64,000 bases of DNA, from NCBI GenBank assembly GCA_965113315.1, contig OZ220369.1. One strand, 5' to 3'. This stretch comes from Podarcis vaucheri (lineage: Eukaryota). Below are positions 1-64,000 of this stretch, piece by piece. A program made the position numbers and the translations under genes. Position 1 is the stretch's first letter. The number at the start of each line of letters is the position of its first letter. The notes under the pieces were generated by a model, which was not told the origin of the DNA, searched no databases, and saw nothing but the letters and a program-made list of their open reading frames with translations.

Positions 1-858
1 GGACTCAGCCACAAGGCAAATAAAGCCTTTCTTCTCTGTTCAAATAGGCAGAGCTCAAATTCTCATCCAGCCCTTGTTGGCGTGAAATGGAAAAGGGCCA
101 GTTCAAGATAATGGATTGTGCTATCAAGTTATTGCTTAACAAGGAAAATAAATAGTACCCAGCCCTTGTGTACACCCCTCTCAACGGGCGGACAGGTGTT
201 TTGGTGTCCAGTTAATTCATCCAGGTCTGACTCTTGCTTCTTCTGGTTCTTTTCCCCCCCACAGACCATGGGTGGTTCCCCTAAATCTGACCACAAAAAG
301 GCTGTTTACCTGCAGTGTTTCCCCCCTCCCCAGTTTAGATGTGCATTTACGCTGCTCAGGGTGTCGGATCATGCCCACAGAGCACCTGTGTACTTAAGTC
401 ATTAACAGGATTCTTTAGCTGAGATCTGTGCATTGCAAGGGGTTGAATTGGAGAACCCTGCAAGTGTGCTTCTAGGCCAACAAGTGACTGCTTTGTGTCT
501 CCCTTTCTACAACTCACCGAGGGAAAGGCTTAAGTTTGTTTCATAATTTCCTGGAAGATCAACCAGATTATTTCAGAATTAATGGTTTCTGGCCAGTGCG
601 CACATGTTTGTAACCTGGCACAGGGCTCCCCAAGCTGTGGTCCAGGCAGCATCAACTGCCCATGAGCTTCATTCAGGTGGTCATAGGGACTCTGTGGATT
701 TGTGATTGGAGACAGCAGGCAGCCCATCCATCACGCTAAATATTCATGTTGATTTTTAATTCTTGAAGTCTCCTTGTCTCAGACCACTTGAAACTTGGTG
801 GGCCATTCAGTGCTTTTTCTGTCTTTTTCAGCAACTGTGCTGTGCTGTGCTAGATTAG

Positions 859-990
859 TCATAGCATCATGGAATCCTAAAATTGGGTGGGACCATCGAG
901 TCCAACCCCCTGCGATGCAGAAACCACAACTAAGGAATCTGACAGATGGCCATCCAGCCACTGTGTAGAAACCTCCAGTGAAAGAGAGCC
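859..990 (-). mobile_element. Degenerate CR1 LINE 3' end fragment
   Basis: tcatagcatcatggaatc tail and gtccaaccccctgc motif shared with the CR1 copies at 56243 and 61505. Confidence 0.55.
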
Positions 991-1179
991 TGAGATGCCA
1001 AATGATTTCCAATCAATTTTTTTCCTGCTTTTATTTATTATATATTGCACTTAAACCCTGACTTCCTCTCTCGCTTCCAGGAATCACCTCTGCTTTCCAT
1101 GTGTGTTTGTGAAAGGTGGGTCTTGAGGGCATGATATCTGCATTTCCAAGGGTCAAACGAAGTCTTCTCTTCCTGTCAG

Positions 1180-1347
1180 TCTCCTCCAGGTATTGTCCAG
1201 GGGGCCATTGAAGTGGCGATAAAAAACGGCTACCGGCATATCGACTGCGCCTACTTCTACGACAATGAGGGGGCCATCGGGGAAGCTTTCGAGAAAGTCT
1301 TGAAGGAAGGGCTAGTGAAGAGAGAGGACCTTTTTTTTGTCAGTAAG
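1180..1347 (+). CDS. AKR1-family exon 2 (SPPGIVQ...GYRHIDCAYFY...LFFVSK; catalytic Asp, Tyr, Lys)
   Basis: cag acceptor at 1177-1179, gtgag donor at 1348; 168 nt. Confidence 0.95.
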
Positions 1348-1352
1348 GTGAG

Positions 1353-1376
1353 CTGCTGCTGCTGCTGCTGCTGCTG
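1353..1376 (+). repeat. (CTG)8 microsatellite just after the AKR exon 2 donor
   Basis: Direct reading. Confidence 0.9.
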
Positions 1377-1532
1377 TCAAGACACTATGAAGCTATGAAT
1401 GCAAGTCCCTGGGGGAGGCTGGGTCTGAAATAAGCTTTGAAAGCAAAATCCAAAAGTCTGAAGTTTCTAGTTCGGAGCTTCAAGTTCAAATTTCAGAGAC
1501 TGGATTTCCAAATTTGCATCTTGGTTATATAA

Positions 1533-1533
<1 letters not shown>

Positions 1534-1584
<51 letters not shown>

Positions 1585-1723
1585 TAAAAAAATATATTAT
1601 TATTTATACCCTACCCATCTGGCTGGGATTCCCCAGCCACTCTGGGCGGCTACCAACAAAATATTAAAATACAATAGTCCGTCAAACATTAAAAGCTTCC
1701 CTAAACAGGGCTGCCTTCAGATG
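1534..1723 (-). mobile_element. (TAA)n microsatellite plus L2-type LINE 3' end (ccccagccactctgggcggc family)
   Basis: The same motif recurs at about 25410, 57480, 60160, 60340 and 61030. Confidence 0.6.
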
Positions 1724-2100
1724 GTTCTGTTTCCCATCATTTGGTAGATACAAAGGCAAGGAAGTTTACCTTGTTTATCGCTCCTCATTTGTCTCGTGAT
1801 TTTCCAGAGAAGATCCCACCATCGTATTTAAGCCTTTGGGGGGGGGGGAAGCCTTTTTTAAAAAAAATTACAGCAATATGTAAATAAAATTTCCCATTAT
1901 TTTGAATTCATGCAAACTTTTAGACATGCACAAGTTCTGTTTGGGGAGACGGACTGTTTCCTGTGATGCTCTGAGGAAGAAGAACGGCAAGGAGGGCTGC
2001 TGTCCTAGAGGGGCCTCTGGCCTGATCCAGACACAATGCATCTCTGATGTTCTAAATTGCATGTCTCCTCAGCCTCACTTGAATGCTCTTCCTTTGGCAG

Positions 2101-2217
2101 CTGTGGAATAGCTACCACGCTCCTGAAGATGTGAAGCCAGCTCTCCTGGAAACCCTGAAGCTGCTGCGCCTGGATTACCTGGATCTGTACCTGATGCACT
2201 CTCCCATGGGCATTAAG
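2101..2217 (+). CDS. AKR1-family exon 3 ([11 protein letters not shown]...[16 protein letters not shown]; catalytic His)
   Basis: ggcag acceptor, gtgaa donor; 117 nt. Confidence 0.95.
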
Positions 2218-3906
2218 GTGAAATGGAAGTCCGCCTGGCTAGCCTGAGCAGCTCATTCTTCCAGCTGTTTCCCCAGAAAGGTCTCTCTGGAAATGCCCCG
2301 CTCTATCGAATCTGGAAGCCCCCACCCAATAGTCCTTGACTGAGCCAAGTTGGCGGGGGGGGGGGGGGACACACTTTGCGGCTACACAGGAGTCAGGGAA
2401 ATGCACTCTGCATCTGCTCAGGGGCATTTATGTCTATTTGCGTTTCGTACGTTTCAGTAGCACCAAGTCTGGCAACGCAGAAGAAAGGCTGCCTTTGGTC
2501 TGCTGGCAGGTTCAGTGTGGGAAGTTTGGATATTCACAGGTGGGGCTCACCTGAAGCAATGAAGCAATAGGCAGGCAGATCTGCCCCATGGAGAGGGATC
2601 CATGGGGCGGCTCCTCTGCACAAGCCTTGCAGAAATGAACAGGACCCGTGCAAGAGGCCAGCAGTCGTGTCCCGTTCATTTCAGTATGGCTCTTGCACGA
2701 GCAGAGCTTTCCAAACTGTGTGTCGTGACACGTTCGTGTGTCGGCTGAAGTGTGTAAATATGTCACGTGAGTGCTCCCCGTGCTGCTCCTGAGGCTGGAA
2801 ATGGGTTTTAACCTCTGGTTTGCTTGTAAAACTGAATTGCCGTGTTGCTGAAAGATGCAAAACTGAATGATGCCTCTCTAAAAAGTGTCACACCAACATG
2901 GAAAGCTTGGAAAGCTCTGTGCTAGAGGAATAATCTGTGTCTCAGGATCATCAGGAGGGAAACAGGCGCCACCTGGTGGCAGCAAGATGATCCAGCTTCA
3001 TCCCATCCTGGTGGCGGTGGCCTGTTTGTGTACCGTATTTTGCATGACTAAATACATCCATTCTATTTGATTATTGATCTATTAAATTTATATACCACCC
3101 TTCATCCAGAGATCTCAGGGCAGTTCACAAAATAAAAACACAAAATACATAATAAAGACAAGAACAAGGAAAACCCATAACGCCCCCCCACAAACACATT
3201 TAAAAGCACATGAAATGTCCTTTTAAATAACTAGCGGGGGGTGCGGGGGGCAATGGCGGGGCGAAGCATAAGAGCATTGGGGGGGGTGCCCTGGGAAGGC
3301 AGGTGAACAGGCAAGCAGACTGACAGAGGAGGAGGGGGGAGGTAGAGCAGAGCAGCCCCCCCCCATGGCTGTGGAGGAAGTCACTGGCGGGGTGCAAAAG
3401 TTCAAAAGAAAAATAAATAAAGAATAATAAAAAAGCAGTGCACTCTCCCCCTCACACAGAACATCTCCCAAAGTTCATGTGGGCAGATTGAGGAGCGGAT
3501 TTTAGCAGGTGCCCAGTTGCTAGGGCACCTTCCACACGAGCTTGAGAAAGATACCCACTGCTGACCAATCCTCTGTCCTGCTCTCTGCCATGCTCAGAGC
3601 TCATGGGGTACCGCCACTGCCACTTGGGTAGATTGCCGAGCCGTTGCCCCTTCGTCCCAGCCCATCAGCAGGTGGTGCCAAGGAGCTCCACCCCACCCCA
3701 CTCTGCTCTCCCCCTTTTCCAGCTGGTGCTGCTGGTCTCAGGGGTGCTGCAGAGGTGAGGGGGGGGGGGCTGCTGGGGCAAAGGTTTCAAGGGGTTCCAT
3801 CTGTGCACATTGAAGATAAGATGTGTGGTAGAGTCTTTCATTGACTTTATTCAGTACTGCACTGGTGGACTCAGGGAGTGCTCATGGTCCATGGGTCAGG
3901 AGGCAC

Positions 3907-3952
3907 AATACTTGCCTTGCCCCGGGCCCTGGCAACCCACACTATGCCACTG
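3907..3952 (+). mobile_element. Right terminus of an older copy of the hAT MITE at 9982-10128; left end possibly near 3230
   Basis: tacttgccttgccccgggccctggcaacccacactatgccactg matches the 3' end of the 9982 element. Confidence 0.55.
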
Positions 3953-4071
3953 GGACCAATATGTCTCCTTGCCAAGGGCGCAAGGGAGCTTAGGTACACC
4001 TGCTGGGGGGGCATGCCTTGATGGCTAGCACAGTCTCTGCCCCCCTCATGCTCTCATTCTCCTTCGTGTAG

Positions 4072-4149
4072 AACGTCAAGGGTGATACCTTGCCCCAGAA
4101 GGATGGGAAGGTTCTGCAGACTGATGTCGATTACGTGGACACATGGAAG
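4072..4149 (+). CDS. AKR1-family exon 4 (NVKGDTLPQKDGKVLQTDVDYVDTWK)
   Basis: Pyrimidine tract plus tag acceptor, gtaag donor; 78 nt; ends in the conserved DTW motif. Confidence 0.9.
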
Positions 4150-4861
4150 GTAAGCGACAACCACTGTGCCTCTTGCCACAAGTTGCCTGCTGGATCAGAG
4201 TCCTGCTGATAGAGACACCGCCAAGGAAAGGGGCTCCAGACTTGGGAGTAAGCCCCACTGAATTCAGTGGGCCTTACTTCCAGGTAGTCATGGCTAGCCT
4301 TACATTGTCATGTTCCTGTCCTAGGGACTAGTTCGCACACAGAATCATATTAAGCAACAAACACAGGCGGCTTTTTAGAAAGTCCACCTTGGATCCCTGG
4401 TGGTGGGAGAGAACAATGCTGCGAGGGCAGCTCACCTTTCTAAAGTCTCTCTCTCTCCCCCCCCCCCCGGTCTTTGGAGGGTTGTGACTTCTGATCAGTA
4501 AGATGCTGAGTTCGTTGGTCAGGTCCTGTACCTCTCCCACAGGCCTCCTAAGCACCATTTTTGCAGACTAGCAGGAGATAAGTGACAGACTAGCCTAGAG
4601 AAATGGCGGGGGCAGGTTGGGGCCCTTCTTCACAGCCCACACCACCTCAAAACACACTGGTCTACCACTTCACACCTTTGTCTACCAGCCATCGTGTGTA
4701 GAGAAAACACAACCAGATCTTCTTCCTTCCCATGTTCCTGTTGCCTCTAGAGTGACCTTTGCCGACCTGGTGCCCGGCAGATGTTTTGGACTACGACTCC
4801 CATCACCCTTAGCCAGGGACCAGCTGCTCTTAAACTTTTGGACTTGTCCCTTTTCTTGCAG

Positions 4862-4978
4862 GCTATGGAGAAGCTGGTGGATGAAGGCCTAGTGAAGTCT
4901 ATCGGGGTGGCCAACTTCAACCAGTGCCAGCTGGAGCGGCTGCTCTCCGTCGCAAGGATTAAGCCAGATGTTCTCCAG
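4862..4978 (+). CDS. AKR1-family exon 5 ([20 protein letters not shown]...KPDVLQ)
   Basis: ttgcag acceptor, gt donor at 4979; AKR signature 2. Confidence 0.95.
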
Positions 4979-5638
4979 GTATTCTTCTTCTTCTTCCATT
5001 TGGAAGTGTCAGAATTGCATCCAATAGGAGGGAGGCCATGTTAGACAGCCTTGGCCATGGGTTCAAATTCCCACTTGCTTGAGGATGCACCTGGTGACCT
5101 TAGATGCTCATGTTATGATCTCACAACATTTGCTCCCTGACTTTATTGATATGTGCCACCCCAATCTCCAAGCAGTGAGACTCCAGGGGTTCCACGTGCA
5201 TAGCCTGGGTTTGGTTTCCTTGTGGTGTTTTTAGGATGTATGGTGTAATTTGCACATATATACAACCTGAGCATAAGATGGAGGGGCTCACAGCATCAGC
5301 ACCCCAACAGATCTTGCTTCTCCATTAGTCACAGCTTTGGATTCAGCACAGAGCAAGCTGGTCTCTGTTTCTCTATCTTCCAGCCTGCTTCCAGCTCAGC
5401 TCTGTCTCTCACACTCTGGCTACTGTTCTCTTACCTAGCAGCTAGTGAGCAGGTGGAGGAAAGGCCCACCATCACTTGTAGTTCTTGCAACCTAGCCCAT
5501 TCTTTTGGGATGCTAATGAGGACACTTAAGTGGCCAGCTAAGGTCTTTGTCTTACAAAAAAGCTTGCCTGATATGTCCAGCAACCTCTTCTGTTAGTTTG
5601 CCTACCCATGCTCTAGGCTCTCTCTCTTTCCTCCACAG

Positions 5639-5745
5639 GTGGAGCGGCACGTATACCAGATCCAGCGCGCGCTGATTGCTTTCACCAAGTCCAAAAAGAT
5701 GGCCCTCACAGGATACAGCCCCTTGACATCCCCCAAGCGTCCCTT
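5639..5745 (+). CDS. AKR1-family exon 6 (VERHVYQIQ...GYSPLTSPKRP)
   Basis: ccacag acceptor, gtaag donor; 107 nt, ends phase 2 as in AKR1B. Confidence 0.92.
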
Positions 5746-6703
5746 GTAAGACACTGTCTTTTGTACCTTAAGGGCCCCCTGTTCTGCTCTGCACAACGTA
5801 CGCATCTTCAGTAGTTCCTCTGGCAGGCAATACTGGGTTGGGGGTGGGATGGCTAGCCTGCGAAGAAGGGCCTCTGCAGGTGGCGTGTGGACTTGGCCTG
5901 CATCCTGATTTCCCTGCACAGCCTATTGCAGAGAATAGAATATATCCCGTCTTTATTGAGCATTCACTCTGTTTTCTTTGGGTTGGGTATTTATATGACA
6001 ATAAGCATCCTGCCTCCATCCCAGTCCCTCTTTCCGTGTGTCATTTGGTCACTCCACACTTTCCCATCCTCATCACGTTCCAAACCTCCCCCAGCAAACA
6101 ACCCCCCCTCTTTTAAAGTGGATTGGTTGTGCTAGGGCAACAGAACCTTTCGACTCACTTTAATGGTGCAGACACACCCCTACAGTTTGGGGGTGTGCTT
6201 GGATCCCTCCTGAAAAATAGCGAGAGTCTGGAGGCACCCGAGTTACGTAAGGACACGGTTCTCCAGTGGGGCTTCATTCCTAGAATAAAGGACCAGGTGG
6301 AGTGGAGACGTCTTTAAGACACCCTCCCTTGCACTGAGCTGTTGGGAGTGAAGGACGTGTCCCCCCACCTGGTCAGCTCTTGCATGTAAAAGGTACAAAA
6401 CCAGAATCACTGGAGCAGTCAACTCATCAAAGGTGTTGTGACTTGATTTACTGAGTTAAAAAGATGATTAATCAGTTGATTAGATTCAAATGTGTGTTCA
6501 TATTACTCTTCTTGAGACACCGAGGAAAGGGAAGATGATTTGTAATTTGATAAACAAAAACAACCATCTGTTAGACCGCTAATAACCTCATTTTCTCTTT
6601 AATTTATTGCTACAAACAATTTATTGCACAAGCAAAGTAGATTGAAAACCAGACCTATCAATTAAGACATTTCCCCTCTCTCAACCCTCCCCCCTCCAGA
6701 TTA

Positions 6704-6872
6704 CCGTATTTTTTGCACCATAACACTCACTTTTTTCCTCCTAAAAAGTAAGGGGAAATGTCTGTGCGTGTTATGGAGGGAATGCCTACGGGTGGCATGC
6801 CTACGGATTTTCCTCCTCTAAAAACTATGTGCGTGTTATGGTCGGGTGCGTGTTATAGAGCGAAAAATACGG
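6704..6872. mobile_element. Tc1/mariner-superfamily (pogo/Tigger-like) MITE, minimal 169-bp form
   Basis: TIRs ccgtattttt...aaaaatacgg with TA on both sides; same termini as 43996-45170. Confidence 0.85.
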
Positions 6873-7004
6873 TAATTAGCTGAAGCTTTGGTTGCTTAAT
6901 CCACATGCTGATAGCCCCGGGCTCCTTTGGAAGGGAGGCATAGACACTTAAAAAACTAATTGATTAAAAATGCAAAAGAAAAAGAGCCTTGGTTTCCCCT
7001 CTAG

Positions 7005-7092
7005 CCCTCCAGGTCCTCTGGATCCTAAGAATGGCATGGAGGACCCTGTGGTGAAGGAGATTGCCAAGAAGCATGGGAAATCCCCAGCTCAG
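7005..7092 (+). CDS. AKR1-family exon 7 (PPGPLDPKNGMEDPVVKEIAKKHGKSPAQ)
   Basis: ctag acceptor gives the required phase 2; gtaaa donor. Confidence 0.88.
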
Positions 7093-8065
7093 GTAAAGTG
7101 TTCCAGGTGTGCAGGTGTGTGTGGAGGTGTGTGCAAATGGTACCTGTTCAAACAGAAAAGTCTCCTTTTTTGCAAGTTGACTGCTTGTGTCAGGAGTTAC
7201 GACCCAAGATCAGAGGTGGGTGGGGGGAATACAGAGAGCAAGGCAATGGTACCAGTTTCGAAAGTGTTGTATTAATTTTGCTTGTCAAATAATTCCCAAT
7301 CATGCAACAGAGCCACTCAAGCGCTGCAAAGATTGTCTCTCAAACTAGCCAGCCAGCCTAGTATCACAGAGGGATGGCTGGAGGAGGGCATTGGAGGGCA
7401 GCTCGCTGGGGTGCCCAGAGCCCTTTCCCTCAAAATGTCTGTGTCTCTAAAGTACTTACCATTTTCCTGCCGTTAGTTGTTCAGTCCAAGTCTCTTTGTT
7501 GACGAAGGCCAAAGTTGCATGGCAGGCAAGCTGACATTGCATATTCAGGATGCTGTTGCCCTTTGTGGAAGACCACTGCCCTGACTAGGCAATTTCAACC
7601 AGTCCTTGCCTTGACAAGCTGTAACTTCCAAGGAAAGGAGATCGCCTCTTGGTTTCCCAAGTCAAAGCCCTGCTTATCTGAGATGGTTCAAATTGCTGAA
7701 AGCTATTGTCGGCTGAGTTAACATCCAGTCAGACAGTTTCTCCTTCATTCAGCATGTGGCTGATTATATTTAAAAGAGTCGTATGATAGAGATAATGGAA
7801 GCAAAAGTGTCCTGAATACATGAGTCCACAAGGTTTATTGAACAATATAGCTGGTTTTTTATCATGGTTCTTATTGCATGTGCAGTTTTTCTTGAGCTAC
7901 TTCTAGGGCTTCATGTGAGTTAGAAACAACAATAAAAAATCCAGTAAAACATTTTAAAAAACATAACAAAACACCATAATGTTTTAGAATGCCTCTTCCT
8001 GAATGGCCTCCTAATAAACAGCTTCAGGACGTTGGTCAGGCTCTGACTTGGGTGGATCTCTAGAA

Positions 8066-8747
8066 CAGTGTTTCCCAACCAGTGTTCCGCGGCACACTAG
8101 TGTGCCGTGAGAGGTTGGCTGGTGTGCCGTGGGAGGGAGGCGGGCGAGTCGGGTGGTGAGAGGCGGCGGCGGCGAGGATCCGCATTGAGCCGGGGGCGGC
8201 TCCGCGGTGGTGGTGCCGAGGTTTCTCTCTCCATTCTCCCCTCACACACACACACAGGAAATAACACAGGATCAGCTGACAGGACCCAGCCAATGGGGCG
8301 GCGGTGGGGCAGTGCGTGCAAAAGGGAGGAGCGTGAGACAGCGGACGAGGAGGAGGCCGGCATGTCCGGGCAGCAGCAGCAACAACAGCAGCAGCAACTC
8401 CCGGTGACGGCTCCTCAAGCCCCGGGCAACCCTACTCCCTCACCGGCCTCGGCCGCCCTCCTGCTCCACCCGCCGCCGCCTCCCCCGCCGCCACCACCAC
8501 AACAGCCGCCGCCGCCTCAGCTGCCGCCGTCCCTCAGTCCCTCGCTCTGCTGCCTCCTCCCCCCCACCCCCAAAGCTTGGAGGTTCCCCGGCAAGGGGGA
8601 GGGAAAAAAATTGAAAACTTTCACTTTTGTGCGTCCCTCCCGGCGTGACGTTGCGCGCTGACGTCACGGGGCTGTAATGGTGGTGTGCCGCGAGATTTTT
8701 TTCATCAAACAAGTGTGCCTTTGCCCAAAAAAGGTTGGGAAACACTG
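8066..8747 (+). mobile_element. Non-autonomous hAT element carrying captured CpG-rich host sequence (RANBP9-like 5' end)
   Basis: Perfect 15-bp TIRs cagtgtttcccaacc/ggttgggaaacactg; perfect 8-bp TSD ctctagaa (8058-8065, 8748-8755). Confidence 0.93.
8362..8530 (+). pseudogene. RANBP9: Transposon-captured gene fragment resembling the RANBP9 N-terminus (MSGQQQQQQQQQL...[16 protein letters not shown])
   Basis: Matches the recalled human RANBP9 start MSGQ...QQQQQQQQL...AAAAALLLHPPPPPPP; mixed synonymous codons in polyQ and polyP, all in one frame; no SPRY domain follows. Confidence 0.7.
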
Positions 8748-9429
8748 CTCTAGAAGGCCCCTTCCTAAACCACCTCTCTTTGTGCCTTTGCTCTCTGAAG
8801 TCAGTGCAGGGGCAAAGAACGACCTTTGTTGTTGGTCTAACTCTAAGGATTGGGGAGGGACCATAGACTCAGAGATATAGCTGCAAATAAAACATTTTAA
8901 GTGTGCTTTAAGTGAAATATACAGTGTGACACTGGATGGCGATGACGAGCCTTAGGGGAAATTCAATGTATTTTTAAAAGCACTTTAAAAAAAAAAAAAG
9001 CATTTTCAGACCATTTTTTGTATGTGTGTAGATTTCACACATGAAGAAGCTCCCATGTTCAGTCGCTGACACTTCAGTTAAAAGATCGGATAGCAAAACT
9101 GGGAAAGACCTTGGAGAACTCTGTGGGCAAAGCATAAGATATTGGGCTGCATCATCTCACCTGATCTTGTATATAAAACAGCTCCGAATATTCACAAGGA
9201 TGCACCAGGGCACAGAAGCTGTAGCACTAAGATAGGAAGGGGATGGTAGATTCTTACATGGAAGCTTAATTGACTGGCACTGCAGAACTGCTACCTGCAG
9301 TTTCTCGGGGACATGAGTAAGAATCTCTCCCAGGTGACCAGGTGGGGGAAGCTTTTTCTACAACTGACAAAGGAAGAGCAGCAAAGCTGCCTTTCACAGA
9401 GTCAGACCACTGCTCCATCTAGCTTGGTA

Positions 9430-9627
9430 CAGTGGTACCTCAGGTTACAGACGCTTCAGGTTACAGACTCCGCTAGCCCAGAAATAGTACCTCAGGTTAA
9501 GTACTTTGCGTCAGAATGAGAACAGAAATCGTGCGATGGCAGCAGGAGGCCCCATTAGCTAAAGTGGTACCTCAGGTTAAGAACAGACCTCCAGAACAAA
9601 TTAAGTTCTCAACCTGAGGTACCACTG
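9430..9627. mobile_element. Tc1/mariner-superfamily MITE (Tigger-like)
   Basis: TIRs cagtggtacctcaggtt/aacctgaggtaccactg, TA TSD. Confidence 0.85.
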
Positions 9628-9981
9628 TACTGGCAACACTGGCCAGCAGTATCCAGGCAGAGGTATCTCTCAGCCGCACCTAGAGAGGCCAGGGATTGTA
9701 CCTGCAGAGACAGCGACTGCTTCTATTCATGCATCACTAACAATATCCAGAGACGTATGCTGGCAGGCTATATTATTATTACCGATAATATTTATTTCTA
9801 ACCACCTCCCTTTTCTGTTTAAAAACACACACATGAAGTGCTTACAGCAAAGGCACAGTAAAAATATTTGCAAGGCCTTTGTGGTGGCTGCAGTGTTGAC
9901 AGTGGAGGGGGCACTAGCCGCCCCCTGGGTGAGGGCAGCTGGTTCAAGGCAAACTGGGTTGGTGGTCCTGGCTCTTGAAAG

Positions 9982-10128
9982 CAGTGGCGTAGCGTGGGGG
10001 GTGCAGGGGGGGCCGGCCGCACTGGGCGCAACATCTGGGGGTTAGGGTTAGGGGGCGCAAATCCACGGGTTAGGGGGCGCAAATTACTTGCCTTGCCCCG
10101 GGTGCCTACAACCCACGCTACGCCACTG
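9982..10128 (+). mobile_element. 147-bp hAT MITE with internal TTAGGG units
   Basis: 17-bp perfect TIRs cagtggcgtagcgtggg/cccacgctacgccactg; perfect 8-bp TSD cttgaaag. Confidence 0.92.
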
Positions 10129-10246
10129 CTTGAAAGAGGCAGGTGTCCAAGTTTGTGATGATGAATGTTGCCAGTTCCCGGACACAGCAAGTACATGGAG
10201 AGCCCAAATGATGACCAGTCTCTCCTTATCGCCAATGTCTCCACAG

Positions 10247-10330
10247 ATTCTGATCCGCTTCAACATTCAGAGTGGCATTGCCACTATTCCAAAAAGCCAG
10301 ACTCCTGCTCACATCGTCGAGAATGCAAAG
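10247..10330 (+). CDS. AKR1-family exon 8 (ILIRFNIQSGIATIPKSQTPAHIVENAK)
   Basis: ccacag acceptor, gtaaa donor; IPKS cofactor motif. Confidence 0.95.
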
Positions 10331-11102
10331 GTAAAGTAGACGTCAAGCTCTTTCTGCTAACACCTTTATATGCTGCAAGATGCTGCAGACTGGAGGCTTA
10401 AAGGGCCGAAGTTTAGGATGAATAGTGTTGCTGTTAAGGGGCGAGTAAGCCCATAGATATCAAAGCTCTTCTTTTGAAAAAGTGTACTTGATTATTTAAA
10501 TATTTGTTCCTTTGGACTATTAAGCACTGAGATTTTAAATTCGCATGAAAATAAATATAAAAATGCAGCATTAAGCTAGATCTTGAAATGCCCATGATGA
10601 TATTCAACTCTCTTGTATTCCAAGCAGACAAACTGGAAATTAATGGGCAGGTCCATTAATTTCAGTGGAAATTACTTAGCTGGTTATCACCCCAAAAGAC
10701 CAGTATCACAGTTAAACAATATCAACTTAAAATGGCCAATTATTTTTTATTACAAAAGGGAGGGAGGGGTTCACCTTTGTAACCTCACCCAATTGGAAGG
10801 CCAAATACTGAGTTTTCAATGAGTTTTGGAGCATGGGTAGTGAAACTCTCTTATAACCCCACATAATTTGCCTCCCTCTGACACTGGTGTCAAAAGGTAG
10901 TTGGGGTGCATGAGAAAGATGTTTTTTAAAAATCCGTTAATATCTTTGCTACCAACTTGAAAGTAAGGGGGTTTAAAGTTTCTGTCTTGGGTATCAGGCC
11001 TCAGGTCCTTTGGGTTTTTCTCCTTTTCAAAGACTGCACCTACTGGCACAGTGCCAAGCCAAGTAACTCCAAGCAAAAGTCATTGCTTCTCTTCTTTTAT
11101 AG

Positions 11103-11191
11103 GCTTTTGATTTCCGACTGGCGGATGAAGAAATGAAAAAGCTGGAATCGCTGCACTGTGGGGCACGGGCTGTGGCCTGGGACATCTTAGG
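11103..11191 (+). CDS. AKR1-family exon 9 (AFDFRLADEEMKKLESLHCGARAVAWDIL)
   Basis: tatag acceptor, gtgagt donor; FDFxL..EM motif. Confidence 0.92.
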
Positions 11192-11249
11192 GTGAGTCTG
11201 TGCGCTGAAAACATTGGACACTTTAGGGTGTGCAACACATAATTATTTT

Positions 11250-11445
11250 ATTGCCTTATATCTCACCTTTTTCTTAAAGATGCTCAAAGTATCTTTAATC
11301 CCCATTTAATCCCCACAACAACCCTGTGAGGTGCATTAATTTGAGAGGCAGTGACTGGCACGTGGTCACTTATGGCCGAGTGGGGATTTGACCCATCGTC
11401 TCCCAGGTCCTAGTCCAACGCTCTAACCACTACACCACACTGGCT
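11250..11445 (-). mobile_element. tRNA-derived SINE (Squam3-like)
   Basis: Minus strand begins agccagtgtggtgtagtggttagagcgttggactagg (A box); acaaccctgtgagg core; related copies near 24430-24610 and 24970-25110. Confidence 0.6.
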
Positions 11446-12250
11446 CCCAAGCACAACGTGGAGATCAAAGGTGCTGTCTAGGTGGATGAAACACCCACAT
11501 TGGCCTGCTTGACCTGTAAATAGGAGAAATGTGGCTTTCCTGAGCTCTCTCCAGCTCAGTTTACTTCTGTAGAACAATTGTCAGGAGGTTGCTGACAGTC
11601 AGATTGGCCAATGAAGATGGGCCACAGCTCCTTAGCGATAAACCCACCCACTGCATTCATCAGATTTGCCAGAGCTAGCAACTCAAGTCTTCAGTGGCCT
11701 CATGTGATGCCAAGGGCAACGCAGCTAGTAAAGACTAAGCAGAGGCTTGACCTCTGAACTCACATACGGGTGGGCAACTTTTTGGGTGAGCGTTCTGCAA
11801 CTCAAAACCACAGGAGGCAGCACTAACTTTGTTGGGTGCTTTTCATAAATTTTGTACCTCGCTTGATTGTTAAAAAAACACACCTCAAAGTGGCTTACAA
11901 AAGAGAGAAAACAAAAAAATTATCAGTAACAACAACAACTCCTTAAAACATTCATAAGATAAAACCAGCAATAAACTAAAAACATATTAGACAAGGCTAA
12001 CCAGACATGTAGAATGTTGCTGTGCGTTTTAAACAAAAATGTTTCTATCAGGCGCCAAAAAGAGCACAGCCAAGTTGCCTGCCTGATAGCAATGGGCAGG
12101 GAGTTCCAGAGGGTAGATGCTGCCACACTTAACTTTAGCATCTTCACGCAGACACGAGGCTTTGTAAGCATTGTTTATATGTGGAAACAGCCGTATGTGG
12201 TTGGAATGACCAGCGTTCAGTGATTTAAGGAGAGTTGTTTTTCCTTGCAG

Positions 12251-12293
12251 GATGGGGACGCACAAGCACTACCCTTTTACCAAGGATGAGTGA
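12251..12293 (+). CDS. AKR1-family last exon (MGTHKHYPFTKDE*)
   Basis: ttgcag acceptor; HxxYPF C-terminal motif; TGA at 12291-12293. Confidence 0.9.
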
Positions 12294-12801
12294 TTCTGCA
12301 AGCAACAGCGCTCACCCCTCCCAGGCTTCAAGGCATGGAAATAATGGAGATGGCTTCTGCATTTTGCATCTAACCAAAGCGAGTTGATTCTGCTCTCCCA
12401 AGGCTGACTGCTCCTTGTCCTCCCTGTGTCTCATGGGGCATAAGTGAAATGAGGACGAGTGATTTGTCTGCAGTGAGATCTGGTGTTTCTGCTTCCGCTG
12501 GGCTTGACCCTGCCCCACTGGCAGAGGAAGGGGGTGCGACAGGTGCGGCCTGCCCTAGGTGTCATCCCTGAGGGGGGTGACATCACCGTGCCACCCTCCT
12601 GGGAGGCTAGCCCCACCCCAAGTAAACAGCTAGCCCCACCTCTGCCCTGCCCCACAAGTTGGAGTTTAAATGCTTGACTTTATATGCACGCTCAGCTTTC
12701 TGCATCGCATCTGCAGTTTGAAAAGTTCTGTATGCTTGGGGTGAGGGAGAATGTTAAGTGTGTTCCATTTTCCCCACTCTGAAAGTTCACTGAATGAAAA
12801 A

Positions 12802-12807
12802 AATAAA
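12802..12807 (+). terminator. Probable polyadenylation signal of the AKR gene
   Basis: AATAAA about 510 nt after the stop, followed by T/GT-rich sequence. Confidence 0.6.
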
Positions 12808-12881
12808 AATATTTCCCCATAGTACGATTACACGAGTCTTGTGACTTATTTGCAACTTCACTTTATTTCTGATTTGTAATT

Positions 12882-13124
12882 TGTTAAGTTGTGGGTGAAC
12901 ATATCAGACGACACAGCGATTCTTCAAACAGCTCTTGTTTATTCAGAGGCCAGAACAGAACTGAACTGAAGGGTTTAGTCAGCCTGCTTATATAGAGCTC
13001 CAGTACCACGTAACTGTAACAATTTTCTAAAACTATCCGATCACTGAACATCACTTTCGATCCCTTATTTGCATAACTACAGTATCCCCCTGCTGGCCCA
13101 GGGTGAGAACTTCAGTACATAACA
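12882..13124 (-). mobile_element. Solo LTR, about 243 bp
   Basis: tgtta...taaca ends; near-TSD taatt/taata; TATA-like tatataag and AATAAA on the minus strand. Confidence 0.65.
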
Positions 13125-13156
13125 TAATACTGAATTATTTGACTTTTCATGTCAAT

Positions 13157-13365
13157 GTGCAAGTAGATAAATAGGTACCGCTCCAGCGGGAAGGTAAACG
13201 GCGTTTCCGTGCGCTGCTCTGGCTCACCAGAAGCAGCTTAGTCCTGCTGGCCACATGACCCAGAAGCAGCACACCGGCTCCCTCGGCCAAGAAAGCGAGA
13301 TGAGCTCCACAACCCCAGAGTCGGTCAGGACTGGACCTCATGGTCAGGGGTCCCTTTACCTTTAT
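13157..13365 (+). mobile_element. Sauria SINE, 5'-truncated
   Basis: aagtagataaataggtaccgct core and accttt-type tail. Confidence 0.85.
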
Positions 13366-14960
13366 TTGTAGAGTTTAGAGATTTAACTTGAAGCTAAAGC
13401 AGGTATGATTGCTGTGGACTGAGTCTCGGACCCTTTACAGAACTTGTAGCCAACGCCTCAGTCTAAAAGGCATTATCAGTGTTCGGAAGGACTGGCTTCC
13501 ATATAGCGGAAGCTGCAGCCACAAGCATAAATGTCAAGGCATAGGAGCAGAACTGTTGCTCCACACATCCAGCAGGGCTTTGACCATTTATGCAGCCAAG
13601 GACCAATGCTGAGCTGGGAAAAGGGGCTGTGGTCATATGTTCATTTAAATAGTGTAAATGGCAGGGTTGGAGGTGCCTGTTCAATAGCAAGTTTGAAACC
13701 ATGCTCTTTTCTGTACTGTGCTGGGACAAGCAATCCTTTGTGAGGAAGTAATGAAGAAGAATTGCAGCCTTTGCTTCTCCCCGTCCTTTTATCAAAGGCA
13801 GCCTGGGATGTTGAACGTACCTCCAACTGCAGCCTTTGTGGTTCTTGCTTAGGGCAACACTGCCTCCTAACGTTGCTAAGCAGTACTTGACTTTGCTTAC
13901 AGTGGACCCCAGTCCAAACAGCAGATGGCCTGTTACAAACCAAGGTCTGCTGCTGCCAGAAATAGTAGCCCCTGGGCCAAGTTCAGTGTTCGAAACTCCC
14001 ATTGTTCTAGGCACATTTTGCAACAGGGAATTTCATTAGCACGAGCAATTTGAGCTCTGGGCGCAGAACTGTGCCTAACATTTCGGATTTAAACTGCAGA
14101 GTGGAAGGAGGACTTGTTTTTTGCCTCCCTACTTCCAGCTACTCTCTGAAGACAGGAGAAGAGACCCTCTTAAGAATATTAGGGGTGGGCAGGTGAAGGA
14201 CCAGAACATGTGAAAAATGAACGTAATGTTTTAGCTGCAGTTCATTCCTTTTCAGCTTTGTATATAAAAAAAGAGCAGCTAGACATTCCATTGTTACACT
14301 CATAACCTAGGTTGAAGGTGCCAATTAGCTGCTAGCTTTCATATCTCAGTTTCTAACACTGGTCAAGTTCTTCCCTCTCCTCTCCCTAACATTTAATGCC
14401 ATCGTGTCATCTATTTTCCTATCAATTTGCGTCACAACATTGAACGGTCTAAGATCATTTGTACTAGAGAAATGGGAAGCAGGGGACTTTCCCCGGGGCT
14501 GGTGTTGATGTCTCTGGGAAGCTGTGATTCTGCCTGATATCTTTTGAAATGCCACTGGTTGCTCACGGTGCAGTGTGTGCTTAAATCATGTCCACGCCAT
14601 GAGTAAGACTTAGTGCTCTACTTTGCCTCGATCCTGCTTGGTGTCTCTGTTCAAGTGCTGAAGAATGCAGTGCTATCATCTGCAAACTCCACACCTCCTT
14701 TGTCCACAAAGAAGTCTGAATTTGGTTCCCGATGCACAGACCAGCTGATGCATTCAACCTGTGCAAAGTCAGTTCACTTGCAGGAGTTTGCAGTAATTAC
14801 TGGATACAGACCCAAACAAGCCAGAAATTCCAGCCTCAGTTTTGCTTTTGTGTTTTTTGAAAGTACACTCGAGGGGTGACTCAAAGCAGGAACTGTGTGA
14901 ATGGGAGAAGGTTCAAGCTTGCTGGTGAGAGACCGAACTCAAAACATTGGTTCAATTTAG

Positions 14961-14966
14961 TTTATT
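14961..14966 (-). terminator. Probable polyadenylation signal of C2orf42
   Basis: AATAAA on the minus strand about 390 nt after the stop. Confidence 0.55.
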
Positions 14967-15358
14967 GTAGAAATATATTGCAAAATATGCCAGTAAGGGG
15001 ATAGTAATTAGCCAAGGCAGCCGAGCACCTGGACACTCTGCTCCACCCTCACCTGTAATCTGTCAACTGTGCAAAATAGGGTGGCGGAAAAAAACAGCAA
15101 TCACAGGTGAATCTCAGAGTAGAAGTGGAGAGTGCATGAATTAATTTTGTCCCAAGAAGCGACTGAAAATGCTGTTTGAAAGGAAAGAGGCAGAAGTTTC
15201 TAGTGCAGCTGCTTACAAAGAAGTGGGTAGTGAAGCCCCGCTGCATTCCGGCTCCTGGCGCGTTCCCCAGTCAAACGGCTAATTGATACCCGCAAAGTCT
15301 GACCAGCTACAGGGCAGGGGTTGTGCAAACCAAGCTGTGCAAGAACTGCATGATGAGT

Positions 15359-15567
15359 TCAAGGGAAGGTGATGGTGGCGAGAGGCATAAGCTCCAGCGT
15401 CTGTTCGAGCGAAGTGCGCTGCTCCTGGTAGTCGGTGGTGTGACCATTTCTGTAGTGGCCATATTCAAACTTAATCCTCAGTTCACCAATTTTCGACTGG
15501 GGGAGGATATCTGGAATCCACTCAATGATGAAAGGTGTCGGTTCCTTCTGATCAGGGGATGTGTTGC
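15359..15567 (-). CDS. C2orf42: C2orf42 last coding exon ([37 protein letters not shown]...TITFP*)
   Basis: ccag acceptor; stop ends at 15359. Confidence 0.95.
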
Positions 15568-15748
15568 CTGGGAGGAAGGAAGCCAGAAAGAGGAGAGGAG
15601 CACTTTGGACCTTCTTTCCCCATTGTGTGTGAAAAAAAACAAGTTTCTCCAAGAGGAGGGTTGGATTCGCTTCCAACTCTACAAATCTGTGAGCTGGTGG
15701 GAAAAGAAGGCTCCTTTGAGGTGCAAAGGGGTCAGCTTATACACCTAC

Positions 15749-15911
15749 CGACTTTCAGGAAGGTTTTCAACTCCAGAGGCCGGAGGACTGGCTGCTTCTC
15801 CAAGCGCCCGTAAGTATCTGGGATGCTCTCCACCTCAACTTTGGGGCACTTAAAGGGCTCATAGGTGCCATCCTGGTTCTGGATGAAGCTGCGTGTTATT
15901 TTCAGAGGCAT
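15749..15911 (-). CDS. C2orf42: C2orf42 coding exon 7 ([27 protein letters not shown]...LKTFLKV)
   Basis: Splice sites present; 163 nt. Confidence 0.95.
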
Positions 15912-16063
15912 CTGGGAAGAGGAGTTGGGAAGAAGAGATGAAAACACAGGATTTATGAACAAGCAAATGAGAGCAGCATCCCTCTGCAAGTGGCCCTTTA
16001 TAAGCCCAGAGTTTGATCCTCACCCTGCAGAAACCAGGATGCCAAAGTTCTGGGAGTTGAGTC

Positions 16064-17080
16064 AGAACCTAAGAAAAGCCTCGCTGGAACAGGCCAGTGG
16101 CCCATCTAGTCCAACATTCTGTTCTCACAGTGGCCAACCAGATGCCTGTGGAACCCTGCAAGCAGGATTTGAGCACAAAAACTCCCCTCCTGTAGTTTCC
16201 AGCAATTGGTACAGTGGTACCCCGCAAGACGAATGCCTCGCAAGACGGAAAACCCGCAAGACGAAAGGGTTTTCTGTTTTGGAGGCGCTTCGCAAGACGA
16301 ATTTCCCTATGGGCTTGCTTCGCAAGAAGAAAGCCCATAGGGAAATCTCCGGGGACCTGTTTTAAATTGCTGGCGGTCGGGAGCAAAGACTTTCGCCCAC
16401 AGCTGGCCTTCAGAAGAGGTCCTGGACCTCTTCTGAAGGCCGGCGGGGGGCAAAAGTCTTTGCTCCCCCCGCCTGCCTTCCCGGGACAGTGGAGACTTCT
16501 CCGCTGCCCCGGGCGATCTTAAAATGCTGGCGGGCGGGAGCGAAGCGTTCGCTGCCGCCCGCCAGCATTTTAAAATCGCCCCGGGACAGCGGAGGCTTCG
16601 CTCCCGCCCGCCAGCATTTTAAAATCGCCCCGGGACAGCAGGGGCTTTTAAAATGCTGGCGGTCGGCAGCAAAGCCCTCCTGTCCCCGGAGCTTGCGGGG
16701 CGGGAGGTGGGAAGAAGGGCTTTTCTTCCCACCGCCAGCCTCCAGAACAGCCTTCTGAAGGCTGGCAGTGGGAAGAAAAGCCCTTGTTCCCCCCCCCAGC
16801 CTTCGGAAGAGGTCGGGGGACAGACTGTCCCCGGACCTGGTCTGAAGGCGGTTTCCCTAGGAACGCATTGATTGATTTTCAATGCATTCCTATGGGAAAC
16901 CGTGCTTCGCAAGACGAAAAACTCGCAAGAAGAAAAAACTTGCAGAACGAATTAATTTCGTCTTGCGAGGCACCACTGTATTCGGCTGCATTGCTGCCTC
17001 CGACTGTGGAGGCAGAGTCGAGCCATCAGGGCTAGCAGCCACCAGGAGTCCTCCCCTCCATGAATTTCTCTAACCCTCTT
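16064..17080 (-). mobile_element. CR1-type 3' fragment split by the MITE at 16212-16978
   Basis: gctgga..caggccagtggcccatctagtcc motif continues after 16980; related copies near 25500, 32060-32365, 53435-53740 and 57590-57900. Confidence 0.6.
16212..16978 (+). mobile_element. Tc1/mariner-superfamily non-autonomous element (767 bp) with fold-back GC-rich interior
   Basis: TIRs cagtggtaccccgcaagacgaa/ttcgtcttgcgaggcaccactg, TA TSD, subterminal cgcaagacg repeats. Confidence 0.88.
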
Positions 17081-17302
17081 CCATAATCATCACAACCAGT
17101 AGATCATAAGAGAATTATTCTAGGAAGCTCATCCTAACCCCCAAAGGCCAGTTCCCCCAACTTTTAATCCCAGGATGCAACATAAAATGCTATGCCTAGC
17201 ACTGGCACTTCCTCCCCAACCCCCCCAATGAATGCCCTCCCATCTTTTCACATAACAGAGAAAAACCGTAGACAAGAGGAGCAAGGGGGGGGGGTGTCTT
17301 AC

Positions 17303-17403
17303 CTCAAGGGTATCAAAGATCTGTTTGACTTGCAAGATGTTTGTGATGTGCCACGTATATTTGGAAAAGGTGCCCAGGGGCAAAGCATCTTTCCGGACAA
17401 AAG
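17303..17403 (-). CDS. C2orf42: C2orf42 coding exon 6 ([33 protein letters not shown])
   Basis: Splice sites present; 101 nt. Confidence 0.95.
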
Positions 17404-17832
17404 CTGGAAAGGAACAAGCCCGTCAAGGTGGTGTGATGGCAGCCACATTCCTCCTCCTGTGGCCAACTCCAATGGCAGAGGGAGCCAACACGGCACCCTC
17501 AAGCTGCTGCTCCCTACAATTCCCATCATTCCTGATCTTTGGCCACGCTGGCCGAGAGCGATGGAAGGTGGCGTCCAACAACGCCTGGAGGGAATCTGTT
17601 GGCTATCCCTTTCACATGGTGTTGAGAAAGGAGACGAAATGTGATCTCAAGGGAGTCACAGAAACAGATGAGTTGTAGAGTTGGAAGGGACCACAAGGGT
17701 CACAATCACTGTGGCATAAAGTTCTTCTGAGGCCACAAGGAGAGGCTGTGCAGAGAGACCTTTCAGCTCTGCAGCATGCACTCACAAGGGACTGGTCCCC
17801 TTCAGCTGCTGCTCCCACTGTCCCTGAGAGTT

Positions 17833-18610
17833 CATAGAATTTTAGAGGTGGAAGGAGACCTAAAGCAGGCTTCCTCAACCTCGGCCCTCCAGATGTTTTG
17901 AGACTACAGTTCCCATCATCCCTGACCGCTGGTCCTGCTAGCTAGGGATCATGGGAGTTGTAGGCCAAAAAACATCTGGAGGGCTGAGGTTGAGGAAGCC
18001 TGACCTAAAGGGTCATCTAGTCTAAGCCCCTGCAAGGCAGGAATCGCAGCTAAAGAATCCCTGACAGGTGGCCATCTGACCTCTGCTTAGAAACCTCCTG
18101 TGAAAGAGAGTCTATCAGCTTCCTAGTGAGTCAGTCTCACTGTCTTACAACTAGAAAGTTCTTCCTAATGTTTAGTCAGAATCTTGTTATTTGAATCCAC
18201 TAGTTCTGGTCCTCTCCTCTGTAAAAAGGAGAGGAGCACAGCAAAAAACAACAACCACTTGGCGCCACCTTCCATGGGACAGCTCTCCACATATTTGAAG
18301 ATGGCTCTCATATCACCCCTCAGCCTTGCCTTCTCCAGGCTAAACATCCCCAGCTCCCTCAACCGTTCCTCACAAGGCCTGGTTTCCAGACCCCTGACCC
18401 TCTTGGTCACCTTCCTCTGCACACCTTCCAGCCGGTCAATATCCTTCTTAAATTGCGGTGCCCAGAACTGGACACAGGACCCCAGGTGGGGTCTGACCAA
18501 GGCAGAATAAAACAGTGCTATCGCTTCTCTTGATCTACTTCTGCTGCAGCAGCCTAGAACAGTATTAGCTTCTGTTGCTGCTGCATCACACTGCTGACTC
18601 ATGTTAAGCT
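17833..18610 (-). mobile_element. CR1 LINE 3' fragment (ORF2 C-terminus)
   Basis: ORF 18165-18602 encodes [18 protein letters not shown]...LEGVQR...[15 protein letters not shown], typical of CR1. Confidence 0.9.
17866..18002. mobile_element. 137-bp palindromic hAT MITE inserted in CR1
   Basis: TIR caggcttcctcaacct; perfect 8-bp TSD acctaaag. Confidence 0.92.
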
Positions 18611-18712
18611 TTCTTGTGCCTCAATACAGCCTTTCTATTACAAGTCAGCATCAATGTGCAGCTAATATCCCAAGTGGCTTCCCACAGAAAAGATGCTCTA
18701 AAGGTTGTGTAC

Positions 18713-18820
18713 CTGTGGTCGAATTTGGCATCCGCTTCTTGATGCTTCCAACAGAAATCCTCTGCTGGAGAGCCTCAAAGAAAGCCTGGGGGATGTGGAA
18801 CACCAGTGGCTCTGGTTTGC
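18713..18820 (-). CDS. C2orf42: C2orf42 coding exon 5 ([22 protein letters not shown]...PNSTT)
   Basis: Splice sites present; 108 nt. Confidence 0.95.
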
Positions 18821-19747
18821 CTGGGTAAAAACATGCACAAGTGAAGAAATGCTTTTGAGAGGAGCAATATAATTATGTTTAGACATTTCAGCAAGGACCA
18901 AGGCTCAAGCTAGATCATAAAAAAGGAAGGCCGGGAGAAACCTATTGAGGTGAAAACTCTTGAAATAATTCACAAAGATAACCAGAGAGGAGGTTGGAGC
19001 TGTAGGAGTGAAAGAGAGAAAAAACTTCACAGCTATGGGATAGCTATGTAGGATTTCCTCTGGGTGAATATTTTGTGGGCAGCCAGGGAACAGATGGAGA
19101 CTGATGTGTGTGAGAGAGCCCAGCCACCCCAAATTTCTGATATATGGGGCAGTTTTTATCAGTTAGTCCAATTCTCTTCTATGCTCAAACACTTACATAT
19201 ATATTTTATTGACTGGCTCCTAGAGTTAGCAGGCATTCTGCTTGCAACTGCCCAGGTGAAGTGATGGGAAGTCCTGGCCAAAGTGAGGTGTTCTGCTTTG
19301 TGCATAAAAACTGCATGAATGGCTGCTTGGGGGTGGACAAGCCATTTCCTTGCTGCAGTGTCGGTCCTGCGCCTGTAAAGGCTGGGAGATCAGTCAGGCT
19401 GGTTTGCACTAAGTGTGCACAATTCTTTAATGAAGCACTAGAACTGGCCGTTTTGATGTTTTTGACATCCTTCTTTGGTACTCCTGCACCCAACCACTCC
19501 CACAAGTCCTCTTTTGGGTCTGCAGTTCACAACAGCACTATGTTCAGCTGGGAACCAGGAGTGCCACTATAGACTGAGTTTGTGACTCCAGAAAGCAGTA
19601 TAGGAGTACAGGAGGAGGTTCTTGATTGGCTCCAGTCAATCAACCTTGTCTAGATTTGGTTTCTGCTGCTGCCAGTTTATTTGTGCCCAGTGTGTAAATT
19701 AAACATAGTGAGAGGGCTTCTCTGCCAGTTTCATTTAGCCATAAATG

Positions 19748-19778
<31 letters not shown>

Positions 19779-19967
19779 CCTAAGAAATTAACAGTGTCGA
19801 GTGCAACCTGACACCAATCATATCAGTCCCATCTGAGTGCTACTGGAGAATAGCCTTACGCAGACAAAAGCCACTTACACAAGACACTGCAGGGTATTCC
19901 ATCCGATGATCCTCTTATAATATGAACAAGGATTCAAGGGATAAAGGTGAGGTCAAAGGAGACTTAC

Positions 19968-20072
19968 CGTCAAACTGGTAATGCATAGCTTGGTGGATGC
20001 GTTCAGTGACGCTGGCCAACCACTCTTGGAAGGACAAGGTTACTTGTGATTCATCCAGCAGCTGACTGCAAG
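19968..20072 (-). CDS. C2orf42: C2orf42 coding exon 4 ([34 protein letters not shown])
   Basis: Splice sites present; 105 nt. Confidence 0.95.
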
Positions 20073-20961
20073 CTGAGGAAAAGGAAAACTCTTAACCTAA
20101 GAACATCAGGCCAACGGCCACCTAGTCCAGCCTCCTGGCTCACAGTGGCCAAGCAGCTGCCTCTTTTGGGAAACCTGCAAGCAGGACCTGAACCACAGCT
20201 GTCAACTTTTCCCTTTTCTTGCGAGGAATGCTATTCAGAATAAGGGAATTTCCCTTAAAAAGGGGGAAATGTTGACAGCTATGACCTGAACACAACAGCA
20301 CTCTCCCCTCCAATTGGAGAACAGCCTCTACTAAAGGCCTCGTAAAGAAGCACAAATTCAGGAACAAAGGGAGAAAAAAACTAAGAGGAAGGTACGTTTG
20401 GCAAATCCTCACTGCAATCAACTCCCACCCGGAAATCTATGTCCCCACTGTGGAAGGATGCGCGGATCCAGAATTGGCCTCCACAGCCATTTACAGACAC
20501 ACCCCTAAGACTGCGTTCATGGAAGACAATCTTACTCGGTCACAAGTACTCACCAAGAGACAATCTAAAAATATGTGAATGACACAAAAGGAAAAAGGGT
20601 TGGAGAGGAGAAAGAAAACAAGCAAACATAGGCACTCAACTATTAATGTTACAAAGTTCTTATAATGACCAACTTTCACTTTAGGATGCTCAGAATTTTA
20701 AGAGAGACAAGGTCAGTGCTGAGGTTTCACGTCTTTAATTTCTTATATTAATTTCTTTCCTCATGGAGAGGGAAGGGAGTGTGATACAGTTCCCCAGACA
20801 TGCATATAAGGCAGGAAGACCGAAAAGCTGAAGGAACTAAAGAAGACAGCTGGAAAATAGAGTGTAGGCTGAGCAAAACTGGCCTTTTGTGGAAAACCCT
20901 CTCAGTCCATTTCTGCTTTGCGTTCCTTGCAGCTTGCCGAGCCGGCAGAAAGAAAACTCAC

Positions 20962-21063
20962 CTTGCCTTTTCAGTGAAGCAACTGTTGGCTTTTTCAATC
21001 CACTTTTGCGCAGGTTTGTGTTTGCCACGTCTTGAGACAAGAGGGGGCTACTTGCTTGTGTGC
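20962..21063 (-). CDS. C2orf42: C2orf42 coding exon 3 (TQASSPLLSQDVANTNLRKSGLKKPTVASLKRQ)
   Basis: Splice sites present; 102 nt. Confidence 0.9.
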
Positions 21064-21314
21064 CTTAAAAGTAAAAGTTGAAACAGCTTTAGAATGAGTA
21101 GCACTGGGAAAGCGAAGATGGTGCCTGCCAGATGTTGCTGAACTACAACTCCCATCATTCCCAGCTGGTCCAGTCAGGGCGATGAGAGTTGTAGTCCACA
21201 ATGTCTGGAGGATATTGCATTGGTGACCCCAGAATAGGACATTTAAAATGCTTCCCATGGCTCTCTTCTAATTGTGGAAGTATGTCTCCAAGCCACACAG
21301 GACTCAATGAAGGC

Positions 21315-21315
<1 letters not shown>

Positions 21316-21366
<51 letters not shown>
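21316..21366 (+). repeat. (TAA)n microsatellite
   Basis: Direct reading. Confidence 0.9.
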
Positions 21367-21522
21367 TCTTTATTGTCATTGCCCCCTCTAGCACTAGAAC
21401 AAGTGCTGCTAGTAGCTATGATGATCTCTGAAAGGCAAACTCTGCACTATGGATGCAGGTAAGAGTCATCCACATCAAAATGGAACATGTAACACAAACA
21501 AGTCAAAAATTAATATTCTCAC

Positions 21523-21633
21523 CCATTCCTTCATCTTTTTTCCTCTTTTTGGCCTTGGAGGCAGCAGCCTCTCCAGAGCTCAAAGCGGATTCAGGCTGAC
21601 AGAGAAGCTGGGCTCCTACTGTTGACTTCAGAC
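21523..21633 (-). CDS. C2orf42: C2orf42 coding exon 2 (LKSTVGAQ...SKAKKRKKDEGM; NLS-like)
   Basis: Splice sites present; 111 nt. Confidence 0.9.
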
Positions 21634-21929
21634 CTGGAGTTGCAGGAGAGAAGAGGTTGAAGGTTTGAGTCTTCACTCTGTGTTTCTCCTCGTAAAATGT
21701 GAGCTTAAATCCGGTGAGCTCCCTTTGCTTCTAAGCCTGCCTACAGGGAATGTCAGTGGTATTCCCAGGGTGAGCTGCAGGGGCCCAGCCCTTCCAAGGT
21801 ATTTCAGTCTGCACACCCACACACCCCACATACAGGCATGGCAGGGGATTCCTTATTTCATGCACTTGGCCTGAGCTGTCTGCTGACCACATCCTTTCAG
21901 CCTCACTCATGTTCTCTGACCTTACCCAC

Positions 21930-22752
21930 CGCTGGAATCATAGCTGAGGAAATCTGCAAACTCCTGGGCCAAGAGATCATCGCTGGCAAAGGCACAGAGG
22001 CAGGCAAAGAAGTGATTGCATTTCTGGCTTGCCTCTTCCTTAGCAGAAGCTGCCTTGCTGGACTTCAGCGACTGGCAGGAGCAGAGGAAGCGGTGCTCCG
22101 CCCTGCTCTTGTGGCCAGCCTTGTGGGAGAAGGAGATGTGGAGGTAACCCAAGCTATGCTTCTGGCTGGCTTTGCACTTCACCACTAGGATGTTCTTGGT
22201 AATCCTCTGAACTAGGGGCCCTGTGGACTCCGTGGCCAACTGCCATAAGGTTTGCTTCGTCTCAGCAGAGGCCTGCAACGAGTTCAAGACTGAGCTTTTC
22301 AGGGGCAACGGGGTGGCCTCTGCCTGGCAGTTCACAGCCAGTTTAATGTGCTGGCACTGGTTTTCCACCACCCCTTGTGCAGCCGCCTTCAAACACGATG
22401 GGACGTAGCAGCGCCCAGAGCTGAGCTGTGTGATGATGGTCCCATCTACTGTCTGGATGGTGGTCTCCGAAACTCCCAGCTCCACAAAGCACCGGTACTC
22501 TGGCCCCCTGTCCCTCTGCCGCACTGAATAGACCTGTAGATCAGAGCCAGTGTTGATTTTGACCGCGTCGACACCGGCCTGCTTCCGGGTGCCGTAGCGG
22601 AAGATGGTGCCGCAAGTCTTGTTCTTGCAGCTCAGCCCACGGGTGCCGTTGTAGGTGCCGCACCGGGGGCATTTCCTGATGCCTCTCAGGGTAGCTTTCC
22701 CCAAGTCTGATAAGAAAGCTGGGACTTTACTCCTGGCAGGGTTTGATTCCAT
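21930..22752 (-). CDS. C2orf42: C2orf42 coding exon 1 ([39 protein letters not shown]...YDSS)
   Basis: ORF 21922-22752; acceptor 12 nt upstream of the ATG (exon starts 22764); phase-1 donor after 21930. Confidence 0.96.
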
Positions 22753-23712
22753 CCTTCAGGCAGCCTGGACAAAAGGAAGGCACAAAGAAATGAGAGTTCT
22801 GATCACTTGGAATGCCTCACTCCAAGTGCATCAAGCAAAGGTGCTCTGTAGGGGCTTTCAGAGGCAAACATGATGTCAGAGATGATCTACCTGTTTGTTG
22901 TTGTTGCTAAAAAGAAGCTGCAAGGGGGTCAGTTTTGAGCAGCTGTGCAGGAAGCACAAAAAAGAACTGCTGTTAGCTATGGACAGACAGAACCATATAG
23001 ACATCATAGCTCCCTGTATATTCACATCTCAGCAGCAGATACAACTACTGGGGGGGGGGCTGGTTAGCCCCCTCCACCGCAATATGAGCTAACACACTGC
23101 TTTCAGCAAAAATAATAAAATGCTTCTGAGATGTCAGGTCTCTTTTGTCCCTCAGGTGCACCTGACCTTTTCAACCTTATGAAACACACACAGCTTGGTT
23201 CATCTTGTCTTCATTTTCCCTATATGCCCTTTTAAATCCAGAGTGATAAATATGGCATTGGAAACATTGCCATTAAAGAAGCAAAGAACCCCTATTAACA
23301 TCCAAACTCCGTTCAAAACACTAATCAGTTCAGACATTCATTTTCCAGGTTGCTAACCTTAGGTGACCTTTCCTGCAAGGAGGATCAGATTAAGCAGAAC
23401 TGCTCCAAAACTTAGGCATCTCAGTCCAGTTCCACTTGATGGGCCACATTATTAATCAACAACAAAAAAGTGTGTATGTGGAGAGGTATCTGTACTGTGC
23501 AAATCAAAGCCTCAGTTTCCCACCTCCTAAAATGGGAGGAAGGAACAAAGTGACTTAAATAAATAAATTAGGTGCAGTGAGACTGTTGGACTCCTGACTC
23601 CCAACAACTGCATCCAGCGTGGCAGCAGGTCAAGAATGATAAGAGCTCTCCTCCAGCAACACCTGGGTGGGGCACCATGTTGGCTGTCCCTGATGCACAG
23701 CATCGAACATAC

Positions 23713-23966
23713 CAATCCCCACTCCTGCTTCCCCCAAAGTCCAATGGAACATCATTAACCAGTGCTGTTGAGTCCAATGTCCAGCTATCCATGTTGAAAG
23801 TAATATAATCTTGTAGGTGCCTGTTTTACATGACCCCAGAACTGAGGATGGACCAAGAAGTGGTGGGATCTAGTGATGCCATGAATCATTCTCAAGATTC
23901 TGGCAAGAACTTGGACCATCAGCCCAGTGGTGTCACAATGAAGCATTTTCTGGCAAGGAACCTCTG
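23713..23966 (-). other. C2orf42: Candidate non-coding 5'UTR exon of C2orf42 containing uORFs
   Basis: Donor TTG|gtatgt at 23713; acceptor catcacag|cag with an upstream pyrimidine tract; lies between the CpG-island exon and the first coding exon. Confidence 0.4.
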
Positions 23967-25939
23967 CTGTGATGTTCCAGTGAGGTCATAAAGGGGGAAA
24001 GATGCATGCGAAATGTGCATCTTGCCACTAGCCCTTGCATTCTCAGATTGAGTGAGAGGAATCCTAGGAAGTCACAAATATTGGGACTCACTGCTGCTGC
24101 TGCTGGAAGGCAAATATTGATTTGGGGACTGCTCTCTCTCTCTCCCGATCTCTGTCAATAGTGAAGGAGGAAAGGACTGATCAGATTCTGCCTAGGTCAA
24201 GGTCCAGTGGACAGGCAGGCAGGCCCTTTTCCCACTTAGAAGCATCACCCCCCACACCCCAGGTGCACTGTCGCTTCCAGCCTACTTTTGGCTCTAAGGG
24301 ATGCCTTGCATTTCAGATTATTCACGACACATCTCAAACTATAAACAAATGCAGAATTATGAAAATAAACAAAACTCTTCAATAATTAATACAAAAGGGT
24401 GAATTCAAGGAGGAGGCAATCATTTAATTATTTTCTTTATATCTCACCTTTTTTTTCTAAGGAGCTCAAGGTGGCATATATGGTTTCCCCTCTCCTCATT
24501 AATCCCCACAACAACCCTGAGAGGCAGGTTAGACTGAGAGGCAAGGACTGGTCCTAGGTCATGCCAAGTGAGCTTCCTGAGAGAGTGGGAATCTCCAAGA
24601 TCCTAGTCAGTACAGAGGGCTGGATGGAAAGCCCCTAAATCTCGATCCCTAAGCCACACCAATCTTGAGCTACAGCACTGAAAAACTGCAAAATGCTCAC
24701 CCTACCTGATATGAGCCACTAGGAGGTCTTAGAATGTGGCTGTAGATTTGCTGTCTCAATCCCCTCAACCCCATTTAGGATTGCTCTGCCCTGCCCCAGT
24801 ATCTGCCAGGACTCATAAATATTCATTTTTTCCTCCCACCATTCCATGGTTCCAAGAAGTCCTCCTATTTCATGAACTATTCCACAGTCCATCAAGTTGT
24901 CTGTTCGCCTGCCAGCCAAGTGATCATTAAAATGAGAGAGTTCAGAGCTGGGAGAGTGGCAGTTTTTTTTTTAATCTTTTGCCCACTCTCCTCCAGGCAC
25001 CAGAGAGCAGCACACACAGTTCTCCTCTTACCTATTTTATTCTCAGAACAATCTTATGAGGTGGGCTACATTGAGAGAGAACAACTGGCCAAAGTCACCC
25101 AGGCTGATGTCCTAACCTGATCACCACCAGATGTTTTGGACTACAACTCCTAGCAGTGGAAGCTTAGCCATGTGATTCTGGGGCTAATGGAAGTTGCGGA
25201 ATGGTGCTCTAACCACTACCTAACAGTCTCCAATGTATTATTTGCACAGGTTCAAACCAATTCACATATTTTGTTGTGAAACTTGCAAAGGTTCCCAGCT
25301 CTTTAGCTAAGTCATCACATAGTGTTCCTTTGCAAGTAGTACTGCTGAAACAACACAACAAACCAGAAAGCAGTGATTCAGGCATTTTTAAGAACATAAG
25401 AGGAGTCTGCTGGAAGCCGCCCAGAGTGGCTGGGGCAACCCAGTCAGAATGGGCAGGGTACAAACAATAAAATCATCGTCATGGTTGTTATCATCATCAG
25501 GCCAATGGCCCATGCAGTTCAGCACCCTGCTCTCACAGTGGCCAGCCAGATGCTTGTGGGAATCTGCGGCGAGCAGGATCCGAGCCCAGGAGCAGCCCTC
25601 TTCCCTCCTGTGGTCTCCAGCAACGGGTACGCATTGTTGCCTTCCAGGGCGGCAGCAGCAGAGCAGAGCCAGCCTGGTGAATCGGGGCAGCGGCTTTCTG
25701 CCCTCTGGCCGCCGTGTGCAGCCCCCCAGCAGGCGGTGGCAGGGGCGAAGGACACTCACTTGGACAGAGACCGGGCAGGGAGGGAGGCGAGGAAGCATTC
25801 GTTCCCTTCACAAAGGGAAAGCGCTCCTCGCGCTCAGGGGCCCGTGGCCCGTGCGAGCTTCTTCAGGGAGGCAGGAGAAAGCACTCTGCCCATGTTCAGA
25901 GGCACCCTGCCTTCTCAGAAGCCAGACTGCGTTTGGAGA

Positions 25940-26640
25940 AGCAGAGAGAGGCGGCCCCACGGCGGGGCATCCCTCCTGCCCGCTTGGACGCGCAGCTCAG
26001 CCGGCCCGAGAAGCGGCCATCCTCCGACCCCGCGCTTGACACCTTCCGCATGGCGTCACCAGCAGCAGCTGCGCGACGTGCGGCGATGACGTCACGGGCC
26101 GGCAGCGGCCGCGCCCCCTCCTCGGTCGCATGGCAACCGCGGGCGGGAGAGGTGAGGCCTAGGCCAGAGAGTCTCCCTCCAGCCCGCCCAACGTCACTTC
26201 CTGCCGCTCCCTCCGCAGCGGGCGCGCAGCAGGACCCTTCCCCTTCCCGCCGAGGCCCCCGCCGCGTCGCCTTTTACCTGGGCTTTTTACCTCCTCAGCC
26301 TCGGGCCCCAGCCGGGCGGGCGGCCGGCGGAGGAAGTCGGCGAGCGGCCTCCGCCATGGCTCCTTACAAACGGTTCGCGGGTCCCGTCTGTAAGAGCGGC
26401 TCCCATTGGCGCAGCGGAGGCGCCGCTGGCTCGCGAAGCACGACGGGAAACGCAGTCCTGCTGCCTCCCAGGGTCGCGGAAGTCCCGCGCGGGGCTCCTC
26501 CTTATGTAAAAGGACCCGAGAGCTCGAGGGGAAAGGATGGGGGGAGGGGGATATGAGGCGGAGGCGTCAGGGCTGCGCTTTATTCCTTACAGGCGTAGCA
26601 CGAAACTGCACCTACCTGGCTTTTGGGGCAGCGCTGGCTT
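25940..26640 (-). promoter_or_regulatory. CpG-island promoter and first exon of C2orf42
   Basis: CpG-dense; CRE TGACGTCA at 26087-26094; ETS/CRE-like acgtcacttcctg at 26191-26203; ZNF143-like site at about 26439-26458; gtaaaa donors near 26290 and 26278. Confidence 0.75.
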
Positions 26641-26856
26641 TGCAACTAGGTCTCGCCTAGTTTACTTCATGTTCTTTCGTGTTAAGAATGCACTTGAAGC
26701 GCGGCTAGGATGCCCCCTTGCGATTCCCTCGCAGAGGTGAGCCCTTGCACGCCTTTAAAGGACGGCTCTCTCCGTTTTCTCCCTTTGAGGCTGGGTGACT
26801 AGCACCGAGGCAGGATGTCAAACAAGCTTGAGGAACCTACTTACTAAAGTGGCAAT

Positions 26857-27312
26857 TGTTGTTTTGTCGTGTCCGACTCTTCATGACCCCCTGGGCCAGA
26901 GCACGCCAGGCCCTCCTGTCTTCCACTGCCTCCCGCAGTTTGGTCAAACTCATGCTGGTAGCTTCGAGAACACTGCCCAACCATCTCGTCCCCTGTCGTC
27001 CCCTTCTCCTTGTGCCCTCCATCTTTCCCAACATCAGGGTCTTTTCCAGGGAGTCTTCTCTTCTCATGAGGTGGCCAAAGTATTGGAGCCTCAGCTTCAG
27101 GATCTGTCCTTCCAGTGAGCACTCAGGGCTGATTTCCTTCAGAATGGATAGGTTTGATCTTCTTGCAGTCCATGGGACTCTCAAGAGTCTCCTGCAGCAC
27201 CAGAATTCAAAAGCATCAATTCTTCGGCGATCAGCCTTCTTGATGGTGCAGCTCTCACTTTCATACATCACTACTGGGAAAACCATAGCTTGAACTATAT
27301 GGACCTTTGTTG
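26857..27312 (-). mobile_element. BovB (RTE) LINE 3' fragment
   Basis: ORF 26837-27352 encodes VFPVVMYESESCTIKKADRRRIDAFEFWCCRRLLRVPWTARRSN; (CAA)n tail; near-TSD aaagtggcaat/aaagtggtaat. Confidence 0.92.
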
Positions 27313-28095
27313 TAAAAAAAAAAGTGGTAATACCACTTGGCGGCAACTGCAAAGCCTCAAGAGTGAAATTTATTGAGAGGAAATGAGCAGTAGCTGCATG
27401 GGTTGCTGGAGGCAGTGAAGGCTTCTGTTCAGGATGTAGCCTTCTTTGGGTCTAGGTTCTGAAGTTTCCAGGAGGCTGCACACCAGAAATACCCCTTAGG
27501 AAAGGCTCCAGAGAATATGAGCCTTTGGTTGGTTGGAGCTGCTTCTATTTCATAATATGCCACAACTCCCCATTTTCTATGAAGTGGTTGATGATGAGTC
27601 AGTCACCTCTCTGAAAAATATGACCTTATTACATTTGCACAGGATGGTCAGCAAACAAAGCAATGTGTCACTGAAGAGTTCACCCAGGGTTGAAAAAACA
27701 CAACCTGTCCAGTGTGAAGTAAAGATGCTGCAATCAAAAACCAAAGGAGTTATGGGTTTGGACATTCACCTCTATGCCTGGTGAGAGATGCTCAAGGAAG
27801 AATTGCAGGCAAGTGCCAAACGCCCACTCTTTATTTCTTAAAACACACAAGAGAGGTGGTGAAATAAGGTCTCAACAGCCCTTCAATTGATTAGGATGGC
27901 TACCCAAGACACTGGTTGCTCTTGCTAAGGCCGCCTTCAGAGTCACATCACCCAAGAGAAAAAGGCTGGCAGGTAATTTAGACTTGGCAACTCAAGAGAC
28001 CTTTTCCAGTTCCACTTTTCTCCCAAACCTGTGCTAGAATATCTGAACAGTAAAGTAAACAAAAGGTTAAGGATGAAATACGCAAGCTCACATCT

Positions 28096-28101
28096 TTTAT
28101 T
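28096..28101 (-). terminator. Probable distal polyadenylation signal of TIA1 (3'UTR about 2.75 kb)
   Basis: AATAAA on the minus strand at the end of a long U-rich, repeat-poor stretch. Confidence 0.5.
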
Positions 28102-30851
28102 AACATCTTAATGGCTTTCAAAAGTCACGGCTTCTGGAGTGAAGTTCTTGAACTTCTAAACACAAGTATCAAAATACATTAGTTCAAACGAAGCTTTCAA
28201 TGTTCATACAGAGACAAAAATGGGCTGCTACTTTTAAAAACAAAATAACCCAAAAACAATACCCCAGGCAGCTTTATCCTCCTTTGTTATCTGTATGGGG
28301 CATTACTCTCGTTTACATTTACCGTATTTTAAGAAGACTCCCTTTTAAAACTGAAAGGCTGCTTAAACTAAAAACAAGATGGAAAAGGGCAATAGTGAGA
28401 GAAAGAAATAGGCTCAAATGCTTCGCCCACATTTTTTTGTAGGACCACTGGAGAAGTTACAGCAGAAGAGGCTGACACTTGGTAAGCAACTAGTTTTTAA
28501 TGTGGCTTATGTAGCAGAAGTGACCTCCAGAAAAATATGAAAAATCCTAGTCAGAAGTAGCTTAGCAGTAACAATTGTATAACTGGAAGGGCCTCATCCA
28601 TTCATTTTCTTAAAGCATTTCTAAGTCTGAGGAACTTTAGAATTTTAAGCCTTTAATTATGCTTAACAAAAACAACCTGAAATTCATGTCTTTCCTGGGT
28701 TCCCAAATGGAAAGTAGGGGACCAGCACTGACATAATACTAAAAGCCTTGTTTGTGTGTTTTTTAAACTAGGCAACAGTATCTCAGACAGTTCTAGTGAC
28801 AGGAATTTTATTTAAGACAACTAAACCTGGGCAGTTCTATTGCTGAAAATACACACATAGAAATTCCAGTGCGGCACCAAACTCACCTCAAACCTATTCC
28901 TGTCCTCTTTTGAAAGAATTGTACAGGCAGAGGTGGTAAAAATAATTTTAAAGATATGTTTATGCAAGTTTAAAAGGCAGCAAGGAGGCAGAAATAAGAG
29001 TGGTCTATGAGTTAAAGGTGTCTTTTCAGTATACTTCACCTTTTTAAACATATGGGGGGCCAGACCCTGCTTTCAGGGTAAAAACTGGTTTTTGATTGTT
29101 GTTTTTTACAGCCAGGTTTCACTGAACTCAAGCCATCTGGTTCTGCTTTCTTTACAGAATTCCAGTTGTTAAACAGAGTCAGGGACAAGAGTTTCTCAAG
29201 AGTCACCATAAGTTTTCTTTTGTCTTTTCCTCTACCCCCTCCCACTGCAAATTATATTCGTAGCAAACTTTCAAATTTTAGAACACCATTCACACCCAGC
29301 AAATCATGGAACACTCCCCAAAGGTGAGGGGCTGAAATCAAGACAAATAGGATTTTAACATCTCCAAAGCCAACACTCTATCATAGGGTCACTTATTTCC
29401 ATAAAACACATTTGTCATAGGACACTCCATATATCATAAACTCAATAATCCCTTGATACATTGCTCCACTACAACCAATGCAGAATAAAAAGCATACACC
29501 TCCATGGGCCCAGACATTAACTGGGATAAATAAATATTACACCTAGGGGTAGCTTTCTTTTTTGCACTCTCTGAAGGCTAAGTCAAGGAGGTAGGATAGC
29601 AAGGTTTTTTTTGGCCTCTGAACAATTAAAAATGCTTAATCCAGCTGGTCCTTCAGGCTTAACCGGAGCATTCCTCATACTCCTGGCCTGATCCGCACAA
29701 TGCTACAAGTTATCAGAGCTCTACCTGTACATGCTAAATCAAGTCAAATTTACTCCACTTGAGTAAGAAGTTGCTAAGACCAATGTATTCTCTACATATT
29801 TGAAAAATGAGAGCATGACTGGTGTATTCAAAATCTAATAATGTATTTGATATTCACATGCAAAAAGCCAAAGTTTAGAATCATACTTGTTAAGTCACAT
29901 AGACCTCTCTGCCTTTTACCCTTTCAAAGAAGGAGACATACAAAAGCTGACCAACTTTTGTGAAAAATATTAATTTGCTAAAATAGTTTACATGGTATAG
30001 GATACATGTAAATGTAAAAACTGAGAGATTTAGAAAAGCTGGTTCACTAGAATGTGTCACATTTTTAATAATATCTGAAACTGGGTTGAAGTTCATTGGT
30101 GAAGATCTTTGCACAAACCCAACAGGGATTTCCCAGGCACCTTCTCACGTCTAACAACAGGAAGAGTTGGATCCGTTGGAGAGCTCTGAACAACTACTGC
30201 TGCCAACCACCACTTCCCACCGCCACCCCCATTTAATAATTTAACAGCTGACAGTAAGGCAAAAATCACTTTTTGAAAAATGTCTAGATACAAAATAATG
30301 TAAACCAATAAGTTATATTTGAAACCCCAGTATAACAAAAGTGAGGAGATGGGACACTTTATACAATAGGCTTTCTTTAGAACAGAATTGTGCACAAGCT
30401 GAAGATCACAATAAACCTTCAGAACTCACACAGTTTTGGCGTGTTTTGTTTTTGTACAACTCTTCATATACATTTTCAGTCATACTAGGAATGCAACTAG
30501 AACTGCACACTACTTCAGTGGAAAAAAGTTTGATATTGTGCAATATTCTGCCCCAATCTAAAAGTGGCAGAAATCCCTGCATTAGTTGTGTTTCAAACAA
30601 GGATCTTAAGAAACACATCTCAAAAGAGGAAAAGAAGGCAAAAGTTGGCAGATATCCAGCATCTAGTATTTCCTGTGTGTGTGTTTTTTAAAAAATGTGG
30701 ACAACATAGTTTCATGATTAAAAATAAATACTGACTTTTGCACTGACTTGATTGGATAGGTTTTTTTTAAGTAAACAAAGGGTTTTACAATGCTCCATAT
30801 ATAGCCTCAAAGCCACCAGTTGTTCTATTCCAGAGTCTTTCTCTGTTCCTC

Positions 30852-30999
30852 TCACTGTGTTTCAAAACCTGCCATTCGATATCCAGTTTGACTAGTTAGA
30901 ACGCTTCCATTTTGCCCCTGGGGTGGGGGCGGCGGCGGTGGAGGCGGGGGCGGCACACCATAATTTGCACCCATCCATGCTGCAGAAGACTGTGTCTGA
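30852..30999 (-). CDS. TIA1: TIA1 exon 13 ([16 protein letters not shown]11-QGQNG...GFETQ*)
   Basis: ttcag acceptor; TGA ends at 30852. Confidence 0.95.
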
Positions 31000-31463
31000 C
31001 TGAATGAAAAAGGAAATGAAATAAAGCTTAGAAAGTTTACACAGACATAATGAACTGGAATCAAGACAACAGTGAATGTCAAACCAAATATTTTATCACT
31101 TTATCCACCACCACTAGTCCAGGCCCACAAAATTAAACCACACAGGATGCCTTCAGAAATTCATTCCCGCTTTCTGCACCAAATAAACAATGTACAAAAT
31201 AATTTCCAAGATATATGAAGATAGATTAGTTTGAGTGACCACTGACTTCTATCATTCTACACACATCAATGTGGATCAAAAGGGTCTATATTTTGCTTAG
31301 AAAGTACACAGAACTGCAAGTCCAATGGCCTGTTTCAGAATTCAACATAATATGGTCCAGATGAGAAGTTTCAGAATTAAAGCCTTGTTTCATGACTGTG
31401 CAGTTATATTCGTTCTGAAAAAGGTTCCTTGGCACAGAGCCTGTACAAAACAGCAAACACTTA

Positions 31464-31622
<159 letters not shown>

Positions 31623-32657
31623 TTAAACAAAGTTAGTACATTGGTACAGGGAAGACACACGAAGGTGGATGGTTTTCAGTTACACTGCCACATGCCCCTT
31701 TGCCTTTGGCATCCTAAAGCTCATGTTATCACAAACACAGAAGTGTTTTAGTTCGTACAACAAAGCTCATTCCAAAGACTCGTACGGACTGTATTTCACA
31801 ACATAAAATAATTAAATCATACCATGTTGGGGAGCTGAAGAATTTGTTATTTGTTCGATAGGAAACTCAACTGTAGGAGTCAGTCAGACCGGTGGTACAT
31901 CAGTGGCACAGCTGCTCTGACATTGGCCTCAGGCAGAGCCAGTGTCAGAGGTAACAGAAAATAAATCGGGGATCTTACAGATGCAAAATATGTTCTCTAC
32001 CATTAATTTCTGGCCCTCTTATGGGAAAACAATTGTAAGAAAGCTAAACAGCTAAATTTTCAGGCAGCGCAGTTAAACTGTGGAACTCGCTCCTGCAGGA
32101 GGTAGTGATGGCCATCAATTTGAACAGCTTTAAAAGAGGATTAGACAAATTCATTGAGTAGGTGCCTATCGATGGCCACTAGCCCTGATGGCTATGCTTT
32201 GCTTCCTACAGTTCTGAATACCAGTTGCTGGAAACCACAGGAGGGGAAAGGGCTCCTGTGCTCAAATCCTGTTTCCTGGTTTCCCATATGCATCTGGGTG
32301 GCCACTTTGAGAAGAGGATGCTGGACTGGATGGGCCACGGACCTGATCTAGCAAGCTCTTATTATGCCATCATAACTTTTGCTGCCCACAAAAATACATT
32401 TATAACTCTAGCTTGTGCTTGGGTATCTCTGCAGCACAAGCAGGGGCTTGGACCACAAAAGCTAAATTAGGTAACTGAGGCACCAAGCTTCGGTACTCTC
32501 CCACTTATTTCTATACAGCACGCCACCTCCACTCCCCATTTTCCAAAAAAGCCAAGTTTGTGTCAGTGCTATAGCAACAGTACACACACCTTAGGATGTG
32601 TTGCTAGGTCTGTGGTTAACCCTAGGATTATTTTCCTTAAATCCTTTTAAATTTATA

Positions 32658-32981
32658 CAGTGGTGCCCCGCAAGACGAATGCCTCGCAAGACGGAAAACT
32701 CGCTAGACGAAAGAGTTTTCCGTTTTGGAGGTGCTTCGCAAAACGAATTTCCTATGGGCTTGCTTCGCAAGACGACAATGTCTTGCGAGTTCCTGCTGGT
32801 TTTTCCCCCTCCCCCCCTTTTTCTAAGCCGCTAAGCCGCTTATCAGCTGATCCGATCAGCAGATAAGACGCTAAAAGCGCTAATCCGCTATTCCGTCAAT
32901 GGGCTTGCTTCGCAAGACGAAGAAACCACTAGACGAAGAGAATCACAGAACGGATTCTTTTCGTCTTGCGAGGCACCACTG
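32658..32981 (+). mobile_element. Tc1/mariner-superfamily MITE (324 bp), same family as 16212-16978
   Basis: Same TIRs, TA TSD, (aagccgct)-type interior. Confidence 0.88.
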
Positions 32982-33213
32982 TACTTTTATTCCAAGAGTT
33001 CCACAGCACAAGAGAGCACAATAACTGAAGAAAGATCAACACATTATCTAATGACCTTTTACACCTCCAGCCCCTATCATTTGTGTATGTTTTACAGTTG
33101 GATCCCATGTTAAGCAACATGTGGGAAATGATGCATATAAATGAAATGAACAACCAGTAAAGGGATTTGTGGTCTAACTATTTAGAATGAAGAAATCTAC
33201 CAGAACAGAATTA

Positions 33214-33405
<192 letters not shown>

Positions 33406-34011
33406 TCAATAATACAAAATCCCATCAAACAACCAAGTAATACAAATCCCTCTCACCAAAAATCCATCCAACAATTCATTTCAAGGGATAATCTATCCAA
33501 TATTGCAAGCCCACCGTATGTAGATCCTTCACAATGTATGACATATGCACAAGGCACATCTTCGGGGAGGAAGGGCAGGATATAAATTCAACAGGTAAAT
33601 AAGTCAAGAAACTTGTGAGGGCTCCAGGGAAAATTGCAGGCCTGATACATTGGGCTGCTCAGCAATCATGGCATAGCAGGTGCAAGGCTTTTGTCTTTGT
33701 GCAAGACAATGCCTTCCAGAAAGAGAATGAAGGTGGCCACCATCAGCCGCCCCTCCATTAAGCTGCTGTATTAGGAGTCAGAATACTGAGAAAAGAACAC
33801 CTGAGTAGCAGCTGTGATGTCAAAATCAGGGGCAAAACACCCAACAGCCCCAAGACACACAAATGAAAGTTTTATGTGAATGTTTGCAGGTTCCTGTTTC
33901 TTAGAAATAATCAACATGAAGGACAGGACACTGGAAGGAGTACACTTTAAGTCACAGTTTCAAAAAGGGATTGCAATACTTTAAACTGTACACTGTGGCA
34001 TGGGCTTGCTA

Positions 34012-34137
<126 letters not shown>

Positions 34138-34219
34138 TCAGAAGACGGAAATAAGGATGTCAGGATATGGAGTTAGGGACAAGTTCTGAAGGCTACTAAA
34201 AACTCATGAAGTGCCATAC

Positions 34220-34315
34220 CTGTTAGCCCTGAAGTAACACCTCCACAGTACACTGTGCAGTTGCTTGGACTGGACTGATTCACAACATCATCATAGGATA
34301 GTTGTTTGGCGTTTG
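34220..34315 (-). CDS. TIA1: TIA1 exon 9 ([31 protein letters not shown])
   Basis: Splice sites present; 96 nt. Confidence 0.95.
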
Positions 34316-34661
34316 CTGTTTGGGGGAAAAAAGTTTACACAAGTCTCTAATTTGCCCACAAATAAAAAACCCAAACATTTGTAGAAAGAATTGGCTGTCC
34401 ATTCCCCACAACTACCATGGCTTATGTTTTGCAATATATAAGTACTGTTTCAATTCACAGCCACATTCTGCCCCAAAGGCTTACAATTCTATGTGGCCAG
34501 GGCTCCTGTCCCTGAACAATTTACAATCAAAACCTGCTTGTAAGGTGTTCCACCGAAACAAAATTCTATTCAGAGCATCAAACTCACCACCTAATGGGAG
34601 GCAGCACATCAATTAAATATATTGGCTAGCCCTAGACTGTCAGTTCTAAAAGCTTATTCTA

Positions 34662-34820
<159 letters not shown>

Positions 34821-36797
34821 CTACAGAGAAAGCAAAACACTTTCAGAAAGCAGCTCTGTAAGAAAGAAAACTACTAACAATGCTAATTTATAGAAAAATA
34901 TTTGTTTCAATTACAGAATCACTTTACTACACAAAGGCTGCAAAAGCATCAGATCAACAATTATATGTGGTCTCTTTAAATTTGCAAAAAAAATAATACA
35001 AAAAAACCTCCAAATACAAAGGCAGCTTACAAAAGGCTGTTCTGTGAATAGCCCTTTTGTCCATAAATTTTCTCCAGATGCTCCAAGTACTTCATTATGC
35101 AAATGAATGCTAAATGGCAAATGAAAATAGAGACAAAAGGTGCTTCCAACAACCAGAAAGTTTTATTCATGTGGATCCATTGTAATAAAGTAACCTAAGT
35201 CAGTGCCATTTTGATATAAAAAATACCAACTTGCAGGTATAAAAATATGAAGCTCTATCATTCACAGGTAATCAGCTATCAAATTCTGAAAGACTACAGT
35301 TAGACTCCAAACCTAAATAGTACTCATTATGTGAATTTTCCTATTGTGCTCCAAGAACCTGCAGCTCCATGCATGGCCATTTAGGGCCAAATTACACATG
35401 CGGGGCAACTGCGTATATGCTACTCCGATTTAGTCTGATCTCATATATAATGGGGTTAAGATGGTCTACTCTCCACATAAAAAGGAGCATGGGGGTGTGG
35501 AAGCAAAGCTCCCCACTCTCAGTTCCTTTGCCTTACCTTACTACACTTCCAGCAGTTTTCTCTCTGGGCGGCTGGTATCAAAGCAAGGCTCGGGGAGAAA
35601 CTGCTTATAAGCAGCAGAATGTAAGGTGGGGGAAGATTTTACTTTCCTGCTTCCCCACATTTGTGTAAAGAGTACCCCCAACCATGCTCTGTATATGAAT
35701 GGGTCAAACAATTGTTTTAACATGTGGCAATTCTGCCTCCCCTCAACCAATCTTAGCTGTAAGGAAAAGTGAACTGTTACTACAGTTTTAGTACACTTTA
35801 AGCACAGTACGTTAGGGCATGTGTTCCACAAATGGAGAACAAAGGCTGAGGTTTTCTGACTGTAACCACCTCCCAGAGAGAGATCAAAAGGACAGAGGCA
35901 CATGCACTGGCTCCTAGATGGAGAAACAAATGATCTAACTCAGAAACTCACTGCTCTTGAGAAAGTTATGCTGCTGCAAACCATTTAAGACATAGAGAGG
36001 TGATAATAACTTTTGTAGATTTTTACTACCACAAGGTGATATGACTGAAAGATATCAATAGCAACTATTTTAGCATTTCAAGTTAATGTGCACTTCCATT
36101 CATTAAGCTTCATTCAGTATTATTGGCAGAATATTTTCAATTAGCTCTCTTAAGATAAAAGCAAGATTTAAAAGTGTCATATGTATTAAAGATGCACCAT
36201 TTAATGGAACTACATACAGTACAAAAAAAAAAGTCCTGACAGTGGGAAATGTAGTCTCAGATGTTTTCCCTTTACAAAAATCTTGCTCACAAAATAAAAG
36301 TATCTTCAAGATGCTCTTATATTTACTTTAATGTAAATAAAAAACTATACAATCCAAGAGCAGTTAACAGAAATCATCTAAAGAGATTCTTATTCAGCCA
36401 TTTTATAGGATGATCTTAAGCTGCCCTGAGTATGCTGATTGTTACACCAGCACATAACTATTTAATACTTGCAGATCATTAGAATTTATCAGTGATTGCA
36501 GAAACAAGGGTAAGACTCTGGTACCATCTCCCTCCAAGGAAGAATAGATCAACTAGCCCCTAACAGGATTCAGATGCCCAGTAACCCCCATCTGGCATCA
36601 TCAAACCCAACTCCATCCTCTTTCTTTCCCCATCCAGTCCTCTTTCCTTTCCTTGTGATTCTTATATTTTAGATTGCAAGCCTGAGCACAGGATCTGTAT
36701 CTTATACTGAGTTAACTTGCCAAATTAGTTCAGAACTCTAAGAACTCAATTAGAGTCTGGCAATGTTCATTTCTGGAAGAAGGGTTCTTAAGAATCA

Positions 36798-36908
<111 letters not shown>

Positions 36909-37332
36909 TTAAACATAAAGAGAACAGAATCCAAATGAAAATGTCTCACACGCAGCTCCTTTAATAAAATGAACTTCTTAAATGCACCAGCAATACATAG
37001 TCAAAGCAATTCTCCCTTTTACTAATGTTTTATCACAATAGCAAAAAATTAAACTTAATTGTGTAAACATGCAAAATCAATAGCTCTTTAAAACAAGTAT
37101 TTTACAGTCGTTGGTTCACAGTTCAAAATGCTCTTACATACTGTTAAAAATACTACGCATGGTCAAAGCAGCTATTCAAAGGAATAACTGAGGGCATGTA
37201 GCTAACTAGCATATTAGCGAACGGCTCTCTTTAACCATGCAATTTATAAACTTACTATTGGCCAACACATTCTACCTACTTATTAGAAATAGAAAATAGA
37301 AAAAATGAAAAAATAGGAATTAAAAGGCATAC

Positions 37333-37400
37333 GTCGCCTGTTAACTGAATTCTTTAATTTTCTCAGGTCAATTCGTTACCCCCTTTTTGGACTTGGGCAG
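37333..37400 (-). other. TIA1: Candidate TIA1 poison exon (68 nt, intron 6)
   Basis: tttacag acceptor; gac|gtatgc donor followed by a long U-rich tract; in-frame TAA. Confidence 0.6.
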
Positions 37401-37601
37401 CTGTAAATTTTGAGAAATTGACATTTTCAGAAATGGTTGCATTATGGAAGAAAATAAACACTAACATGTTTTTTCTTTTTTACTATACACTATTAAATAA
37501 TCTTTTAAAGACTGCATTCGTAATTAACAATCATACAGGACTGATTGAAAACTACAAAGTATATAAAGTAAAAAATTTATAAAAGTAAATAGAAAAACTA
37601 C

Positions 37602-37670
37602 AACGTTTGTCCACTGTGAACTGTAGCTTGCAGTTAGCCATGGCAATGCTGTCCATTCTTCAGAGACATT
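37602..37670 (-). other. TIA1: Candidate TIA1 poison exon (about 69 nt, intron 6; SMSLKNGQHCHG*)
   Basis: ttttgcag acceptor; weak donor followed by a U-rich tract; in-frame TAA at 37634-37636. Confidence 0.65.
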
Positions 37671-40600
37671 CTGCAAAATAACCAGAGCCCTATTATTTGA
37701 GATTGAGTGAAAAAAGACAAAAGACCCAGCTACAATAGCTAAACCCCACTGGTGAAAACTCTGTTTCTATTAGCTATATGCTTCTCAGGCAATTTGTATA
37801 CATGACTAAATGGTCAATAACATTTTCAAACACACAGGCCTACTTTGCCCTCCCCAACCCACAAGAATCAGGCATTTATTACACACAAACGTAGTAAGAA
37901 AGTCATGCAGTGTAACTAGTGTCACTATACAGCAATAATGCGAGAGGCTGTATGATGCCAGACGGTCATCAAGGGAATTTCAACACACGCTACTATTGCA
38001 TCCTGTATGAAGAAACGTGATTTAACGAAGGGAGCTAAATAATGCTGAGATCACTGAAAGTCCCAAATAAAATTTAAAAATGTCACTCCATGGAAAATAA
38101 CCTAATTTTAACAATGCACATATGCTTTAAAGAGTTCATTAGTCTAAGTTAAGGCTATGTTACAAATTGCCTGAGAACAGCCACTTTAATCATTACATGG
38201 ATGGTTCTCTCTGTACATCTTAAAGGGGGGGGGGGGAGGAATCCTCTACCAAGGATAACCAACTCCCATCAGCCCCAATCAGCATGGCCAATGGTCAGGG
38301 ATGATGGGAGTTGTAGTCCAGAAAAATCTAAAGCGCTACCCGTGGCTCTATACTTACCCCTCAACTGTCATTCTTGAAAATGACTCAAGAACTTAAACAC
38401 ATGTATGTGCCAGCAATCACTATGGGGTTTTTGCATTAAAGTTCATAGTTACAAAGACTTGGAGTAACTGCACATGAACATTTTTATAAAGGAAACATGA
38501 CTATTAAGATTACAAACAGAGGGAGAATTTATTTGCACTAAAGAAATTATTTTCTCTCAGCTTTAAAAATGAAAAGAAACTTTTGCCTATATTTTGTCTT
38601 TTAAACAGCGTGACCATTTGTAACATTTAGAATTGTAAACCAGCTATTCAAAAAACAACTTTGAACACTTACTATTGGAAAACTTTTAAAATGAGGGGTT
38701 TTTCACTTTGATCTGTGTCAAGTTTGTTTTCTATAGATTAACTTGATAGGATACAGTTCAGAGGCTTAAGGTAATGATTAAGTGGCAAACCACTGTGAAT
38801 CCATAAAAATACGTCAAGTCCCAGTTCTTCCTTTCCCAGCAGCTGCTTCAGAGGTAAGAAAGTGCTCATGAGAGACTGTGTGCCAACACAAAACCATTCC
38901 CCCTGATTAGGCTTAGTGCCTAATTCAAGCCAGTAAACTTGGCTCACTCATGGCTAACTTATTTTTGGAGGGTTTGGGGGGGGGGAGAGTCTGTGTGGCA
39001 TTTTTTTCAACCCAGTATTAACTCTGCCTTCCCTGCTCCTAGTATATCAGCACACATTAGTTCCACTGTACAAATTAGGCTTAGATCAACAGCAACCAGT
39101 CAATGCAGCTGCATCACTAAGCAGGAAGCCAACCAAAAGATCTTAGTGTTTTGCGGACTTATTCCAACAGAAATGTAGTGTAGAATGACATCAAAATACT
39201 AGCAGAACTCTTAACTTTAAGAAGGAATCTTGTTAATGCAAGCAAAGTGGATTTTAATTTTATCAAATTAAGCATACCAGAAGCACTCTGATTTCAAAGT
39301 CACACAGATGCTTAAGCCAAACTAAAATTCATGGGACTAAAATATTTAGCACTTGCTTTGCTATCACAGCCTTTGCTGTCCTAGGCCTTCACTGGTAAGA
39401 CTTCTGCGAATACTTTGTGCCACTTTGTGTATCCACAGACAGCTATAACCCAGAGAATTTCAGGTCTTACTTAAATATGGAAGTACATTCTGAGAAGATG
39501 CTACACAGAAGTGGGCTGGCCTCATGTGGCCTTTCTGCAGATGAAGTTGCATTTCTTGGGAGCAGGGATTCTAGATCCAGATTCTAGACCCAGCTGCCCC
39601 CACCTTTTCTCTCCTATGGTCTGAAGCCCCTACTAGGAGGCAGCAAGTATAACTATTTAATGTAGCCTTAAATAAGATGGCTAGTGTATATGGGTAGGCC
39701 ACCTTTTAGTACTGAGAGCCACATGTTGAGTTTCATAAAAGGGTCTGTGAAACTGATAACTTTTACAGTTTGTATATCAACTGTATTATTTCCTTGAACA
39801 AGGCTGCTATCGTCGATTGCCTGGATTCTACAGTACTCCAAGTTACTATGCTCAAGGACCCTTTAAAGATTTTTGAGCAAAAACTCTTCTTCAAAGAAGG
39901 CTAGCAAGAATATCCACTAACCAACGTTTCTTTATATGATTGTCCAGCTTTTCTGATCTTCCCCTGAAGCAATGCTTCTCCTCAAAACATGTCAGCAACC
40001 TGAAGTTCCTGCTGTGTTTGGAAATCCCCAAGGCCTACCAGTCTTGCAGCAGTAGTTGCAAGCCCTTCTAGCTGTTGATTACATTGAAACAGACCAGGTG
40101 ACCACGGCAGCTGTTAGGCTAAGTCAAACCTTAGGGAATCCAGGAATACATTCAGGCTCTTGCCTCCATGTCCCAACACCTCAAACACAGGTATAACCAG
40201 GGAACCTCATGGGAGGAGGAACTTTAAGCAAAGAAACTCCATTCCCCCTCCATTTGGCCCAGGCTTGGTAACACTCCTTAGCTCTTGGTTGTAAGGACAA
40301 ATCATGTACACAGGTACTAATAACAGGCTTTGGAAGGGTAAGTTACCCTTACACCCCCCTCCCACCCAGCTTTTTTGCTAGGATAAGGAACCTTTTTGAC
40401 CAGCCATATAGAATGTGACTCATATGAACAATAATACATCTCACAAAGTTGGTTTGAGTGCAAACACACTTGTGCCATAATACATTCATGAGTCTTCTAA
40501 GATGCCACAAGGCTCTAAATTGCTTTTGTTTCAAGAGACTTATAATATTACCCCTCTGGAAACTGATACAAATGAGGCTACAATCTCATTGTGTTATCAG

Positions 40601-41017
40601 TTTTGAGATTACCTTCCAACCAGTTCTGAGAGTTGGGTGATATACTTCACAGCAGTAAGCAACACTCGGAAGAATTAGTGACAGATAAGAACAAACGTCC
40701 AAGAGATACACTACGTCAGGGGTTGCCAATATGGTGCCCTCCAGATATTGGGACTCCAACTTCCACCAGCCCCAGCAGCCAGCATAGCCAATAGGACAGT
40801 TGTAGTCCAACAAAATCTGGAGGACACATTATGTATCCCTGCACTACATCTTGCTTCCATTGCATACTAAAACAAGTAATTCATAACATGCTACACTGAT
40901 CTCCATACAGAAATCTTGTTCTCAAGTTGCTGCAATTATAATTCAATCACTGATGAGGATTTACATCAGATCTATCAGGAAATGCTACCAATGAAGTACT
41001 TATAATACAAATATTAC

Positions 41018-41062
41018 CTTGCAACTCAGCCTAATTGGTCATTGCTATCAAACTTCCAAGTC
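41018..41062 (-). other. TIA1: Candidate TIA1 poison exon (45 nt, intron 6)
   Basis: ttttagttttag acceptor; caag|gtaata donor; in-frame TGA. Confidence 0.5.
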
Positions 41063-41633
41063 CTAAAACTAAAAGAATGTTTCTCCATGGAAACAATACA
41101 GCTGGTTCCCTGGTATGTTACACACACTTTCACATGCCTTCCAAACTAAGACAATGACTGAAACCGAGAAACTATACTGGAGGCCGATTTCTAGTTTATT
41201 TTATTTAATAGAGCACCCATTTCACAAAAAAGCCAAAATCTTATAGGCCATAACTTCTATGAAATCTGATATTTATTAAAGCTGCTTTTATAAGACTATG
41301 CAATGCCTTTTCATTGGTGTAAGTCACCCAGAAATCAGCTTTCCCTTAGAAAACCCCTTCTAGATTATCTAGTAATTGGATAATGAAATGAATCAATACT
41401 GTTTTTAAAATTAAGTTGCAAGTCTAAAATACAGAAATATAAATCCAAAGTCTAGAAATTCACATTCAAATAAAGCAAGATGAACTGTTTGATAGCTCTG
41501 AATAACTACAAAAAGATACAACTCTTTAGAGAATATAGGTATCCTTAAATATACTGATACTCTTAATCAGCACATTTTCCTTAGCTTTAGCATCAAATTC
41601 TTGCCCCCATTATCTTTCATAAGGCATTACTTA

Positions 41634-41723
<90 letters not shown>

Positions 41724-42239
41724 TTACCAAGAAAAAGAAAAAGAAATGTACAAGTTTGCAGAGAACTCATGGAAATACAGGATAGGTTTGCTTTTTTTAA
41801 AAAAATAATCTTGTATCAATTTCCACACATCTGGAAACTACATGAGAACTAGAATCTTTTTACCTAACAGATAACAAAATACATTATGGTTTAATATATA
41901 ACCATGAACAGACATGATAGTAGACAATTATAGAAAATTACATATAACTAGAATTTTTCATTAAATTATATCTGTAGTTATTCATAACAGAAGCTATACT
42001 TCCATGAGAGCTAAGTCCATTTAGTCCAAAGCCAAAAAGTTATATTACAGCCTTATTTAATAATGCTAGAGTTTAGCCTTAATTATACACAAGTTTAATA
42101 ATAATGAGCTAAATATGAGCTAAAAATAACTGGTTCTGTGAGCAGAACAGAGTAGGATTAACACAAACCAGTATGGACAATATAAATTACAAGCAGCTCA
42201 ATCTTAGTCATATTTGGTGAAGAACAGTCAAAAAGATAC

Positions 42240-42375
42240 CTTGCATTGCAACAGTTTGATGTTAAAGTATTTGACAGTTTTCTGAAAAGCCAACAGTTTT
42301 GGTTGCCCAGCCTTTACACCATGTGAATCCATGTGAATTCAAAGTATGTGAAATCCATGAGCAAGTGAACTAAGA
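42240..42375 (-). other. TIA1: Candidate TIA1 poison exon (intron 5; alternative acceptor at 42281)
   Basis: gccttcag acceptor; caag|gtatcttttt donor; in-frame stop with either acceptor. Confidence 0.45.
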
Positions 42376-42485
42376 CTGAAGGCAACAGAACGGAAACAGT
42401 AATCCCTTCACAGTTTGTTAGAGCCATTTACATAAGAACTGGTTGATACAAAGATCTCATATCTAAGGACTTTCTTCATACTCAC

Positions 42486-42596
42486 ATAAAGCCCATTTTA
42501 ATTATCATCACCTCTAACTGATTTCAATGCACACATGACACTTTACATCTCCACCTTGGAAAGTCTACTTTAATCCTTCCCCAAAGTTTTAAAGTT
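42486..42596 (-). other. TIA1: Candidate TIA1 poison exon (111 nt, intron 5)
   Basis: ggccttag acceptor after a pyrimidine tract; tat|gtgagt donor; immediate in-frame TAA. Confidence 0.55.
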
Positions 42597-42948
42597 CTAA
42601 GGCCAGACAAGTAGAGAAGCAACACACTGGGTTGCATAGGAGCAGAAGGGAAAATGATCCAATTGGAATAGCAATTTTGATATACCACAAAGGGGGCTTA
42701 TGGCCCAGCACAGCCAGCAGCCTTGAAGGAAGCTGGTTATCTCACCCTCACAGAGAGGGAAAGAATTCTTACAGCAATAGCAGCTTAATGGGGTCAAAGG
42801 GCTTAAGAGTCAGCAACAGTCCACATCCTGATCCACTGAGAGAGGAGGGAGAAATCTTGTGACAACAGAACAACCCCCCCAAATAGCTTCAGGCGGTTAG
42901 TGAATACCCCTGAGAGATTTCATTTTATGTTTAAGAAGATACAATTAC

Positions 42949-42981
42949 CTTGTGAACGCAGTGTGTTGACAACGGTACTAC
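42949..42981 (-). CDS. TIA1: TIA1 alternative exon 5 (STVVNTLRSQ; TIA1a/b cassette)
   Basis: 33 nt; catcag acceptor, gtaatt donor. Confidence 0.9.
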
Positions 42982-43154
42982 CTGATGACAAAGATTAGAT
43001 TTGTTCTTAAGTTTATTAACACAAACACATTAAATAATATCTTAGGATAATGATCAAAACAATAGGGCAAATATTTGTATGATGCTTATTGCTTAAGATT
43101 TAAAACACTTTTGTGCAAATAAAGAGTAATTACTAAGAATTGTAAGGAACTTAC

Positions 43155-43209
43155 TGCTGGTATCTTTCTTCTGGCTGCTGGGGGTTGTTGCCCAGTTCAC
43201 TTTGACCTC
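43155..43209 (-). CDS. TIA1: TIA1 exon 4 (EVKVNWATTPSSQKKDTS)
   Basis: Splice sites present; 55 nt. Confidence 0.95.
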
Positions 43210-43614
43210 CTACAAATAATATTTGCTAAAATTATATTCAAGGAAGTTATGTTTACATAACCCACAAACCCTCAAAATGTAGTGTGTTTCACAAATGTGA
43301 TTTATGTTTTATATTATTTTGCCATATTTAATGCAAAATATGCTCCCACCCTAATGAAGTTGAGTGATATTAGGTATTAAATAACCCTTATTACTTTGCC
43401 GAGCTATTTTACTTGCAAAATGCAAAGAATTTCATGATAACTTTTCACTGTACTTGTATTTATCTATATGGTGTTTAAAAAAAATTTAAAGTTCTACTAT
43501 ATACAACAGGATAAAAGTTTACCTTTAGGTCTTCTTCTTTTTACAAAAGCGGTTTCATCCACAACCTAAAGCCACACTTCTGCTCCAACTCACCCTTTAG
43601 ACCTGAGAGCTTAC

Positions 43615-43713
43615 CTTACCCATTATCTTCCGTCCATTCATAGCCGCTAAAGCTGCAGCTGCATGTCGATGCTCATAGAACTCCACAAAACAGTATGGAT
43701 CATTTCCAGCTGT
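43615..43713 (-). CDS. TIA1: TIA1 exon 3 ([33 protein letters not shown])
   Basis: Splice sites present; 99 nt. Confidence 0.95.
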
Positions 43714-44172
43714 CTGTGTAACACAGAAAGGAAAGCTATCAGAAACCATTGCTGAGCCATCTCAATGTCTGTGTTGTTTTTGTTTTATGATATCTCCCAA
43801 GCAAGCAGCATCATTTAAGTCCACAATCCTAGGTACTATTACTATTATTTTGTGTTTAGGATTAGCAGGAAAAGAGAGTTCCACAGCAATAAGTAAGATT
43901 TTATGCCTAAAGTGTTAAAAAAGTGGATTGAAACTTCAGACCTTGTAAATTATACACTGATTATTTTTAGTGGAAACAGAGTAATTTGAAAACTACCGTA
44001 TTTTTCGCTCTATAACACGCAGTTTTTTCCTCCTGGAAAGTAAGGGGAAATGTCTGTGCGTGTTAAGGAGTGAATGCCTGCAGATGGCAGGGGAATCCGC
44101 TGCAGTTGTGAGCAGTCCATGGCTCTCTTTGAAACTGCAAAGCGGGTGTAAGCGGCTCCTGTCAGCAAGCCG

Positions 44173-44513
44173 AGCCGGGGAGGAGGGAGAGAAGCAGATC
44201 AGGGTTGGATCGGGGTTGGTTGCTTTAAAACAACCCCGTGCTCTATGTCCCTCTCTCTTCTCCAGTGAGCTGCTAAGTAGCAGCAAAGCTTTTAAGCCAG
44301 CCTAGCCGGGAGGAGAGAGAGAAGCAGATCGGGGTTGGATCGGGGTTGGTTGCTTTAAAACAACCCCGTGCTCTATGTCCCTCTCTCTTCTCCAGTGAGC
44401 TGCTAAGTAGCAGCAAAGCTTTTCAGCCAGCCTAGCCGGGAGGAGAGAGAGAAGCAGATCGGGGTTGGATCGGGGTTGGTTGCTTTAAAACAACCCCGTG
44501 CTCTATGTCCCTG
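44173..44513 (+). repeat. About 130-bp tandem repeat, roughly 2.6 copies, inside the TIR element
   Basis: Unit starts at 44173, 44304 and 44434. Confidence 0.9.
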
Positions 44514-44599
44514 CCTGCAGTTTTTTGCTGTCCGATTTTGGATCAGCCACTGTAGGGGCTGTGTGGCTGTGTGTGTGTGTGTGTGTGTGTGCTTGAGCT

Positions 44600-44970
44600 A
44601 TCATTCTCCTCCTCCTCCTCCTCCTCCTTCCTGTTCACTCTCCCAGCGCCCCTGCGCTCTCCTGCGACTTTAGGATTGATACTGTGTGTGTGTGAGAGAG
44701 AGAGAGGGGGATCGTTCTCCTTCTCTTGCTTCCCACTCCCAGCGCCCGTGCGCTCTCCTGCGACTTTAGGATTGATACTGTGTGTGTGTGTGTGAGAGAG
44801 AGAGGGGGGGGGATCGTTCTCCTTCTCTTGCTTCCCACTCCCAGTGCCCCTGCCTCTCCTGCGACTTTAGGATTGATACTCTGTGTGTCTGTGTGTGAGA
44901 GAGGGATTGTTCTCCTCCTCCTGCTTCCTGTTCACTCCCCCAGCGCCCCTGCGACTTTAGGGCGACTTTA
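44600..44970 (+). repeat. About 90-100-bp tandem repeat with (TG)n(AG)n, inside the TIR element
   Basis: cctgcgactttagg recurs near 44661, 44757, 44858 and 44948. Confidence 0.85.
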
Positions 44971-45376
44971 GCATGGATCCACATGGATCCTCAGGATTTT
45001 TGCATTGGGCTACGCCAAACTCACCGTCAGATCACATGTCTGTGGCCACAGCATGAACCACAAAAATCATACACCCACTGTTTTGTTTAGAATATTTTTT
45101 TCTTGTTTTCCTCCTCTAAAAACTACGTGCGTGTTATGGTCTGGTGCGTGTTATAGAGCGAAAAATACGGTACTTTTAGCTTACTACTTTTTTCTTAGTT
45201 CTTTTACTTATTAGTTACCCTTCAGTTTTACCCAATTTGTTTTACTGAAATTTCTAAAGGGAGGGCAACAACCTGTGAAACTCCTGGGGGAAGAAATCTA
45301 AACCTTCTTAGAATCCTCAAAACCACAATTTTTATATTAAAAGATATTTTTTGTGCAGAACATAACCACTGCATTA

Positions 45377-45499
<123 letters not shown>

Positions 45500-45818
45500 T
45501 TAGATCCATGGAGGTCTGAGTCTCAAACAATGAAGACCTGTTTGCCCTGAAGGAAGGGAGAAGTGAGGAAGTCTAGGCCATACCACTAGCTCCTGACAGA
45601 AGTATCAAGGAGAATTGTTGGGGCAGCCCTCACCCATCTTCCCTGGAGCTACCTAAGAAAGACCTGTGTGAGCAACACATAGCCTGAAGGACTCTGTCAC
45701 ACTGAATTTTATTTGTTTTTGTATTTTAAACCACTTTGGATTCCTTGGCAGAAATGTAGTAAGTAAACTAACCATCATAGTCAGACTTCCTTAATAAAAG
45801 AAAAGTAACTGTACCTTC

Positions 45819-46183
45819 GGGACGCGGGTGGCGCTGTGGGCTAAAGCCTCAGCGCCTAGGGCTTGCCGATCGAAAGGTCGGCGGTTCGAATCCCCGCGGC
45901 GGGGTGCGCTCCCGCTGCTCGGTCCCAGCGCCTGCCCACCTAGCAGTTCGAAAGCACCCCCGGGGGCAAGTAGATAAATAGGTACCGCTTACCAGCGGGA
46001 AGGTAAACGGCGTTCCGTGTGCGGCTCTGGCTCGCCAGAGCAGCGTTGTCACGCTGGCCACGTGACCCGGAAGTGTCTTCGGACAGCGCTGGCCCCCGGC
46101 CTATAGATGTGAGATGGGCGCACAAACCCCAGAGTCTGTCAAGACTGGCCCGTTCGGGCAGGGGTACCTTTACCTTTACCTTT
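45819..46183 (+). mobile_element. Full-length Sauria SINE with TSD
   Basis: tRNA-derived head gggacgcgggtggcgctgtgg...ggttcgaatcc; (accttt)n tail; TSD aactgtaccttc at 45807-45818 and 46184-46195. Confidence 0.93.
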
Positions 46184-46930
46184 AACTGTACCTTCCAAAG
46201 CAAAACAACTGTACCTTCCAAAACAAAAATAAGCACTCAATCACAAGAACAGGATGCTCAGAAGTTAACAAAAGAGGGAGAAGCAGGCTTGAAAATGTGT
46301 GCAGAACAAGGGAGGATTTTTTCACTGTTACTAAACCTAAAGGCTGAGAACAGGTGAAACCACAATACAGCATTACTCAAGATATTTGCTGCACAAATTA
46401 CAAATGCTATAAAAAAGTTTGCAGAGCAGTAGTACAGTGCATTTATAAGAAGACTAAGTAAGGTATTTGTATCCCTTTCTCCATTTATATCCCTCCACAA
46501 AATCCTTCCTAAGACTCCAGGTTTACCTGACCACTATCAGCATCAACTGGCCAAATTTAAAATTCAGCACCAAATGCAACCCCATTTTCAGCAGGCATAA
46601 ATTCAATTCAGGCTTACCAAGGAAGAAGAGAAAAATAGACAGCGCACTTAATAATGTGCACTTGATTCTTCCTTTGAAGTATGAACCATGTGATGTCAGA
46701 TGACTGACAGCTGTCAACCCCATCAACATGTCAAAAGTGACCTGGGGTGGGTGGGCCAGATCCATCCACCACTGTTTATGCTTAGGCTGCCTCCTTGTTT
46801 TGCATGGGGGTTACGTTCTGCCCCTCTTCCATGCTGCCGTTTTAGTGACATTTTAGGGTCACTTCTGGGTTTGACCCCAGGCACACATGTGCAATCGCGG
46901 GTCAATCAAATGCACATAAATCAACCCTTG

Positions 46931-47537
46931 CCCGGTTACGTACTTACAGTGGTGCCTCGCAAGACGAAAAGAATCCGTTCCGCGAGTCTCTTTGTCTTGC
47001 GGTTTTTTCGTCTTGCAAAGCAAGCCCATTAGCGGCTTAGCGCTATTAGCGGCTTAGCCGATAAGCGGCTTAGCGGATCAGCCGATAAGCGGCTTAGCGG
47101 ATAAGCGGCTTAGTGGATCAGCTGTTAAGCGGTTTAGCGGCTTGGGGGAAAGGGGGGGAGGGAAAAAACCCCGCAGGAACTCGCAAGACATTTTCGTCTT
47201 GCGAAGCAAGCACATAGGAAATTCGTTTTGCGAAGCACCTCCAAAACGGAAAACCCTTTCGTCTAGCGGGTTTTCCGTCTTGCGAGGCATTCGTCTTGCG
47301 GGGCACCACTGTAATTCGTTCTGGAGATCCGTTCTTAACCTGAAGCACCACTTTAGCTAATGGGGCCTCCTCCTGCCGCTGCTGCTGCCGTGCCGCTGGC
47401 ATGCGATTTCTGTTCTCATCCTGAAGCAAAGTTCTTAACCCAAGGTACCATTTCTGGGTTAGTGGAGTCTGTAACCTGAAGCGTATGTAACCTGAAGCGT
47501 ATGTAACCTGAAGCGTATGTAACCCGAGGTACTACTG
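46931..47537 (-). mobile_element. MITE of the 9430 family interrupted by a nested MITE
   Basis: Right TIR aacccgaggtactactg plus TA; internal ttagctaatggggcctcc shared with the 9430 copy in opposite orientation. Confidence 0.7.
46947..47311 (-). mobile_element. Nested Tc1/mariner MITE (365 bp), 16212/32658 family, inverted orientation
   Basis: Same TIRs, TA TSD, (agcggctt)n interior. Confidence 0.88.
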
Positions 47538-48926
47538 TATATGTATTCAACACATAACTGCCTTTGAAGATGGTTCAGAATTTTCATGTGGTACAAAATG
47601 CACTGTCTTAATGATTAATGGGATCAATACAATTTTCATATCTAAAGCCTATTTTAAAACAGTAGCAGTGGCTACAGAACCAAAATCACAGTATTGATTT
47701 TAAGCTTTAATGACCAAGATAGTATGAGTTCTGATTATCTCAGAGGCCACCTTGTCTGTTATGTGCCTAACCTGAATTAAGAACTACCAGTGAGGCTCTG
47801 CTAAAACATTCCACCATATGTGGGGGTCACCGGTAGTTTAAGGAGGTCAGAGCCGAAACATCCTCAGGAACTTGGTATGATTTCCATTTTTACTTCTTTA
47901 TCAAAGGGCAAGTTAAAACTTTCTCTTTTTCATTCTGCCTTTGCGAGTTGAATTATTAGCCTACACTGCTTTATTATCTGATACACACTTAAGCTGGTGT
48001 ATATTATTTTGTTCACCATTTTGATAATTTTGAATTGAAAAACTGCATTAAAATGTTTTAAGAATCAAGGGTGGAAAACCTTTGTTGGACCAAGAGTTGC
48101 ATTCCATCTTGGCCAACCCTCCCTGGGCCTGCAAGCCGATGGTGGGTGAGACCAAAACAATAATGAGCAGGCCATTGCACCCTCTCACATGCACACACTC
48201 CAAGTAAACCCACCAGCACACAGTCTTAATCCCCAAACAATTGTCCAAGGGAATATAATTTTTATGGGGATTTTGGCTAGGGAGAGTTAACCCTTTTCTT
48301 ACCAGTTACACAAAGATTATCCACCTGCATTGCAATTAGGCTTGAAAACAACCTCCCAATGGTACCAACAGAAGGTTGCTTTCAAGCCTAATTGCAGTGA
48401 GAATAGGATGGTTAACTCTTTCTTCTGCAGCTGGAACCCAACCCACAGAACAATCTCCAATGCCACAAATAGGCTTTCAAACCTGCCTCCTACTGGCACT
48501 AATAGAGCAGCAAGGCAAGTCCCAGCACCATGGAGAGCTCCAAGTGAACATTTTGCTCCAAAAAGAGCTGCAAACCTTCTGGGGAACTTTGAGCCACTGC
48601 TTTCAAACCTGCCTCACCTCCTGGCAACCCAGTGTCTCCTGAAGGGCCAACCCTCTGGCAATTCTCCTGTGCTCCTGTCTCCCACCTACTGCATCACTGG
48701 AATGGTGAGGTACTATGTGAGTAGCTTAGGCCCTCAGGCCCAGGGGGAAGATTCCTGTGAAAGTCCTCTATGGAAGCTGGTGCTGTGGGAGCTGGGTCAG
48801 TTGGCTCCTACCTGCCAGCCTCAGTGCTCCCCTGATCTCCAACATCAGGCTCATAGTCTGGACTGGCTCATGAGCTAGACTCTGTAGCCTCCACTTGGCA
48901 TCCTGATCACAACACACTTGAACTTA

Positions 48927-49305
48927 CCGTATTTTTCGAACCATAGGACGCACCGGACAATAGGACGCACTTTGTTTTTTTTGGGGGGGGAGAAAAAAAA
49001 TTCTCCCCCTCTCTGCCCAGCGCCCCTTCAGTGAAGCGGCAGGAGGCGCTGCACAGAGAGGGGGAGAACTTTCCCCCTCTTGTTTTCCCGCTCTAAAACA
49101 AGGTGCCGTTTAAGCTGCTTTAGCCCCCCGCGCGCGCTCTCCCGGCTAGAGAGGTGACACGGGGATGTAGAGGTTCCTGCCATAGGAACATCTCCAGCCG
49201 GGAGAGGGTCACAGGGCTATGGCGTCTTTGCTCCATAGGACGCACACACATTTCCCCTTCATTTTTGAAGGGGAAAAAGTGCGTCCTATAGAGCGAAAAA
49301 TACGG
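48927..49305. mobile_element. pogo/Tigger-like MITE (379 bp), related to 6704 and 43996
   Basis: ccgtatttttcg...cgaaaaatacgg termini. Confidence 0.8.
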
Positions 49306-49923
49306 TGCATACTCTTCTCTCAAATGCCTTAATTTGTACTTTCCCTGAAGTGGGATTCACAATTAATCAACTATTTGAAGGCCAATACTTGTCATATAAC
49401 CTAAACTTCTTTTCAGTGTTGAGTGTTTAAGAAAAATAAAAGCAGTTTATTTCCCCCCCCCAGTTCAAAACAGATGTCTTGCTTTTTAAAACGATTAGGT
49501 TAATATTAAATAATCTGCATATAAGCATGTCAGTCATACAATTACTCTCTTAACCAAATCACCAAATATATTAAGTTAAATGAGGCTTTTTAATATAGAG
49601 AATCAATATGATCAATCCTAAAATTTAATTATTTATACCTACTAACATAGGCATTTCATTTTCGCCTCATGAAAATAAACTGCTTTAGTCTCTCTAGTAA
49701 CTACCAGGCCTTCGTTTGACCTAGGCATTTAACTTTTGTTGCTACAGAGTGCAGCAGAAAGGAGCACCACTGGAAAGAAGAAAAGACGAAAATGTCCAAT
49801 GCAATGGTTCCTGCATTTCCTCACAACGTGCTAGTCATAAGAAAGACATTGTTATGAACCTATTTTTAATACACCCCCCCAAAGGTAAAAAAGAGAAAAG
49901 TGCATAAAATGTGTAAAAAAAGT

Positions 49924-50298
49924 AAGGTAAAGGACCACTGAACAGTTAAGTCCAGTCAAAGATGACTATGGGGCGCAGCACTCATCTCACTATGCAGGCC
50001 AAGGGAGCCACTGTTTGTCCACAGACAGCTTTCCAGGTGACGCAGCCATCATGACTAAACCACTTCTGGTGCAATGGGACAATCCGATGGAAGCCAGAGC
50101 GCACGGAAATGCCATTTACCTTCCCGCCACAGCGGTACCTATTTATCTACTTGCACTGGTATGCTTTCGAACTGCTAGGTTGGCTGAAGCTGGGACAGAG
50201 CAATGGGAGCTCACCCCGTGGTGCGGATTCGAACCACCGACCTTCTGATCGGCTAGCCCTAGGCTCTGTGTTTTAACCTACAGCGCCATCCGCGTCCC
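49924..50298 (-). mobile_element. Sauria SINE, near full length
   Basis: Reverse complement of head, core and tail. Confidence 0.88.
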
Positions 50299-50307
50299 AT
50301 TCTCCTC

Positions 50308-50820
50308 CAGCTGAAGCTTGGCCGAAACTGAGTCATGCAACAGGACAATGATCCCAAGCACACCAGCAACTCTACAATAGAATGGCTGAAAAAGAAAATA
50401 ATCAAGGTGTTGAAATGGCCCAGTCAAAAGTCCAAACCTCAACCCAATTGAAATGCTGTGGCGGGACTTTAAGAGAGCTGTGCACTGACAAATGCCAGCA
50501 AACCTCAATGATCTGAAGCAACGTTATAAAGAAGAGTGGGCCAAAATTCCTCCACAATGATGAGAGACTGATGAAGTCATGCAGAAAACAATTACTTAAA
50601 GTTATTGCTGCTAAAGGTGGGTCTACAGTCATAGGGTATTCACATATGGCTTCTCCATTCCGGCTTTATTTTTGTTAAATAAATTATTACATGGTTTAAT
50701 ATGTCATGTTTTGTTCATCTGAGGTTGTATTTACCTAATTTTAAGATCTGCTAAGGAACAAATGATTATGTCCTGGTATGGACAATTCAAAGATGGTGAA
50801 CTTTCTTTTTCCCATGTTGG
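50308..50820 (+). mobile_element. Tc1 (DD34E) transposon relic: transposase C-terminus and right end
   Basis: [10 protein letters not shown]...[15 protein letters not shown]...EEWAKIP with stops and one frameshift; TIR-like end followed by TA. Confidence 0.88.
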
Positions 50821-52507
50821 TAGCCTGAGGAAGTACCATCCACCTTGGGCCTGCCTATAAAAAGAAAGTCTTCTAAAGTGAGAGACTAGGGCAATGTCCA
50901 CTGTTTCGAAGAACTCTTCTGGTTATGAGATTTTTGTGGGTGAACTAAGAGTTTGTTTTGGACCCTGGGTGAGAACTCAAGAGGCTGTTAGGGAGGATGT
51001 CAGAAGGAAAATGAAATGATATTGATATATATTAGTAACTTTGTATTGTGATATTTTTATACGTAACTATTTTTGTAATATTATAAAGTTGTCACTTCAG
51101 TTTTCTGTACAATGCTTTAATATATTTTTAATATATTAAGCGGTCCAGATACTGTGCAAGCAAGCAAGCAAGCAAACAAACAAACAAACGGTCCAAAGGG
51201 CTGAGGAAGGCAATAGTGCTGCAAAACGGAAAATGGTGATGGTTGAGAAGAGTGCTGATATAGTACAGAGGTTAAAAGGCAATAAACAAGCCACTAGTAG
51301 TTCAGCCACAACCCTTATCTGCAACATGAAGGTAATACAGATCTCATTTACAGAGTTAGTCTCTAAGAATTATTCATGTTATTTAGAAAATATAAATATG
51401 TCCCTTTAGTATTTATTGCCAGAGTGGCTGACAAATTATAATAATAGAATAAGCTACCAAAACAAACAGCAGACAGCGTAATAAAATAGTTGGTTAACAG
51501 AATTAGCAAAATTCATACGGTATTTCATAACACAAAATAAAAATATAAAAGGTCCTGACAGTGTACCAATAACGGTGCAGAACTGAAAAGCCCCCCCTCT
51601 ATGGCCATGACCTGCCTCACCCTCAAAAGGTGGGGGCACCCAGAAAAGATCATTACATTAATAAACAAGCAGTAGGGGACACTTCCCTGCCATTCCATTG
51701 GGGAAGCCCCAGTTAATAACTGACCAACTACATTTTGAACTACAGAAACACCTTCCATTGTTGGTTGAATACTGCTAGAGAGAGGGAGAGATGAAAGATG
51801 AGGGTCTGCTCTACTTATGAAGTGAAATGAGGCCTCTGTCAGTCAGAGCTACAAGTGGATAACACTGTATCATTTTTGAATGCTGCTGCATATTTTGTTT
51901 TTAAACTGCAAGTAAAAAAATCAATTACTGTACCCAAACCTAACTATGGGCAACAAATTTAACCTGACATTCTTCCTCCGTTTACTCCTGCCTTCCATCC
52001 CCTTCACCCACTGGCTCTCTATCAGAAAACATAGTCTGTTTACTAGTGTAGTAGCCACAGGAGATCAAAAAGTGCAAGTAGGTGAATGGAATTCCATGCA
52101 AATAAGGAGTGGGCTAGCAAGGAAGAGATGGAGAGCCCTGTCATAGGAACACAGGCTAGCACCTTATATAGTCAGACCACTGGTTCACTTAGCTCAGTAC
52201 TGTCTACACCACAGGTCTTCAACTGGTGTGTCAGGACCCTAGTGGTTTATGGCCTAATTCAAGATGGGTCACAACAGTAGCACTGCCACCCTGCAAATAT
52301 ATTGGAAAAGATTAAGAAATTGGTCCCCAAAGGCATGTTTGAGATAAAAGTGGGTCCTGGGTCTTAAAAGTTTGAGGATACCTGGCCAATACTGACTGGC
52401 AGTTGCTTTCTAGGGTTTCAGAGGCTCCTCCTCTGTGCTCACTATAGAAACCAAGGAGGCTCTCAAAAGGAAAACCTCCTCCAATGTATTCAGCACAGAA
52501 ATGAAGC

Positions 52508-52981
52508 TGTCCATGGGGTTATGAGGGGTTTTTTTGGGGGGGGTAGGTTGCACGCCCCACTAAAGATGGGCCCTTAAGGGAACAAAGGGAATGGCTCTGT
52601 GCCAGAGGGGAAATGGGGGGGGGACTACCTCCCTCAACTGTCTCTTTCTTAGAAAGACAAAAGGCCAGAGTTGAGAGTGGAGTTATGTGAGCTTAGAAAC
52701 TGGATGCAAAAGCTGTAAACTGGAAAGGCAGAGAGAGAGAGCCATGTCTAATTTCTACCCGTAGGCTGTGGCTATGGGAGAAGCAGGACTTTCTTGGGAT
52801 GTTAATGCTATGAACCCCTCCATCATAGGCTCAGGTTGTATATTTGCGTAAATAAACCACAAAGCATAAAGATGCCACTGTCTCTGCTGTTCCTCACTCC
52901 AAAAGGAAACACAAACTCTGAATAAGCATCTGGAACCCCTAGAATCTCACACCACTCACGAGATTGGAGAGGTATGCCACA
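52508..52981 (+). mobile_element. Possible solo LTR
   Basis: tgt...aca ends with AATAAA near the 3' end; no TSD confirmed. Confidence 0.35.
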
Positions 52982-54049
52982 AAACTTTATCTGCAAACCC
53001 TCAGGCAGGCCTATAAGACATTCTAGTCACTTCTTTAAGTTCCCTGGGGACCAGAGACTTGTAATCCTGCCTATGGAGCATACAGTGCTACAGAGATAAT
53101 AACCAGTGCAAGGATTCTAGCTATGCACACACTCGTTGTACTGCTATCAGCTGTTCTGTTTTTCACAAGGAAATGTTTTTTCAAATCTGAAATGGAGACT
53201 AGATTCTATTCTAGAACCGGGAGGTGTAGGTTCCAATCCACACACTCCATCAAGCTTCACTGAGCGATCTTCAGCCAGTCACACTACATGCACCCCAGGC
53301 TCTCTCTCTCTGAGCCCAGTTGTTGTGGACAAAATGAGTGTGCTGTGTGGGGGTGGGAGAACCATATCTGCTGCCCTGAGATCCTTTCAAGAACAGCAGA
53401 ATAAAATACTGTATCTATACTAACAGTCATTAACACAAAAGAGCCTGCTGGATCAGGCCAAAGTGGGCCCATCCAGTCCAGCAGCTTGTTCTCACAGTTG
53501 CTAACCAGATGCCTCTTTTGGGAAACCCACAAGCAGGATTCAAGCAAAAGAGCAACTCTCCCTTCCTGTGGTTTCCTGCAATGGGCATTCAGAAGCACTG
53601 CTGCCTCCAACTGGGGAGGCAGAGCATGGGCTGGTTAATAGCCATCTATTGCCATCACCTCCCAGAATTTGCCCCCTCTTTTAAAGCCATTTAGGTTGGT
53701 GGCCCTCAGTGCCTCCTGCGGGAACGAGTTCCATTGTGCCAACATTAGGCTTCACTGGCTGTACATGAGCTCCTCTCCGTGTTGAGAGAGGGGGGAAACT
53801 TCCCTCGGTCCGCTTTCTCCACGCCACGCTTCTTTCCTTCTCCTTTCCGCCACAAAGCTTAAAAGGCTCAAACGCTGCAACCTTTCTGGGGGGGGGGGTG
53901 TCGCTCCACCCTCTTGATCATTTTGGTTGCCCTTTTCCATCCTTTCTCGAGTTGAGGCGAGCAGAACTGTGCACCAGAGTCCAACTGCGTTCGCCCCATA
54001 AGATCCATCTAACAGTATTTGTGGTACTAGCGATTTTCAACACAGAAGC

Positions 54050-54860
54050 TCGCCCCGCTGCCTGAGAGGAGAAAAGGCCAAGGCCACCCCCCCCAAAAAA
54101 AAATAGTAATTCAAGAGGGGCGAATGCTTCCCCCTTCGCCTCCCCCCGCCCCGGCTTTTATGGGGAGCCGAGGGGTTTTATTCGCCCGCACAAAAGGAGA
54201 GAGAGAGGCAGCGGGGGAGGGGAAGGCGGGAGGGAGGGGGCGCAACGTGGCTCGACCCCTCCCCCTCACAATAGGCCTCCTCACAGCCTCCCTGCCGGCC
54301 CAACTCACAGCGTCTTGGGCATTTCGTCCTCCATGGCGGCGGCGGCGGTTCCTCTCCCTCCTCAGCCCTCCAGCCAGGCCTGGTCACAACCGCGCCCGGC
54401 TCGCCGCAGGCCAAATCCGCGCGCGAGTGCGGCGGGGGTGCGGGGCGGGAGGCCTCCGGGGAGCCCCGACGACGGCGCGGCGGACAACAAATCCGCCGCT
54501 GGCCTCTCAAGATGGCGCTGGTGGGCAAAGAGAGGGCCCGGGCCGGCCGACGGAAAGGACCGTCGGCGCATGCGCCGCAAGAAGGCAACCGCGGCGCCGC
54601 CGACAAACGCGCACGCGCGCTGGCGCCTCCTCGCCAACCGCGGCCGCTCTCTCGCGCCCGACGTAATCCTCCGCCGGCCTCTTTGCAGCTTCTTCTCCTT
54701 TCTCTTGCTTACTCTCGCGAGATTTCTAAGCCAGTCCGTGCGTGTTAAGTACGGTTTAAATCTTAGGAAAGCTTAACCCTCAGCCCCACGCGCGCAAATC
54801 CGGCTTCACGTCTCCTGTACAAATAAAAATAAATTCGACTCCGCACGCCCCCCCGCCAAA
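54050..54860 (-). promoter_or_regulatory. TIA1 CpG-island promoter
   Basis: YY1-type caagatggcg at 54508-54517; NRF1 gcgcatgcgc at 54566-54575; BANP/ZBTB33-type TCTCGCGAGA at 54713-54722. Confidence 0.85.
54309..54334 (-). CDS. TIA1: TIA1 exon 1 coding part (MEDEMPKTL)
   Basis: gccgccATGG Kozak context; gtgagt donor. Confidence 0.95.
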
Positions 54861-54942
54861 CTAGTGGTATACTAAATAATAATATTGCTTTGACTAGTTG
54901 TGGTGGTTGCTTGTTTTTGTGTTTTTTTACACAAAATGCTTT

Positions 54943-55013
54943 TGCGCCGCCCGGGAATCGAACCCGGGTCGCAAGAATGGGAATCTTGCATGATACCACT
55001 ACACCAGCGGCGC
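54943..55013 (-). tRNA. tRNA-Gly-CCC: tRNA-Gly (anticodon CCC)
   Basis: GCGCCGCTGGTGTAGTGGTATCATGCAAGATTCCCATTCTTGCGACCCGGGTTCGATTCCCGGGCGGCGCA, 71 nt, intact cloverleaf with A and B boxes; TTTT at 54933-54936. Confidence 0.98.
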
Positions 55014-56242
55014 TGACGAGAAGGTGCGTGGGAAATAGATCTTAGGAAGCAAATCATTTAACAACAAATCACAGGTATGCAGAGGAACGGTGAAGGACAC
55101 TAGCCACTCTCTTGCCAATACTAACCCTTCTGAGCATGAGGCTGCGTCTGAATAGTGCGTTCAGTTGTACCTGGGAATAAACCCCGCTGAATTAAATGGG
55201 ACTGACTTCAGAGCAGACATCTGCAATCTTACATTTGGAGTAAGATCCAGGGGGGTCTCACCCCCCCCCAAATGAGGAAAACAGTGTTTATCTGGTTCTT
55301 TGATTATTTGCAAAATGCATACAGTACTTTTTATGCAAATCCAGTGGCAGAAGCTCTCTGTGCAGCTTCCACTGACAATCAAAACAAAGGAATGCAAAGC
55401 AAGGTAAAAGACTATGAAATTAAGACCAGCATAAAATCCAATACTGTACACTTTTCAAAAACAGCATGAGACGAGCACAGAAAATTAAACTAGTACAAGG
55501 AAACTTTGAGTAGCACCCAAAGGAAATAAATCTTAAAATTCTAAGAATACCCAGAATATTCTGAAATCACTAAGTTTTCCCCATTCATTTCAGTAGGTTT
55601 CATTGGCTGCCTGTACATAAGGCTTAGTAGAACAGTGAACATTACTAATAGCCACTATGGTTCATCTTTTTCAACCTTTTTTTCACTGAGTGTGCAGAGT
55701 AGTTTAATATATGACAGCAATCTCCATTGCAAGCACACACTAAATATTTTAAATTTTCAAAATGTGCCAAGGGCTGCAACCCTATGCAGAAGTGGGGTCT
55801 TGCAGGGCTGAAGAAGAATTGGTGATACGGAGCTTCAAATCTGTATTCAGCCATCAAGTTCACAAGGAGGACTTGGGGCCAGTTGCTAAGTTTCTTTTTT
55901 TAAAAAAAAATCGTATTTATTGAAATTTCCAAAACTCAAAAAAGAAAGAACAAAAGAAAAAGAAAAAACATTTACATTTAAAACCTTACTTTCATTAACA
56001 TCTTTCCAGGACTTCCCCATCCCTCCCCCTGTTGTATTCCCCTTCCATTAATTTAGTTCCACAAGTTCTTACCCCAAATTTAAAACTTATTATGTTTAAC
56101 CCAATATTCAATTTAGTTCATCTTATATAACCACTTTCCCTTTGAATTCCACCATCCTTCATCATTAAAAAAAAAAATTCCCCAAGGTCCACCCCAATTC
56201 CCTTCCACGAATTCCCTTTTTTAATAAACACATCAAAACATG

Positions 56243-56451
56243 TAGAATCATAGAATCATAGAGTTGGAAGAGACCACAAGGGCCATCGAGTCCAACCCCC
56301 TGCCAAGCAGGAAACACCATCAGAGCACTCCTGACATATGGTTGTCAAGCCTCTGCTTAAAGACCTCCAAAGTAGGAGACTCCACCACACTCCTTGGCAG
56401 CAAATTCCACTGTCGAATAGCTCTTACTGTCAGGAAGTTCTTCCTAATGTT
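56243..56451 (-). mobile_element. Young CR1 3' end, about 200 bp
   Basis: (tagaatca)n tail; near-identical to the copy at 61505. Confidence 0.85.
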
Positions 56452-57538
56452 AGATAGACTAATGTCCATCAGTCTATCTGCTATCAGCCTGGAGATCTCA
56501 CGTCCATGACCGAATCTTTCTCAGCTCCACTTTGCCGGTTTTCTTGGTAGTCTTTAGCTTCAGACGCCCAATCTTAGAGAAGCCCTATCTCACAAAGGTC
56601 CATTTTTCTTCCATCCAGACCTCCATATTTTAAAAAAATAAAGCTCAAATTCTGTTTCTTAATCCTTTTGAGTCTGAATGTCCCAAATGCTCTGACTTCC
56701 CACTTAGTCCACCAGTTGCTAAGTTTCAGTCTAGCCCGGCCTAGCCTATAGGGTTGTTGTGGGTAAAAAGGATGGGGGAGGGCAAGCCAAGAATGGTGCC
56801 TTGAGCACAGGATAAATTCAACTGAGATGTCCCCAGTATATGTGTGTGTCTCCATTTCATCAAACCCAGGGGAGATAGATGTGTAGTTCTGGTCCCCTCA
56901 TCTGAAAAAGGATATTGTCGAGCTGGGAAGGGGTTTGAAAAACGGCAACCAAAATAGCCAAAGGGATGAAGCAGCTCCCCTAGGAAGAAAGTCTGTTCCG
57001 CCTGGCCTTTGGTTTATACTCGGTCTGACCCTTATGTTTCCCTCCCCTTATGGTCTTGATTTATCAGCTATTTTAAAATGAGGCTGCATTTTAAATTTCA
57101 TTTTAACCTGTATTTTAAATTGGTTTGTTTTTTTCCTCCCTCTTTTCCCCCTGTTATGTTTTACTGTTATTTTATTTTATTGGTGTTAGCCACCCTGAGC
57201 CCGGCTTTTCTTCTTCTTCTTCTTCTTCTTATTATTATTATTATTATTAAAGAAAAAGGCAAGTAATGTAAGAGGTGAAATGATAGAAGCTTATCAAATT
57301 AAACACAACATGTAAAAAACAGGAAGAGAAAAGTTTCTCTCCCTTTTTGTCATGGGCATCCAATGAAGCTGAATGTTGGAAGGTTCAGGACGCCTAAAAG
57401 AAAGTCCTTGAGCAGCACACCGTTGATAATAATAATAATAAATTTATTTATTATTTATTATTATTATTTATTATTATTATTTCCCCAGCCACTCTGGGCG
57501 GCTTCCAACAGAACACTAAAATACAGTAACCTATTAAA

Positions 57539-57586
<48 letters not shown>

Positions 57587-58256
57587 GATCTGGGGAACTC
57601 GCTTCCGCAGGAGGCAGCGCCGATGGCCACCAACTTGGATGGCTTTAAAAGAGGATTAGACCAATTGGTGGAGGCTCTTCTTCCTGGTGGCTGTGCTCTG
57701 CCTCCAGGGTCTGGATCCCAGGAGGGGAGATTCCGAAGAGTTGCTCTCGTGCTCGCAGGGTTTCCCTTGGGAACATCTGGCTGGGCATCCAGCATCCAGG
57801 CTCTCCTTATGGAGCCTCCGGGCCCAGAGGCAGTCTACCTGGACCCCTAGGTCCTTGCAGGTATTTGGCCAACTGAGAGAACAGGAGGCTGGACTAGATG
57901 CGCCACAGCGGGCGCTCTAAGGGTGATGAGTGAGCCAGCCGAGATGAAGCTCCTCGTCCAGAGGCAGTCTACCCGCAAAGAGCAGATGCTTGTGTTGTAA
58001 ACAAAAATTGCCCTCTTCCCTTATGGGGTATCCAAGAGCCCATATAGAGTCCTTACATAGGTTCCCTATTGGTAGGAGAGAATAACAGAGGCCAACCAGA
58101 AAATATTGAGAAGCAAAGCAGCTAGTAAGCCTGATCTTTATTGATCTGTTGCAACAGGGTGCTCCCCTCACCCACAGGAAAGAAGGAGGAACCCAGAACA
58201 ATGGCGCACAAGGCTATATAGAGACATTTGAAATTGCCACCCTGTAGATCAAGACC

Positions 58257-58709
58257 GTCTAGTTCAAGCTCTGGTTTTCCCAGTAGTGATGTATGGAAGT
58301 GAGAGCTGCACCATCAAGAAGGCTGATCGCCGAAGAATGGATGCTTTTGAATTCTGGTGCTGGAGGAGACTCTTGAGAGTCCCATGGACTGCAAGAAGAT
58401 CCAACCTATCCATTCTGAAGGAAATCAGCCCTGAGTGCTCACTGGAAGGACAGATCCTGAAGCTGAGGCTCCAAGACTTTGGCCACCTCAGGAGAAGAGA
58501 AGACTCCCTGGAAAAGACCCTGATGTTGGGAAAGATGGAGGGCACAAGGAGAAGGGGACGACAGAGGACGAGATGGTTGGATGGTGTTCTTGAAGCTCCC
58601 AGCATGAGTTTGACCAAACTGCGGGAGGCAGTGGAAGACAGGAGTGCCTGGCGTGCTCTGGTCCATGGGGTCACGAAGAGTCGGACACGACAAAACGACT
58701 CAACAACAA
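58257..58709 (+). mobile_element. BovB (RTE) LINE 3' fragment immediately upstream of PCYOX1
   Basis: MYGSESCTIKKADRRRMDAFEFWCWRRLLRVPWTARRSN...; (CAA)n tail; TSD caagacc at 58250-58256 and 58710-58716. Confidence 0.92.
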
Positions 58710-58739
58710 CAAGACCTCCAAATTCCTATCACACTTGGC

Positions 58740-59230
58740 GGCAGGGAGCCACCCCTTGCGGGCTTTCCTTCCGCGGGGCGGGCGGGAGGCTCCTGGCCGG
58801 CTCGCGTTGCCAGAGGAATCCTCCCGGCGCAGCAGCAGTCTACCCTTCTGGCCCGCGCCGCCTCCGGTTTCCGCCGCCGCCCAGAGGCCGCGGGGCGGGG
58901 CGCGGGCCCAGAAGAGTCCCTCCCTCCCCGCTTCCCTCCTTCCTTCTTTCCCGAGCAGCCGCCGCCATGGCCGCCCGCTGCCTGCTCCGCGCCCTGCCGC
59001 TCCTGGCCGCCCTGTGGCAGGGAGTCGCGCGGGGGAACCAGGAGCTGCGCCCCCCGCCCGCCAGGATAGGTAGGGAGTGGCGGAGGGGGGCTGGGGCCGG
59101 AGGAAAGGAAGGGTCGGGGGGGGGGAGGGACCCTCTGCCGCCTCGTTACTTTTCGGCCAGGGGCTTAAGGGCAAAGACGCCAACGCGCACATATTTGCAA
59201 TTGCACCTACGCGCGCACTCGTGCATTGAT
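58740..59230 (+). promoter_or_regulatory. PCYOX1 CpG-island promoter
   Basis: CpG-rich with GC boxes (ggggcggggc) upstream of a Kozak ATG. Confidence 0.75.
58967..59069 (+). CDS. PCYOX1: PCYOX1 (prenylcysteine oxidase 1) exon 1, signal peptide MAARCLLRALPLLAALWQGVARG...PPPARI
   Basis: gccgccATGG; hydrophobic leader; phase-1 gtagg donor. Confidence 0.88.
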
Positions 59231-60296
59231 GCAAAGGTGCCTTGGAGCATGTGCAGAGCGCTCAGCTTCCAGCGTGCTACACGCATAGAGGAAAGGCGCT
59301 CTGCATCTCACCTTTAGGATCTTAGTTGCAATAGTCTTTGTTTTTGAAGTTGGTGTTCCCCACACGGATTTTGACAAAGATGAGACACAACAGAGTCGTC
59401 CCTTCATTTCAAAGGGGGCTGGCTCCCTGGCCCCACATCCGTCCTTTGAGGTGGATCTGCTTTCAGGAACACCCAACTAAGTTTGGAAACTGAGTTTGAG
59501 ATCCTGAGATAGATCTTGCGGAGAACTTAAAGCGGATGCAAATTCTCTGCCCTGTGTCCCATTGTGATAGGAAAAGCTCTGTGGAGTGAATTTTCACATC
59601 CATGCAAATCTTTGGACATTCAGCAGACATCGCTTCAGCATCTCATTAATGCAGACTAAATACCACCTTTAAAATTCTAGTTTCCTTACTAGGAGACCAT
59701 GGGCAAAAAGGAGAGGCCTTTTTATTGGGCCATGGCAACCAGCAGAAAATAGGGAAGTGGGTTTTTCTCCGCCCCCCCTCCTCCTCCTGAGCCTGGCACC
59801 ATGTACTTGGGAGTTCACCCTTTGAGGAAATTCAATTCCCAATAACTGTGAGCTGCTACGTGTGCTTGTGCAGACATGCATTTCACATGAAACTTCAATT
59901 ACGATAGGTGTAAAGTTAAAAATCGTCTTGAAGCAAATAATGCTTCACCACACAAAGTTCCGCCAGCCCTATTGGGACATGACTTTCTGTGCGCCATCGA
60001 CTCATGGGCTTGTGAAACATGTGCTGACCCTGGTTGGAAACCCACATGTGGCTTTTTGAAACAAGCTAGTCCAGTTTTTCCTTTAGAAAATGCTTACACC
60101 AAACTGCTTACACCAGTTGGACAACTTATAATAATAATATAATAATAATTTATTATTTATACTCCGCCCATCTAGCTGGGTTTCCCCAGCCACTCTGGGC
60201 GGCTTCCAAAAGAATATTAAAATACTGTGATACATCAAGCATGTATATAGGAGGAAGAAATGCACTTGCAAATAAAAGATTCTAAATGCTATGTAC

Positions 60297-60338
<42 letters not shown>

Positions 60339-61504
60339 TTCTCCAGCCACTCTGGGCAGCTTCCAACAAAATATTAAAATACAATAGTCCATCAAAAATT
60401 AAAAGCTTCCCTAAACAGGGCTGCCTTCAGATGTCTTCTAAACGTCTGGTAGTTGTTTTTCTCTTTGACATCTGGTGGAGACGCTCCTTCGGGTATATTG
60501 GACCAAGGCCGTTCTAAACCCTGATGGGTCAGTCTCAGCTTATGTGAGCAAGTGTTGAATGGAAGTCGTGCACCAGTGCACACTGTCCATGTGACATTCC
60601 AGTCTCCTCCTCCAGTTGGAGGGGCTGTGGAGAAAGAGGCGCCCTCCTCCACGGGACTGCCCACAAGTATCCAAATTCTGGACAGCGGCTTGGTCAACAA
60701 ATGACCAAATTACTCAAACACCCCTTTCCAACTTCACGCCAGCTTTGTTTACTAAATCTATGAGATGATCAACGGAAAGGTTTCAGCTCTCAGTATACCT
60801 GAAGGAGCGTCTCCAACCACATCGTTCAGCTCAGACACTGAGGTCCAGCGCCGAGGGCCTTCTGCAAGAATTGAAGCTACAGGGGACCAGGCAGAGGGCC
60901 TTCTCGGTGGTGGCACCTGCCCTGTGGAATACCCTCCCATCAGATGCCAAGGAAATAAACAACTATCTGACTTTTAGAAGACATCTGAAGGCAGTCCTGT
61001 TTAGGGAAGTTTTATCGTTTTTCGCTCAGAGTGACTGAGGAAACCCAGCCAGATGGGCGGGGTATAAATAATAAATTATTATTATTACTTCCAGGAACTC
61101 CTGGAACATACCTTTATGGTAGATTGGTAATGCTCCTAAATGGTATGCAAGTTTTTCACAGTGATCACACAGTGCTCTTGGCATCAAAATGCCAGCCTGC
61201 ACCCCTCCCCCTGCTATTTAATCTAGATCTACGTTTTCCCGTGAAATATCCACTAAGTTTTTTTTAAAAAACAACAACAAACAAACTGTTGCCAGAGACC
61301 TTTTAATCCGTTCTGGAGGTCCGTTCATAAACCAAAACAGGTTGTAACCCAAGGCACACTTTCGCCAATGGGGCCTACAAAAAAAAATGTTCGTAATCAA
61401 AAAAAAAAGGGGGGGGTTGTAGTCCAAAAAAAGTTCGCAAACCGAGACACGCACTTCTGGGTTTGACTTGTTTGTAATCCAAAACGTATGCAAACCAGAC
61501 TGTT

Positions 61505-61958
61505 CATAGAATCATAGAGTTGGAAGAGACCACAAGGGCCATCGAGTCCAACCACCTGCCAAGCAGGAAACACCATCAGAGCACTCCTGACATATGGTTG
61601 TCAAGCCTCTGCTTAAAGACCTCCAAAGTAGGAGACTCCACCACACTCCTTGGCAGCAAATTCCACTGTCAAACAGCTCTTACTGTCAGGAAGTTCTTCC
61701 TAATGTTTAGGTGGAATCTTCTTTCTTGTAGTTTGGATCCATTGCTCCGTGTCCGCTTCTCTGGAGCAGCAGAAAACAACCTTTCTCCCTCCTCTATGTG
61801 ACATCCTTTTATATATTTGAACATGGCTATCATATCACCCCTTAACCTCCTCTTCTCCAGGCTACTAAACATGCCCAGCTCCCTTAGCCGTTCCTCATAA
61901 GGCATCGTTTCCAGGCCTTTGACCATTTTGGTTGCCCTCCTCTGGACACGTTCCAGTT
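61505..61958 (-). mobile_element. Young CR1 3' fragment inserted in a Tigger-like MITE (host ends ggtaccactg-TA at about 61982)
   Basis: ORF 61669-61980 encodes [31 protein letters not shown]... Confidence 0.88.
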
Positions 61959-62271
61959 TGTTCGCAAACCAAGGTACCACTGTATTAAGCCTCTGCCTGG
62001 ACTTTCATTGCTCATTACAGTTTATTTAAGTGGTTCCAAAACTCTTTCAGGCCACTTGTGTAGAGGAGGAAGGGACCCCGAGGGTCATCTAGTCCAGCCC
62101 CCTGCAATGCAGCAATCTCGACTGAAGCATCCATGAGAGATGGCCCTCTAAGCTCTGCATAAAAACCTCCCATGAAAGAGTCCACCACCTTCCGAGGGAA
62201 TCTTATACAGGTTACCTTATTCTGAGTTCTGTTGAAAGGAATTAAATACAGGAAAATTGACTAAATTCCAG

Positions 62272-62478
62272 GTGTGATTGGAGCTGGCGTCGGGGGCACA
62301 TCTGCAGCCTATTTCCTGCGCCAGAAGTTTGGTAAAGACATCCAGATTGATATCTTTGAAAGAGGAGAAGTCGGAGGCCGTGCGGCTACTATCAATTTGG
62401 AAGGGAAATACTACGAAGCAGGAGGAGCTGTCATCCACCCCCTTAACCTGCACATGAAACATTTTGTGAAAGAGCTAG
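62272..62478 (+). CDS. PCYOX1: PCYOX1 exon 2 ([20 protein letters not shown]...[22 protein letters not shown]; FAD-binding GxGxxG)
   Basis: ttccag acceptor, gtatg donor; 207 nt; synteny with TIA1. Confidence 0.93.
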
Positions 62479-62743
62479 GTATGGACACCTTATTTTCCCT
62501 AGGAGCAGGTTTCATCCCTGCTCCTTTGTTCTTATGCCAGTGGAAACTGTTTTAGTTCCATTTCACGCCAATGAAAAAGCTATAGTGCAGCCTTCTCTGC
62601 CCACCAGATGTGTTGGATTACAATTCCTATCCGCTCCAGCCAGTTATAGTCTAAAACATTTGGAGGGCCCAATGTCTGGGGAAGGTTGCTATAATTAATT
62701 TGGAGGAAATGGTAGGGGCGTTTTCTTTCTGGGGGTGTTTGTG

Positions 62744-63229
62744 CAGCGCCGTCTTAAGCATATCCGGTGCCGTGGTGCAAAGATCCCTCCTGTGCCCCTC
62801 CCTTCCCAGAGTTGACCTTTTTTTAGGGCTGGAGGAGGCGGGCAGTGGCTGGAAGGTGGCTCCTCCGGCGGGGAAGAGGTGGAGGCTGGACGCAGCGCCT
62901 CCTGGCTCAGCTGGACGCTTCGTGCCGCGGTGGCCATGGCAGGCAGCACACCGAGCAAGCGGGTGTGCGCCAAGTGAGCAAGGGTGCATGCACTGCTCCC
63001 GCCAAGCGTCGGCTCGGTTTTTTCCCTTTTAGCCCTCTGGCGCCCCGCATAATTTGGTGCCTGCAGGCTAAAAGGGAAAAAGCAGAGCCAACGCTCGGCG
63101 GGAGTGGCGCACGCACCCTCGTTCACTCAGCACACTCATTTGGTGTTCCCCTGACTCTCGCCTAGCGCCATCCAGAACTTGGCGCTCTGGTGCCCCGCGC
63201 CACTAGCCTCAGTGGGTAAGACGGGCCTG
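62744..63229. mobile_element. 486-bp hAT-like element with GC-rich cargo and an internal inverted repeat
   Basis: Imperfect TIRs cagcgccgtctta/taagacgggcctg; 8-bp TSD tgtttgtg/cgtttgtg. Confidence 0.75.
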
Positions 63230-63529
63230 CGTTTGTGTGTGCGACAGGTCTGGGTATCGCTGCTTTTCTTCCTCTCAGAATGTAAGCTGTAAGCCAAAGT
63301 CACAAGAATAAGATGGGTACATCTCAGGTGTCAAAAGCCAAGGTAAAGTGGTGTGTCTTCCAAACTTGCCAGAAGCTTCTCTCCACCACAGAAAAGGCCC
63401 TTTCCTGGACTGCACCCCCTATGCCATTCTTAGCACCCAAGTGTGTCTGTAGGGAAGGAGGCAATCTTTCATGTACCTGGGGTTTTTTTGTGAGTAGTTT
63501 AGGGCTTTAAACACTCATGTGAGCAACTT

Positions 63530-63710
63530 GATTTTGGCTCCTGAACGCCGCAAACCTGGAAATGAGTGTTCCGGTTTGCAAACATTCTTTGGAAGCCAAA
63601 CGTCCAGCATGGCTTCCGCAGCTTCCGATTGGCTGCAGGAGCTTTATGAACGTTTTGGAAGTCGAACAAACTTCTGGAACGGATTCCGTTCGACTTCCAA
63701 GGTACGACTG
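63530..63710. mobile_element. Partial Tigger-like MITE
   Basis: Ends ccaaggtacgactg plus TA; left end not resolved. Confidence 0.5.
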
Positions 63711-63793
63711 TAGTCACATAGCAGAAAGGAAATAAACATTCCCCACCCTCTCAAGATTTCCAAAAAAGACAGAAGTGAACAGCAGACTTAGGA

Positions 63794-64000
63794 AAAGGTA
63801 AAGGGACCCCTGACTGTTAGGTCGTGGCCGACTCTGGGGTTGCGGCGCTCATCTCGCTTTACTGACCGAGGGAGCCAGCCTTTGTCTGCAGACAGCTTCT
63901 GGATCATGTGGCCAGCATGATTAAGCCACTTCTGGCGAACCAGAGCAGCGCACGGAAATGCCGTTTACCTTCCCGCTGGAGTGGTACCTATTTATCTACT
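63794..64000 (-). mobile_element. Sauria SINE 3' part, cut by the window end
   Basis: aaaggtaaagggacccc tail and ggtacctatttatctact core. Confidence 0.85.

Follow-up and report, generated by a model that had tools for sequence, protein, structure and literature searches.

A non-autonomous hAT transposon with RANBP9-like cargo in an AKR intron of Podarcis vaucheri, and the amplified lacertid Pack-hAT family to which it very probably belongs

How does DNA resembling the 5' end of RANBP9 come to lie between the ends of a transposon in an intron of an aldo-keto reductase (AKR) gene of the lizard Podarcis vaucheri, and did it arrive there by a capture event of its own or as one copy of a mobile family? 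RANBP9 (RanBPM) is a housekeeping gene whose product is a scaffold of the CTLH E3 ligase, and in plants, cut-and-paste transposons are well known to capture gene fragments. An earlier note on the window analyzed here (the whole 64-kb stretch of contig OZ220369.1) had described a 682-bp element with perfect 15-bp terminal inverted repeats (TIRs) and a perfect 8-bp target-site duplication (TSD), and all three are present, the element extending from 8066 to 8747. Its ends, the flanking duplication and the two arms are located as follows (window coordinates).

8058 to 8065, no strand: left target-site duplication CTCTAGAA, identical to the 8-mer at 8748-8755 and fitting the hAT target NTCTAGAN
8066 to 8080, plus strand: 5' terminal inverted repeat CAGTGTTTCCCAACC, the perfect reverse complement of 8733-8747
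8081 to 8130, plus strand: 5' subterminal arm with GGCACAC/GTGTGCC motifs at 8091, 8100 and 8122, from a 7-mer count and an inverted-repeat comparison
8676 to 8732, plus strand: 3' subterminal arm with GTGTGCC motifs at 8683 and 8713, from a 7-mer count and an inverted-repeat comparison
8733 to 8747, minus strand: 3' terminal inverted repeat, which reads GGTTGGGAAACACTG on the plus strand and translates as GWETL
8748 to 8755, no strand: right target-site duplication CTCTAGAA, identical to the left 8-mer

The AKR exons are on the plus strand, with an exon-7-like piece ending near 7090 and an exon with the IPKS motif near 10250-10330. The element lies between exon-7-like and exon-8-like pieces, which places it in AKR intron 7, as the earlier note had it, and in sense orientation. 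Elsewhere in the host locus, a trinucleotide repeat at 1352-1384 reads CCCCCCCC directly 3' of an AKR exon-2-like ORF, and an AT-rich microsatellite at about 1530-1584, in the intron following that ORF, reads poly-Ile.

The ends have the properties of the hAT superfamily, namely an 8-bp duplication (CTCTAGAA on both sides) and short TIRs (about 10-25 bp, beginning with CAG or TAG), here the perfect 15-bp CAGTGTTTCCCAACC. An exhaustive scan of the window for perfect 8-bp TSDs adjoining 15-bp TIRs with at most two mismatches, with the ends spaced 80-8000 bp apart, returned four structures against a chance expectation of ~0.007 (our own rough estimate): the 682-bp element, a pair of short MITE-like elements, and a 90-bp candidate that is weaker, with two mismatches in its ends. 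Allowing up to two mismatches, the TIR of the 682-bp element is matched in the 64 kb at 8066-8080 and 8733-8747 only, and five of the ten occurrences of the 7-mer GTGTGCC/GGCACAC fall in its two arms, whose imperfect inverted repeat reaches ~40 bp at 76%. These repeats are presumed to be subterminal motifs to which a transposase would bind, a role that we infer. No second copy of the TIR, the arms or the cargo was found elsewhere in the 64-kb window. A Pfam search of the 99-aa and 184-aa ORFs gave no domain, indicating that the element lacks a transposase, in agreement with the earlier note, and an Rfam search of 7000-10500 found no family. Our results support the assignment of the 682-bp element as a non-autonomous hAT transposon.

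The two MITE-like elements differ from it in size. One, of 147 bp (9982-10128), is GC-rich, has perfect 15-bp TIRs (CAGTGGCGTAGCGTG) and a perfect 8-bp TSD, CTTGAAAG, and lies ~120 bp upstream of the AKR exon encoding the IPKS motif. The other, of 137 bp (17866-18002), is hAT-like, with perfect 15-bp TIRs (CAGGCTTCCTCAACC) and the TSD ACCTAAAG; together with the other elements, it suggests that hATs have been recently active in the Podarcis vaucheri genome.

Between the arms of the 682-bp element lies the cargo, the interior that had been described as CpG-island-like and that indeed has a GC content of 0.68 and a CpG observed/expected ratio (o/e) of 0.75, versus a CpG o/e of 0.19-0.31 in the flanks. 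The following parts can be told apart.

8131 to 8260, plus strand: left GC-rich cargo piece (GC 0.69, CpG o/e 0.87), from RANBP9 upstream DNA or a second donor
8261 to 8361, plus strand: promoter- or 5'UTR-like stretch before the ATG, with a CCAAT box at 8290-8294 and a GC box at 8295-8301, read from the sequence
8362 to 8499, plus strand: RANBP9-derived coding start, codons 1-46 (MSGQ, polyQ, LPVTAPQAPGNPTPSPASAALLLH, polyP), from alignments and shuffles
8488 to 8531, plus strand: RANBP9 exon 1 possibly continuing in a shifted frame (ATTTTAAAASAAAV versus AATTTTTAATTVSPV), from the second tblastn HSP
8532 to 8675, plus strand: right cargo piece, with a CRE (TGACGTCA) at 8659-8666 and a half-CRE at 8646-8650, found also in Podarcis siblings
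8362 to 8661, plus strand: 99-codon ORF from the ATG at 8362 to a TGA at 8659-8661 inside the CRE, with no domain

The frame that opens with the ATG at 8362 and stays open to 8661 encodes the sequence quoted earlier, and mixed synonymous codons are seen, as had been remarked, in both its polyQ run (CAG and CAA) and its polyP run (CCG, CCT, CCC and CCA). The CCAAT box and the CRE had likewise been located correctly, and the GC box, GGGGCGG, directly follows the CCAAT box. Other CpG-island-like stretches (GC ≥ 0.6 and CpG o/e ≥ 0.65 in 200-bp windows) occur at 16351-16750, 22401-22700, 25851-26650, 45801-46150, 54051-54750, 58601-59250 and 62851-63250; none of them carries the TIR and TSD signature in the scan of the window.

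The identity of the cargo was approached through its ORF. Queried with the 99-aa ORF, a word-indexed database of 5.8 billion proteins yielded two Logan ORFs, one of them, P0002, at an E value of 5e-4. P0002 is a lizard RANBP9 exon-1 product that matches human RANBP9 (in 7NSC) at an E value of 1e-41 in a search of the PDB, in an alignment spanning LNEQEKEL...NNLRVHYKG, and it scores better on RANBP9 than on RANBP10. Composition-adjusted BLASTP of the low-complexity region was not significant (E about 16), a result that we attribute to the low complexity itself, and unfiltered tblastn and a shuffle test were used for this reason. In the unfiltered tblastn, P0003, a longer sequence from the same 90% cluster as P0002, is identical to the window at 38 of 49 residues without gaps (8383-8529), while a second HSP (frame +2, 17/37 identity) is weak and of low complexity. 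When the window peptide was compared with 5000 composition-preserving shuffles, the real score stood at z = 14.5 and was reached by none of them; for a 24-residue core without the homopolymers, 20/24 residues are identical, z is 13.6, and again no shuffle reached the score. The homology to RANBP9 ends at about codon 46 in the ORF frame, with a weak continuation in a shifted frame to ~8531. These alignments support the proposal of the earlier note that the 5' end of RANBP9 is the source of the cargo.

Other searches with the ORFs of the element returned little. The 99-aa ORF had no match among PDB sequences, and in a representative search it retrieved P0001 and P0004 only, without RANBP9; P0004, a proline-rich protein of 720 aa, was taken as a compositional match, and a search with the 184-aa ORF added nothing further. 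P0001, a Logan ORF on a 1751 nt contig, is identical to the window ORF at 40 of its first 41 residues and retains the 'ATSAPPPP' of RANBP9 that the window copy has lost. Its RANBP9-like N-terminus spans 49 residues, after which come 113 residues without an assignable match; a reading of these as frame-shifted RANBP9 exon 1 was ruled out by our own back-translation, and their likeness to the left cargo piece is weak and distrusted. P0001 may be another deletion derivative. As to function, the 99-aa and 184-aa ORFs have no Pfam match for SPRY, LisH, CTLH or CRA, which argues against a functional paralogue of RANBP9.

The search with P0002, extended to cluster members, led to 15 distinct UniProt models from Podarcis muralis that contain RANBP9 exon-1 sequence (P0008, P0009, P0011, P0013, P0025, P0046 and P0124-P0132), the common block of which was aligned by script. 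Since these are protein models of public annotation, odd junctions in them can be either true deletions or modelled introns. The models join the cargo to the remainder of RANBP9 exon 1, the EKELKRRL...NNLRVHYKG block. Nine of the 15 start with ATTAAATPGDGSSSPG, which is the window cargo at 8379-8471 read in another frame, and the three that were aligned to it in that frame (P0013, P0125 and P0131) are identical at 31/31 residues; the eight-member cluster of P0013 continues ...QPYSLTGLGRPPAPP, and P0009 has the first 16 residues in common. Three further models of the 15 start with GGERRGGGGEDP, which resembles the left piece at 8132-8182 in a weak match; similarly, the translation of the left piece, ..RGGGGEDP.., weakly resembles the N-termini of P0025, P0132 and P0046, which run on into RANBP9 exon 1. 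The right piece is represented in P0131, where VPWQGGGEKIETYTF / FVRPSRCDAAR aligns to window 8583-8658 and the end of the model, ...VPWQGGGEKIETYTFVRPSRCDAAR, aligns up to the stop of the ORF. Since Podarcis siblings have both the left and the right piece as well, any chimerism would be older than the amplification; the right piece may come from RANBP9 intron 1 or from another donor.

The siblings also bear the mark of the transposon end. In P0009, P0125, P0127 and P0130, HYKG is followed by GWETL, and since the 3' TIR reads GGT TGG GAA ACA CTG, this is the translated TIR. Beyond it, the models enter three distinct flanks at the protein level, beginning with D, T and L (the last in both P0125 and P0130), and this points to insertions at different sites. 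Among nine native-like ORFs, which come from lizard-like Logan contigs, a mammal-like contig, tuatara and birds, eight have an unchanged 48-residue exon-1 block and one has a single change. Substitutions in this block are present in ten of the 15 Podarcis models, as expected of multiple decaying copies. P0124 is of the RANBP9 type, not the RANBP10 type, despite bearing the name RANBP10. A 'RGTEG' match between a sibling tail and the minus strand of the window was judged compatible with chance.

After HYKG, where exon 1 ends, spliced bird models continue with HGKTPKD, whereas the siblings do not continue into exon 2, indicating that the captured DNA was genomic and not cDNA. Capture at the DNA level is likewise seen in the presence of non-exon-2 sequence after HYKG, the lack of poly(A), and the bracketing of the cargo by TIRs. 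Judged from their translated sequences, the longer siblings appear to contain RANBP9 exon 1 in full, with further sequence past its donor. Two pairs of models, P0008/P0009 and P0129/P0130, each have a private substitution in common within the pair and differ in their 3' ends, one member reading through and the other passing from HYKG into the TIR. A pair of this kind could represent two isoforms of one locus, in which the captured donor is spliced to an AG before the TIR, or two sister copies, and the differing 3' ends are a hint, as a lead only, that longer copies are transcribed and spliced.

Taken together, the element in the window is very probably an internally deleted copy of an amplified, non-autonomous lacertid Pack-hAT family of the Pack-TIR type with RANBP9 cargo. 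In the earlier note it had been regarded as a young capture; a separate capture event is not supported, as sibling Podarcis models carry the same cargo together with the whole of exon 1. In the history that we propose, a hAT backbone with a CAGTG..CCAACC TIR and subterminal GTGTGCC repeats would have acquired, in an ancestor of lacertid lizards, a genomic segment from the CpG island at the 5' end of RANBP9, running from the 5' flank or 5'UTR through all of exon 1 to some point past the exon-1 donor. The capture route was likely template switching during gap repair or replication, as the literature on multicopy Pack-TIRs suggests (PMC8277862). The composite would then have been mobilized in trans by a hAT transposase and spread to many loci, shedding internal segments on the way. 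In the window copy, a deletion derivative of this kind, the conserved half of exon 1 and the splice donor would have been lost and the left and right pieces (the latter with the CRE), the promoter-like stretch and RANBP9 codons 1 to ~46-57 kept. It would have inserted by cut-and-paste at CTCTAGAA in AKR intron 7, where it lies in sense orientation. Its ends and its duplication are perfect and its CpGs undecayed, which points to a recent insertion, and the high CpG content probably reflects this youth. We assume that the copy is most likely a functionally inert passenger in the intron.

Three other accounts of the locus were weighed against membership in an amplified family. That a GC-rich, low-complexity ORF with polyQ and polyP merely looks like RANBP9 would fit the insignificant composition-adjusted BLASTP, the blank PDB search with the ORF and the representative search without RANBP9; it is hard to credit, however, when the non-repetitive core stands so far above its shuffles (20/24, z 13.6) and the sibling models physically link the cargo to the EKELKRRL...NNLRVHYKG block of RANBP9. 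Very unlikely, if a little less so, is an independent capture, in which transposition-independent gap repair brought RANBP9 DNA into a hAT MITE already resident in AKR intron 7. Tan et al. 2021 (PMC8277862) found most Pack-TIRs of animals to be single-copy and to have arisen by such repair, and the 64-kb window holds no other copy, but the same cargo (the 31/31 stretch and both the left and right pieces) recurs in many Podarcis models at different flanks, and a perfect TSD brackets the entire composite.

A host function is of another kind, being compatible with membership in the amplified family and not exclusive of it: an unmethylated CpG island with CCAAT box, GC box and CRE would serve as an internal promoter or enhancer of AKR or drive a short transcript. 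The promoter-like motifs, a CpG o/e far above that of the flanks and the sense orientation upstream of AKR exon 8 all accord with such a role, as do the transcription of a share of Pack-TIRs, often as chimeras (Tan et al., PMC8277862), and the Ensembl/UniProt gene models built on sibling copies. Against this, the window copy has neither the exon-1 splice donor nor a domain in its ORF, and youth explains the high CpG content equally well, so that we regard a host function as improbable. Beyond the amplified family with RANBP9 cargo, a wider generalization may be entertained tentatively, although we lean slightly against it: one hAT backbone would, on repeated occasions, have taken up the CpG-island promoter and first exon of different genes, with the RANBP9 version at tens to hundreds of copies and the longer copies transcribed and spliced into flanking DNA, as a vertebrate counterpart of the rice Pack-MULEs. 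If so, cassettes of promoter, first exon and splice donor would be scattered into introns.

By itself, the window copy is an ordinary truncated passenger, and the type of capture is already known in animals as Pack-TIRs. The family stands out for its copy number, for carrying a first exon that is coding, and for the spurious genes to which it gives rise in a public proteome: at least 15 short Podarcis muralis 'genes' (two named RANBP10, the others 'uncharacterized') appear to be transposon copies and not genes. Gene-fragment capture in animals has been thought to be mostly single-copy and transposition-independent (PMC8277862), and a RANBP9 first-exon cassette at many lacertid loci would rank among its largest animal examples. 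The family would also offer a natural system for studying how chimeric transcripts arise from captured promoters, first exons and splice donors. A literature search found no report of a transposon or hAT carrying RANBP9, nor of Pack-TIRs in squamates. A survey of 100 animal genomes recorded 370 Pack-TIRs, of which 208 are hAT and only four multicopy, three from frog and one from alligator, these favoring GC-rich cargo; for the sole lizard included, anoCar2, its table lists zero Pack-TIRs and hardly any scored TIR elements (Tan et al. 2021, PMC8277862).

Compared with RANBP9 itself, the window ORF owes its first 46 residues and the context of its start codon to that gene; unlike RANBP9, it lacks SPRY, LisH, CTLH and CRA and runs into unrelated sequence, and it is not a copy of the gene. 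For the backbone, a close likeness is found in Anolis, where the TIR of hAT-N3_AC, CAGTGGTTCCCAACCT, is one mismatch from that of the window element, and where hAT-N3_AC and hAT-HT3N_AC have the same CAGTG(G/T)TTCCCAACC-type TIR, the target NTCTAGAN and a length of 300-800 bp (Novick et al. 2010, PMC3014272). The likeness covers TIR, target and length, and the RANBP9 family belongs to another lizard lineage; 'extraneous DNA' was described in the Anolis non-autonomous elements, with no host-gene origin reported (PMC3014272). Like the rice Pack-MULEs, which are often chimeric and internally rearranged, the family consists of TIR elements with GC-rich 5' fragments of genes that have probably been amplified and rearranged internally, and that may be chimeric as well, whereas the Pack-MULEs belong to the Mutator superfamily, with a 9-bp TSD, long TIRs, plant hosts and thousands of elements. 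Close in kind is Pack-hAT-N8_XT of Xenopus tropicalis, which carries 291 bp of the CAPSL 5'UTR in three copies (PMC8277862). In both, the backbone is of the hAT type (TIRs and an 8-bp TSD), the cargo is a GC-rich 5' fragment of a host gene and a transposase is missing; several copies at different loci are reported for the frog and, from protein models, probable for the lizard. The RANBP9 family differs from Pack-hAT-N8_XT and its three copies in numbering at least 15 annotated models in one lacertid, and in that its longer copies appear to include a coding exon 1 with its donor.
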